Positions 1 through 64,000 of a stretch of 64,000 nucleotides of DNA are shown here, in pieces; within the stretch, counting starts at the first letter, position 1; the number at the start of each line of letters is the position of its first letter. The position numbers and the translations under genes were made by a program. The DNA is from Marsupella aquatica (lineage: Eukaryota; Plantae; Marchantiophyta). The DNA is taken from contig OZ316899.1 of NCBI GenBank assembly GCA_973895155.1, forward strand, positions 6,575,241 to 6,639,240, read 5' to 3'. The notes beneath the pieces are model-generated. The model was not told the origin of the DNA and searched no databases. It saw only the letters and a program-made list of their open reading frames with translations.

Positions 1-101
1 GCAACCAAAAGAGATTGCTCAGAAGAGGACAACTATGTCCTCAAAGAAACTATGGACCTAGAGAGCCCTGAAAGATTTTCCAAACCTATTCTCCTTTCCC
101 T
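1..101 (-). mobile_element. 5'-truncated 3' fragment of the RTEX-like LINE family A, inserted in the copia RT; continues left of the window
   Basis: Nearly identical to 7281-7380 (aaccaaaagagattgctcagaagaggac...ctcctttccct). Confidence 0.85.
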
Positions 102-105
102 TTAG

Positions 106-1463
106 ATGGAGGCTCCGCCTGAGCTGATAAGCAGGCTTAAATACCATAGTGAGGGGGAGAATTTCCCCAAAAGCCAAGAAGCTGGCCCTTTTGGCCACAC
201 AAATCATGATGTGCTACTGAACACCTCACAGACAAATGCATATAAGGCTTCTCCAAAGCCAAGGATAAGATCAAAAGCTCGTACAGCTCAGATCTGCTTT
301 GTAATTCAAGTACTGCGCTCACTGTATGGGCTGAAACAGAGCGGACGCACCTGGTATCAACGTTTTCAAGCAAAGATGATTGCAATGGGATTTACAAATG
401 CAGATGTTGCCCCATGCATATTCATTAAACGAGAAGGAAAAGAACTAATCATTATAGCAATATACGTCAATGATCTAAACTTGTTTGGCACTAGCAAGAT
501 AATGCTAGAAACAATCAAACTGCTCCAACGTATTTTTGAAATGCGAGATCTGGGAAAGACAACATTTTGTCTTGGCTTACAGTTCGAGCACTTACCTCAA
601 GGTATCCTTCTCCACCAATCTACATACACTCGAAAAATGCTCAAGACATTCAAAATGCTCACAGCAAAGAGTGTAAAATCTCCAATGGACCTGCGTTCAC
701 TGGATTGGAACAAAGATATTTTCCAAAAAAGAGAGGAGAACGAATCCCTACTGGGCTCGGAGAAGCCCTACCTATCTGCAATATGCGCCCTCATGTTCTT
801 GGCAAGCCAAACACGACCGGACATTGCATTTGCAGTGAACCTGCTAGCACGCCATAGCTCACAGCCCACAATACGACATTGGAATGGGCTTAAACGAATC
901 TTCCGCTATTTGAGTGGAACAATTGATCTTGGTTTACTCTACCCATCAGACATCGACATTACACTCTATGGTAATGCAGACGCAGGATACTTATCCGACC
1001 CTGTAGATGCAAAATCCCAGACAGGCTACGTATTTCTCACTGGACCTACAGCAATTTCTTGGAAGAGCACCAAGCAATCTCTCACTACAACATCATCTAA
1101 TCATTCAGAAATATTGCATTGTACGAAGCTAGCCGCGAATGCCTTTGGCTACGCACAGTAATAGACTACATTCTAGAAAACACAGGTATGTCGAAACTTA
1201 CTTCCCCCACTGTGATTTACGAAGACAATAGACCATGCGTCGAACAGATAGCCGCAAGATACATCAAAGGTGATAAAACGAAACATATTGCTCCAAAATT
1301 TTTATTTACATATGAACAGCAACATAAACAGATCGAAGTACAATGGATTCCCAGTAAACAGAACTCTGCCAACATATTCACAAAGGCTTTACCTCCTATC
1401 ACGCACAGTGAACTTACCAAAACTTTAGGGATGCGCAGCTTTACTTCACTCTTACAGGAATGA
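106..1463 (+). pseudogene. copia reverse transcriptase / RNase H, frameshifted
   Basis: ORFs 106-1161 and 1119-1463 join across a frameshift near 1115; catalytic YVDD is mutated to YVND. Confidence 0.9.
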
Positions 1464-1921
1464 TGAAGAAACAAGTTCAAGAACTCATTGAATTCAGGGG
1501 GAGAATACACACAAAACAACGACCGAGAACGAGGAACAACACAAAATAACGATCACCCTGGCCCTTACGACAAATACATTTTGACGCTGAAGCTGCATCA
1601 ATCTACTCCTGAATGCCGACTCTCGACCAAAGAACCCTACTTTTCTCAAGACAAAGAGCATTGAGAGAACGCGCGACCACATGCGAATGAACAATATTTT
1701 ACATAACTCTAGTTAACCTAGTAATACCAAAAGTAACCATAAAAGATCTCATTATTTTTACACTATACTCCTATATTCAAACTTCTTTTTTGGTTGGTAA
1801 CACTCTTTCTCCCAGAAGACAACAGGGGAGTTTTAATGAGGTTACACCAATTATAGATCAAAACCCAACATAGACTTAAAGTTATTGCAACACTTCTACC
1901 CAAAATGTTGCAAAGGGGGAG

Positions 1922-2099
1922 TGTTATAATACATAGGTTAAGTCTAGACTTGGGTTATCTGGACACCTAGGATTAAGTTACCTTAACCTTAGGTAACTGC
2001 TATAACTACCTAGACTTTGGCTTGAATCAACCACCATGTATATACTCCATTTGGAACTTGAAGGAAGAACACACTTATCATTGTATAATTACCTAAACA
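1922..2099 (+). repeat. copia 3' LTR (about 178 bp)
   Basis: Starts TGTTA right after the PPT ending at 1921 and ends AAACA; gypsy coding sequence follows immediately. Confidence 0.75.
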
Positions 2100-2520
2100 G
2101 TTTGCATAATTTCTGGACCAATGTTGCACCGGTTTGCTTACTACAATTGGCTCTAAAACATACGGTCAGGGACCCTACATTACAGGTGCACCAGATTTTG
2201 GATGCTAATAGCTCTTGTCAGCCCGTCACTCGGCAAGAGAGAGCACCTTGGTACCCTGCTAACACCATTGGGGAGCCAAGAGGTGCTTGGCCTACCTTTG
2301 TTTCGTTTCCTGGCGCCCATGCCTTCCAAGGGGATGGACCAGGGCTGGTCTACCGTCAGCTTTGGATACATGGGATGAGCCAAGCCCGGAGGAGCGAGAA
2401 CGAGCTATGGGTTTCCAAACTAGCACTACTGGTCATGTTAAAGTGACTAGGCTAGAGCGGAATTCTCTTCTTGGCATAGTCATGGATCTTAATTCTTTAA
2501 CATGGCTTTTGGTTACTTGT
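2100..2520 (+). pseudogene. C-terminal half of a C5 cytosine DNA methyltransferase (motifs VIII-X) within the gypsy polyprotein
   Basis: (R)LHNFWTN resembles motif VIII; EERERAMGF..STT (from 2389) resembles motif IX; ERNSLLGIVMD resembles motif X. One frameshift near 2355. The second frame runs on into the RT N-terminus (ORF 2287-2964). Confidence 0.75.
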
Positions 2521-2789
2521 ATTCTTTTCCAGATGCATACTGTTCCTACTATGGGTGACCCAGCCTCTCGCCTTAATGAAGTTCTTACCTGGCACCCTGA
2601 TGAAGTACATTTACCCATCCTCTCCACTCTACATTTCACTCCTAGTGTTGGGGGGGGAGAGGTACCCTGTAATGTGACTGAAATTTTGAAATCAGAGCAT
2701 GGCATGGACCAGATCACACCAGGCAAAGAGAAAAGCACATCAGGTTCTTCTAGTACACCCACTAGCTCTACGCCATGCGTTGCAAATTT

Positions 2790-5010
2790 CCAGTTTGTGA
2801 TGGGTAATCAGTTGAGTAAGAAGCAACGGGATCAGGTACTGAATTTGCTGTTGAGCTATGAAGATGTGTTTGCTTTCTCAATGAGAGACTTGGGCAAGTG
2901 CAAGGTGATGCAATTCTCCATTGAGCTGACCAATGAGAGACCTATTTATCTGCGGAGACACTAGTTGAGCAAGCATGAGTGGCAGCTGGTGGATGAGAGA
3001 TGCAAAGAGCTTTACAAGCAGGTCTGATCCAACCCTCCAACTCTGACTTTGCAGCGGCTACAGTGATGCCAGCAAAGAAAGATTCTAGTGGGCTATGGCG
3101 GATGTGCGGGGACTACAGGCCACTCAATCTGGTCACACCTCAAGATAGGTACCCCATGCCTATCGCTGAAGAGCTCTTTGACTCCATTGGAGATTCTGAT
3201 ATCTTTACCTCATAGACTTGAGGCAAGGCTTCAACCAGATCATTATTCGGGCTGAGGACCGTAAGAAGACAGCTTTTCATGGGAGCAATCGATTGTGGGA
3301 ATGGCTGGTGATGCCATTTGGACTGAAGAATGCACCCGTCTTCTTTCAACGGGTGATGGATCAAGTACTAGAAGGTGCTGATTTCCTAAAATGCTATATT
3401 GATGATACATTGAGCAAGGGTTTTGAGCAACACTTATTACATCTTGAAGAGTTGTTCAGGAGGCTGAGAAATGTTAATATGAAGATCCATCTCAAGAAGT
3501 GTGAGTTTGCTGTTACCTCAGTGGTTTACCTTGGGCATCGAATCATTCCAAATGGCACTATGGCTCATTGGGCTAAAGTGGTGTCTATTCTTGAGATGCC
3601 CAAGCCTACTGATACTCACACTTTGCGAAGCTTCATTGGTCTATGTAATTACTACAGAATTTACATCCAAGACTTTAGCATCATTGCTCACCCATTGTAC
3701 ATGTTGCTTAAAGTCAAAGTCAAATTCTAAGCTCCACAACGACCCAATGAGTCAAGGGAGCTGTGGCAAAAAAGCCAAATACAAAGCAAAGAAATGAGTC
3801 AAATGCTCATGTGAGGATCTCTACATGGTAATGGTAATGGTAATGGTAATGTATTATAAGCTCCGGGACCATGTTTAGGGTTTATTATCCTCACTAATAA
3901 CAAACTAAGGACCTTAAGAGTCACTAATGTGTAATGCTATCACATCATTTCCTATCCACTGCCATGATATACAATCCAAGTTGCTTTGGTGGCAACCTAA
4001 ATAGATCATGCAGATCAGAAACAAGGATTTGATGTGCTATTCAAATCTCCTCATACTGTCTACATGCTATGAATACATGATATTCATTCTCAATGCTGCC
4101 ACTATCACAGAGTCTACACACCCTATCCTGCCTCCTAATTCCCTTCCATCTACCCTCCTCTACCTCCAAGTGATGTGAGCTGAGTCTATATCTAGCAATC
4201 ACTTGTCTCAACCTCATAGAAATGGGAGCTCTAAGATACTCTTGTTCTTCATACAACATCATGGGGTTTACATCCCTCATAAAATACTGTAATCTAAGGC
4301 TAGGATCACTCCAAAGTTTTCTAATAGCTTTATCACGCAAGAGTGACCAAAGCTTCTTTGGTTGAGTATGCCATTCATGCTCAGATAAGTCCCATGATTG
4401 GGCCCAGCTACATACATCAGCATACCAACCAAAAGCAGCTCTAGAAGGATGTTACCTGGAAATGGACTGAAGACACTCAGGTGGCATTTGAAACTTTGAA
4501 GGGAAAGTTATCAAGTAACCCTGTTCTCAAAAGGCCTGATTTCAGCAAAACATTCATTTTGCATACAGATTGGAGTGCTAGGTATTGGTGCCATTATGGG
4601 TCAATCTGATGGGGACAGGCGGGAGTATGTCATTGCTTATGCGTCTAGGAGCAATAACAAGGCTGAGAGAAACTACTCCTCTTATGAAGGCGAATGCTTG
4701 GCTGTTGTGTGGGCTGTCAAACATTTCAGACCCTACCTGTATGGCACTAAGTTCATGCTCTTTACTGATCACCAGCCATTGAAGTGGTTGATTCTTGGAC
4801 CTTTCAACAAAAAGCACGCTTGAGGGAGAGGCAAAAAAATAGATTTGTTTGCTATATCCTCCGCCCACTTCCCCCGCGTTCGCGAAGCACTGAAAGGTGA
4901 CCAATGATAAGCTTACCGGCAAGCTAGCTCATTGGGCCCTCATTTTGCAAGAATATGAGTTTGAAGTTATTCATAGACCTGGAATTACTCACCAGAATGC
5001 TAACACCATG
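2790..5010 (+). pseudogene. gypsy reverse transcriptase and RNase H, disrupted
   Basis: ORF pieces 3000-3215, 3218-3730, 4575-4823 and 4897 onward; interrupted at 3711-4442 and 4792-4897. Confidence 0.9.
3711..4442 (-). mobile_element. 5'-truncated RTEX-like LINE, diverged family B with a (TTTGAC)n tail, carrying a ~48-bp family-A 3' tip at 3825-3873
   Basis: Encodes RLSSHHLEVEEGRW..CRLC..IENEYHVFIAC; removing it rejoins gypsy HPLYMLLK|KDVTWKW. Confidence 0.8.
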
Positions 5011-5299
5011 TCTCACAGTCCTTTGATCACTTCAACAGATTTTTCAGATGCACGGCAAGATTTTGATCATGCTAGTCCTAGCTCTACACTTGGGGCCTCT
5101 GCCTATCTTGCCTTGCTTTGTTGCAGCGTTGTTGACCAACCAATTGTGGACATCTGGGAGGATTTGGACACTCTGAATTTCTTGCAGCACAGACAGTACC
5201 CACCAGGCATGACCACTACTCAAAGGGATCGGATACAACAACGTTCTAAGCGTTACATGTGGAAGGGAGATCACCTAGTCCGCTATCTGTCACAAGGGG

Positions 5300-6332
5300 A
5301 GAGAGTGGTTGCACCAATTGCTGATAGGGCTGGCTTGGTCAAAAAAGTACATTCTGAACTTGGGCATTTTGGAATCAAGTGTACTTATAGTTTGATGGCT
5401 CTCTTCACTACCATTGGAAGGGGATGCATGCTCAAATTCTGGATATCATAGCTAGGTGTGAATAGTGTGACAGAGTAAGAACCTCATTCTCCTCTCAATA
5501 GCCTATACTTCATCCACTCTCTATTCAGGGATTGTTTTACCGCTGGTCTTGTGATTTAGCTGGAGAATTACCTTTGACATCTAAGGGTAACCTCTATATA
5601 ATGATCATGATTGAGCACTTTTCTAAGTGGATTGAATTGGTTGCCTTGCCTGATAAGAGTTCACATAGCACTAGCCAAGCTTTTCTCCAGCAAGTGCTTC
5701 GCAGGTTTGGGGCTTGTGCAGAGTGCCTCACTGACCAGGGCTCTGAATTTAAAGGAGAATTTCATGACCTACTTGACCATGCACTCATTGATCATTGTAG
5801 AACTTCAAGGGATCATCCTCAAGCGGATGGTCTAGCTGAGCGGATGGTACAGACCTGCAAACGAGGATTGTGGAAAATATGTCTCACCAAGAACAAGAAA
5901 GATTGGGACTTGGCACTGCCTTACATTGCCATGGGGTACCGCATGTCCAACCATGCCTCCTTGTCCAACTTCTCTCCTTATTTTCTACTTTTTGGTCGGC
6001 ATCCAATTCCTCCATCTTCTATTGCTTCTCAAATGCTTCAGGTGGTGGACTTGGACTCAACGGAAACCTGGTCTACTATCATATCAGAGAGGTTTGCCTT
6101 GTTCCGTAGAGTCATGCCTATGGCTATGGACAACCTAGCAATTGCCCAACATTGTGATACACTCAGATATGTGCACACACGGGGAGGGAGCTTTAAGGCC
6201 AAGGTGAGGCAGTTTGATGTGGGTGATTTTGTTTACCTTCAGCGCCAGCCTAGTGACACATTGGATACCTCCACCAGTCGCATTATTCTCAGGGTTAAGT
6301 GCATCTATCCTTCAGGTGTGTTGGAGTTATAG
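5300..6332 (+). pseudogene. gypsy integrase (decayed HHCC region and DDE core)
   Basis: VHSELGHFG, WSCDLAGELP, IEHFSKWIELVALP, TDQGSEFKGEF, DGLAERMVQ, FSPYFLLFGR. Confidence 0.9.
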
Positions 6333-6446
6333 GGAGCAGATGGTCGTACCCTCAAAGATCATGCTAAGAATTGTGCCCCTTGTCATTTGCCTAACTTGGA
6401 CCTTACCATTGTGACTTCTACTTGGATTCCTCCGGTGGATTATCCC

Positions 6447-6581
6447 TATAAGGTGTGTCACAGGATTGATGATGCTGACCAGATGTTGTTGTGTGACCAT
6501 TGCAACGGTGGTTACCATCTCTTTTGTTTGTGACCTGAGCTTCCACAAGTTCCGGAAGGGCTATGGTTCTGTCCTTCTTGT
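6447..6581 (+). pseudogene. PHD finger at the integrase C-terminus (absent from the ORF track)
   Basis: Same frame as integrase past TAG at 6330: (Y)KVCHRIDDADQMLLCDHCNGGYHLFCL*PELPQVPEGLWFCPSC, a C4HC3 pattern with the first Cys as TAT and a TGA at 6531. Confidence 0.85.
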
Positions 6582-6745
6582 TCTCCTTCACCAAGCTCAT
6601 CCTCAGCCCGTGTTGACCATTTCCATGCTCAGGTCTGGGGGGGGATACAGGGGTTACTTTCATGCCCCAACATTTCTTCATCTTGGTGTTAATGGACAAC
6701 CATGTATCATCTTTCTGGTTTTCTATTTTGTTGTGTACTTGGATG

Positions 6746-6849
6746 CATATGATACATGTCTCAATATCTTATGCTACCAACTCTATATGTCACGACACAT
6801 ATGATACATGTCTCGATATCTTATGCTACCGACTCTATATGTCACAACA
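6746..6849. repeat. 52-bp tandem duplication
   Basis: catatgatacatgtctcRatatcttatgctaccRactctatatgtcacRaca at 6746 and 6798. Confidence 0.85.
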
Positions 6850-7178
6850 TACTGAGACCAGTTTTTTTGTTGTGTCTTTTTTCAAACTTAATCATGTTTC
6901 AAATCTTTCCTTAGCTTTTTGAAGCATATGTTTCAGGGTCATTTTAGGTCACTAGCAATATTGGTGGCCTCACTAGCAAAACCAGTTTTCCTGTTTGCTT
7001 TTTACTGTTTGCTTGCATTGTTAAAACCCCCCTTGTATGAACTACTAGAACAAAGAACTGTTACATAATTGCTACCTTCCATCTCTTTAGGGATTAGTCA
7101 TGGATACAACTTCTCCAAATTCCATCTGAATCTTATGAGTTATAAACTAGACTATGTAGAGACCTAATAAAATGGTTG

Positions 7179-10100
7179 TGGTAATGGTAATGGTAATGGT
7201 AATGTATTATAAGCTCTGGGACCATGAAAGTCAAAGGAGCTGCCACAAAAAGTAAAGTACAATGCAATCAAAGAAAAGAGAAACCAAAAGAGATTGCTCA
7301 GAAGAGGACAACTATGTCCTCAAAGAAACTATGGACCTAGAGAGCCCTGAAAGATTTTCCAAACCTATTCTCCTTTCCCTATCCACCGCAAAGATATATC
7401 TTCCAAGTTGCTGAGGGGGCAGACCAAACAATGCATACAAATCTTTCACCAAGATTTGAGATGCCATCCTAACCCCCTCATAAAACTTGCAAGCAATGAA
7501 TACATGATATTCATTCTCTATACTAGAGCTATCACATAGTTGACAAACCCTCTTTTTCCTGTCAATATCCTTCCATCTCCCTTGTTCTACTTCAAGGTGG
7601 TGTGAGCTTAGTCTATACTGAGCAATAAGTTGTCTAAGTTGTACTGAGATAGTGCTAGATAAGTATTCTTGTTCTCGATATTTCTTCATGGGGTTCACAT
7701 CTCTCATGTAGTATTGCTGCCGTGGGCTAGGTTCATGCCAAAGTTTGTGCAAAGCCTTTTGCTCAAGTTTTGCTCTTAGCTTGGTTGGGTGTGTTGGCCA
7801 TTCATGTTCAGGAAAATCCCAAGCATGGGCCCACCTGCACACATCTGCATACCACCCTTTAGCTGAAGATGAGCGCAAGGCATGAAAAGGAAATCTGTTT
7901 TCCTCCAACTCTCTTACACGCATGATGTATTTGAGTGTGTGGAAGAGTGCCTCCACCTCCAAAGGAAACAAGCCTGCCTCTGCAAGTGTAAGTGCATATG
8001 GGGTTTGTGACTTGATCCTTGCTCCATCTCAAGAAATAGCTTTTGCAGCCCCTCAATCTGTTGCCACCCAGATTTAGACACACCTGCTCCCCAAATTGGT
8101 GCTCCATAAAGAATGACTGGTTTCACCAAAGCTCCAAAGAGATGTTTCCTTAACCTCCAAGTGTGTAGACCAGCTCTTTTGCATTTTTTCATGAATGCAT
8201 AAAAAGCTCTGTACCCATTGGCAGCCCTAGATTTTACACATGAGGCCCAACTCAAGTTTTGAGAGAACTCCACCCCAAGGTATTTGTAGGTCCTCACAAA
8301 TTCCACCAGATTCCCTTGGAAGTAGAGCTCTGGATTTTGTCGTGTGCCAATGCCCAAACACTTGGTCTTCTTGAGGTTGACTACCATCCCTGTTGCTTGA
8401 CAAAACTCCTCCAAGGCAGTGAGATGTCTTTGCAAAGCTTCTTGAGCATGAGCAAGTAGGACCACATCATCTGCAAATATAAGAAGTTGGAGGACAAACC
8501 TACCCAATTGAGTGCCAACTCCACCATGCTCCTCCAAAATGTTGTGTAGCTGATCAATGAAGATGCCAAAGAGAGTTGGTGAGAGAGGACAACCTTGGAT
8601 CACCCCAAGAGTGCTCCAGATTTCTTCAGAGGTTTCCTTTGAAAGTTTGATGCGCACTTCTTGGTACAATTTAGAAACAGCCAACCTGAGCTCTTCAGGC
8701 ACTTCCAACTCCACCATCCTATCCCAAAGCTTGGATCGGGAAACTTTGTCAAAGGCCTTGGAGAAGTCCACAAACAAGCAAAATAATGGTTTATGTGGAG
8801 ATTTGGCCTTTTCACACAACACCCTCAAGCAGAGAATGTGATCCATAGTGCTGAATTCTCTCCTAAAACCTGCTTGTGAAGGTGCCCTTTTCATCTCACT
8901 CTCCAACCAAGAGCTTAATCTGGCTTCAAGTAGTCCTCCCAAAACTTTAGCAAAAGTATTGCCTACCATGATGGTTCTGTAGTTGTGCACATCGTCCTTG
9001 TTGCCTGCCTTGAAGATAGGCACCACTCTTCTGGTCATCCAAGCTTTAGGTAAACCTAAAGCCATTGCTTGATTCAGCTCATGCACCAAGTTTGTTAGTA
9101 AAGAGGGTCCTCCCCACAAAAGAAGCTCCAAGTTCAGGCCCAACAGATCTTTAGCTTTCCCATGTTGCATGTGGGAAAGATGCACCTTCACCTCCCTCTC
9201 TGTAAACTGAATGGTGTCCCCAAGGGGCAAAGGCATGCCACTAGCATCTGGAAAGAAATACAAGGATGTGACATAGGTTACCAGGTCCTGGTGATCCAAG
9301 GGGGGAGTAGTCTTGCCTGATTGCATTCTCTCCCAAAAACGTTTTGGATGTTTGATGAACTCCTCACATAGTGATTGTTGATGACTCTTCAAGAAGCACC
9401 TCTTCTTGTGTTTGATGAAGTTCTTGTACATAGTGAATGCCAAAAGTCTCTTTTCCCCTGAATGTGATCTTGCTTGCATCCTTGCTCTAGCACAATCCTC
9501 GTCAAACCAAGCCTTCATGTTTTGCTTTCTAGGGGGTTTGGTGGAGAAAGTAGAGGCTGCTGCTTGTGCTATGACTTCTGAGAGCTCAATCTGATCATCC
9601 AGGGTATGGAGAAGATGTTCAAAGTTGGCTTTGAAGATGACTTCTCTATCAGGGTCTAGAAACAGAGGTTTGGGTACTGGCTTTCTATGCACTTTGTTTG
9701 GGATTGTGGTCAGGTCAAGATGGAACAACAAAGGCAAGTGTGAAGACTCTGGTTGTAGATCAAGTATTTGAAAGTCAACCACTCTAGTGGCAGAGGTAGG
9801 TGAGGCAAGAAGGTAATCAATGGTACTACATCCTTGTTTAGATCTAAAAGTGTAACCAGATGATTGGGGAAATCTCTCAAGCCCATTCAATATTCTTAGA
9901 TTACAAGAAGCTCCCAAATGCAAAAAGTGACGTGTCATGTCATTTGTTCTGGTGTCAAGAGCCTCTCTCACCCAAGGTATCTCTTCACTACATGATGACC
10001 AAGGTAAAGTTCCTAAGTCCTCACTTTCAGTAAATTGTTCATTAGATACCCTGGCATTAAAGTCCCCCACTATCCATGTCTCCCCTAGTGGTGATATATC

Positions 10101-10262
10101 ATGAATGACTTGGATTAACCTATGAAATGGATAATGTGCATCAGCAATTCCCATCTTATAGACATTCATATTAAGGGGAGCAAAGTAGGTGACAATCAGA
10201 AATGATGGAGTACCTCTGGTATGAAGTCTCACCACCATGAACTGCTTGCTGGGATGTGTTAG
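7179..10262 (-). mobile_element. RTEX-like LINE family A, 5'-truncated within the endonuclease; (TACCAT)n tail
   Basis: APE motifs VGDFNAR, STIDY, SSHLP; RT QGCPLSP and FADD; C-terminal RLSSHHL.VEQGR..CQLC..ENEYH...C; one frameshift near 8015; tail at 7179-7204. Confidence 0.9.
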
Positions 10263-12551
10263 GGAGTCTCCCAACGGTCTACTTTGTGACACTAAAATGT
10301 CACAAGTTAGTTGCTATTAACAAGGTTTGCAACGATTCTGAGGGCGACTAAGTCATCAAATTGACTTACCATATAACTACTTAGAGTCATATTACAATCA
10401 CGTATCGACAAGGCTAGACTCCATGACAGAGTCACATATCAGTCACAAATTAATGGGTATCAAGCGAGTCGTGATTATGATGACCTTGAACTAGTGCAGT
10501 AGAGAAAACAAACTTTGGGAGGAGAGGATCTCAAATCACCCTTTGTGTCACTAGTCGAACTAACAAGTCCTGGGTGAGGATTTAGAACAAAATTACTGCA
10601 TGTAATGGAGCGCAAACAAAGCCTCTACAATGCCATGACGAGAGTAGAAGACTAGAACGATTGGAGTCTTGCGGAAAGGAGCAGAGGAGCTTGAGTCTAA
10701 CAATGACCAAAATGGGGAGGATGCCGAACATCCGACTGAGATATCAAGGTCAGAACATCGGATCCTACCCAACGGTTTAGGGTTCCTGTCTTTTTGAGTG
10801 AGTATGATGACTTTCACGCTTGAAAATTGAGGTATAGGGTGCTTTGGAGTCTCACTTGGGACACACTCCCATGATGTTTGCATTGAAGGAGTTCAAGACC
10901 GTGAGTCCCAGTCCGTTACCATCCTGTCTGCCTCTGGTCATTCCAGTCCGCACACCGTTGTTTGTGGGAGATTGATGGGCTGCACTATGGCTAGGAATTT
11001 TGCTGGCCTGATGTACGTAGTCCTTTCAACTCTTTCGTGATTGTTTGTTGGATTCGGATGTTGAAAAGGGGGTACAGATCTTGAGTAATTATACGAATCC
11101 TCGGTTCAAATATGATGCTCATTAGTGGCCTTCTAGTGAGTCCAATACGTCACATGTACAAATGTACTGTTCAGGATAGGTTTTTTCAATCAATTGGACA
11201 CTGATAGTTATGTTTTGAAAAAGCTATGTTTTAGGCTAGCGAGGAAAATTTCATGACAAATTTTGGGTATTGGGAGGAGAAAATGTGCCTGTGCGAGGAA
11301 AATTTTTACTGTTTCCTCACATGCTACAATGACCCCAATTGTTACAAGAGTCACTTGCGTCAAGCTGTAGTTAGTCTTCCTTCTTGTCCAGATTCATTGC
11401 CAGTATTGAAAGGCACAAATCTTTTGAACCTGAAATTAACTGTCCTTGAAGAATAGTGTGTACAAGTCTTGAGTAGAGAGGATGGCTTTTATTGTTGCCC
11501 TTTGCCATTTGAACTGAGAATAATAAGCATTGATGTTTTCCCTGAAAAGGGAAAACATCAACTGGTGCAAATCAACATCCATTTTGAACTACAAATAATG
11601 GGCTCATGATCATCCCAAGGTCAAATCTCAGTCAAGAATACTATAAAAGGATTGATTCGAGTGTGAAAGAAACAATGACTCTCATCATGAATATGAAAGT
11701 TCCCTCTGGCAATTCTTACGGGATATAGTTCAAGATACGTGCACATCTCAAAAGGATATAGTTCAAGATCCAAAACACATGCACATCTCACAACAACAAA
11801 TATTTACTGGGTCCAGATTTGCATATTCCCCTGTTGCTTGTGTGAGGATTTTAATTGTCAATAGGAAGACCTTTCAATCCTTGTAATGGATTTACAACTC
11901 TTTCTTCAAGCTTGGTCTATTGAATTTGGTCCTCCCAAGCCAACTGTTCCTTATTGTTGGCAAAGTGCAAAACATCTTATGCATACAACGTTTATAGGAA
12001 GATTTTAGCATTTTCCTATATGTTCAACGCTTATTTCAATTTTTTTCACATTCATAACAGTAATCTCGGTAACGAATGATAATACCATCAAGTGAGTTTA
12101 GGTAGTGTCCAATGCTAGTAAACTTGTGCTACTATATGGCATGCTCATCCTGGAACATGCTTTACTTTTTGTGTGGTAGTGATATGTACGTGGACAAAAT
12201 TAGAGAGTGAAACTAGAATACATATTAAATGTGAATGGGATAAAATAATCCCCTTGTTAAAGTACATGCAAATAAAAATACATAAAGCACATAGTGACCA
12301 ATGGAAAGTACAATTACATTTTATGACACAAAGATGCTACGAGTTGTGCACTTACTTCAATGTGTCTTATTAATGACACCCATTTCAATAGAAACTATAA
12401 ACTTAAGAAAGAAAGTCACGAGGGGAACTTAAGACAGGATGTGTTTACATTACTTAGAATCATTCCTCTCACTCATGAGAATACTTAAAAGTGGTAGAAA
12501 ATGAAGCCCTTGGTTTCTCTCTAGGAGATAACAAAGTTTAAAAATTAAGGG

Positions 12552-14053
12552 GAAGAGCTCAGGTTGGCTGTTTCTAAATTGTACCAAGAAGTGCGCATCA
12601 AACTTTCAAAGGAAACCTCTGAAGAAATCTGGAGCACTCTTGGGGTGATCCAAGGTTGTCCTCTCTCACCAACCCTCTTTGGCATCTTCATTGATCAGCT
12701 ACACAACATTTTGGAGGAGCATGGTGGAGTTGGCACTCAATTGGGTAGGTTTGTCCTCCAACTTCTTATATTTGCAGATGATGTGGTCCTACTTGCTCAT
12801 GCTCAAGAAGCTTTGCAAAGACATCTCAATGCCTTGGAGGAGTTTTGTCAAGCAACAGGGATGGTAGTCAACCTCAAGAAGACCAAGTGTTTGGGCATTG
12901 GCACACGACAAAATCCAGAGCTCTACTTTCAAGGGAATCTGGTGGAATTTGTGAGGACCTACAAATACCTTGGGGTGGAGTTCTCTCAAAACTTGAGTTG
13001 GGCCTCATGTGTAAAATCTAGGGCTGCCAATGGGTACAGAGCTTTTTATGCATTCATGAACAAATGCAAAAGAGCTGGTCTACACACTTGGAGGTTAAGG
13101 AAACATCTCTTTGGAGCTTTGGTGAAACCAGTCATTCTTTATGGAGCACCAATTTGGGGAGCAGGTGTGTCTAAATCTGGGTGGCAACAGATTGAGGGGC
13201 TGCAAAAGCTATTTCTTGAGATGGAGCAAGGATCAAGTCACAAACCCCATATGCACTTACACTTGCAGAGGCAGGCTTGTTTCCTTTGGAGGTGGAGGCA
13301 CTCTTCCACACACTCAAATACATCATGCGTGTAAGAGAGTTGGAGGAAAACAGATTTCCTTTTCATGCCTTGCGCTCATCTTCAGCTAAAGGGTGGTATG
13401 CAGATGTGTGCAGGTGGGCCCATGCTTGGGATTTTCCTGAACATGAATGGCCAACACACCCAACCAAACTTGAGCAAAAGGCTTTGCACAAACTTTGGCA
13501 TGAACCTAGCCCATGGCAGCAATACTACATGAGAGATGTGAACCCCATGAAGAAGTATCGAGAACAAGAATACTTATCTAGCACTATCTCAGTACAACTT
13601 AGACAACTTATTGCTCAGTATAGACTAAGCTCACACCACCTTGAAGTAGAACAAGGGAGATGGAAGGATATTGACAGGAAAAAGAGGGTTTGTCAACTAT
13701 GTGATAGCTCTAGTATAGAGAATGAATATCATGTATTCATTGCTTGCAAGTTTTATGAGGGGGTTAGGATGACATCTCAAATCTTGGTGAAAGATTTGTA
13801 TGCATTGTTTGGTCTGCCCCCTCAGCAACTTGGAAGATATATCTTTGCGGTGGATAGGGAAAGGAGAATAGGTTTGGAAAGTCTTTCAGGGCTCTCTAGG
13901 TCCATAGTTTCTTTGAGGACATAGTTGTCCTCTTCTGAGCAATCTCTTTTGGTTTCTCTTTTCTTTGATTGCATTGTACTTTACTTTTTGTGGCAACTCC
14001 TTTGACTTTCATGGTCCCGGAGCTTATAATACATTACCATTACCATTACCATT
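12552..14053 (+). mobile_element. RTEX-like LINE family A, second 5'-truncated copy, inverted relative to 7179-8696
   Basis: Near-identical translation, same frameshift near 13230, a 12-bp deletion (TKLEQ versus TKLRAKLEQ), and a cattaccattaccattaccatt tail. Confidence 0.92.
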
Positions 14054-15250
14054 ATAGGATACAAAAAATTTAAAGGGGTCCAAAAATGAATGAAAAGTTT
14101 ATATGATACAAAGGATGCCCCTTGTTAAAGTACATTTAAATAAAAATACATGATACAAAAATATGAATAAGACAAAACATGAAAGTTGGATTCACAGAGG
14201 TGTCAAAAATTCCAATTTAGATAGTGCCCAATGCTAGTAAACTTGTACTACTATAATACGTGACATTTTTACATATTGTAGTGGCGCAGTTTGAATCCTA
14301 TTGGTATTTCTGTCCTAAATTGGGATCTTCTTTTTGGTGGCGAGCACAAAGACTCCTGTTTTCTGAGGCCACTTCTTGTTGTTTTAAGAATTCCTGTTTA
14401 CTCATAACTCATGTCAACAGCTAAGTTAGATGTTATGTCTAACTCATCTAAGTTTCACAACTAACCGCTGAATTGCTTCAAAACAAGCCTTCAGAATTGC
14501 TTATAGTTGGAGTTTGATGTTTCTTCGAAACACACTGCCTTAAGATAATAAGTTAATTCACTTAAAGGACAAAGCAAATTCTTTCAAGAGGAATCTATTT
14601 ACATATTTCGATAATTTGTCTGTTCTCACATAAGATGTGATATATTAAAATTATGACCCTTCCATACTAAGCCCCTAACTAATTTCTGGAAGCTCCCTGG
14701 AGAGCAAGTAACTCTGCTACACGTGTACATTAGACACAACTTACTACTTTTATTTATTTTTAAGAATCAGGAAAATAGACGAGAAGGTTCTTTATCATCA
14801 TACCCATGCCAAAGGTTCGACTCCTGTCAATGTGTAATATTCTGTGAAGAAATAGAAGCTCTTGAAAAGAATGTGAATTGTCTTGAATAAAAGACACCCC
14901 TGAGAAAAACGATTTTGCGTTGGGAGCTTAGATTACTCTCATTTAAGTTAGGAACTGCAACCATTTACACTACGCAAGGAGGCAGATAATTTTCCAATCA
15001 TAGAGCCTTCAGGGTCAACTAGTACCTGCCTTCCTAAATTCTGCCTTAATACTAGGAGGAATTAGAAACAATTGCTGAGAAGATGTTCCCAATAAGCTGG
15101 TGGCTTCTAATACCAGCTGTCATAAAAAACCTACATCTGCGTCTAAACCACATGAGGGTCTTCCTATTGGAACACAACGAAGACAGCTTCCACAATACAC
15201 TCAGCCATTTGTATTGGAACACAAAGCAGACAGCTTCCAGAATAGTACAC

Positions 15251-15353
15251 TCAGCCAAACCCAAAGCCTTCGCTGGCCTCATGAATAGCCAGTAAAAGGC
15301 GGTCAAGCAGCTGCTCCTTCGATGAGTACTCTGGGAGATCAAGTTGATTGAAG
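15251..15353 (-). CDS. UPL1: UPL1 coding exon 15
   Basis: FNQLDLPEYSSKEQLLDRLLLAIHEASEGFGFG*. Confidence 0.93.
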
Positions 15354-18300
15354 CTACAGATTGAAGCAAGCAGACATGTTAGTTACAAACCGTGTAACGG
15401 CTCTTTCAATCCTCAAACTATGCACACGCCAGAATAGCCCTTCTATATGCAAGCAAATTGTCAAATATAGGAATAGTGGTAGATAAATTGATAATCAGGT
15501 AACTCTATTTTTAGATCCGGATTTCCTCTTAGATGACTCGGATTCAAACCCCGCTTCACAATCCAGTTGCAGTCCTCCTCTATGTTAGTTTTCTTTGTGT
15601 TTCTCTAGCGTATTTTGATCTGGCTCTTTATTCCCCTTTGATTTCTTTTGAGAGCGGCAGGCAATGAGAGACGGTGTTTCTAGCACCACATCGTACCATG
15701 TGTTTCATCAGTGACATTGATAAACTACTCACCATGTATGAGCTGAGGGTAGGCGCTCAGGAGCTCCATAAGCTTTGTGTATTTGAAACCTTTGAGGGCC
15801 TGAGATGCCTTGCAAAGCTCGGAAACCCTCAAGTGGAACCTGAAAATGGTACAAGAGAAGAAGAGGTCAGTTCTAGCTATCAATCCATACTCTTTGCTTG
15901 CAGAACACTCTTTTCATGATCATTATTAATGGATTTCTGTGCAGCACGCAAAAAAACTGATCTCCCTATGGACACTACCACGCCAACATTTATTGAACAC
16001 AAGGAAAAGTAAAATCCGGTCCTCCGTCTCGGCAGCAATTGTTGAGGTTTGAAAATTCTTTTGTAGTCTCTAGTGACCCTAAACCTTGCTCTTGAATGAA
16101 AAAGAACAGTAGGTTCTTCTAAGAAAATTACCTTGGAGGTTCCTGTAATGAACTGAAGCAGGCGTGCCATGTCCTCTTTGTTGAAGGCACGCACAACTTC
16201 CCAGAACCATAGCACAACTGGTGACGCCCCAGTATATCCTGTGTATTCTGTATTTGCCTTCAAGTCTTCCACTAGACACATCAAATACAACTTAATTAAT
16301 TTCCCGTTTTCAACTGGTTGGAGGCTGAACCAAAGACTCACCAGTCTACAAAGGTTCCTTTCGAATGCTAAGATCACGACGAAGGGATTACTGATTGCCT
16401 TGAGCGAGTTGAAGGGTATGAAACAAGAAACTCACAATCTATCTCAGGAAGACCGCTGATTAGAAGCTCAAGTTCCTTGTCATTAAAGATTGATATCAGC
16501 TCTCTCGGAACCAACTCATTGAAACCTTCCAAGAATGAAGTGATTTGTGGCCGGATTGCAGTTGTCAAACGATGCTCAGCCACAAGGTCAACATATTCAT
16601 GCTTATTTTCCTCTGTGACCCGGATGTTTCTCCCACCAGTGATAAGCTCATGATCAGTCACCTGCAATGGGATCACCCGCCATGAACAAACACCCCAAGA
16701 TGGAACCCTAAACCGTAAACTGTAGGGTAGTTCCACTCTTCCAATGAGTACATAGTCAGAGGCCCCACCCTATTTCGTGGTAAATTGACTTAAACACATT
16801 CTCGTGAGGCATCTGCAATTTTGAGCTCACTTTCTAGCCTGTAACAGCTCCTAGACAAACATCGGTATCATGTATTCCACGAAAATATCTTTTAAATGAC
16901 TGGTACCTCAGTTTTCTCATACAATATATGTTTCTCTTCATCTGCATCCATACTGAAAGTAAGACCAAGTATGTCACTGATATCATTCTGAACACACAAA
17001 TTTAGCCACAGATTACCATCAGTACAAACCAAATGATCAAAGCGGTGGATAACCACAGATTAGAAATGAAAACATTTAGGGCAATATACATAAAGGGTGC
17101 CTTCATGTACACCATACTTGTCTGTCATTGGAACGAGGGACAACCGTACAATTCTTGAATAATCATAAATCGGTTCCCAATTCTATGGAGTACTACAAAG
17201 GCTAACACATTGATAAAAAAAGAGAGGGTGAATAACGAAATTAGAATTTCCTAGTTTTTCGCTTAAATCACTGTACCTTGGACAAGCAAAAGAGAGCTCT
17301 GAAACCACACATCAAATTGTCGTATAAAATTTTACCTCTAGCATCCACTTCAGATTTTTGTAATAATCAGGATCAATAGCTTCAATGTCATGATAAGTAA
17401 CCTTCACGCCCAGAATGTGCTTGTAGAATGACCGAGTGAAATATACATCAAGCAGTTGTCCATCAAACAGTGCCTTGGCAACCTGATTCACGAGTGGCCC
17501 GAAAATAAGGAAATACCAGTGTGCAGTGATCGAAAATACCGGAAGTGCAACATTGGACGTCACTTGGTCAACACCAATGAATCTACACATCCCTTTCCAC
17601 ACCAATACTAAAGAGAGGGAAAGAAGATTAGCTTACCACACGACCAACAAACTTGAAATAAGAAAGATGCTCTGTTTGATAGACAGAGTTTGGATTGGGC
17701 TGAAATGTCAATTCATTTCCTACGGTAGTGAAAAGAAGAGCTCCTTTATCAAATGTTACTCTCGAGAGTAGTTGATACCACTCCCTAGTGAGTCCACCTG
17801 CATCAATACCTTCCTCACCCTGGAATTGAACTGTCAAACGTCCTTTCAGTTCATCTGGTGTGCGCATGCGGAGTTGATTGTATGAATCTTCCAAAACATA
17901 AGCTCTTCGGACACCTATCCGAAGGGGAGCATAATGTTGTTGCTCATGTTGGTGTCTTATTCTTGTACGGAAATATGCCCGCTTGTTATCAAAATCAATC
18001 AGGCGGGGAGTCTTCAGCATCAACGAGAGTGATTTCTCCAAAAGGCCAGTATTCTGCCGTACAAAGGCATTCAACAATCTCCGATGCTTTTCTGCGAATC
18101 GAATGAATGTCATTCCCTTCTCATCAGCCTTTCTGTGCGGTGTAAGTGGAGACCTTGGAGTAGTTAGAATCTCCAACCCTGACGCAGATGAACAAGCAGC
18201 TTCCTTAATCTCACGAGCAGTTGAACTCAGGGGTTCTGCTTGGCCTGTGATTGAAGGTCCAGACCGCAATTTGTCACACAAAACAAAGAATCCTTCTACA

Positions 18301-21300
18301 AACGGAAGCAATTTCTGAGTCCCAGGAGGAAGCGGTGGAACTGTGCCAGCCCCAACTACAGCAGCAGCTGCTACATTACTGACTTGCATTGACACAACCG
18401 ATAAATTTCCCATCTTGCTTTCGATTTTTCCAACGCTTGTACTCAACCCAAACCACAACTTCTCGAGGGCAGAATTGAGGTCCCTAATAATTAGCATTCC
18501 CTCTTCTTGCTCCCTTTCAATCACATCTGGATCAGATTCCTTTTTATAATTGCCCGATGAAGTGAGGGCACTCAAAGCCTGTAAAACTCGAAGCATTGCT
18601 GCACCTGCCATTGAAGCTGTACTAATGACTGGAGTGTCTACATCTCCAAAACTTTCAAGTTCACTGAGTGCTGGTCCACCGAGTCTACGAGCTGTTTCCG
18701 CTAATTCAGAGAGGAATAGTTGTCGATGAGGTGGCGCAGCAAGAGCTAGCTTCTTCAGCACTTCTGCGATTCTCGAATATGCTGTATCTGACAACCTGCA
18801 AAATGTGTGCACCGTTCTGAATTTAAAGAAAGTCCCAAAGAGGAAATGTCATTTTTGCAATCATCGCTTTCAACACGAATACTAGGACAGCAAATTTATT
18901 ACCACTCCTGAAAAACTCTGTTCTTTTATCACTATCCTTACCCTTCACGAGCTAGAAGTTTACACAAGTTCCGAAGCTCCAGCTCTGGAAGGCTCAATAA
19001 TATAGTCGTTGCATCCATTCGGTGGTCCAGGCCTGAAGATGAAGTTTCAAAATCTCCTGGTTTGTCAGAGGGCACATTCAGCCGAGGTGCCTCGACATCC
19101 CTAGCTTCAGTGCTGGGTTGCAATACTGCTCCTTCAACCTCACCAGGCACAGGAACAGCTGCTAATTCTAGGCTATGAGGAACTGTATCTGCAGTATGCC
19201 CTACAAGAGGTACCGCAGAATCGGCCGAAGCTGCCGGCTTAAGCTGTGCTCTCAACTCGGCCTTCACTCCTGCGTTGCTCGTTACGACTTCAAGCAAGCC
19301 CATCACCTGAACCCAGATTGAAATTCAGGATGGATTTCACATGTTAATTAAAATACAAACTTATAAATAGATTATTAAGCATTGTATATGTACCCACATA
19401 ACTGTATTTGTGTAAGAACCCAAATGTCAATTATTCACGGAAAAATATACACACATCCACAGATCTGTTTATAATTTATAATTTTTTTCACACATCCACC
19501 CATAGACCAGACAATGTTGTCTATCATAAACAAATCTTCTCCAATATACCCAAACTATCTTGTATTCACAAAACGAAAATCTTCCTGTACCTCCAGAAAC
19601 TATTCATCCTATCTTAAGCGCGTTCATGAGAGCTTTGTTGGTACATGTACCTGCTCCAGGTGAGCACTGCTTCGAGAATAGAGCGGCTGGTTCAATAACT
19701 TCAGCAGTAAGATCAACGGTACCTCACCCTTAGGTTTTACATGCTCCTCAAACACAACTGGCCCATCAAACACTTTTGCCTTGCCTTTCTCGTTTCTTGA
19801 ATCCTCTGATTTTATAGGAGAAAGCTTGGAAAGTGGTGACAAGGAAGAACTAAAAGGCTCTAGATAGAGAAGTAAATTTGCCACTGGAGAATGGTTGCGG
19901 GCCAGATAAGTCAATATCTCCAAAACACGACGTGATACCAATGGTGGAACTCCTGTAATGATCATTTATTAGTTTGAGTATCATGACTTTGGCAGGTTCG
20001 TGAGCATAACAAAAAGGGTAAATTATAATTTCCACGGATATATCTGCTTCAAACAACAACATTTGTACCTCAGCTATCAACGAAGGAAAATAGAGGATAA
20101 AAAATACACAAGCAATTACCATCAGACGACTGGCTACGTGCATAAACAACATTCCACTGGCAACCATACAAACGTTGTGACGGTGCACCATCAAGAGAGG
20201 AAGAGCCGGATGGGACGCCCTCTGCTTCAGGTCGTAGCATGTCTAATAAAAGTTGCAGCAGAGTCACACGCGTGACCGTATGAGCACAGAGGTTCAACAG
20301 TAGCCTCTGAAGAAGTCCTTTACCCAATGGCTGCAAAATTCACAGGACGAGTTTCACCGGTGTTTTGAAATTTTTATCAGAAGTCTAGTTCGACAATGTA
20401 AACCACTGGCAAATGACTACGCATATAGTGGGTCAGTAATTTTGGCTTCAATTGGATCAGAAGCCTTTGCAACTTGCTCTGCCAAGTACTTGGGCATCAC
20501 AGATTTCAAAGTACTCGACAATGGACGGACCCCAAGTCTACAAGGGAGCATGTGACTTTAGGGATACTAACTCCGTATCAATTCTGCGAGGACAGAGCAC
20601 TATAGGGATGAAAATCCACTAAAACATACAGGGGAATAATCCACAAGGAAAGAAGTTTTAGTGCATGTGCCAGAGTAGGCTAAAAAAGTTCAATAAGATA
20701 CTAACCTGAGCTAATTGCAGAAGCTGGAGCATTGCCTTTAACGAAGCAGTGTCAACAAGTGGCATTCCTTCAGCATCCTTCATCCTTGTTCCACCATTTA
20801 TGGGTAACCCTGATCTTCGGCTAATTGACAGGCCTGTTCCCCCTCCCACGCTCCGATCAGCAGCAGTGGGACCAGTTCCTGTTCCACCAATATTGTTACG
20901 TCTACTACTGATTCTGTGAGCTCCAAAAAGACCTCGTGCCTGATATTGCGTCATTGCTGCTCTCTCACGAAGTAACTGTGCCTCGGCAAGAAGAGCAGGG
21001 GGCAGTGCCGCAAGAACAGCTTCTGAGGAAGTTAAGAGTACCTGTAACTCATTTGAGAGTGAGGAAACAGTCGTCTTAGAAGAAGCCCACCTTTTACATG
21101 ATATGGGATTAAGCAACTGAAACTCAAATACCGCAGTGTCATAGAAGAAACCAGACTTCAGGATTTAATTGACGAGCTAATAAAATGCCAATGTATTCAA
21201 TATCACTTTCTTACTTCTTCCCGAAGCTCAGCAGGAAACGTAGCGATGATGGAGGCACTATCCATATCAACCGGTTGACCCTCCGCTTGATTGGCTTGAA

Positions 21301-24300
21301 CAAGTCTCTGTGCACGCTGCTGCGCCAAAACTTCCGCCTGAATATCTGGAGGAAGCGCAGCTAGGAATTCAGGATCAATTTCCTCTGCTGGTGGTGGAGG
21401 ATGACTTGTAGCTCTAACAGTCACTGTTTGCTGTGAGGCCAATACTTCAGCCCTTAAATCTTCTGGAAGAGCTTCAAGGAAGGTGGGATCTATGGAAGTT
21501 GCAGCACCGCTCCTGGAACTTCTGTGAATACCGAGTTCCTCTCCTCTGTCGGCAATTACATCATTAATTTGAACCGGTACTGCCGGTTCTTGTTGCAACA
21601 CCGAAGCCAACCCAAGCCTATCAGCAACGACCTCTTGTTCTCCCGGTTGTCCCCTCCGCTCTGTCCCATCCATTTCTTCGTCAGCATCACCCGCATCAGC
21701 TCTCACCCTACTGACATATACTCCAGGCGCTACATCACTGCCAGCAGTCCGCTGCAATCTACCAGAGGAGAGTCTGTCAGGCCCTGCTTGCCTTTCATCT
21801 GGATCACATCCATCTGCACTTCCTACCTCTACTTCCAGGCTACGAAGGCTCTCACCAGCAGTTGCACCACTCCCTCCACTGTCTTGACTACCAGCTTCCA
21901 CATCTCTTGTGATTGGTTCAGTTCTCTCTTCCTGCATTTGCACATCAAGATCAGCACCTGCAGCTGTCTGTTGCTCAACAGAATGATGCATCTCTGCCTC
22001 TACAGAAGTAAGCCGTCCTAGAGGAGTCGAGACAGTTCCATTTTGAACATCCACCTCGGATTGTTCTAGGTCCACCGTCCTGTCCAGGGCCTCGCTTCTA
22101 CCAGTTGCTGTTACCTGATGGCTAGCTTCAAGGTCGGCACCGTCCATGTTTTCTACAGCCTCGTGTTGCCTAGTCTCCGCTACTTCAGCACATTCTTGCG
22201 CAGTACGATTACTAACTTCACCAAGAGTTGGATACTCGGCTGGGACAATAATTTGAAGCTGAGATACGAACTGCTCTTCAATAGCTTGAGCAACAGCTGC
22301 TGCGTGAGCACCTGCTTGCGGCTGGCCATCATCAGTCCAACTACTTAATCTGCTGTCCCCTCGCCCTCTGCGTCCCACAAGGTACACAGGATCCATTGAG
22401 AAATCAAGCAGTGGTGGTGGCGGTGGTGGGGCAATGGAACCCCTCTCTCCAAACAGACCATCCCCAGCATGATCAGGAAGGACCGGAGAGTCGTACATGT
22501 AGAAATGTGTCACATCCAGGCTTCCCCCACCAAGCATAGCCTCTGCGTCTCTAACAAGGCTCCCAGTAGTCGTTGGCCAGATATTGCCGGTGATGAGTGG
22601 CCCAGTGGAACCTGTTCCTACAGTTGGAGAAGGTCGAGTTAAAAGAGGATGGTGGAATGCCCCTCCGCGCTCTCCAGGACGTTCAGGAAAAGTCCTGTAT
22701 GCAGTTGCTCTCCGGCGATCACCAGCACCAGGACGCCGAAAGTTCCCGAAAACATCATCCATGTTCATACCTTGGAAGGGATCCCCTGTAAAGTCCACCA
22801 AGTTTGCTGTCCCTGTGTGGCCCAGTACCTGCACATGATTTAGTCCAGTTAACCCATCTCTCCATCTTACCTCAATGACTCTATCATCGGCCCAATCATC
22901 GTCCTCTTCTTCCTCCTCGAGGATTTCATCCTCGTACTCATCTCCAAGCCCATTATCCTCATGATCATCCACATCAGTATCTGGCGGTGACAAGTGAGGG
23001 ACTCCATTCCCTTCTATGTCGTCTTCATCATCGTCTTCGTCGTCGTCTTCTTCTTCTTCATCACCATCATCATCTCCATCGTCACCATCCATATCCTCTT
23101 CATCTTCATCCTCATTGCCACCGCCATCAGGCCCATGCTCCATCCTATACGCCATCTCAGCAGCTGCATCTTCCAGCTCAGCAGCATCCTCAGCAGCTTC
23201 CCGCATTAAATCCTCCTCAGCTTCTGCATTCAACTGTGCTTCCTCTACTGCTTCTCTATCAAGTCTCATATCGTGCTCCATGAAGTCCTCCCTGCTGACG
23301 TCCGTAATAATTGATGGACGAAGGCTTTCATCGAGGGACTGTCCGTCCAAATGCCCAGTGTCATCCATTGTCTCGTCTCTTACCCTCACAGAAACATCTC
23401 CTTCTGTTCTTGTATCTGGCACTGGGAGTCCATTGTCGCCTGGGATCCTCTGGTCAGATCTTTCACCAGATGCTGCAGCCTTTTCCTGGTTGCTACCATC
23501 ATAACGACAACCTTGCTCGTTGATCCCGGCCCTAGTAAGTACTTCCATTGCCTTTAAAATAGAATTCACCAGCTTTGGAGCATCGGGATGATCGAGGTCA
23601 ATCACCTGGAGAGTATGCGTTAAAGCTTGCACCATCCCAGTATCGGTCATTGTTTTGGCTATGTCAGGTGAAAACCCCGGGGCCTGAGGAGTTCCCGACG
23701 ACGAGTGAGATAAGAGGATAGAATTCACAAGGTCAACAAAGACACGCATCTTCTTATTGGGTGGTTGCTGACCCTTCCAAGTCCCCAAATCACCAGTCCT
23801 GGCAGTTGTGAGAGCCCTCGAAATTTCCACCACAACTCGTCTTCGCCCTTCACTCGACCTAACACACACCGCCATCAAGAAGTAGGCAGCTCGGTCAGAA
23901 AGTTTTTCTTTTGATTCATCGACATGGGGCTTCTCACTTACTGTGTTTCCGGAATAAGGAAGCAGCCTGTGGAGGACATGGTACAGTAGGCCTCCATGCC
24001 CAATCACTTCTGGCCCTCCCTGGGACGGCCCCCTTCCTTGACTGCTCTCCACGTCACGTCTGAGTACAACACTTGCAGCAGATGTGTACATCAGGAGAAT
24101 CTCAGTAGTAAGCTTCAAAATAAAAGAGGTTTTTGCAATTGCTGCTGAAGTGTCCGATAAGGTCTCGTTGTCCAGCTTAAGTACATCATCAACTTTACCC
24201 TTACCCTTATCTTTAGGGGCTAGATCATCCAGCTCCATGGCCGTTCCACAAGCGTCGACAACTAAGAGATCGTTCTTACAAGGTGACGGATAGTGCAGGA

Positions 24301-27300
24301 TGACGTCCAGTAAATTGTCAATCACCTGCGAGAAACTATGTGGCACCTTCTTAAGCCACTTCATCACCTTCCCTGATCCATCATGCGCCTTAGAACTTCC
24401 ATCTCCAGGGCTGACAATTACTTCAGCTGCAGAGAGGGTCTTTCCCTTTTCTTTCTCTTGAGATTTCTCTTTATCTTTCTCCTTCTCCTTGTCTCGCTCC
24501 TTTTCCTTTTCTTTCTCCTTTCTAACAGCTATTATTGTTCTCCCTCCTGCAGTTTCTAGCTGGCAGACACCTCCAACTGCTTGCATAAAGATTGCTGGAT
24601 CTCGTGATACGACCGGAGCCATTGCCGTCAAAAACATCCGGGGTGAAACCCGGCCATTGTGACGAGATAAAGTTGCAATCAAGGTATGACGTATTTCTGA
24701 CTCCATGGCTTGCTGTAGAGTTTGTGGGTCCTCAAGAAGGTGCCGAATAATAGAAGCGGCAATACTTTCAAATCCAGGAAAGAGGGACGTCACAGGGAGT
24801 CCTAGCAATCCTGCCAGCCCCCCTGCTTCAAAAAACTGCATTGCGACCGCATGTGTCTTAGTGAGCCTGGCGCAAAGTTGGAGAACTGCCTGCATGGCCA
24901 CTGCAGATACCTGCATCTGCAGAAAACGACAGCATACAAACGTTGCTTTCTTCTGTTCTCCAGCAGTCATATACCCTCCTGCCTTACCTAATATACTTAT
25001 GAAAGGGCTACCATCACTTTCGTTTCGCACATTCTCAATCTGCGGCTTCTGTACATCCAAGGCAGCCACTGCCCTAGGTGTTGCACTGTTGCTTCCCACA
25101 CCACCAGCAGGCTCCAAGTTTATTTTAGGCTTGTACTGCAGCAAGTGATAAAGAACCAGTAAGAGTGCAGTCACCCATTTCGGAACGTCAAGACTTGCAC
25201 AACCTGACAGTTGACTTGGTGAAAAATTGGAGAGTGCTTCTAGCACTATTTCAACAAGCCCGATGTCAGCAGCAACCTCTCGGGCGGCACTATCTTCACT
25301 CAATACTAAGGCTAATGTGTGAGATATTGTAGACAATGCACTGCTGTAACTCCACGATTCCTCCGAGTTGCATTGCTTCAACTGTTGAATCAGATATGAA
25401 ATAACCGTAGGCCGATCCTGGCCTTTACTACGATTACACATAGTAACAAGCAGATCAGTTAGAGGAAACGCAACAGAATCTGCATTCTGCAAGAGATTCA
25501 TACATGTCGACAACATTTCTTCCACAGGAGGTGCCTGAGGTTCTCCTCTCTCAACAGCCTCTTCTCCTTCGCCAGGTGCCTCTTCTTTGGAAGAACCACC
25601 TGTATTTCCCAACGATAAAGCCAAAGCTCGAGCAAGCTCATCATCCTCTTGGGCAGCCCCTTCCGGGAGACTGCACAACCACTCCGTTGCCATCTCCACA
25701 CTGTTTACTTCTATCCGCCGCAATGCCTCCTCTGCCCTAGCTCTTGAGAATCCCATCTCCACAATTCTAGATATTGACAGTTCATCAGGTGGTGGACCTG
25801 CAAGACGCACACCAGCAGAGCTACCAACGACATTTTTCGGCATCTTTCCATCAGCTACACCAGTGTATACATCTGTTATGATAGCTGCTATGGATGTGAT
25901 GAAGCTGGGAGTACACTGAGGGAACATTGGATGGTTCCAAACTGGGAGTACAACTGCCAATACCTGTGCTTGAAGAGCTTGAATGAAAGAAGCTGAATCC
26001 TTCGGAACAGGGTCTGACCCATCGACGACAGGTTGGGTCAGCAGTTGTGCCATTGAAGACGGGGTCAAAAGTAAGGACGATGTCACTAGATGTTCCAAAA
26101 GCCTTGAATAATTTTTCAACGTATCCAAAAGCCATGGATTATTTTCCGACATTTCTTCCAATTTTTCACCCGCCAATTTACCATTTTCTGTATCCATGGG
26201 CGAATCAGAGATTTGAGGGACGCTCCACAAAAGCTGACTCGTTGCTTCAAAGGTAACAAGCAACTCTTTGATTGCCCCGTGTGCGTATAAATTATTTACA
26301 AGCAAGGGGTTGCAAGTTCGCCGCCGACTATCAAAAACAACCATAATAATATCCTCAACTACTTTCCCCAAGTACCGACATTTGACTGAAACAGGTGCTT
26401 CAGATTGCAGTAAGGTACCATGACCATCAAAACTCAGTTCATCTCGTAAGAGCCGCGCAAGCGCAGAAGCAATTGCCTTAGCTGGCCCAGTAACGTTGAT
26501 CGTCTCATCGCGGCGGCGTGAGGAAGGGAGCACAATAGCTTTTCCTAAAGCTACATAGAGACCTCGAGCTGCTGCTATTAACCTCGTCATCATTTCATAA
26601 TTGACTCCATCAGGAGACTTCCGCTTAGTATGATCTTGAACCTGTGGTGCTTCGTGACCACTAGAACCTTCCGAGTCGACTTGAACAGGATCTGTACTGT
26701 GTAGAGGCAGTCGACCAAATCTAGCCATTTGCGTGATAGCCTCTGCAGTGACGGCATGTTCTCTCCTGCGACGATGTGGTCCATCACCCCCATTATGTAG
26801 AACGGGAAGGAATTCAGACTCAACGCCCCAATGAGAGGGAGGACCATTACGAGGAGGTACAGGGTTCACATATCTAATGACCGAATAGACATCCCCATCA
26901 TCTTCACCTTCTCTCGTTCCTGCGCTTGCTCCAGCTGTGGTTTCACATTCTTTCTTTAAATCAACCTTTGCATCATCTATGAGCACAATCTGCCAGAGCA
27001 CTTTCCTGTGGACCTTCCCAACATCATGCAAGACCTCAGCAGCTCCATTACTAAGCTCTGGCATCATTGCTGTTGAGCTCCGGACAAGAACAGATGAAAG
27101 GGAAATGAAGCATTCTGCAGCAGATAAGGACCGAACAATTCTGCTCCGGATACCAGTTTCAAGATCCGATAACTTTGCTCCAGCCACTGAGTCCAGAAGT
27201 TTCACAGTAAGCTTCAAGTGATTCCTTAAAGCACAACAGACTGCCCGGGTCAACACAGTTGCATGTTGAGGAGAAAAGGCTCTGAATGTTACCGACATAT

Positions 27301-30300
27301 TGTGGGCTGTTGACGATCCCCCAAAAGATACAGGAAGATATGGAAGAGTATAAATCTGAAGAAGTGCTTCAATGCCCTTTTTTTCAATGAAAACTCTGCT
27401 AGTATCAACATTTTGCAGTATTGTCTCCAGCAGACGAACAACATTATTTATACATTCAGGAAGAAACGTCTCCACATTTGCATTGGACGCCTCCATGGCG
27501 GCTTCTGTCACATGATGTGATGTGCCTGCTTGTGAGACACGTGTAATGCAGGAAACCACTGACCGGTCCTCCAGATCGGTATCCATCGGAACAGGAATAT
27601 CAGAACTCGGTGGCTCCTTGGAAACAGCCGAGGAATCACCCACTGCACCGCCAATAGCTGAAATGGTCTTCAAAATCTCTATGCACATGTCAATCCCAGG
27701 TCCTCGTAAAGCTGGGGCATGGCGCATCAACTCATCAACACCAGAGGCCAAAGACCCCGGCGTATCATTTGCCAAGGCACGCAAATACGCCTTTGAGGTG
27801 AAAATTTTTACAAAGCACCCGAGCGCATTCCTGTCCTTAACTGCTTGAAGTCCCAAGTTGTTTAGGCATAGTGCATCCAGACTGTTGGGAATGCAACCCA
27901 CTGCTTCCGCAGTAGGAAGGACGCCGCTTGTGATTGCATCTAAGAAAGCTGCTGGAAGGCCAGTAGAATCAAGAGATGAGAAACAGGTGGGGTCTTTATG
28001 AATGAGATCACTCATCACTGATGCCGCCAAGGAGAACACACCTCCCCCGAACTCTCGAGCATGCCTGAATATGGCACACAAGCATGCTGGAAGTGCACTT
28101 TCTTCGGAGCTATGGAGACGGACGGTGCTTCCCGGGGCATATGTACCTAAAGCAATTGCTCGTAGCAAAGCCTTGAGAAGAATTCTCTGATGGTAAGGAA
28201 CTAATGACTCAGACAGGGATGGGGAGGCTAGAGAAGAGTCTCCGTCCTCTGACATGAGTCCTTTCCCCTTGGAATTAGCCAGCGATTCTACTTTAAGCTT
28301 GGTCGCTCCAATCTCAACAGAACTGATCTCCAGCTTCAGCCTTGCAATACTATCATCCAGGCCTCCCAAGTCCCTAAACAAAGTCCCTGCTGGATTGCTG
28401 CAGTCCATAAAAGCCTCTAAAATATGGACGGCTGAACTGACAAGGTGAGTATGTTGTGGATCCAAGTCTTTGAGCAAAGGTAGCAAGGTGGGAATCAACC
28501 CTGCTTCCCGAAGAGCTGCACAGCCAGAGGATGACGAGACGAGGACTGTAACAAGAGACAGTAGAGCTTCCACAAACGTCACTGAGCAGTCTGATGTTCC
28601 ACCCGTTGTAGAACCAATAGCTTTTTGCATTAGACTAGGTAAAATCCCCCTGTGCCCTCCTGCACTAATGACAGTGAGGACATTTGACTGTCGAGGTCTG
28701 TCTTGTGACTGGGCTGCTAATGCAAGAACTGCGAGAATACGGATTTCCTCTGGAACTAGATCTTCACAGCGAAGAACTGTTACCAGTTCATTAACAAACT
28801 CTGGCTCGTTGATAAAAAATGCAGTCAGATCCTCATGATCTGGGTTAGATTGCAGTAATGCTGTGAAAGCAAGAAGACGAATGCGGATGTATGACCTTCG
28901 GCTCCCGAGCGAAACAAAGGCTCTGGCGAATCGAATGCGTGTCAAGAGCGAAAACCGGAGACTGGAAGGAACCCTATACTGCTCTATAAGCTGCTGCAAA
29001 AGCTGAAGATCGTCCTCTCGGCGTAAATGCAGGTCTGTAAGATGGATAACCTGCAATCCACGGGAATCCCAGGCGACTTTTCCTTCATCTCCTTGTGAGC
29101 TACCATCTGCATAAAACTCAAAGTGAAGTGTTGATCCTAGTCTACAGGCATCTGCATCACACCCATCATCTATTGCACAAGCAAGGAGTCCAAGACCTTC
29201 TTCTTTACCACCCCACCCTTGCGACAGTGAAAACAGCTTAGCATTCAAAGTTGCATCTCCGTGCCATCTCATTGCTCGATTTGGCTGAAGTGGTTTTTTC
29301 ACGAATGCTGCCAATGTTTCCAGAGCAGCTATAACAATTTCAGGATCAGTGGACGCAAACAATGCTGATAGATGCTGCACACAAAAAGATCTGGAAGTGA
29401 TCAGCAACGTCACCGGCCAAAGTTTCCTGTGACCATGAGAAGATAAAAATAGGACTCGCAAATGCATACCCTGTATTCGAAACCGTGGTCTAACGGACGA
29501 AAAAGGCATCACTGGGATAGCTTAAAGTTATACAACTACCACTGATTGATAACATCCATGTACCAAGAAGAGGATATTTTGCCCAATAGGCACCTTCGTT
29601 AGGGAGAACCAAAAACCTCGGAAACAGAACAAATCCAAATCGCCACTAGTAACTTCCAAAACAGCGATGATACTGATAACCCAAGACATGTGATTCAATG
29701 CCAGAAGATGACTACGTACCTCGTTGGAATTATACAAGTACTTGTTAACGCAGTTTTCCAACACGATTCGAGTTACACGTAAAATCTGGAGAACGGACCC
29801 CTTTGGAAATGGATCATTCTGCCCAATAAAGTTACCATCCAATTGCAGATCCTTCCTTGGTTTTATATACTTCTCAAAAAACGAATCGAAGTAATTAAAA
29901 AGGTCAACCCAGTGGTAAAAATCACCCTGCCAATCCACACGAAAACGGTGCAAATAAGCCACACGCAGCAATCCGAGTATTCTGGTGGTCTAAAAGGAAA
30001 GTTTAGGTTCACTTTCAGCAACTGGATTTAAAAGAAGATTACAAAGATTGGCATGAAGGACGAAGACAGTCCTTGCTTAAAAAGAAGCATAAACAGACAA
30101 TACTCGGCTCAGCTTACTTTTTCATAATCCCAAGAGAATCCAGTAAGTGCGGGTTCAATGTTCTCAAAACTTGTGTTGGTAACAGAGCCGATAAAACTTC
30201 GCACTTTCAAAGGCTGCCAGGAAACCACGAGGTCAATCTTCAAATGAAGACAAGCTGGAAGTTATGAATTATAAATCTAACCAGTCGTAGAACAACCAAG

Positions 30301-31306
30301 ATGCTGACCGATCAACCAAGACCTCAGCGACTCTGAGAGATTTCAAAAAAGTGACAAGATTATGACCCAAACCCTGCCGGTATGCTGAGCGGAATGACGG
30401 CCCCCATTTCACAAATACATTCAGCATAATATTCATTCTTAAATAATCGCACTAGCGTCTGAATTCCCGATATCGACTTCGACTCGAATCCTTACGATGG
30501 CAACATCTTGGAAGGCAACACGAAGTTGCTCTTCGAATTGATCCCCAGAGATCATACTCCAAAGAAGCAGCGCAGATAATCGACTATCCAGGCTCTCCAA
30601 ACCCAAGGGCGAAAAACATAACAGTTCCGGAGCTAAGATTGCCGTCGGACGTCGTCCTAGCTACACTGACTCGTGACCCAATGTACCTAGATTGCTCCGA
30701 GAGTCGTGGCACAAAAAGGGAAGTGCTATGCTCCGATTCAAGATTCTACAAAGAATAATAGTCCTAGATTGCATCGTCGTTGTTCAAGTTGGAAACGAAG
30801 TTTAGGAAGCATCCGGCGTGAAAGAAAAAGGACAGTGCCAAACAAAGGACAATCTGTTGCAACTCTCCACCTTACATATATGCCATAAGTCGCTGACCCT
30901 ATCTGATACTACAACCCGGTATCCGAGACCTGACTGCAATCCGCCGACTGCAGAATTAATCTGAAGTGAATACTCCAGTTCTCACTCTGCTTCGCTTGTA
31001 TCCTAATCTAAAACCAACAAAGATTACTCACTCACAAAGCACAGAGTATTCAACTAACGAAACTCTTCTTCCAGCGTTTCCAATGAGATCGCTAACCCTG
31101 TAAAACCTGTTCCATGTCTTTCAACGAGACAAAAATGTGCAAGGCTATCCCAACCTTCCATTACCAGCAAATTACCGTCAGGCATGAGGCTTCAACGAGA
31201 GCAGCGAGAGCAGCGAGAGCAGCGAGAGCAGCGAAGCAAACCAAGCAGATGAATGAGGAACGACTTGTCTTACAGCCTCAACGCCCCGTTTCTTCTTCAC
31301 CTTCAT
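15251..31306 (-). CDS. UPL1: HECT E3 ubiquitin-protein ligase UPL1/UPL2 (HUWE1/Tom1-like), 15 coding exons, 11673 nt, about 3890 aa
   Basis: Exons 31306-31274, 30213-30118, 29926-29720, 29374-21215, 21041-20706, 20330-20120, 19952-19651, 19306-18942, 18795-17637, 17482-17336, 16987-16907, 16661-16436, 16271-16132, 15839-15733, 15353-15251. All introns are GT-AG with consistent phase. ARM-like N-terminus, UBA (IVEMGFSRARAEEAL), UIM (EDDELARALALSL), acidic tract, UBM repeats (IDPEFLAALPPDIQAEVL), HECT with PSAHTCFNQL and terminal EGFGFG*. Confidence 0.95.
15733..15839 (-). CDS. UPL1: UPL1 coding exon 14
   Basis: [35 protein letters not shown]; the catalytic Cys codon is split by the last intron. 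Confidence 0.93.
16132..16271 (-). CDS. UPL1: UPL1 coding exon 13
   Basis: EDLKANTEYTGY...QFITGTSK. Confidence 0.93.
16436..16661 (-). CDS. UPL1: UPL1 coding exon 12
   Basis: VTDHELITGGRNIRVTEENK...SGLPEID. Confidence 0.93.
16907..16987 (-). CDS. UPL1: UPL1 coding exon 11
   Basis: NDISDILGLTFSMDADEEKHILYEKTE. Confidence 0.92.
17336..17482 (-). CDS. UPL1: UPL1 coding exon 10
   Basis: VAKALFDGQLLDVYFTRSFYKH...KWMLE. Confidence 0.93.
17637..18795 (-). CDS. UPL1: UPL1 coding exon 9 (start of HECT)
   Basis: LSDTAY...GEEGIDAGGLTREWY...FKFVGRV. Confidence 0.93.
18942..19306 (-). CDS. UPL1: UPL1 coding exon 8
   Basis: VMGLLEVV...LCKLLAREG. Confidence 0.92.
19651..19952 (-). CDS. UPL1: UPL1 coding exon 7
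   Basis: VPPLVSRRVLEILTYLA...SSAHLEQ. Confidence 0.92.
20120..20330 (-). CDS. UPL1: UPL1 coding exon 6
   Basis: PLGKGLLQRLLLNLCAH...SQSSD. Confidence 0.92.
20706..21041 (-). CDS. UPL1: UPL1 coding exon 5
   Basis: VLLTSSEAVL...LLQLAQ. Confidence 0.92.
21215..29374 (-). CDS. UPL1: UPL1 coding exon 4 (8160 bp)
   Basis: HLSALFAS...FPAELREE within ORF 21203-29512. Confidence 0.93.
29720..29926 (-). CDS. UPL1: UPL1 coding exon 3
   Basis: GDFYHWVDLFNYFD...YNSNE. Confidence 0.92.
30118..30213 (-). CDS. UPL1: UPL1 coding exon 2
   Basis: CAG|PLKVRSFIGSVTNTSFENIEPALTGFSWDYEK|GTAAG. Confidence 0.9.
31196..31234. repeat. 9-bp minisatellite (CGAGAGCAG)x4 in UPL1 intron 1
   Basis: Directly visible. 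Confidence 0.9.
31274..31306 (-). CDS. UPL1: UPL1 coding exon 1
   Basis: MKVKKKRGVEA followed by GTAAG donor. Confidence 0.85.
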
Positions 31307-32859
31307 GTTTGCCTTATACTGAATTGGACGAGCGTACTTTTAGAGCATATCCGCGTCGCACGATTTGAGCCTGTGGACCACCAGAAACTGGCGAACACGA
31401 AGCCACCACCACCATAAGAGCAACCACACCCGACTTGAGAAAAAATCCTCGACGCCCTCCAGAAAATCAAGGCACAGCAACACCCGGTGTACACACACAC
31501 CTATAACCTGGATGCTAAACCAGATTGTCCTCCTATCGTCGTTCTCTTCCTCGTCACTCTCGTTTTTGCAGACCACTCGGAGGTAATATATCTTTAAGTT
31601 ACTCGCCTGTCTACAGGTACACCAATCTCGGAAACCCTTACTCTGCTCGGAATGAAAAGCGAGCGTTCACAAATGTGCCGCGGCTACTTCCACGAGAAAT
31701 AGACTCCCCCTATGTTTCCTTCAGACCTTCAATCGTAATAATATTGTCAGTAACCCTCATAAGCCTTTTTTCTTTCCATCCAACCCAATTATTCAAGTTT
31801 AATGATATTCCACGGTAGCCCCATCCTGTCCTTTGAAAATAATGGACCTCCACGTTTTCTACGAATCCCGGATGGAATGGCAAAGCTAGGACTGGACGTG
31901 CTCAGAATGTTTGAAAGAGCTTTTTACTAATCTACCCCCCAAACTGATCCTTATTATAAACCTGCCCCAAAAACTAAATTATTTAGTATATTGCCCCCCA
32001 AACTGTTTCCTGTTATTTTTAACTCAACTACTTGACCACAGCTGTGTTCCCATTGGCTGTCAAGCAACCAGAGTCGCCCAATCCCTCTCTCCCATTGCTC
32101 GCCCTTCATATTCATTGTTTGACCCTGAACTGTTACAGCTCAAAAAATGCCAACATTTTGGTGCTGTTCCTGAAGAAAACGAGGGCTGTGACTTGGGCCC
32201 CGGTAGGAGTTGGTTCAATGGAGGGGTCCAATGTCCATTCTATGGCATAATAGATCCGATTGTTTTAATATCAGAAGCTGTCCAATCAGAATAAAATGAC
32301 ATCTTGTTTCCGAAGGCGTACCAATGACCAAAGTATGGCAATTGGTTTCCAACGGGGGAAAGGTGGGAAACATGTCCGATTGGTACGGTATGTAATGGCA
32401 AATTGTATCCAATGTGGTTAAGATTGGATATTCAGGGTTTTGGGTTTTTTGAATGGTTCAGGTGAATATTTGATGGGTTTCCGTGATTTGAACATGGGAA
32501 AGGGTATGGGAAAGATGGAAAGTTTCAATATGCATGCATGGGGGATTTTCATTTCATCAAAGGACTTCAGTGAAGAATCATTCATTCATTAAATACATAT
32601 TTGAAGCTTGCATGCATGTGAATCTTTTGAGGTACATGTGTGGAATAATTATTATAATAGGTAGAACCAGATAATATATGATTTTCTTCCATAGAAGAAA
32701 AATATAGAGGGGCTTTACCTAGCTAGGTTGCATGTACTATAGAGAGGGGTCCAAATCTTCCTGCAAATCTTCCACTATGACTAGAGTTGGTTGATCCTGA
32801 ACGGTGGATTGTGAGTGAGGGATGTAAGGCATGACAATGGACCACTCTAGGTCATCCGG

Positions 32860-33095
32860 ATAGGGAAGATAAAATGCCCGCTCCAATGATCATGGGGAAA
32901 TGCAAATGGATCTGACGTTCTCCAACTGGAACTAATGACACTACGTGCACTTGTATTCAACCGTGTGAAACCACGGGCATCCTCTTCACACGTCCAGTTG
33001 TGGCCAACAAGATTCATTGGAAACCACTTGCACTTCAACACCACCTCCTCCAAGGTTGTATGTTGTTGATACTTGATGGTAAGAATCTCCTCAAG
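32860..33095 (-). pseudogene. Isolated CACTA transposase C-terminal (DUF4216-like) fragment
   Basis: LEEILTIKY...VVLKCKWFP...EEDARGFTRL...DPFAFP. Confidence 0.65.
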
Positions 33096-34361
33096 AATCG
33101 AGAAGAGCTGAACTGAAAAAGCACAAAGGTGGCACTGGCCTCTGTATACACTTAGGGGAGTAGGGAAAGATTGTTGTAGGGATCCACTTTGCAAGGTGAT
33201 GTTGGGCAAAGGTGGGGGTTAGGCAAAGAGTGTGGAAGAAACTTAGCCAAAATTGAGGTTGAGAAGGCTGGAAGCGAAAGAAGGTCGAGGGAGCAGAAGA
33301 AATGGTGCTCAATTTAGGTTGAGGAGGAGGGTGCAAGCAATCTAAAACGGCATTTTAGGGAACAGATGTGGGGAAATGTTGACAGAGGATAGAGGGGTCG
33401 CAGACAGCGGATAGAGGGGAGGTGACTATTGTCTGGTAAGAATAGGAGATTAGCGGATTCAAAGAACCATGGGAGGAGGAAGGATTGAGATTGGGTCTGC
33501 GGATTAAGGTGCACATGAGGAGCATAGGAGGAACTACGAGCTGAAATTGGGTAGTGTGTGGTGTATCATCATGATTCCTATGGAGCACTCTATTGAGTGT
33601 CCCGCCATGATCGTGGTGGTGATCCCATCTTCAGGATTGGGTGATCTGTTGCAGCGCATTACAAAGCAGAATCATCAAGCAAAGGAGGCTACAAGGAAGT
33701 GGAAATCGGGAAGATGGAGTGACAACAGACAAGGCCAGATGGAGATCAAGAGAGCTGGTTGTCTCAACAAGTTGAAGAGCCTTTGACACTACTGGCGGCC
33801 TTAACTTGAGTGAATTAACTTACTGGTGAGCTCACACCTCTGTGTTTGTGAATGAGGAGAATTGAAAGGGAAGAGCGGAAGAAGAGGGAACTGACCCGTG
33901 GAATAGGATATCTATGCAAAGAAGGATAGAGCCTAGAATGGATTATTATGGCCCGAGGGAGGGAGTGTTGCGCTCGATAGACACTCGTGGCCAATCGGCC
34001 GGTGGTAGGGGGCCGAGGTATGGGCAGGTGAAAAACCTTTCCACCTTTGTTGCGGGGCCCAGTGGGCGTACGGGAGGCTATGAGCAAGAGGGGTATCGAC
34101 ATCCCAGGTGATGATCCTCAACTGCGGGATTGCCCGCACTGGACTGTTGGGACAAAATGGGCACTATGAACTGAATATGATTGGAGTGACTAGGCAGGAA
34201 GAGGGGAGAGCATCGCAATTTCAACTTGCATAGCAACAATGGGAAAAGGAAAGAGATGAGCAGCAACACAGGGACTCATGGTGGAACGAGGATGCAAACA
34301 AAAAACTGGGGGCTTGCAACTAGTGAGGTGAATAGCTTGAGCGCAAGATTGGTAGGACCAA

Positions 34362-34860
34362 TTGCAGCCAGATCCTAGTGAGAGGGGGAGTGGCACTTCA
34401 CAGCAGGCCCAATCTGGATGCGGAATGAGGGAATTGCAAGAACTTGAGGAGGTATCAACAAAATGCATCAGGATCCTAAAAAATCTGGCAAACATCTCAA
34501 TTGGAGACTGGCACAAGAAGCTCTATACCACGGTGGAATGGAGCATGGAGGAAGCTGTGAGTAATGTTAGGCAGCTTTATAATTGTGCAATCTTGTGCTA
34601 CTTCACAGATTGGCCGCTGTTGCTACCTGTGTTCAGGGTTTGGGTTGAGGAAGTAATGGCTGGACAGATGAGCTGGCCTATTGTGCAAGTGAAGTATGCG
34701 GGGAAGAGCTTTTTATGGTGGTCTTTGAGCAAACGGATCACAGGGATGCAATGCTTGAACTGGCCCCATGGTTCATGGAGCTGTAATGTGTGTATATGTT
34801 TGCATGGGAACCCTCCTTTGATGTCAAGAACGAGCAATTTACAAAGCTTCCTGTGCGGTC
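34362..34860 (+). pseudogene. L1-type LINE ORF1 fragment (DUF4283-like)
   Basis: AILCYF...FRVWVEE...VQVKYAGKSF, then after a frameshift VVFEQTDHRDAMLELAPWFM...FAWEPSFD...KLPV. Confidence 0.6.
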
Positions 34861-35295
34861 CCCAATCTTTTTGTCATTTTAGTAAAGCACCAACCCTAAT
34901 ACAGTCGGGATAGCCATAATGGGTACTTAAGGTACTACCGCCAATCGTAACAAGAGGGAGTTGCATACACAACCACATCAAGTGTCGTGCCTTTACTAAG
35001 TCATGAGTAGAGGGCAATCATAAGTAGCCCTTAGAATAACACCATGATTAGGGCCATCATCAATGGGGCGCTTGACCGAGACGCCTCACGCTTACGACAG
35101 AGACCGTCCCGCCCTTCCGGACATTCACAGACCAAAGTAGAAATCCTTTGAGCTTAAGGCAGAGAGGCGGGCTAGTTTTGCATCACAAAGCATTCGAACA
35201 CTCATCATCTCTCCCTCCCAACAAAAGCATACGATGGATCGCGATGCAACTGTCCACTCACTCCACACTTACATTACTAATTTCATTGAGCAAAA

Positions 35296-37326
35296 ATGGA
35301 GGTGGCAGGAGCACAGAGAGTAGAGGTTCTCCCGACTAAAAACAAGAAGGGAGCTCTGTCAGCAGAAGAGAAGATCCGCAACTCCATCACAAAGGTACAA
35401 CGCATTAAGGAGAGCCGAGCAATACACGATAGAGCTAGGATTTATGGCTTGGTCCGGATGGACCGCTATCTATCGACCTCTCAAGCAGAAGAAATCTGCT
35501 TGCGAATTACAAAGGTGACAATGTCACCCAAGGGGATGTTCATTACATACAAGGGGAAGACTTATACTTTCTCCAATCTGAAGCTGTGTGACATGTTTGG
35601 ACTACCCGGGGCGGGGGGATTGTCGCTCACTTACCAAGTAGACCCAATCGAGAAAGAGGGCGTGGCGGCCTTCTTGCAGCAGATAGAGGTCCGGATAAAC
35701 TGAGGAAACATGCAATATGGCGCCATCTAGCAGAAGGAGTATCGGAACAGTTTCATAGAGTTTTGCACCAAGTGGGTGATGGTTAAGTGTGGATACCATC
35801 ATGCCACATTACCAAGAATTATTGTTGCAAGAGCTCTGTTCGTGGGCTGCCTCCACCCGCTTCAATTATGGAAGGCAAGTGTATCCACTGTGATTGATTT
35901 GAAGGGTTGTCCAAAGTTCCTGTTGCTATTAGCATATCAATTGGGGGTTGTAGTGCACAATGTGTTTGGTGTCCAGGAGGCAATCAGTAGAGCTCCGCCG
36001 GACAATTTGGACTATGGTGAATTGTTGCCAGAAGATCAAGTAGAAGCCCAGTGGACAACGCAGGTTGGGACGGCATTGGGATCCACAGTCAACATCAATG
36101 TGGATCCACCGGAGTACAACAAGGAGGACTTTGAGGACGATGAAGAGGAAGCACCCCTAATTTGGATGCAAGAAGCAAAGGAGGAGTAGAGGCCCTACGG
36201 AACCTAAGCGAGCGAGCCAAACAATGTTGTAAGAGTCTCAAGGGGAAGAGGAGGGCAATGAACCTCCCAGATGAAGAAGATGGGGAAGAAGACAAAGAAG
36301 AAGAAGAAAGGAGGGAAGTCACCTTCCAACAACCCACGCTATCCAAACTCCCGGGCACTACCAACCTGGCAGAATTGAAGACTTCCGCCCAATGCCTGGC
36401 TTTTATAGGGAAGCTAGTCCCCAACACCAAGGACCTATGCTACTGGTTGAGGGATTTGAAGGAGGCCAAGGCAATGACACGGATAATAGTCATAGAGTCC
36501 GAGGGCAAGACCCGCAACTCAGAGAAGCTAAGAGTAGCAAAAGAGAAGGTTGAGCGACTCCTCGCAAAAGTATAGAAGAAGTCTACATCTAACAAGATCA
36601 TGCTAAAGCAATTGACGGAAACAAAAGAATTACTAGAAAGGAGAGAACAAAAAATGAAGAAGGAACCACCACCCTGCATCAGGCCCAAGAGGAGGTCCGG
36701 ACAAAGAGGGTTGGGGCACAAGCACTAAAGATTGAGCTAGGAAGAGCCTAGCAGGAGAGAGAGAAGCTGCAAAAACTATTGGTTGACAAGGAGGAAGGAT
36801 TGGGCCACCTCATGGCCACCGCCAAAGAAGGAGAAGCGAATCTACAAACTGAGATCTGGAAGACTAAAGCAGCCATCGAATAGATGGACCAGCGGTTGCG
36901 ACACAAATAAAGCGTCCAACGGAACTCAATGAGGAGTTAAAGGAGGTGACCACCCAGCATGCGTTGTGTGGCTCTGTGTCCCAACAGAAGGCCAACAAGC
37001 TGTAGAGGGAAATTGAAAGATTGGAGCAAAGAGTAGGAGAAGGAGAACAATTGGCAATATGACTATCCAACCAACTGGCTGTGCAAGGGAAAACTGCGGA
37101 AGTGCTCACTGAGAAAGAGGTGTCAGCCAGGCTAGGGGCTTTGGAGTGTGAGAAGAAGCTCCAAGAAGCAAGGAAAGCCAATTGCGAGCTACAAGGGCAA
37201 TTAGAGGAGAAGCAGGCATACGTTGCTACGTTAGAAAAAGAAGAAGAAAGAAGAGAGTGAGAGAGGACGAGTTGGTTGCAAGATGTAGTTGGTAAGGAGC
37301 TCATCCAGCAATGCAGTAAGGTGGTT
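35296..37326 (+). pseudogene. Left half of a long decayed ORF (acidic and coiled-coil), probably a retrotransposon accessory ORF, split by the CACTA element
   Basis: Consecutive ORF pieces with point stops; reads GKELIQQCSKVV up to the GTT TSD and continues in frame at 57553. Confidence 0.55.
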
Positions 37327-37721
37327 CACAACTACATATGCGAACGTCAATTTCCAAGTTAACATCTTCCAAAATGTCACCACGTAACATAAATGTCCCT
37401 AGCACGCCGTCAAATACATTTACGTCTTCTGACAAAACGTACATTTTACGTTGTACATGACTTGGTAATGTTACGTCTTGTGTGACGATGTAATGAAGAT
37501 TAACGTCCTCCTAAACGAGGCAACTTAACGTCTTTGTGGGTGGCTAAAGTAAGGTTCCCTGGACGTTGCAAGATTGCCTTACGTCATAGTGTGTATTGTA
37601 ATTAACGTCTCACTAGACATATGAACTTGCTCTGCTTTTGACGTCGTATTTGAGACAACTCTAGGTCTATAAAGCGCAAAGTGAAGACTTGTATGCATAA
37701 TAAGGGAAGCAGGTCTGCCCT

Positions 37722-38294
37722 ATGGCTAACATGTTTGAGGGAGTTTGTGCCATTCTTCTAAGTAGTGATGGGAAAGTGGATACAATCTTTCACCAGTGTG
37801 TCCATGCACTGGCCCTTGGTGGTGGCCTATGGGAGAAACATTTGTCTGCACAGACTACTCACATTGTCCCAACTGATTGGGACATAGTGGATCGTTACTT
37901 TGATTGGATGGATTTTCTCTTAACATATCAGTTTCAGCACACTCACATTGTAAGATGGGATTGGATATTTGCATACAAGAAAGCAAATGCAATAGTGGAC
38001 ATCTTGCCATTCAAGTTGTACCCAACTCAACCATTTTGACAAACTAGCATTACTTCAAAAGAGGACTGTGATCGCTTTAGGGACCTCATGGTGGAGATTA
38101 AGGGGTACCAGGATGAGGTGCTCTATATACAGGAAAAGGGTGCTAAGAAGAAGATGTTGTTCAGGAAGGATTGTGAAGAGAAGTATGTTGCTAAAAAGAG
38201 AGAATGGGATGAGTGGCATAGAACTATTTCCCCTCCAAAGTCTCCTATCAACAATGAGCTAGGATGTAAAGTTCTTGCTGCATGTAGACATTGA
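37722..38294 (+). pseudogene. BRCT-like domain ORF inside the CACTA (190 codons, one in-frame TGA at 38037)
   Basis: MFEGV...GGG....LS..TTHIV...HIVRWDWI...DILPF matches BRCT spacing; ORFs 37722-38039 and 38088-38294 share a frame; TATAAA at about 37668. Confidence 0.6.
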
Positions 38295-38619
38295 TAGGTT
38301 TCTGCCTTTGAAGACCACTTTACATTGTGGCACTTGTATCAGTTTGTGTTTAAGTAAAGTGAAAATGTCTCATATATAACGTCGCTTCTGGAACGTAAAT
38401 TATTTTTGCATCGTCCTATACATTGCATATATAAAATAACGTTGTCCTTTGAGATGTAAAGTACAGGGATGATGGTAATTAACATCGTTCCAACAGACGT
38501 TAAATATAATGAACGTTGTCTAGTAAGACGTAAAACAAAATGAACGTCGTATATGAAATCGTTTAGGGTTGGAACGTTGTTGGTGGGAACTCAAAATCTT
38601 GTACGCACAACGTAACTTG

Positions 38620-39246
38620 TAACTCTACTCATCATCTTCATCAAGAGGTGATCTCATGAAGAGTTTTTGCCTATGAGGGAAGACTGGCACAATAATAGAC
38701 CATGATGGTTGTGTTTCCATGGGTACCACGAAGCACTGATCCACTTGGCTTGGGAAAACTACTAGATGTCACTATATTCTGTCCCTATTGGTGCCCTTTG
38801 TGTAGTGTCTACACGATAAAATCCACTCATCCTTGACCATTGTGGCTCTATGCGGAGGGGACATGATTGACTTGTACCATTTCACCTCCAAGACAACTGT
38901 GTTGAAAGAGCCAAAGTCCACCTCCAAAATATCCATAATGGTACCACGATATGGTATCTCATTTTCCCCCTCATACGTGGACATGAAGATAGAGGAATTG
39001 ATTGTTGTTTTCTTCATGTGATCAGTTCTCCAAGTTCTAAAGTGACGCCTTGAATCATACATGTGTGTGAGACATGGTTGTAATAGATGGCCCCCTAATG
39101 ATGTTTTGTATATCCTCCTCAATGGATGTCGGACCATGTGACCGCAAGTAACGGTCCATGCGGTCTTGCGCCCAAACACGCAATGAGTGCAGTTGTGATG
39201 TTTCCCGTGACAATGTCAATTGGTTATCCACCCATGCTCTATTCAC
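38620..39246 (-). pseudogene. CACTA transposase 3' part (DUF4216-like)
   Basis: PYRGTIMDILEVDFGSFNTVVLEVKWYKS. Confidence 0.8.
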
Positions 39247-39638
39247 ATACCAACATGGAGGTATTTACAAACGACAGCAAACAGTGATAGCAAACAGAAA
39301 CTGGTAACAGAAACTATTAACAGGAAAATGAGTGGTAATTTTTTTTGAAATTTTTGGAATTTTTTTGGGAATTTATTTATTTTGGTCAAAAATGTTTTTT
39401 TGCTAGTGCCCGGCGCTGGTAATGCTAGTGCCCAAAGCTAGCCAAAAAATGTTGTAATTTAATTGTTTTTGGAAAATGTGACTTTTTAGAAAATATTTTT
39501 TGATTGTCATTTTTCCTGGTAACAGTAATTTTTTGTTGGTAACAGGAAAATTTTGGCTGGTACCAAGAAACCTATTTCCTGTTTTTTGTCACGGGTGTCA
39601 CTTGGTATTTACAAACGACAGGAAACAACAAACAATAA

Positions 39639-39870
39639 ACCCTGAGTTAATCTACGCTAAGTTAATGCTGTCCAAGATTAGTGGGCCACCGTACGCTGCC
39701 TGTCCCTAAGCCCAATGCAGCCTGCCTGCTAAACCAAAGAACGTGAGTTTATGTTCTGGCATGGATGACGGGTTTATGTTTTGGCATGGATGACGGAACC
39801 TTTCCGTCCCCGTCTGTCATTTCAAAATCTGGGCGGGAGAGTGCCCAGCCAACCTTGCGGTCTCCCACTC
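39639..39870 (+). repeat. MULE left TIR (core)
   Basis: Reverse complement of 48540-48763 with few differences; patchy similarity extends inward to about 40325. Confidence 0.92.
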
Positions 39871-40322
39871 TCGCTCCCACTATCGACCCTGCACTTCTGT
39901 TTCACACACACCAAGGAGCGCACGAACATTGGGGTCGCACAAGAAAGCACAGGAGCGCGCAGGAGTGCACGAACATTCCCTTTGGTCAGATCCTTCAATC
40001 CTGACATTGCAATCTGCCTCATCTTTATAGTGAAATCATTCATACACACATAGAAGTCTGAAACCAACACATTGACATTTCCTGCTCAGGTATACTTTAT
40101 GTGATTCCGCATCTTTTATGTTCTGTTCGAGTTCATGTTCTGCATGCATTGAGTTGTGGATGCATCTTTTAGGCTTACAGTTTATGTTCTACAACATGTT
40201 CAAACAGGACTATAGAGATTCCGACATTGACATGGACATTCCGGATTTCCCGCAGATAATGTCGCCTCGCTTAGTGCATTTCTAGTCTGTAGTTTGCATT
40301 TTGCCTTTTCTGTAATTCATAG

Positions 40323-43300
40323 GCTTGGCTACATGGGAAGATCTGCAGAACCCTCGGCTTGGGAAATTCTCATCTACAGACCTTGCTTGGAGCCCTCACG
40401 ACGAGGCTATCATCCCGTGGAACCGTTTGTCAGATTTCAAGGATGGTGAGGGTAGAAGGGATCCCAAAGTTGAAACCTCTTTCCATATTAGATCTTCAAG
40501 GAAATCACCTTCAGAAAACACACACTGGGTCGAATACAAAATATTTTGGTGTTCCTATGGGCCCCAAGAAGAAGACTCGCAGAGTGTAATTGTTCCTCCA
40601 CTGCAAGGAACAAAACCAAAGTCAGGTGTTGGCAGTAGACCCGGATTACGGAAAATAGCATTCAACAATCATGCAAAGCGTGGCTGTCAATGCCACTTCA
40701 CTGCCCACGAGATGAGATCTAATCCTCATGCGTGCCAAATCTCCTACAAATTCAGGTACGGACTGAATGGGGGCATTGTTGTAATTCAAACCAGAAATTG
40801 TTCTATTCCAAGTATGCTAGTCTTTGTATGCTATACCGAATTGGTATGTGATGGTTTGCGTTTTGCCTTGTATGCGAACCTCATTGTCACACTTGGATTG
40901 CATTGTGCGGGTTTGCGTTTTGCCACCTATGCGAACCTCACCATCACACTTGGATTGCATTGTACGGGTTTGCGTTTTGCCTTGTATGCGAACCTCATTG
41001 TCACACTTGGATTGCATTGTACGGGTTAGCGTTCTGCCTCATATGCAAACCTCACTATCATGCTTGGATTGTATTGTACGGGTTTGCGTTCTGTCTATCT
41101 TTGAATTGAAGAGAGCATTGCAACCAAAGAGGGCAATTTGTGCATGGCGATTGGGATCCACAATTGGGCCCCCCCGCTTGGGGACCAAAATGCTCTATTG
41201 CCCCATGGCTAACCACTGAGCTCCAAAAGCACCTTGAGGATTTGCTCAGGGCAGGGTGGTCTGTCCTTGACATCTATGATCTCCACTGTCAGTTGCAATT
41301 TGAAAGAGATGGCCATGATCGTGGTCACAATGTCATTGACCCAACTGTCACACTCACTTTTGATGGGAGAGACGACCTGGTTTCTAAACAAGACCTCCAA
41401 AACCTAAAATGAAAAGTTGATAAGGAGACCTGGTTATGGGCTGACAACGACCAGGCCTCAATGCGTAAATGGATTGCATTGTATCCTGAAAGAGTGCTAC
41501 TCTCTCAGGAGTACATGGAGGGTCCTCCAGAACATGAATTCATGCTTTCATTGCAATCCCCTTGGCAAAGGGCTCAGATGACGCAGCTTTTGCATGGATC
41601 AATCTTGGCGTTGGATTCTACGTTTGCCACTAATAAATATGGGGTCAGTGCACCATTTGCTTTCGTTGAAGGTTCTGCCTCTCAATACCATGAGCTTTCT
41701 TTAAGTTTAGGTTCACCTATTCCCCTAACAAGTTATTTGTATTTTGTGTCACTCTTCTCATTGCATGTATGGTGTGTTAGAGTTAATGTTCTGCCTCTCA
41801 GTGGGACCTTTGTGTTGTCTCTACTTAATTGCATTTGTGTGTTACGGTTAATGTTCTGGTTTCTATTTGATATTTCTAAGGTTGTGTTTAATGTTCTAAT
41901 TTCTGTTTTGTGGTGCAGGTGCAGTTTCCTTTCTTCACCCTTGTTGCTTTTGATCAACACCAGATGGGATTACCCATTGCATGGCGTATCCAACAGTTCG
42001 AATCAGCAAAACACATTGGCACTTTTTTGAAGGTCGTTAAGGATAGTGCACTGGCAGTCAACCCAAGTTGGAGTCCTAGTTGCTTCATCATTGACTGTGC
42101 TCAGGCCAAAGTTAGTGCCTTGAAAGCAGTTTTCCCAAATATCCCCATCTATTTTTGCAGCTGGCATGTGAGACGGTATGTACTTGCCCAAGAATTGTTA
42201 TATTACTTATAAGTCATGGGTCCTAGTTTACGTTCTGCTACATTTACTCATGTGTTGGAGTCTATGTTCTGGTTGTGGTATTGTAGTGTTGTAGTTTAGG
42301 TTCTGGCAGATTCACATGCTCCTTTTGGCATATAGAGCTTGGAAGGAGAATTTAATTAAGACTGTACCAAATAGGACCAAGCTGCTAGACATGAATGATG
42401 ATCTGGGGGATCTGATGTATGCTCCTACTGAGGAAGACATGCATGTCAAGTGGCAAGCCTTCCAAGCAAAGTACCACATAGAACAACGATTCTTAGCATA
42501 TTTTGAAGACACTTGGATGCACAGAACAGGTTATTGTTCTACCCACCCCTGTTCATTTTCCCCTTGGAATCACATTACCTGGTCTCTTTGGAATTTGTTC
42601 ATGTTGTGGGCTAATGATGTTACATTGCATGGTGTTTTAATTACAGCGAAGTGGATGAGAGCTGTCAGAGACATGCCTCATGCTAACCAGAACACAAACG
42701 GTGCAATTGAGGCCTGGCATTTGACGTTGAAGAAGATGATCAAGAGAAATATTGGGTCCATTGGAGCTCTGCGTCTTGATAGGGTTGTGAATGCTTTGTT
42801 CCAGGTCATGCTTCATGGTACCAGCTTTGGTGCAAAGCCAGAGGGAGGGTCATTAATTATAGGAAGGAAGAGGTGGTCCTTAATAGCTTGCATAAGGCTA
42901 TGCACCACATGACAAACCACCAGATTTCATTTCCACATCCAGGCTTGCCCAACCAGGCAATTGTGCGAAGTTTGAAGCCTCATGGGAAGGAGCACACTAT
43001 TCGGAATATCTTTTCAAACTTCCCTTCTTGTGATTGTAAGTGGGCTGATGAAGGAAATATGTGCAAGCATCAGCTTAAAGCTTTGCTATTGAGAGTCCTT
43101 CATGGTGGCGTCCTAGTTCAACAACTAGGGTCCAGGTTTGGTACGCTGATGGGTGGCATCCACCATTTGGAGTCTAATATTGGCACTCAGACTACGGGAA
43201 ATGATCAGTCGCAACAAATGGAACATGAAGGTGGAGAGTATCATGCAGTCCATGACGGCACAACCACTGACAATTTGCCTGAACAAGTGAGCTCACATAA

Positions 43301-44008
43301 AACCAAACTTTTGTTTACCCTCTATTTCTTAATGTATAGCCTATGTCTGTATTGTCTGCCATCTTGTTTAGGGCAAAGGCTTCATCGTCTTTTGCCAGTA
43401 GTTCCACTTACAATGTCTCTTTGTACCAGGTTTTGCAGAATAGTTGTGTGTCTACCCAGAGTAGGGAGCCTGCTATGAGACAGGCTATGATGCGCATCTA
43501 CGATGAGATGTTGGCGCTTGTTGAGGGTGATGATGAACTCACAAAACAAGCTTTCTTGGCATCACAACTTACGCTGAACAAACTAAAGGCCCAACAACAA
43601 ATCCAAGTTCTGTCAGGAAAGGTTAATACAGGTCCTGTAGAGGCGTTTATAAGGCCTGTAGGTCTTACGTCAAAGTGTCGATTGGGAGTTGTAGATATTT
43701 ACCATGGGGGAAAGAGAGGGCAGCAAACTCAGGCAGGAAGAGTTTCACAAGCAAACCATTGCTCTGATGAACGTCTGGCGCCATCTGCACTGCCTTCAAA
43801 GCGCAAAGTCAGAAGAGAATCAAATAGACAACACTTATGTAGGATAGGCAAAGAATATGAGGAAGGTAGGCGAAGGCGGAGGACTGCAAATTTAGTCTTG
43901 CCAGTAGTTCCACATCGTGTTATGAATCTTGGAGGGGGTGGTAGGGATGTAGACATGAACATCAGTATTGACCTCAATGTTGCACCACTATTGGGAAATG
44001 ATGAATAA
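40323..44008 (+). pseudogene. MULE-type DDE transposase with SWIM zinc finger, spliced, lightly damaged
   Basis: KRGCQCHF, LALDSTFATNKY, FIIDCAQA...FCSWHVRR, NTNGAIEAWHLTLK, SWIM CDC......MCKH; TGA at 41410 and a frameshift near 42815. Confidence 0.85.
40853..41095 (+). repeat. 57-bp tandem array (about 4.2 units) in a transposase intron
   Basis: GGTTTGCGTTTTGCC recurs at 40853, 40910, 40967, 41024, 41081. Confidence 0.92.
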
Positions 44009-44064
44009 GATTCCACTTGTTGAGAAATTATGTATTGCACCATCTCAATGATGAGTAAGGGCCG

Positions 44065-44455
44065 TCCTTGTTTATGTGTGTGACAAATTGTAAACCTTCA
44101 CTCCCCGGTATATGTGATGACAGAACACAAACCTTGACTCCCCCAAAAACGGATGAGGAAGGATTGTCCCTCGGGTTGTCGGCCGTATATGTGTATGGCA
44201 GAACGCAAACCAAGACTCCCCCGGATGTGTTTCTGACAAAACGTAAACCTTGACTCCCCCGGATGTGTGTATGACAGAACGTAAACCTTGACTCCCCCAA
44301 AAACAGATGAGGAAGGACTGTCCCTCGGGTTGTCGACCGTATATGTGTATGGCAGAACGTCAACCTTGACTCCCCCAGATATGTGTAGGGCAGAACGTAA
44401 ACCTTGACTCCTCCAAAATTGGATATGTGTATGACAAAATGCAAACCTTAACTCT
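44065..44455 (-). repeat. Tandem array between the convergent MULE genes
   Basis: Repeated (g/a)cagaacgtaaaccttgactcccc units. Confidence 0.88.
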
Positions 44456-44859
44456 GGTCCCAGGGTCAAGGATGAGGGAGGTCGTCCTTGTCTATATGGA
44501 TGACATAACTTAAACCCAACAGCAAAGAGCTAGTTATATGTGTTGACTTTGTTGTGGCATAAGTAGTAGCACTTGGTTCAAATGTGTTGGGAACCAGACC
44601 GTGGCTTATACCAAGACAAGGGTATAGCATGTATGAGAAAAAACATATGAACACGCAAGTGTGTTTTTCCTCCTATGAAAGCATGTGTGAGGCAACGATG
44701 TCGGAGTAACCAGAACATGTAGTCCAAAATATATAGGGTCTTTTATTCAAAACTTTGTTCTGCTGAAACTGTCAACAAGCAGATCACAATACATATTCAA
44801 GACTTTAGTGTATTGACGTACAGTTGCCAAGAAGCAGATAATTTTTACATGTGATATGG

Positions 44860-47800
44860 CTACAAAACTACTGTTGTTGGCAAAGGATCCAATTCCAGGC
44901 CTGGGAATTTTGATACGTCTGCTAGAGCCCCAATGTCGTCAACTCTATGACACAAGGCTTTCCTAATCTGAAGGTCAATGAGAGCCCGTCAATTTTTTAG
45001 TAACAAGTCAACGTGCCTTGGCAGAATTGGGACACCATCCGGGCCAACCCATATAAACAAGTAGCCCGGCCACTGATGATCTGGATGAACCGGTGGAAAA
45101 GGCACGACCAGTTTCCTGCAAGTCAAAACATAAACCATTACACATACGGGAAACAAAAATCTGGATAAGGTTTACAGCTGAAGAAAGGGTTTGCAGTATT
45201 TGGTGATTACCTTGTGTGATAAACCCAATGCCAAATTTCCCGACTAGTGTACAGCTTGCGTCTCTTGGCCTGTAAAGACAACCAGATTTGCATATCGTTT
45301 GGGACTCCCAAGTTATAGGTGTGGATGAATGGAATACTCACTCCATTGAGAAGTAAGTTTGGCAAGGGATTGACAATCACTGTTAGTTTGTCAAGTGCAT
45401 GGGTTATTGCATTCCCCAATTCCTCTGTCCATTTCACCTTGCCCCAGGATTCTGGACCAGGTAGGGGTGCACTGGTCATTTTTGCATTCAAGAAGGTCAC
45501 CTTCTTGGCCTTTTTTGGTGGTTTGACCTGGCCAGCCCCCTTTGTCCGACTGCTTTGCGGTTGTTTTGCCCTACCCTGCATGCCAAAAAATGCACAAACA
45601 ACATCCACTAGTTCAGGATCGGTAATGACAATGAAGAAAGTACTTGCAGTATATAATAAACACACAATAGATCAATCAGACCTTCTTTGCAGACATGTGT
45701 GCCAAAAAGGCTTCAATACGAGTTTCATCTTCATGTTGTTCTTCATCTTGAACTTCATGATCTTTTTGATGTTCCTGTTCATGTGTGGATCTGTCCTCTG
45801 TTGTGGCTTCTTGGCTGTCTGTTGGCCCTTATTCGTGTTCACCTTCTTCTTGGGCACTGTCATGTAATGGTGGCGGCACAACATCTAGGTCTCCTGGTTC
45901 AGGGGCCCCATCATCTTCTGCCCCATTTGCTTTTACCTCATCATCGTCTGCTTCAGACCCATCATCTTCTGCCCCATGTTCTTCTACTTGGGACGCATCA
46001 GCTTCTCCCCAATCTGCTTTTGCCTCATGATCATCTACTTCAGCCTCATGATCATCTGCTTTAGCCTCATCATTGTCTGCTTTAGCCTCATCATCATTTG
46101 CTTCAGACTCATCATCTTTTGCTTGGGATGCATCATCTTGTCCCCCATCTTCTTCAGCCTCATCATCATCTGCTTCAGACCCATCATCTTCTGCTTGGGC
46201 TGCATCATGTTGTGGCCCATCTTTTTCTGCCCCGTCTTCTTGTGTCTCCTCTGTTGTGGCCTCTATTGTGGCCTCTGTCGCTTTTTCATTGTCTGCCAAA
46301 GTCTGGAAGGCAGACATGGCACAAGTGTACCACAAAGCCAAACAGGATGGTCACAACATAAACCATTACTCCACATTGAAAATGATCAGAACATAAACCA
46401 TTACTCCACGTTGGTAATGGCAAAACATAAACCAAAAATGCACAATATTGACAGTGGCAAAACATAAACCTAAACTCCACATTTGTATTGGTAAAACACG
46501 AACCATTACTCCATGTTCGTAATGACAAAACATAAACCAGAACTCCATATGAATCGTATTGGTAAAACATAAACCATTACTCCACGTTGGTAATGGCAAA
46601 ACATAAACCAAAAATGCACAATCTTGATAATGGCAAAACATAAACCAGAACTCCACATTCGTAATGGTAAAACATAAACTATTACTCCACTTTGTTAACG
46701 GCGAATCATAAACTAGAACCTCACATGGCAGCGTGATTTACCTCAGATGGAGGGTTGCTATTTTTCTGCCTCTTTGATGGTGGCTGTTGGGTTTTGTTGG
46801 TGGCTGTTGTGTCCAACTCTGACCTTCGACGTGCTCTAGAGGCTCTGTCAAGAACGGCCTTTGGCTACACACATGTACAGAAAATTGTCCCAGTAGTACA
46901 GAAACAAAAATGTCATTTGCAGTGCATGGCAAGACCAAAAAATATTTCAAAGTGCCTAACCTGCTGTACAGTTATGGTTGTTGCTTTCTTCTTCCTGGAC
47001 CTTGCAGGGTGTGTAATTGGCTCCACTTGCTCTGAAGTGTTGTTGGCGAGCTTGCTGGGCTGTGTGCGAGGCTCTGTGGGCTTCTTACGTCCTGGCTTAG
47101 CTTTAGTCCTAGCTATAGGTTTAACTTTAGCTTTAGCTGTACCTTTAGGTGTTGGCTTCTCATAAATTTGTTGTTTCTTGAAAACAATGTTATCAGCATT
47201 GAAGTTGGTCTGGTCTAAATCTACTTCAGGCATGCCATCATCGGAGCTCCAGTTTTCAATGTCTTCTGGAGCCTTTGCCTATGGACAAATACGCGGAAAG
47301 AATTTGAATTTAGATACAGAACATGAACTTGAACAGAACATGAACTCTGACAGAACATGAACTCAGATAGAATATGAATGTACATACAGAACATGAACCA
47401 CGACACAAAAATCATACCTGAGCTTGCATTTGCTCTACATCAATGTTCTCACATTTCCAAAATGCAATAATGTTGTCTTTTACAAACGACAACATTCCGG
47501 TGAACTCCATTGAACGCCTCCAATCATAGTAGCGGTCTTTTGCCTTGCTTAGAATCCATGTCATTTCATCCCCATCACTAGTCGACTTCAAGTTGTTTGC
47601 CCAACGAAGAAACCAAGTCATCTTCTGCCGCTTGATCTTCCAAACCCATCCGGGATATGACCCTACAATAGATAGTTGATTGTGTGCGGCAGCCACTATA
47701 GTGGGTGGAGCCCTTGTAGCACAAACAAAGGAGAAAATTTCTGAATATGTCACGCCGACAATATTCACGAGCCAAAACATAAACCAACCCATGGAACCTC

Positions 47801-48169
47801 TCAATACGCAGAACATAAACAAACAGACTTCGAAATAACGTCAATCCAGAACATAAACCAATAGTGCGCAACTCCATACCTATTTCGTTTTGACATTTTT
47901 GGACGACCGATCAGACAGTCTTCTGGATTCATGTGATGCACAGCTCGCATGTGATCCAGAAATGCTTGCTTCTTGACAAAATGCTGACATGAGTCATCAC
48001 AAATGATTTTGCACAAAAATCCACGTCCCGATGTTCTCTTGTGGGATGGATTCTTGGCTCTCATCCAATGCTCATTGATCTTGGCCTGCGGGAATTTGAT
48101 CCATTCTGCCTTCGGTGGAACTGCAGGTTTCCCTTTCCGAGGTTGCACTACTACTGAGTGAGGCGGCAT
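44860..48169 (-). CDS. Second MULE gene: spliced protein with a C2H2-like zinc finger, basic segments and an acidic repeat tract
   Basis: FLCKIICDDSCQHFVKKQAFLDHMRAVH; approximate exons 48169-47880, 47713-47417, 47279-46961, 46860-46742, 46301-45682, 45590-45211, 45115-44860 with GT-AG edges; one TGA near 44990. Confidence 0.6.
45890..46200 (-). repeat. Coding acidic repeat (about 21 bp, EAKADDD-like)
   Basis: tcatcatctgcttYagcc units; ORF 45829-46341. Confidence 0.8.
46350..46720 (-). repeat. ~33-bp tandem array in an intron of the second MULE gene
   Basis: About 11 copies of aaacataaacca...ctccac. Confidence 0.9.
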
Positions 48170-48539
48170 TATCTACCTGTTGTAGAACAGAAACTGTAAG
48201 CCTAAACATAAACTGTAAGCCTATGAATAATAGAAAAGGCAAAACGCAAACTGCAAACTAGAAATGCAATGAGCGAGGCAACATTATCAGCGGGAAATCC
48301 AATAGTGGTGCAACATTGAGGTCAATACTGATGTTCATGTCTACATCCCTACCACCCCCTCCAAGATTCATAACATGGTGTGGAACTATAAAGTATACCT
48401 GAGCACTCCTGCGCGCTCCACTGTTTGTGCACTCATGCGCGCTCCACTGTTCGCGCACTCCAATCCAATGCTTCAAGCCCAGCCAAGCTTGCGGTCTCCG
48501 ATCCAATGCTTCAGTGGAACTCCGACGATGGCATGCCTG

Positions 48540-48763
48540 AGTGGGGAGACCGCAGGCTTGGCTGGGCATTCTCCCACCCAGATTTTGAAAGGGACAGAAA
48601 GGTTCCGTCATCCATGCCAGAACATAAACCCGTCATCCATGCCAAAACATAAACTCACGTTCTTTGGTTTAGCGGGCAGGCTGCATTGGGCTTAGGGACG
48701 GGCAGCGTACGGTGGCCCACTAATCTTGGACAACATTAACTTAGCGTAGATTTAACTCAGGGT
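48540..48763 (-). repeat. MULE right TIR (core)
   Basis: Reverse complement of 39639-39870. Confidence 0.92.
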
Positions 48764-49130
48764 AACAATAACAGGAAACATAAACTGGTAACAGGAAAAT
48801 GAGTGTAATTTTTTTTGAAAATGTTTTGAATTTTTTTTTGAATTTTTTTGTTGTTTGTCGAATACATTTTTTTGCTAGCGCCCAACGCTCGTAATGCTAG
48901 TGCCCAAAGCTAGCCAAAAAATGTTGTAATTTTTTTTTTTTTTTTGGGGGGGGGGAATGTGACTTTTTAGGAAATATTTTGACACTGTCATTTTTTTTGG
49001 TAACAGTAAATTTTTGTTGGACCAGTAAACCTGTTTCCTCTTTATTGTCATGCATGTCATACCCCAACATGCACACACCTTATTAGGATTCATCGCATCA
49101 GCAATACATGAACAAGAATAGACTGAATTT

Positions 49131-52100
49131 TCATGAATGGTTTAGGGATTTCATTCTTACCTGCAAGCCTCTCTCCAAGCATACATCTTTGGCCGGTTCT
49201 CCAGTACATAATTGTAAATCTGTACGTACGTGGAGGGTGTCACCTTCAAGGGACCTTTTCTTTGTTGCCCCTAATAGTTTTACACCATCCCAGCCTTCAT
49301 CTTGTGCTTCCTCCCAAGCTGTGGGGGCCTCCTTGTCCAAGCTTGCAACTAGGCCCCCGAAAAGGAATAGACATTCATTATGCAAATATCCAAGGGCCAT
49401 GCTTCCCTCTAGCCGTGCAGGTTGACAAACCCATGACTTCAACACTTTCATGTACCTCTCCACCCAATACATCCACCGAGCATGGACTGGCCTAGCTATG
49501 GCCACCTCATCCACTAGGTGACTCACCAAATGGGCTTGCATGACAAAAACAATCAGAGGAAACACTTTCTCCAAATCACACATCAAAACTTGTGCGCTTT
49601 TTTCTCACATGGGCTCAATGTCACTCACTTTAATTTCCTTGCTGCACACCCATCTGCATGTTTAGTACCCACAAATCAGTACATCAGTACTTCTAAAACA
49701 ACAAAATATGGACGTTTCCCACCAATAGTACCACAGGAAATAACAAGCCTCCGTACCTAAACAACCCACACAGGTCATAAATAGCCTGGCGTACTCCCCT
49801 CCGTGATCTTTCATCATCACAACAACGTAATACCACAGGCAACACATGTTGCTTGAACTTGTGGTAATTATGGGATTTCAACCCAATAGGAGGCGTACTG
49901 TCATCACGCGTTGTACACCCTCGAAATCCGGCCCCATAATGACTTGGGAATTTCATCTCACAAATCATTCCATTCATTCTCCTCAATAATGGTCTAGGCA
50001 AAGACCATGGGGCATTAGGCACTACACCATCCTGGGTTGTCCAACACCCCTTTATCATTCCAACATCTTTTGCATCTTCACGTATGGCCCCTGACTCTTT
50101 GTTGCCGTACAAATGTGCCACAATGTTCTTGGCCATATTCACCTCAACGTGCACAGGGTGTATCAACCACCTTATTAATAGCATCTGCATTCTCGGACCA
50201 CGTCACAACAGATTCAATGTTCATACTTCCAATTTAAACTTGTCATGATAGCATACGACCGTCAGGCAGTGTAGCCAGCAACCTTAAGACCATAAATGGT
50301 GCTCATACCTTTAAGACATAACAACACAACATGGAACATTATACGTGAGGATCATTTAACATAGCCATCGATCACGACGTTCATGAAAAATTACGTCGTC
50401 CTAAAAGACGTTAATGTTACCCGAACGTCGTACTTTACGACGTTTCCCTCCTGTTAATTAAATTTTACATCATGGCAGGCAATGTATAAACTAGGTATGT
50501 CCTTCATGACAACGCTAAAAAGGAAATATGGACATTTTTAATCGAACAATTCATGTCACAAATACCTAGTGTATAGGGGCATACCTGGTCCATCGGTTGT
50601 GCAGTGAGTGAGCATAGCCCTCATTTGGAATGGCTAGGGGGCTTCAAGAACATCCATTGTAGGTGCTCCTACTTCCCACAGGTGTTGGAACTCTTCAATT
50701 GCAGGTGCAAACCAGACTAAAGGATCTTTACACGCATGGGGGCCAGGTATGATTGCAAGAAGCATGACGTGCCCTTTTTTCATGGCATACCAAGGAGGGA
50801 TATTATGGTTTAGGAGTATCACAGGCTATATGGACTTGGTTTACTCCGGCTTGTACGGGTTCACTCCATCCAATGCCAATCCCAATCGCACATTCCGTGG
50901 CTCCTCTGCAAACTTAGGGAAAGTGGCATCAATGTGCTTCCAAGAAGGACTATCCTGATGATAACTCATCATGCTAGGAGAAGATTTCACCTCATAATGC
51001 CATTTCTGCAATTCAGATAATTGTTGTCGGCAATAAAGATTTTGCAGCCATGGAGTCATAGGAAAGTACCGCAACACATGCAATTAATGTACACCACATT
51101 CCACATTCTTACTTAGCTAGCTATGGGAAATTTTCCAATACATGGTACATTTACAATGCACTTGACATTGTACCTATTCTGGGATTTTGTCGCCAAGTGT
51201 ATCGTTTCGATACCGTGGAAGATTGCATCCCAAAATTGGACAAACAATAAGATCCGCATACTCCTTTCTGTACAAGACACACCCTCTTGGGTAAGCATGT
51301 ATGGTCTCCAAAGTCAGCCCTATTGATGAGAGCAGTTTCTTGGCTTCTCTCACACCTTGGGGCAAAGTATTTGGTTGTGGCAATAGCTTCTGAAGTAACT
51401 CAAACAATGCATCTATGTGAACATCCAAGGTATTGAACATCCCCTGCACCAATATAGTGGCAGCCATCCTGCACAACAGGTTCACCCATGCATGAAGACA
51501 ACTTAACTATGAACACAATCATGGGCTGCCAAGATAGGATGAAGGTGTGATGTGCTTACCGTGATGACTCTGATCCCTCAAACAACGGAGTTCTTGCTTC
51601 TTTCTCTTGAGTTCGTCCCAATCAGGCTTGACGTTGTCTAAGCCATCATGTGGGCCAAAATGACTGTCTACCAAGTGGGCAAATGCATCTTCCTCCAAAA
51701 TTGGGTTTTTATCTTCCTCATTTTCATCCCCAAAAATCTGCTCATGGTGAAAAGGGGATCCATCCGTGTCACAATAGGATGATGTATAGTCAGGCGGACC
51801 TGAGCCCTCCTCATTGTGCCTTTCATAAAATGCACGGACAGAAGGATTCATCACTGAAGTATGAGGCGTGGGAGTCATGGTGGAGTTCTGCTACATACAT
51901 GACATTAAGTGAACATTGGCACAACATAACATGGTCATAAGTGCAAAGAAATGCATGAGGTGCAAACTGGTATGTACTGAGGTATTTTGTACAAATTGTG
52001 AGTCAATGCCAATTGTAATCCACAAAAATCTCATCTCCAGACCGAATTGTGCAAGTTGCATGCGTGATACCACACTGTGTCACTCTACATGGTAGGCGAG

Positions 52101-53074
52101 GGTGTACCTGCCGCACATACTCAACCCACTCCGCATTGGGGCGATACCCACAACAACGCAATCTAGTGGTGCTATTGATGTACCCAGCCAGGTTCCCAGT
52201 CCTAGGCGGGAATCCATCAATCTGACTAAACGAGGGTCCCCCTTAATCGCTATACCATAGCGACTAAAGGTAGGGCACTGTCGTGTCAAGATGCGCCAAG
52301 CAGCAGTTGAGTACTGTGGCCCATAAAAAGGAAAAAGTTGAGGGTAGTCCACAAGAGGACAACCCTTTGGTACTATGATGTTGGATAGGGCAAACAAGCC
52401 TAACCCAACCTCAAGCCCAAGGAGAGAGGGAAGACGACCCATGGCCCGTCCCAAACAAAGAATGGCTCTCCAACTTGGAATTCTCCATAGTCAGGGTACC
52501 CAAAACTAGTGGGGAAGGAGTCCTTCGTGACTTCAAGAGCTCTACCATGGAGCTCCTTGGCAGTCCTCAAAACTGGAGGATCGTCTCAAAAATGGTTCAC
52601 CCATGCATCCATGCAAGACGGCCTCATCATACGTGGACAGGTGGGAACAAGCACATCTGACTGTAGAGGATGCCTCTGCTGTCTACACACACTATCAAAG
52701 TGTCTATCTATGGCTAACAATGATGCCTCTATTGCTGATGGGTGAACAATAGATGTCATAGCCGCACGTGCCATACGCCTCATGTCCTCCAAACTTGTAA
52801 CCTCTAAAAAAATAGGATGCCTCTGTTAAATGCAAACATGCAATCATTAGTGGTGGGTATTTTTGTTATAGCAAGCAAGAGGAGACAATAGTATAGAGGT
52901 GTACATGTTGTCACTAACAATTGCAAACATTACCTACTGTGGAGGGGGTACATATCGACCATGGGTCCCACAATGGCTCAAGATAGTAGACTAATCCTGA
53001 TCCACCACTCCCTTGCACCGTTTGCATGGGCAAGGGGTCTTTTCCAGTGGAACATATGAATCCATAGCAGCCAT
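49131..53074 (-). pseudogene. CACTA transposase 5' part (transposase-associated CPCxxC, Transposase_21, DUF4218), spliced and decayed
   Basis: KTPCPCKRCKG near 53020; IHAYPRGCVLY; LRYFP; RNVRLGLALDGVNPY; NIPPW..MK; IIPGP; GLKSHNYH; HARWMYWVERYMKVLK. Confidence 0.88.
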
Positions 53075-53727
53075 AGTAGCAATCTCCACACGAGTCGACC
53101 GAGGTAAAGAACCAGATGATGTGGATGAAGATTGACGTCAATGATGATGACGGTGACGTCTCAATAAATGATGATGGCGTTGCCTCCGGTCCCAATGAAT
53201 CGGCGAATCACTACGGTCATCATGGCAATCTTGACTCCTGCTTTGATGTTTGTATCAATGTTGAGATCTATCACGAGACCCCCACCTCCCGTCCCCATCT
53301 AAATCTGAGTCGGACATGTCCCTCAGCATGCCTAGAAATCCAGGCAAAGTAAGAACCATTACCCTAAACTTGCCGCAAACCCTAAAACCAAGACTCAACT
53401 ATGTTAACGTCGTACAAAACAAAGTAAATAGAATTAACAACCTTCCAAACAACGTAAACTACATCATACGTTGCTCCGACGATGTTACTTGTGTATTCCC
53501 AACAGACATAAAGATTTAAATACGTTGTATGGAAAGACGCAATTAGCGCATGAACGTCGTTCAAAATAATGTTAATTAGTTAAATGACATGAGCCCGAGG
53601 CTTCAAGTGGTGGGAACGGGGACCAAGGGAAGGGAAAGAGGGGAATGGAAGGGAGATGTGCCATTGTAAACCTCCACATTCAAAACATTCATATTCAGGG
53701 TTTTGCATGGAATAGTGAGCAACAACA

Positions 53728-56700
53728 ATGGTAGGGGTTCCTTTCTCACTGAACTTTGATGCAGAGAAAGTTAAGAATGGAGATGCAAAAGAGATTGAAA
53801 AGGTGCACATAGCAATGGAATCAACAAACCCAATGATAGTAGCTTTCACACACAACTGGAAGTTCATGGGATTATCGAATGGAAGCAAGGAGTCAAAGTT
53901 TATTGCTTACCTAGAGCGTTTGGAGTGCGAGGTCTCGTTGGAGGAGGATGTGGGACCAGTTCTTGTTGCTCACGGATACTCTACAGATCTTCCAGGACCT
54001 TCGGCTCCTCCTCCTCCAGACTTAGGACCTTGGGATGATGTTACTGGCATTTTTGACACCAGGTCCCCCTACAGCCCACGCCAGTCCAAAGTCAGGTTCA
54101 TGTAGTGGACAGATCAAGAGGACGACAACGAGAACGAACTCCTTCGATTAGTTTGTCTTTAGAGAGAGATGAGCAAAGAAGAAGGAAGGGGAAGGAAAGA
54201 CATAGAAGTGATAGAAGGAGCAATGGAAGGAGTGAGAGAAGACAAGAAAGAAGGCGAGATCACACCACTGAGAGTGAGAGGAGCAGACGACACTCACCAC
54301 AAGAACGTCACAACAGGGGTTGAAAGGAGCACGCATGACATCTCCACTACCAACGATCAAGCTATCAGTGTTTGATGCGATTCCAGAGGTCCATGATGAG
54401 AAAGGCTCGACAAACCGCGTGAAGTTGGTCCTTGGCCGACACTATCCCAACTAGACCATTTGGAAGGACTTGCAAAAGGATAGTAAGAGGTTGCAGCTCA
54501 TTATCAATGATGTGCAGGCCGGATTCAAGAATGGCCCAGAGATAAACTACTTGCACCTCAAGTCGAAGAGTATCTCCCACCTGGTGGATCGTCGCTTCAG
54601 GTGGAAAGAGAAGGTACAAGACCTCCAAGACCAGACCACAAAATAGTACAACCGACCTGAAGGGATGGCAAAGGCTGACTTTCAGATTATAGTGAAGGAG
54701 CTCACGGCAGCACCTGACACACCAATGGGACGCCGTGCACGAATGGGGGATGCTGCCACTCAAAAGCAAATGTCGCAACCCAGGAAAGTGGTCACCAACT
54801 CTGGGGACAAGGCGGGTGGAGGGGGTTTCTTGCCAAATATATAAGTGTGTCTGTCTCGGTTTTTTCCCAGTTTAACATCGGTTTTCAGCCTTAATGTCGT
54901 AGCCGCTGTAATAAGCCGGAAGAACCAAAAGTAATGCTTCAAACTTTAAAACTCAGGTTTTGATCCCATGAAGAAAAGATTTGAATCAGAATGAACTCTT
55001 CTATCACTTTGAGTGACTTAGCTCAGACCTCTTCTGTCACTTTGAGTGACTTAGCGCTCTGAGCTGTAAAACCTCACTTATTTTGGAATTGAAATAAAAT
55101 AAACCAACACAAAAGTAACTGAACTTCTGATTTATGAACCAGGAGAGAAATGATTTGAGAATGAAATGGTAGAATCTGTTATTGCCACTCCTTCATAAAG
55201 GACTATGGTCTTACTATAGACACAAACTAGGCTTCATGTGTCAGTGATTTCACTCGAGTATTCATAAAAAATATATGGTAAAACTTTATCTTATTGATGG
55301 ACAAAATAATTTATGGTCACAAATGTAATGAGATGCTTAAAAGCGTCGGCAACACAGTTCAATGTCAGCGATACGCAACTCAGTTAAACACTAAGTCATA
55401 CTCCATAAACAAGATCACGGTACTCAATATTCTGTGCATCATAGTATACTTCACTCTTACCAACATCTACTCCTGAATTGTCTACCAAATGTCTTTACAG
55501 CGACAAGTCTAGTAGTGAATTCAATAGAGTCTAAGAAGTTTGCAACTGAATTCAATCACCACAAGAATCTCTTGAATTCATTTACAACTTAAATCACAAG
55601 TAGCTTTACAAAACACTCTCTCATATTTTGTTAAAATGGAAGGAGGAGGATCCTACACCAAACTCATTCCTGAGTTTTGGATTCTTCCTTGGTTTACTCC
55701 GAGAATAACAGAGTTTAAGTACTTAAGGTAAGGGACGCTAAAAGGTATGTCTTTTGGGAAAGAGAATCAAAAGATCACTTCTAAATAAATAAAATCAGTT
55801 CTCATTCTAGTCTAAACATTTCAAAAATGAAGCTAGATTGATGGACGCTTATGAAAGTGTCTTGATAGTCGGCATCACTACATTGAGTAGAAGCATCGGT
55901 GAGCGTCACAAGGAGTGTGGGTGATCATAGTATCGTCCGGTTTGGGGTAGACGCTTGCAGAAGCGTCCGGTTTCACATCAAATACTTGTAAAATGGCATC
56001 AAACAAACTTAAATTGCAAAAAAAAATCAGTGGTAGCCTTTCACAGCCGCCGCATGTTTACGTCTTTCTAGACGTCGTAATATTAGGGTTTGCCATTTCA
56101 CGTCGTTTAGAATGACGTTTGTTGAGGTTAATGTCGCTTTGACGACGTTAGTGCCATTGAAAAATTGTACAAAGCAAGGAAACGTTGTCCTAGGAGACGA
56201 ATGTGTTAGGCAACTTAATGAACGTCCATTTTGACGATGTAAAGTAACTTCTAAATGTCATACGGAATGACTTTTTTGAGAATGTGCAGAAATTGAAGTA
56301 TGGTCGTGATGCCAAGCCCACATAGCAGGAGAGAGTGTTTTCAAAGAGATATGGACGTACCTTGCGCATTATGGCTACGATTAGACATGACAGGCGAGGG
56401 GGAGGAGGTGAGCATGAAGGACAGAACCTCATACCTTGTTGCTTAAGACATCCATAGCCTCATGGTTGCATGCAGGTCACTAATTCATGCGTGAACTTGT
56501 GTTGTAGGTTGACTGGAGTGCTTTGATAGGTTGCATTTGTCGTCCTATATTTGAGGATGATGAGAATGATGACACGGGCTTAGCCAATGAGGAGCGTCCC
56601 ACTAGGGAGGCATTTTGGCAGGCACAAGCGAGTGCTGATGGTGTAGTAGACAGGAGTCTTGAGGGTACTCATGCCACATGTGACCTATTTCCTGGAGGAT

Positions 56701-56913
56701 CTAGAGATAGGAGGGGAGACCAGCAGCAGCAGTCAAGAGGAGGGGCTACCCAGGGTGAGAGAGATAGTGCATACTTGCAGGAGGGTAGGAGGAGGATGCG
56801 ACACCGTGCATCCGAGCCAGATGCCACCGAGGGAAGATAGCGACCACCTAGTTTGGCGTAGGTCATCACGATCTAGTAGGGATGCTGGACATCCGTCGTC
56901 ATCAGAGTGCTAG
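53728..56913 (+). pseudogene. Decayed second CACTA ORF of unknown function, divergent from the transposase and interrupted by a solo LTR
   Basis: ORF pieces 53728-54323 (Arg/Glu/Ser-rich), a continuing frame to about 54840, and further pieces after 56240. Confidence 0.4.
54907..56045. mobile_element. Solo LTR (1139 bp)
   Basis: TGTAA...TCACA termini flanked by a perfect 5-bp TSD GCCGC (54902-54906, 56046-56050); AT-rich and non-coding. Confidence 0.8.
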
Positions 56914-57552
56914 GTAGGATAGTGCTATGTTAGAATAGTGCTAGTTAGGATAGTGCTCCATAGGCCACAATTGTAAATAATTTTTTGCCATCTTAATACA
57001 CTATGTTATATTCCCGGCATCCCACAATACATACATGTATGATGAAATAGTAAACCCAACCACCAATTGGCAGCAAATATTATAATATAATCACACTCAA
57101 ATGTTGTGCCTCGACCAGAACTTACCCTTGTACTAGAGGACGTAAACACGATAATGTCGTCCACCGTACGACACAATTCCATGTACCAAAGGACGTTTCT
57201 TAAACTAACATCTTCCAGTGATTGGTTCTTTACCTTAACCACCACGACGTTACATCATATTTAATGACTCATGCCACGACGTTTGTTACCAAAATAAGTA
57301 CATCTGACAACGCCTGTTGCATCCCCTTGTCATTCACAAATATATGCTTCAAGGCCAATGCTATGTCATTTTACGTCCTCTTGTGCTTGGAAACTATCCT
57401 TGCATGTCACGCCGTACAGGAACGTCGTATTGGGGGCCGTAAATAATGTACCCTGATTTGCATCGGTGGGTACAACGTACACAGATGACGTAATAACCCG
57501 TATGAAATGACATGGGAGACGACGTCAAATGCTTAAAAATGTAGTAGTGGTT

Positions 57553-59352
57553 CGGATCCCGAAGGACACTTACAAAGCCTGGGATCTGGAAGTATAGAGC
57601 TTGCAAGACAAAGCTGCCACGATGGCTAAATTGATGAAGGAGGCACTACCAGATCCGGTGCACAAGAGGAAGTTGGTATAGCTTAAGAAGGTGAGCATGA
57701 ACTTGTGGAGAGTATTCACGGGATAGAAGATAGCATTTCGGAATGCTATTGAGATTGATGAAGCTATGGGTTTAGGAACCCTTTGTATTATTTTAGCTGC
57801 AGCAGGGATTAACAAGAGAGCCATTCGCCTGGATGATTGGGAGCAAATCTGGTATGACATCCCGGTTTGGGTCAGGTTTATGCTGTCGTTCTTTGAGTGG
57901 TCAGGAGCCATAGGGTTCACCCAACTCAAAGACTTATATTTTAGATTAGGAGGGAGGGCCAACAGTAGAGTCACACAAATCTTGCTATCCAAACTAGAGA
58001 GAGAGCACACTGACCACCCTCATTGCATAGCGCTAATGGCGGATGCAAACACCACGCATCCTGACTGTCTGGCACGAAAACTTCATTGGTTCTATAGTTT
58101 AGCATTACATAATTAGGAAAGTCTTTGATTTAGTGGAGGTAGTTATGAAGTCCTAGGCAACAAGGGAGATCCAAACCAACTATGAGAAGTATACCCATCC
58201 TCGTCTCGTTACCTTTCTCCAAACGGCAGGATGGCACAATACGGAGAGGAATGGGATGCGCGTGTGATCTTCAATCCCTACTTCACCTCCCACCTTATAG
58301 TATCCAACGAGTGGATGAGCTTTGTAGATCTTCTTATCTTACCCCAATTCAGTCACATTGCCATGACTCATTTTTACTCGCTAGGTAGGGATCCGGCTGC
58401 AGTGGCCTGTGCGGGGGATACTATCCAAACTGACAAGTTTCCCTTTGATTTGGCTGATTTACGTGTGGGTATTTGGGAGAAGACATCATTTTGGGAAAGG
58501 GTAACCCCTACGGAGAATGTAATTAGATGGTTAGAAGCAAGTGTACATAATTATAGATTAGGAAATTACTTTGGACTTGCGACCTTCTAGACGCCACACC
58601 AATTCTTCCAGGAACTTGTAGATGAGGATGGGTTTGGTCTATACTTGGAGACCAACCCTATAGTTGTATATCACTCAATATGCCAACATGATCCCCAAGT
58701 CAGGATGCGGCTGCCCCAGCTTGAGGACGACCCACCATTGAGCCTTTTGGCTCAACTTAGGTGATGGATAAATGCCCTTACACATCGACTTCCTTTTGGG
58801 CATTCACTTGCGGATCCCCGTTACTTCCGGTGGTACTATTTTGCGCGTTCCTTAATTGAGGTAGTGGATCAATCTGGACAAGCAGGCACGGTTGAAGCGG
58901 GTCTTAATGGGGAGATGCAGTGTAAAGGAATGATTATGTGGAAGTTGTTTAGCCGGGCGGGGCCAACCATCGCACGGATGTACAATCTGTTAATAGACGT
59001 CAAGTTCTTGAAGGGGGAGGACCCCATAATTAGATGTGGAGGACCACCAGCGCCAACTCGGGCATACCTCATGGTATACCAACCCAACCTTGACACTGTG
59101 GATGAAGAAATCAAGCTGGAGGACGAGTGGGATATTAACGTTTACGAAGAATACTACAGGTGGTGGGTGATCGCGGGCAAGACGCCGGGGGAAAGGGAAG
59201 AATGATGCCTAAGATAGCGGAATGAACTGCGTTGCCAGCGCTGGGCTCACCGTTGAATTGATGCAATGGCGGCAAGGGATGCAGAGGCAGCCAAGTGGGA
59301 GGTCGCACATAAAAGAGAATTAGGGTTGCCGCCTACTGGAGAAGAAGGTTGA
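57553..59352 (+). pseudogene. Right half of the long decayed ORF split by the CACTA
   Basis: RIPKDTYKAWDLEV* is in frame with ORF 57766-58116; pieces 58231-58590 and 58864-59205 follow. Confidence 0.55.
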
Positions 59353-60539
59353 AAGATTGGCAAATAGAACTAGGTTAGGAAGAGGAAATAGCTTGTTAGG
59401 ATCAAGGTGGCCATTGCCCCATTCTTAGGACAGATTGTAAAGTATTTAAACCCCTGGACTGAAGTGAAAGGGGGGGGGGGGGACATTATTCATTTACATG
59501 GCGTGTATTCTTGCAAGCATAACCGCGTTGATGTGCAATGTTCTTTTCCCATTTTGATAAGTCAGTCCTTGTTGAATTCCCAATGGAGATTGTTGTTGAG
59601 GAAGTAAGGTTCGGATACTAACAATAGTGACGACAGGAGGTTGTTTCCCCTATATTGCAGACTGTCCAAACCGGTGTCAAGGTTGGATGAGCTAGACCGT
59701 TTCATGACTATGTGTCTTGCCTATGACAGGAGTAAGGATGAAGAGCTGCAATGTCAAGGTAAGCTTAGGGGTCTAGTTGGAAATTAACCCCCCCCGCTTT
59801 GCCTCTTGTCTACGTCCCCTAGAATCACCCATTGGATGAAGGCCTTTCATACATTGCACCAGGTAGAGTACGTGTTGTTTGGGGTGGCTAAGGGGAAAAG
59901 AGGTAGTCTTCCCTTTTTCCCTATCCCCCGGGTGGTTTGGATACTGTCGGAAAGCTCACCTCTGCTATTGAGTGTCGTCTCGTACCAGGTGGAGGTTCGG
60001 ACGAAGTAGAGCACTCTGAGTGGACATCCAAGATAAACCCAGACCAAACTCATTGCCCTACACTTGGTGCAAATAACATCATGATAGGACGTCAGGTGCG
60101 GAAGCCTGTAAAAAAGATTTTGAAACTGAAGGTTAGGACCACAAGAACTATGCATAGCCATGCCTTCCACAAATTAATCTGTGCCTTGGTACCCCTTTTT
60201 ATCAATGGTGGGTAAGTCCTTTGAATCTCCGAGCTGCTTTCCATGCAGTAGTAGTAGTGCAAGGGTCGTAAGAAATATTATTGGTAATCAGTCTACGTTG
60301 GTGTGAATCCTGGCAACCCAGGGCTATAGAAGGGTTCACTCGAAAGAGGATTGTTAGCTACTTTTCACAGTTAGTTCGCTCGCCTTAAGCCAAGCACGAC
60401 ACTCATCAAGAGAGAAGACTGGTCCGGACACATAATCCTGGCTTGGGTTTGTTGCTTCCCTATGCTCCACCCCGACGACACTTCCGGTATGGATAGAGAT
60501 CCCTTTTTGAGCTTTGGTGTTGGAGGGCTGTAGGAGGAA

Positions 60540-62821
60540 GATTGCCAAGTCATTTGGTGCTCTATTGGACTACTTAGAGGGGTCCGACAGGGCTGCCCCC
60601 TCTCCCCTTGCTTTTTGTCATCTTGACTCAACCATTCATGATTTTCCTGGATCATGAAATAGCACAAGGTAGAATGAGAGGAAGTCAAATCTTGGAATCG
60701 CTCATGGTCTGTTACAGATTTTTTGTAGACAACTTGGGTATGTTGATCCCTATTTTAGAAGAGGACTTTAATGGAGCCAGAAGGGTCATTGAGTGCTACC
60801 AACTTGCATTAGGAGCCAAACTTAGCTTGCACAAGTCAACAGTGACTCCCGTGGCAATTGACGTCAACCCGGGATGGTTGGTTTTGACCAGCTGTAAGAT
60901 TAGCGGGTTGGGTGAAGTGCAGCCCTACCTCGGGGCGCGTTTTGGTTGGGGATTAAAGATCTCACAATTACATATGTTCTGCTTAGATAAAATAGAATCA
61001 TGGATCTCAACCTGGTCAACCAGATTTTTTTTGTTCACAAGGAGAACAATTTTAGTGAAGCACATTCTATAGGCGGTGCTCATATACCACATGATGTTTC
61101 TTCACTCATTGAGTGCTTTAGACAAGAAGATGGTTGCGTTATGCAGAGCTTCCTATGGGGCTATAATGCCGCATGAGGTAAAAAGATTTCATTAGTCGCA
61201 TGGAGAACGATGGTGAGGCCCAAGGTGGATGGAGGTCTTGGTTTCAAAGATTTTAAGAGTCATTCTGATGCTTTATTATGTCAATGGTTTTACACAACTC
61301 TGGATTCCCCGGACTCAGAATGGACACAATTATATGGTGAGAACATGAAGCTAGCCAAATGGAGGAACGCAAAAGTGATCAAAAGGAACGGGTACTCTCT
61401 CTCTGACCGCCTTCTTCTTTGTTACCCATGATCTTTTTGTGGGCTGAGCTACACAGGTAGTTTATGGAAGGCATAAGAAGCACTGAGAGCACACCTATTC
61501 ATTTCCCCAGGGACTGAACCGGTGGCCTCATGGTGGTGCATCGAGGATGTAGTCAGGTGCATGGAGAGATTTCATATATTAGCAAATTATGATACAATTA
61601 GTGAGATTGTCAGGACATGTGGAAGAATTGGAAGCAGGAAGATTGCAGATATCAGCCACAGAGGATTGAATGTTTGGGGAGCATTGCAGGAGAGGCTTAA
61701 CAAAGTCAGGGGATTGGATCCGAACACATGTGAGTTATGCATCAACTTTGTCAGGAAAATCAAGTGCTCGACAGACACTCAGAACAATAGGGGAGCAAGG
61801 ATCACTGGCTGGTTTGGACTAACAAACAGGAGACACCCAACGAATTTGCATTACCTAACAGGATTTGGGACACACAGATGACAGAAGTTGAATGGAGCAA
61901 ACTATGGCGGTTGCTTTGGGTCTTGGATCTTCCAATGAAAGCCAGGACTTTCATATGGAGAATATTAGTACAGGGGCTGGGCTCTTCACAAATGTAAGAG
62001 CAATAAAGATTGGGAAGGGAGATGGATACTACAGACTTTGCACTGACATCGTGAAACTATTTTGCACCTCATTTTTACATGCCAATTTGTGGGTAGATGT
62101 TGGGCTTTAGTTTTTAGGACTTTCCCAAACGTGATTAAGTGGCCAATATTTGGAATGTCGGCTCTAATGAAGGCTTTTGTGGGACACAGTATCGAGTGCT
62201 CCCTGATTATTTTCATGGGGTACCAAGTATTATGGGCTATCTGGTTGGCAAGGAATGAGAACATGTTCAACGAAGGTAGTTCTAGGAGATTTTATCTGAA
62301 TCTATTATTCTAAGAAATGTTGGATCAATTGTATGGCTGGTGCGGGGAATGGGGCCATAGCAAATGTCACACTTGGCTCCTAAGAGTGAAGGAAGAAGTG
62401 GAAAAAAGAACGATTGTTTTGGGCTCCTTGGGCGAAGGCCCATTTTGCTCTACGGACTGTGCCCGCGGTTGGCATCATCAGGAGACTCATAGATTGTGTA
62501 GGGCGTTGGGGGCTTCTGGTGCGTCCTCTGTCCCGGACCTCAGGTGGTGTGGCATGCTTGGTTCTTTTAGCGTGGAGGACTTGATAGGTTTTTGGAATGT
62601 TGTGCCTCCGGGGCTGTGCCTGGTTGGCCAGTGTGCTTTGTGGCCCCAATATATCCATTCTTGGAGCTATGGATTTGAATAGTTTTTGACACAGATTGGG
62701 AATTAGGTCTGGTTTGTCTTATAGGTGGGGTCTTCTTGGGTTGGTTCCTGCCCTATTTTGGGCCTTTGTTGCCTGTTGGGCCCCTTCCCGTGGGTGTTTG
62801 CGGGTTTTGGGGGAAAAAAAA
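60540..62821 (+). mobile_element. Decayed L1-type LINE, 3' part (RT, zf-RVT-like region, short poly-A)
   Basis: RGVRQGCPLSPLLFVI, FVDN (for FADD), YLGA, PKVDGGLG, TFIWRI, LWAIWLARNE; A-run near 62814-62821. Confidence 0.8.
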
Positions 62822-64000
62822 GGAGTGCGGTGTGCTGATCACATCTGATTTAATTCCAGCATTACTCCTATGCGATGCAACAATCTCCATAGCCAAAAAA
62901 TCCATGCAATCAGGGATTGAAGCTCACAACTACTCTCCATAGCTCCCTTCTGATTCATTGTTCCTTTGCACACATCGGTTCTCCTTTCTTTGTATCAGCA
63001 TCATGACTTGATCACATATATTAGCCAGCCAGTAGCCCACCATTAGCAACTTCTATTCTTCTCAATTTAGAGCTCATGCTCAACAACAGCCATAGCCCTC
63101 ACAAGAAATCAGTGCAACATCAATCAGGTTTGAGCTTCTCCATAGCAAATGTGTAGCATCCTTCTATCCTCCCTCACTCCCAACATCATTGAAATTTCTT
63201 CAGCAATGAGCGCTCTCTCTATGCAACGCTCCTCCCTTCAATAATAGCTCGCAGTCCCGCTTGCAGTTGCCTCACCTCTCCACAATAGCGAGTAGCCATG
63301 CTCGCAATTCAAGCAACAACTTTGCTACTTTCCTATCCAGATAGCAGAAATCAGCAATTTCTTGTCTCCTTTGCCTCCAATTAAGCTAAGCTCCCTTGTG
63401 ATCTTCCATTTGAGAGGGGTCAACTCTTCTTGTTCTTATCGGTAAATTTGTTGAGCTCCTTGATTTTGGGTTGTCATTCAATGTTGTGCTTCCAAGCTTC
63501 CCTGTCCTGATTGTAGTGGCGCCGCTAACTTTTAGTACTCCCTTTGATTCTACTTCTTGATTTAGTACTCTTCGTGCATCCTCCCTAGATTCTTCTTGTC
63601 TCTTATTCCTAATTTTTGTACCCCCGTATATTCTTGTGTCCTTATGAGAAGGACCCACGTGATGACATGTGGCCTTCTCACCAGACTCATATAGCATTCC
63701 ACCCTTTAGTAATTGAACCTGCGTCTTACTCCCATAGCATCCTGACTTGATGGTACTTATAACAAAATCCATACTTTGAAAATTCCTAACTCCAAGCTCC
63801 AACCTGAATTTTGGCTGAATTTGCCTTTGCCAGTGTGTCCTTTGAACCTAAGACTACCTACTATCTGAGTTGCAAGGTCTAACTCTACTTTGAGACTTTT
63901 CTATAATTCTGCTAAGCATACCATTTGTTAATTCTTCATTCTAAGTGCTTAAGCGACTAACTTAGCCCTCTGGGTTTTTACCTACTTAGTCCTACCTAGA

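What the first reader, a model, noticed from the sequence alone, without database searches (positions are those of the whole stretch)
2100..6581. Ty3/gypsy retrotransposon encoding its own cytosine methyltransferase and a PHD histone reader
Seen: directly upstream of RT, and joined to it apart from one frameshift, is LHNFWTN...WPTFVSFPGAHAF...EERERAMGFQTSTT...ERNSLLGIVMD. An in-frame C4HC3 finger follows integrase. Known: this spacing matches C5-MTase motifs VIII, IX and X (compare DNMT3 RARYFWGN / E.ER.FGF...YT / R.RLLG). From memory, DNMT-bearing retrotransposons have been reported in dinoflagellates and a charophyte alga, but they are not a standard land-plant element. Inference: this family combines a methylation writer and a chromatin reader in one polyprotein, so it could methylate its own cDNA and choose integration chromatin. 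Only the C-terminal half of the MTase is in the window and this copy is dead.
Basis: partly seen in the sequence, partly recalled or inferred. Interest (0 to 1): 0.9.

Follow-up and report, generated by a model that had tools for sequence, protein, structure and literature searches.

The report
Dead Gypsy-DNMT3 retrotransposon copy with PHD
This is a broken, front-truncated copy of a jumping gene whose family carries its own DNMT3-type DNA-methylating enzyme and a histone-reading PHD finger; the family was described in a freshwater alga in 2018 and is shown here to be abundant in mosses and liverworts too.

Summary
Window 2100-6581 is a decayed Ty3/gypsy pol. It reads DNMT C-terminal part (end of motif VIII, target-recognition region, motifs IX and X), then RT, RNase H, integrase and an in-frame PHD finger.

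The window pieces alone hit no methylase profile. Their homologues carry PF00145 upstream and RVT_1 downstream. An 847-aa open frame in a peat-moss metagenome contig joins a complete DNMT to RT. A family profile hits human DNMT3A at E 1.6e-25.

The order PR-DNMT-RT-RH-IN-PHD recurs in all 80 fetched loci wherever the contig reaches. It is also found in Marchantia and in Klebsormidium nitens, the alga where Gypsy-DNMT3 was published in 2018. The alga's copy already has a perfect PHD, so the writer-plus-reader pairing is old, though the paper never mentions it.

DNMT and PHD evolve under constraint like RT and integrase. The window copy is dead: cut at its 5' side beside a copia element, five stops, at least five frameshifts, two insertions.

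Methyltransferase activity is unproven. The alga's domain gave no methylation in yeast, and the moss-type lineage has Glu-Cys instead of Pro-Cys in motif IV.

Verdict: new member of a known kind. This scan already found the family elsewhere in this genome.

The parts
106..1463 (+). Context: Ty1/copia pol (RVT_2), cut by the window start. This element bounds the gypsy fragment on its 5' side.
   Evidence: Pfam RVT_2 E 5.6e-23; ORFs.
1922..2099 (+). Context: copia 3' LTR after a purine tract at 1911-1921. Its end lies somewhere between 2084 and 2099.
   Evidence: Sequence read. Contigs of other runs start at 1922 and end at 2084, and gypsy-type contigs start at 2101 (table 8).
2100..2511 (+). 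C-terminal ~140 residues of a DNMT3-like C5 methyltransferase: end of motif VIII (LHNFWTN), target-recognition region, motif IX (ERERAMGF) and motif X (LLG..MDLNSLTW). Frame 2 changes to frame 1 at a frameshift between 2356 and 2359.
   Evidence: 74% (2087-2356) and 62% (2359-3018) amino-acid identity to the open DNMT-RT frame of L006. Homologues carry PF00145. The family profile hits DNMT3A at E 1.6e-25.
2512..2790 (+). Poorly conserved linker between DNMT and RT.
   Evidence: dN 0.418 against L006, versus about 0.12 in the domains.
2791..3710 (+). Reverse transcriptase: stop at 2962, frameshifts near 3014 and 3208, and small deletions including two residues just after the YxDD box.
   Evidence: Pfam RVT_1 E 3.1e-21; 82-88% identity to L006; stop position.
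3711..4442 (-). Nested fragment of the 3' end of a LINE, absent from sibling copies.
   Evidence: blastn to 7375-7857 and 13391-13861. Contigs of three runs join 3710 directly to 4443 (table 5).
4443..4791 (+). RNase H domain, with a frameshift near 4577.
   Evidence: Pfam RT_RNaseH E 6e-28; table 4.
4792..4897 (.). 106-bp insertion absent from sibling copies.
   Evidence: Joint 4791 to 4898 in contigs of three runs (table 5).
4898..6329 (+). Integrase: H2C2 zinc finger and rve core. Frameshift near 5398; stops at 5463 and 5499.
   Evidence: Pfam Integrase_H2C2 and rve; 79% identity to L006; stops.
6330..6581 (+). Integrase C-terminal extension ending in a PHD finger (6456-6581). Stops at 6330 and 6531; the second Cys is lost.
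   Evidence: PF00628 E 6.9e-6. 46% identity over 83 residues to the PHD region of L004, E 2.7e-23.
6582..7170 (+). 3' non-coding tail of the element with a G-run at 6636-6645 and a 52-bp tandem duplication (6746-6849). Its repeat structure and true end were not determined. It is bounded by the tail of a minus-strand LINE from 7171.
   Evidence: Only 6620-6649 matches the tails of L006 and L011; TRF result; sequence.

Best explanation
Window 2100 to about 7170 is a dead copy of a Gypsy-DNMT3 LTR retrotransposon, truncated at its 5' side. The family's single polyprotein reads gag, protease, a DNMT3-type cytosine-5 methyltransferase, RT, RNase H, integrase and a C-terminal PHD finger. In this copy everything upstream of the end of DNMT motif VIII is missing from the window, because a copia element abuts it. 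The rest is broken by five stops, at least five frameshifts and two insertions. What is shown: the homology, the DNMT3 class, the fixed domain order across green algae and bryophytes, and purifying selection on DNMT and PHD equal to that on RT and integrase. What is inferred (my odds about 0.3 each): (a) the DNMT, made beside RT, methylates the element's newly made cDNA or the chromatin at its landing site; (b) the PHD, fused to integrase where chromoviruses carry a chromodomain, tethers integration to nucleosomes with unmethylated H3K4, which is the coupling that the ADD domain gives animal DNMT3.
For: Homologues of window residues 27-85 of the 2287-2961 ORF carry PF00145 upstream and RVT_1 downstream. 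L006:9197-11737 is one 847-aa open frame holding PF00145 (E 2e-9), RVT_1 and RNase H. The window is 62-88% identical to it. In the PDB, a single family member hits DNMT3A at E 3.7e-8. The family profile gives DNMT3A 1.6e-25, then DNMT3B and 3C, then DRM 1e-14, then M.HhaI 3e-9. The order PR-DNMT-RT/RH-IN-PHD holds in 80 of 80 metagenome loci as far as each contig reaches. It also holds in L004, Marchantia L086 and Klebsormidium L085. Motifs I, IV, VI and VIII are conserved in the copies. Between the window and L006, dS is saturated, dN is 0.127 for DNMT, 0.122 for RT, 0.121 for IN and 0.163 for PHD, against 0.418 for the linker. Among 74 copies, median dN/dS is 0.39-0.42 for DNMT, 0.35 for RT-RH and 0.61 for the linker. 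The nearest solved relatives of the PHD are CHD4, KDM5 PHD1, ATXR5, PHF21A/BHC80, BAZ2A/B, WSTF, AIRE and UHRF1. From memory these mostly read unmodified H3. No ING/BPTF/TAF3-type K4me3 reader is among the hits listed.
Against: The window pieces alone hit neither PF00145 nor any solved methylase. The catalytic half is outside the window. Every fetched moss-type copy is decayed; the longest ORF is 847 aa. The moss-type lineage has Glu-Cys, not Pro-Cys, in motif IV and ENT, not ENV, in motif VI. The K. nitens Gypsy DNMT domain gave no detectable methylation in yeast, a result its authors call inconclusive (PMC5890265). No RNA run holding this stretch was found. The PHD specificity rests on class resemblance only.
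Confidence: 0.85

Rival explanations
1. The DNMT module is conserved but is no longer a DNA cytosine methyltransferase in the moss-type lineage. It would then serve as a DNA- or RNA-binding or structural module of the polyprotein, or act on another substrate.
For: Motif IV reads Glu-Cys instead of the near-universal Pro-Cys, and motif VI reads ENT, in most of the 80 copies. The K. nitens domain showed no methylation in yeast. The 2018 authors themselves consider RNA substrates for the LINE-borne DNMT.
Against: The catalytic Cys, the motif VI Glu, the motif I glycines and the RxR of motif VIII are all kept. Constraint on the DNMT equals that on RT. Marchantia, K. nitens and P0125 keep Pro-Cys and ENV. 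The yeast negative is inconclusive because human DNMT3B also failed there.
Confidence: 0.25
2. The PHD finger does not steer integration. It would instead regulate or position the DNMT, as the ADD domain gates animal DNMT3A, or recruit host chromatin factors after integration.
For: DNMT and PHD co-occur in two different domain orders (PR-DNMT-RT... and RT-RH-DNMT-IN-PHD). This suggests the pair, not its position, is what is kept. The class of the PHD is that of H3K4me0 readers.
Against: In every architecture seen the PHD sits directly at the integrase C-terminus. That is the place where chromodomains are known to target integration (Gao et al. 2008, as cited in PMC6673714). One full-length DNMT element, P0155, has no PHD at all.
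Confidence: 0.3
3. The methylase-like peptide is a fragment of a host DNMT3 gene that lies next to an unrelated gypsy RT by chance or by nested insertion.
For: Only the C-terminal half is present, and the region is full of nested insertions.
Against: The same ORF (2287-2964) runs from motif IX into RT. An uninterrupted DNMT-RT frame exists in L006. More than 540 stretches in metagenomes share the junction, and 80 of 80 fetched loci share the domain order.
Confidence: 0.01

Closest known systems
KnitGypsy-Dnmt3 of Klebsormidium nitens (de Mendoza et al. 2018, PMC5890265)
   Same: A DNMT3-type domain sits inside the pol of a Gypsy element and is under purifying selection. The K. nitens protein KFL_000540020 is a direct homologue (E 6e-29 to L006; tblastn to the window 1.8e-13). 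The order DNMT-RT-RH-IN-PHD is the same, and a 161-bp direct repeat (one pair only) lies after the PHD.
   Different: The host here is a bryophyte-type genome, not a charophyte alga. Amino-acid identity in the DNMT is only about 31-34%. The moss-type lineage has Glu-Cys and ENT where the alga has Pro-Cys and ENV. The paper does not mention the PHD finger in its text or in the supplements held.
SymbioDIRS-Dnmt3 and SymbioLINE-Dnmt of Symbiodinium (same paper)
   Same: Retrotransposons that carry a DNMT. The DIRS-borne DNMT3 methylates CG de novo in yeast.
   Different: They are unrelated retrotransposon classes and independent captures. No integrase-PHD is present.
Chromoviruses (Ty3/gypsy with a chromodomain at the integrase C-terminus)
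   Same: A histone-tail reader is fused to the integrase C-terminus. In chromoviruses it directs integration to heterochromatin (Gao et al. 2008, cited in PMC6673714).
   Different: No chromodomain hit was found on the integrase or PHD pieces.
Animal DNMT3A/3B/3C
   Same: These are the best solved relatives of the family's DNMT (E 1.6e-25). They share the motif VIII-IX-X pattern and spacing. A zinc-finger H3 reader is coupled to the enzyme (ADD there, PHD here).
   Different: They are host genes with PWWP and ADD domains N-terminal to the enzyme.
PHD-bearing retrotransposons such as REM1 of Chlamydomonas (Perez-Alegre et al. 2005; Kapitonov and Jurka 2003, as cited in PMC6673714)
   Same: A PHD finger encoded by a retrotransposon is a known feature.
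   Different: Those reports do not couple it to a DNMT. I did not compare sequences with REM1.
EpiLTRs (bioRxiv 10.64898/2026.05.21.726589)
   Same: LTR elements that combine methyltransferases with a chromatin-targeting domain.
   Different: They carry a DNMT4-related enzyme plus an adenine methylase and a chromodomain. They occur in other protist lineages and have an independent origin.

Membership tests
C5 cytosine methyltransferase, DNMT3 class | Profile match to PF00145 above the curated cut-off | tested here: inconclusive
   The window pieces give no hit, which is expected because PF00145 matched family members only over their N-terminal motifs. The close relative L006 scores 37.8 bits against a cut-off of 22. 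L004, P0111, P0155, Marchantia and Calypogeia proteins also pass.
C5 cytosine methyltransferase, DNMT3 class | Motifs I (FxGxG), IV (Pro-Cys) and VI (ENV) in this copy | not testable with these tools
   They would lie upstream of 2100, beyond the copia element and the window start.
C5 cytosine methyltransferase, DNMT3 class | Motifs I, IV and VI in family members | tested here: met
   Census of about 80 copies: motif I LFGGIGTG, motif IV with the catalytic Cys present, motif VI with Glu present. Caveat: the moss type has Glu-Cys and ENT. Marchantia, K. nitens and P0125 have Pro-Cys and ENV.
C5 cytosine methyltransferase, DNMT3 class | Motifs VIII (RxR..W.N), IX (E.ER..GF) and X (LLG) in DNMT3 order and spacing | tested here: met
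   The window has LHNFWTN, ERERAMGF and LLGIVMD. HMMER aligns the family's IX-X block to the DNMT3A C-terminus, colinear with motifs I-VIII.
C5 cytosine methyltransferase, DNMT3 class | Nearest solved relatives are DNMT3 rather than DNMT1, DNMT2 or bacterial enzymes | tested here: met
   DNMT3A 1.6e-25, then DRM 1e-14, then M.HhaI 3e-9, then DNMT2 1e-8.
C5 cytosine methyltransferase, DNMT3 class | Methyl transfer to DNA | not testable with these tools
   The only published test of a Gypsy-DNMT3 domain (K. nitens, in yeast) was negative and inconclusive.
Gypsy-DNMT3 retrotransposons (KnitGypsy-Dnmt3 type) | DNMT inside pol between protease and RT, in one frame with RT | tested here: met
   The window ORF 2287-2964 spans motif IX to RT. 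L006 holds an open DNMT-RT frame. The order holds in 80 of 80 loci.
Gypsy-DNMT3 retrotransposons (KnitGypsy-Dnmt3 type) | Sequence homology to the K. nitens element | tested here: met
   P0203 [Klebsormidium nitens] gives E 6e-29 to L006 and tblastn 1.8e-13 to window 2114-3018. Locus L085 has the same domain order.
Gypsy-DNMT3 retrotransposons (KnitGypsy-Dnmt3 type) | DIRS/Ngaro-like split direct repeats (A ... B-A-B) instead of plain LTRs | tested here: inconclusive
   Seen in L006, L011 and Marchantia L086. In K. nitens L085 only one 161-bp pair is seen. In the window the 5' end is missing, and the tail 6582-7170 shows no recognisable B-A-B.
Ty3/gypsy (Metaviridae) | RT, RNase H and integrase in that order, with gypsy-type profiles | tested here: met
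   RVT_1, RT_RNaseH, Integrase_H2C2 and rve in order.
PHD finger (PF00628) | C4HC3 zinc ligands and a profile hit above the cut-off | tested here: met
   26.4 bits against a cut-off of 24. Seven of eight ligands are kept, with one internal stop. Relatives reach E 3e-10 to 8e-12, and K. nitens has all eight ligands.
Chromovirus | Chromodomain at the integrase C-terminus | tested here: not met
   No chromodomain hit at E<=1 on 5532-6329 or 6387-6530. A PHD occupies that place.

The most novel reading that the evidence does not exclude
The DNMT3-plus-PHD pair is an ancient, selected writer-reader module of a Gypsy clade that spans chlorophytes, charophytes and bryophytes. It is kept even when the DNMT changes place in pol. 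The PHD reads unmethylated H3K4 and so gives the element the same targeting logic that ADD gives animal DNMT3. New copies would then land in, or create, methylated H3K4-free chromatin, shaping their own epigenetic state rather than merely suffering host silencing.
Probability: 0.2. Interest if true: 0.75.

Novelty: new member of a known kind. Interest (0 to 1): 0.45.

Why it matters
DNA methylation is the host's main weapon against transposons, so a transposon lineage that keeps its own de novo methyltransferase under selection is a standing puzzle. So far the Gypsy case rested on one alga. I found no paper reporting it in land plants.

This work shows three things:
- The same lineage is very abundant in peat-moss-associated DNA and is present in the model liverwort Marchantia, where genetics and methylomes are available.
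- It always travels with an integrase-fused PHD finger.
- Natural Pro-Cys and Glu-Cys variants of the catalytic loop exist.

That makes the open question of what the enzyme does for the element testable in tractable plants. The copy in this window adds nothing beyond being one more dead member, and the scan had already flagged the family elsewhere in this genome.

Tried and rejected
- Pfam on the window's own DNMT-like pieces gave nothing, apart from a sub-threshold DUF5527 hit.
- phmmer of those pieces against PDB sequences gave nothing real. The 'SAKe' hits are summed weak matches to designed kelch repeats.
- No second copy of the element exists in the window.
- The first alignment (A1) was too loose for the locus search. 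A tighter one (A2) worked.
- Long ORFs: none of the 80 metagenome loci is intact. The Marchantia copy I examined is three ORFs with a truncated PHD, so it is not fully intact.
- The organism could not be named. Run organisms are coded. The LINE ORF's best named relative is Calypogeia fissa at 61%, and the gypsy's is Sphagnum at 79-83%. I therefore say only 'bryophyte-type'.
- No RNA run holding this stretch was found.
- No DNMT tree was built, because no host DNMT3 or DRM sequences were available as files for an outgroup.
- The tail 6582-7170 could not be matched to the split repeats of relatives.
- Literature searches for land-plant Gypsy-DNMT3 or the Marchantia gene ids found nothing.
Full report
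**What is in the window**

LHNFWTN lies at 2102-2122 and WPTFVSFPGAHAF at 2288-2326, both in frame 2. EERERAMGFQTSTT lies at 2389-2430 and ERNSLLGIVMD at 2455-2487, both in frame 1.

The frame-1 ORF 2287-2964 continues without interruption into the N-terminal part of a reverse transcriptase. Pfam then finds:
- RVT_1 at 3218-3727;
- RNase H at 4481-4820;
- the integrase zinc finger within 4897-5448;
- rve at 5532-6329;
- a PHD finger in the ORF 6387-6530, at 26.4 bits against a cut-off of 24.

The PHD is in the integrase frame.

**State of this copy**

- Upstream, a Ty1/copia pol (106-1463, RVT_2) and its 3' LTR (about 1922-2099) abut the element. Only the last ~140 residues of the methylase-like domain are in the window.
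- A LINE 3' fragment is nested at 3711-4442.
- 106 extra bases sit at 4792-4897.
- There are in-frame stops at 2962, 5463, 5499, 6330 and 6531.
- There are frame changes near 2357, 3014, 3208, 4577 and 5398.

Contigs of sibling copies in four public runs were laid on 1500-7400. They show small length differences at exactly those five places. They join 3710 to 4443 and 4791 to 4898 directly. They also differ at the stops at 2962, 6330 and 6531, so these defects are private to this copy.

The PHD has also lost its second cysteine through a three-residue deletion relative to the peat-moss relative. I give no repaired reading of the element.

**Is the upstream peptide a methyltransferase?**

Alone it hits nothing in Pfam or among solved structures. 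An exhaustive phmmer of the 225-aa ORF against 1.84 billion representatives gave 143 hits.

The hits that extend upstream carry PF00145, and those that extend downstream carry RVT_1. Examples:
- P0111 and P0155 read zinc knuckle, aspartyl protease, DNA_methylase, RT, RNase H, integrase.
- Closterium proteins read DNA_methylase then RVT_1.

A scan of JGI metagenomes with a family alignment found at least 540 related stretches. In one of them, L006:9197-11737, a single 847-aa open frame holds PF00145 (E 2e-9), RVT_1 and RNase H.

The window is 74% identical to that frame over 2087-2356 and 62% over 2359-3018. Identity is 82-88% in RT and 79% over integrase plus PHD.

The L006 domain hits only DNMT3A, 3B and 3C among solved structures (best E 3.7e-8). 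A 21-sequence family profile gives:

| Solved relative | E-value |
|---|---|
| DNMT3A | 1.6e-25 |
| DRM | 1e-14 |
| M.HhaI | 3e-9 |
| DNMT2 | 1e-8 |

So window 2100-2511 is the end of motif VIII, the target-recognition region, and motifs IX and X of a DNMT3-type enzyme.

**Is the linkage constant?**

I ran tblastn of five domain probes against the 80 fetched loci. It gives the order protease, DNMT N-half, the query segment, RT/RNase H, integrase, PHD in every locus as far as its contig reaches.

An independent, more distant element (L004, ENA) has protease, PF00145 (E 7e-9), RT, RNase H, integrase and PHD (E 3e-10), with two frameshifts. Its PHD region is 46% identical to the window's (E 2.7e-23).

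A search with names places relatives in:
- Sphagnum magellanicum and S. fallax;
- the liverworts Calypogeia fissa and Marchantia polymorpha (Mp_8g17980 and two others);
- Closterium;
- Klebsormidium nitens (KFL_000540020);
- the chlorophytes Chromochloris and Monoraphidium.

The K. nitens locus reads DNMT, RT, RNase H, integrase and a perfect C4HC3 PHD (E 8e-12). The Marchantia locus has three long ORFs and a PHD cut short.

**Family anatomy**

*Motifs.* The moss type reads LFGGIGTG (I), SGWECQGFS (IV), VIENT (VI) and AHRLRNWWTN (VIII). Marchantia, K. nitens and P0125 keep Pro-Cys and ENV. L004, Closterium and P0155 have Glu-Cys with ENV.

*Terminal repeats.* They are split direct repeats (A ... 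B-A-B) in L006, L011 and Marchantia. This fits the 2018 figure legend that calls the K. nitens repeat structure DIRS-like. In the K. nitens locus itself only one 161-bp pair was seen.

*Selection.* Both comparisons point to constraint on the DNMT and PHD.

| Region | dN, window vs L006 | Median dN/dS, 74 decayed copies |
|---|---|---|
| DNMT | 0.127 | 0.39 (N-half), 0.42 (C-half) |
| RT / RT-RNase H | 0.122 | 0.35 |
| Integrase | 0.121 | not computed |
| PHD region | 0.163 | not computed |
| Linker | 0.418 | 0.61 |

Between the window copy and L006, synonymous sites are saturated. The dN/dS values are upper bounds, because dead copies drift. The DNMT and the PHD were therefore kept by selection while the lineage was active.

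**Mechanism**

None of it is shown. The 2018 paper found that a DIRS-borne DNMT3 methylates CG in yeast. The K. nitens Gypsy domain gave no signal, which its authors call inconclusive because human DNMT3B also failed. They propose methylation of the newly made cDNA.

The nearest solved relatives of the PHD are CHD4, KDM5 PHD1, ATXR5, PHF21A/BHC80, BAZ2A/B, WSTF, AIRE and UHRF1. From my memory of the literature these mostly read the unmodified H3 tail.

The PHD's place at the integrase C-terminus is where chromoviruses carry the chromodomain that targets integration. I therefore favour a writer made beside RT plus an integrase-tethered reader of H3K4-unmethylated chromatin, at modest odds.

The main rival is that the Glu-Cys lineages have lost methyl transfer.

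**Known or new**

Gypsy-DNMT3 is published for K. nitens (PMC5890265) and is cited since as a streptophyte feature. PHD fingers in retrotransposons are also known.

I found no paper on land-plant members, on the DNMT-PHD pairing, or on the Marchantia genes.

Earlier notes of this scan report the same family elsewhere in this genome, with the same reading. My results agree with them. One difference: the Marchantia copy I looked at is not fully intact.

The copy in this window is a dead, partial member, so I class it as a new member of a known kind.

**Limits**

- The organism is coded in the runs tool, and its TE proteins have no near-identical named match. I call it bryophyte-type only.

Noticed in passing
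P0194 (Chromochloris zofingiensis), P0185, P0130: A second architecture exists in which the DNMT sits between RNase H and integrase (RT-RH-DNMT-IN-PHD). P0194 has an added G-patch and P0185 a Tudor domain after the PHD. The DNMT-PHD pairing survives a change of position in pol.
   Followed up: partly
L005-L084, L004, L085, L086 (DNMT motif IV): The catalytic loop reads Glu-Cys instead of Pro-Cys in the peat-moss type, L003/L004, Closterium and P0155. Marchantia, K. nitens and P0125 keep Pro-Cys. The moss type also has ENT for ENV.
   Followed up: partly
L006 4835-5126, 13506-14159; L011; L086 5007-5299, 17139-17662; L085 5945-6651: The elements end in split direct repeats (A at the 5' end, B-A-B at the 3' end) like Ngaro or DIRS-type elements, not plain LTRs.
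   Followed up: partly
L086 and L087 (Marchantia polymorpha GCA_003032435.1, scaffolds KZ772727.1 and KZ772702.1): The identical 1248-aa product and identical domain coordinates occur at two places on different scaffolds. This points to recent duplication or transposition of a copy that already has a stop and a frame change.
   Followed up: no
window 7171-10292 (-), 3711-4442 (-), 13391-14054 (-): A LINE family with a 792-aa RT/endonuclease ORF (7914-10292) and an (AATGGT)n tail at 7171-7204. Fragments of the same family lie inside the gypsy RT and near 13.4-14.0 kb. The best named relative is Calypogeia fissa at 61%.
   Followed up: partly
window 106-2099 (+): A Ty1/copia element (RVT_2 pol, short 3' LTR of about 170 bp) abuts the gypsy fragment. 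Its 5' half lies before the window.
   Followed up: partly
L005-L084, motif VIII and IV columns; window 1500-7400 against sibling contigs: Decay of the copies is dominated by transitions. Arg codons in motif VIII turn to His, Cys, Trp, Gln or stop, and Trp and Gln codons turn to stops. In the laid contigs A/G and C/T changes far outnumber transversions, as expected for methylated repeats.
   Followed up: no
window 6746-6849: A 52-bp unit is duplicated in tandem (94% match) in the element's 3' non-coding tail.
   Followed up: no
P0155 (ENA metagenome, 2138 aa): A full-length open gag-PR-DNMT-RT-RH-IN polyprotein with no PHD at its C-terminus. The PHD is therefore not universal among DNMT-bearing Gypsy elements.
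   Followed up: partly
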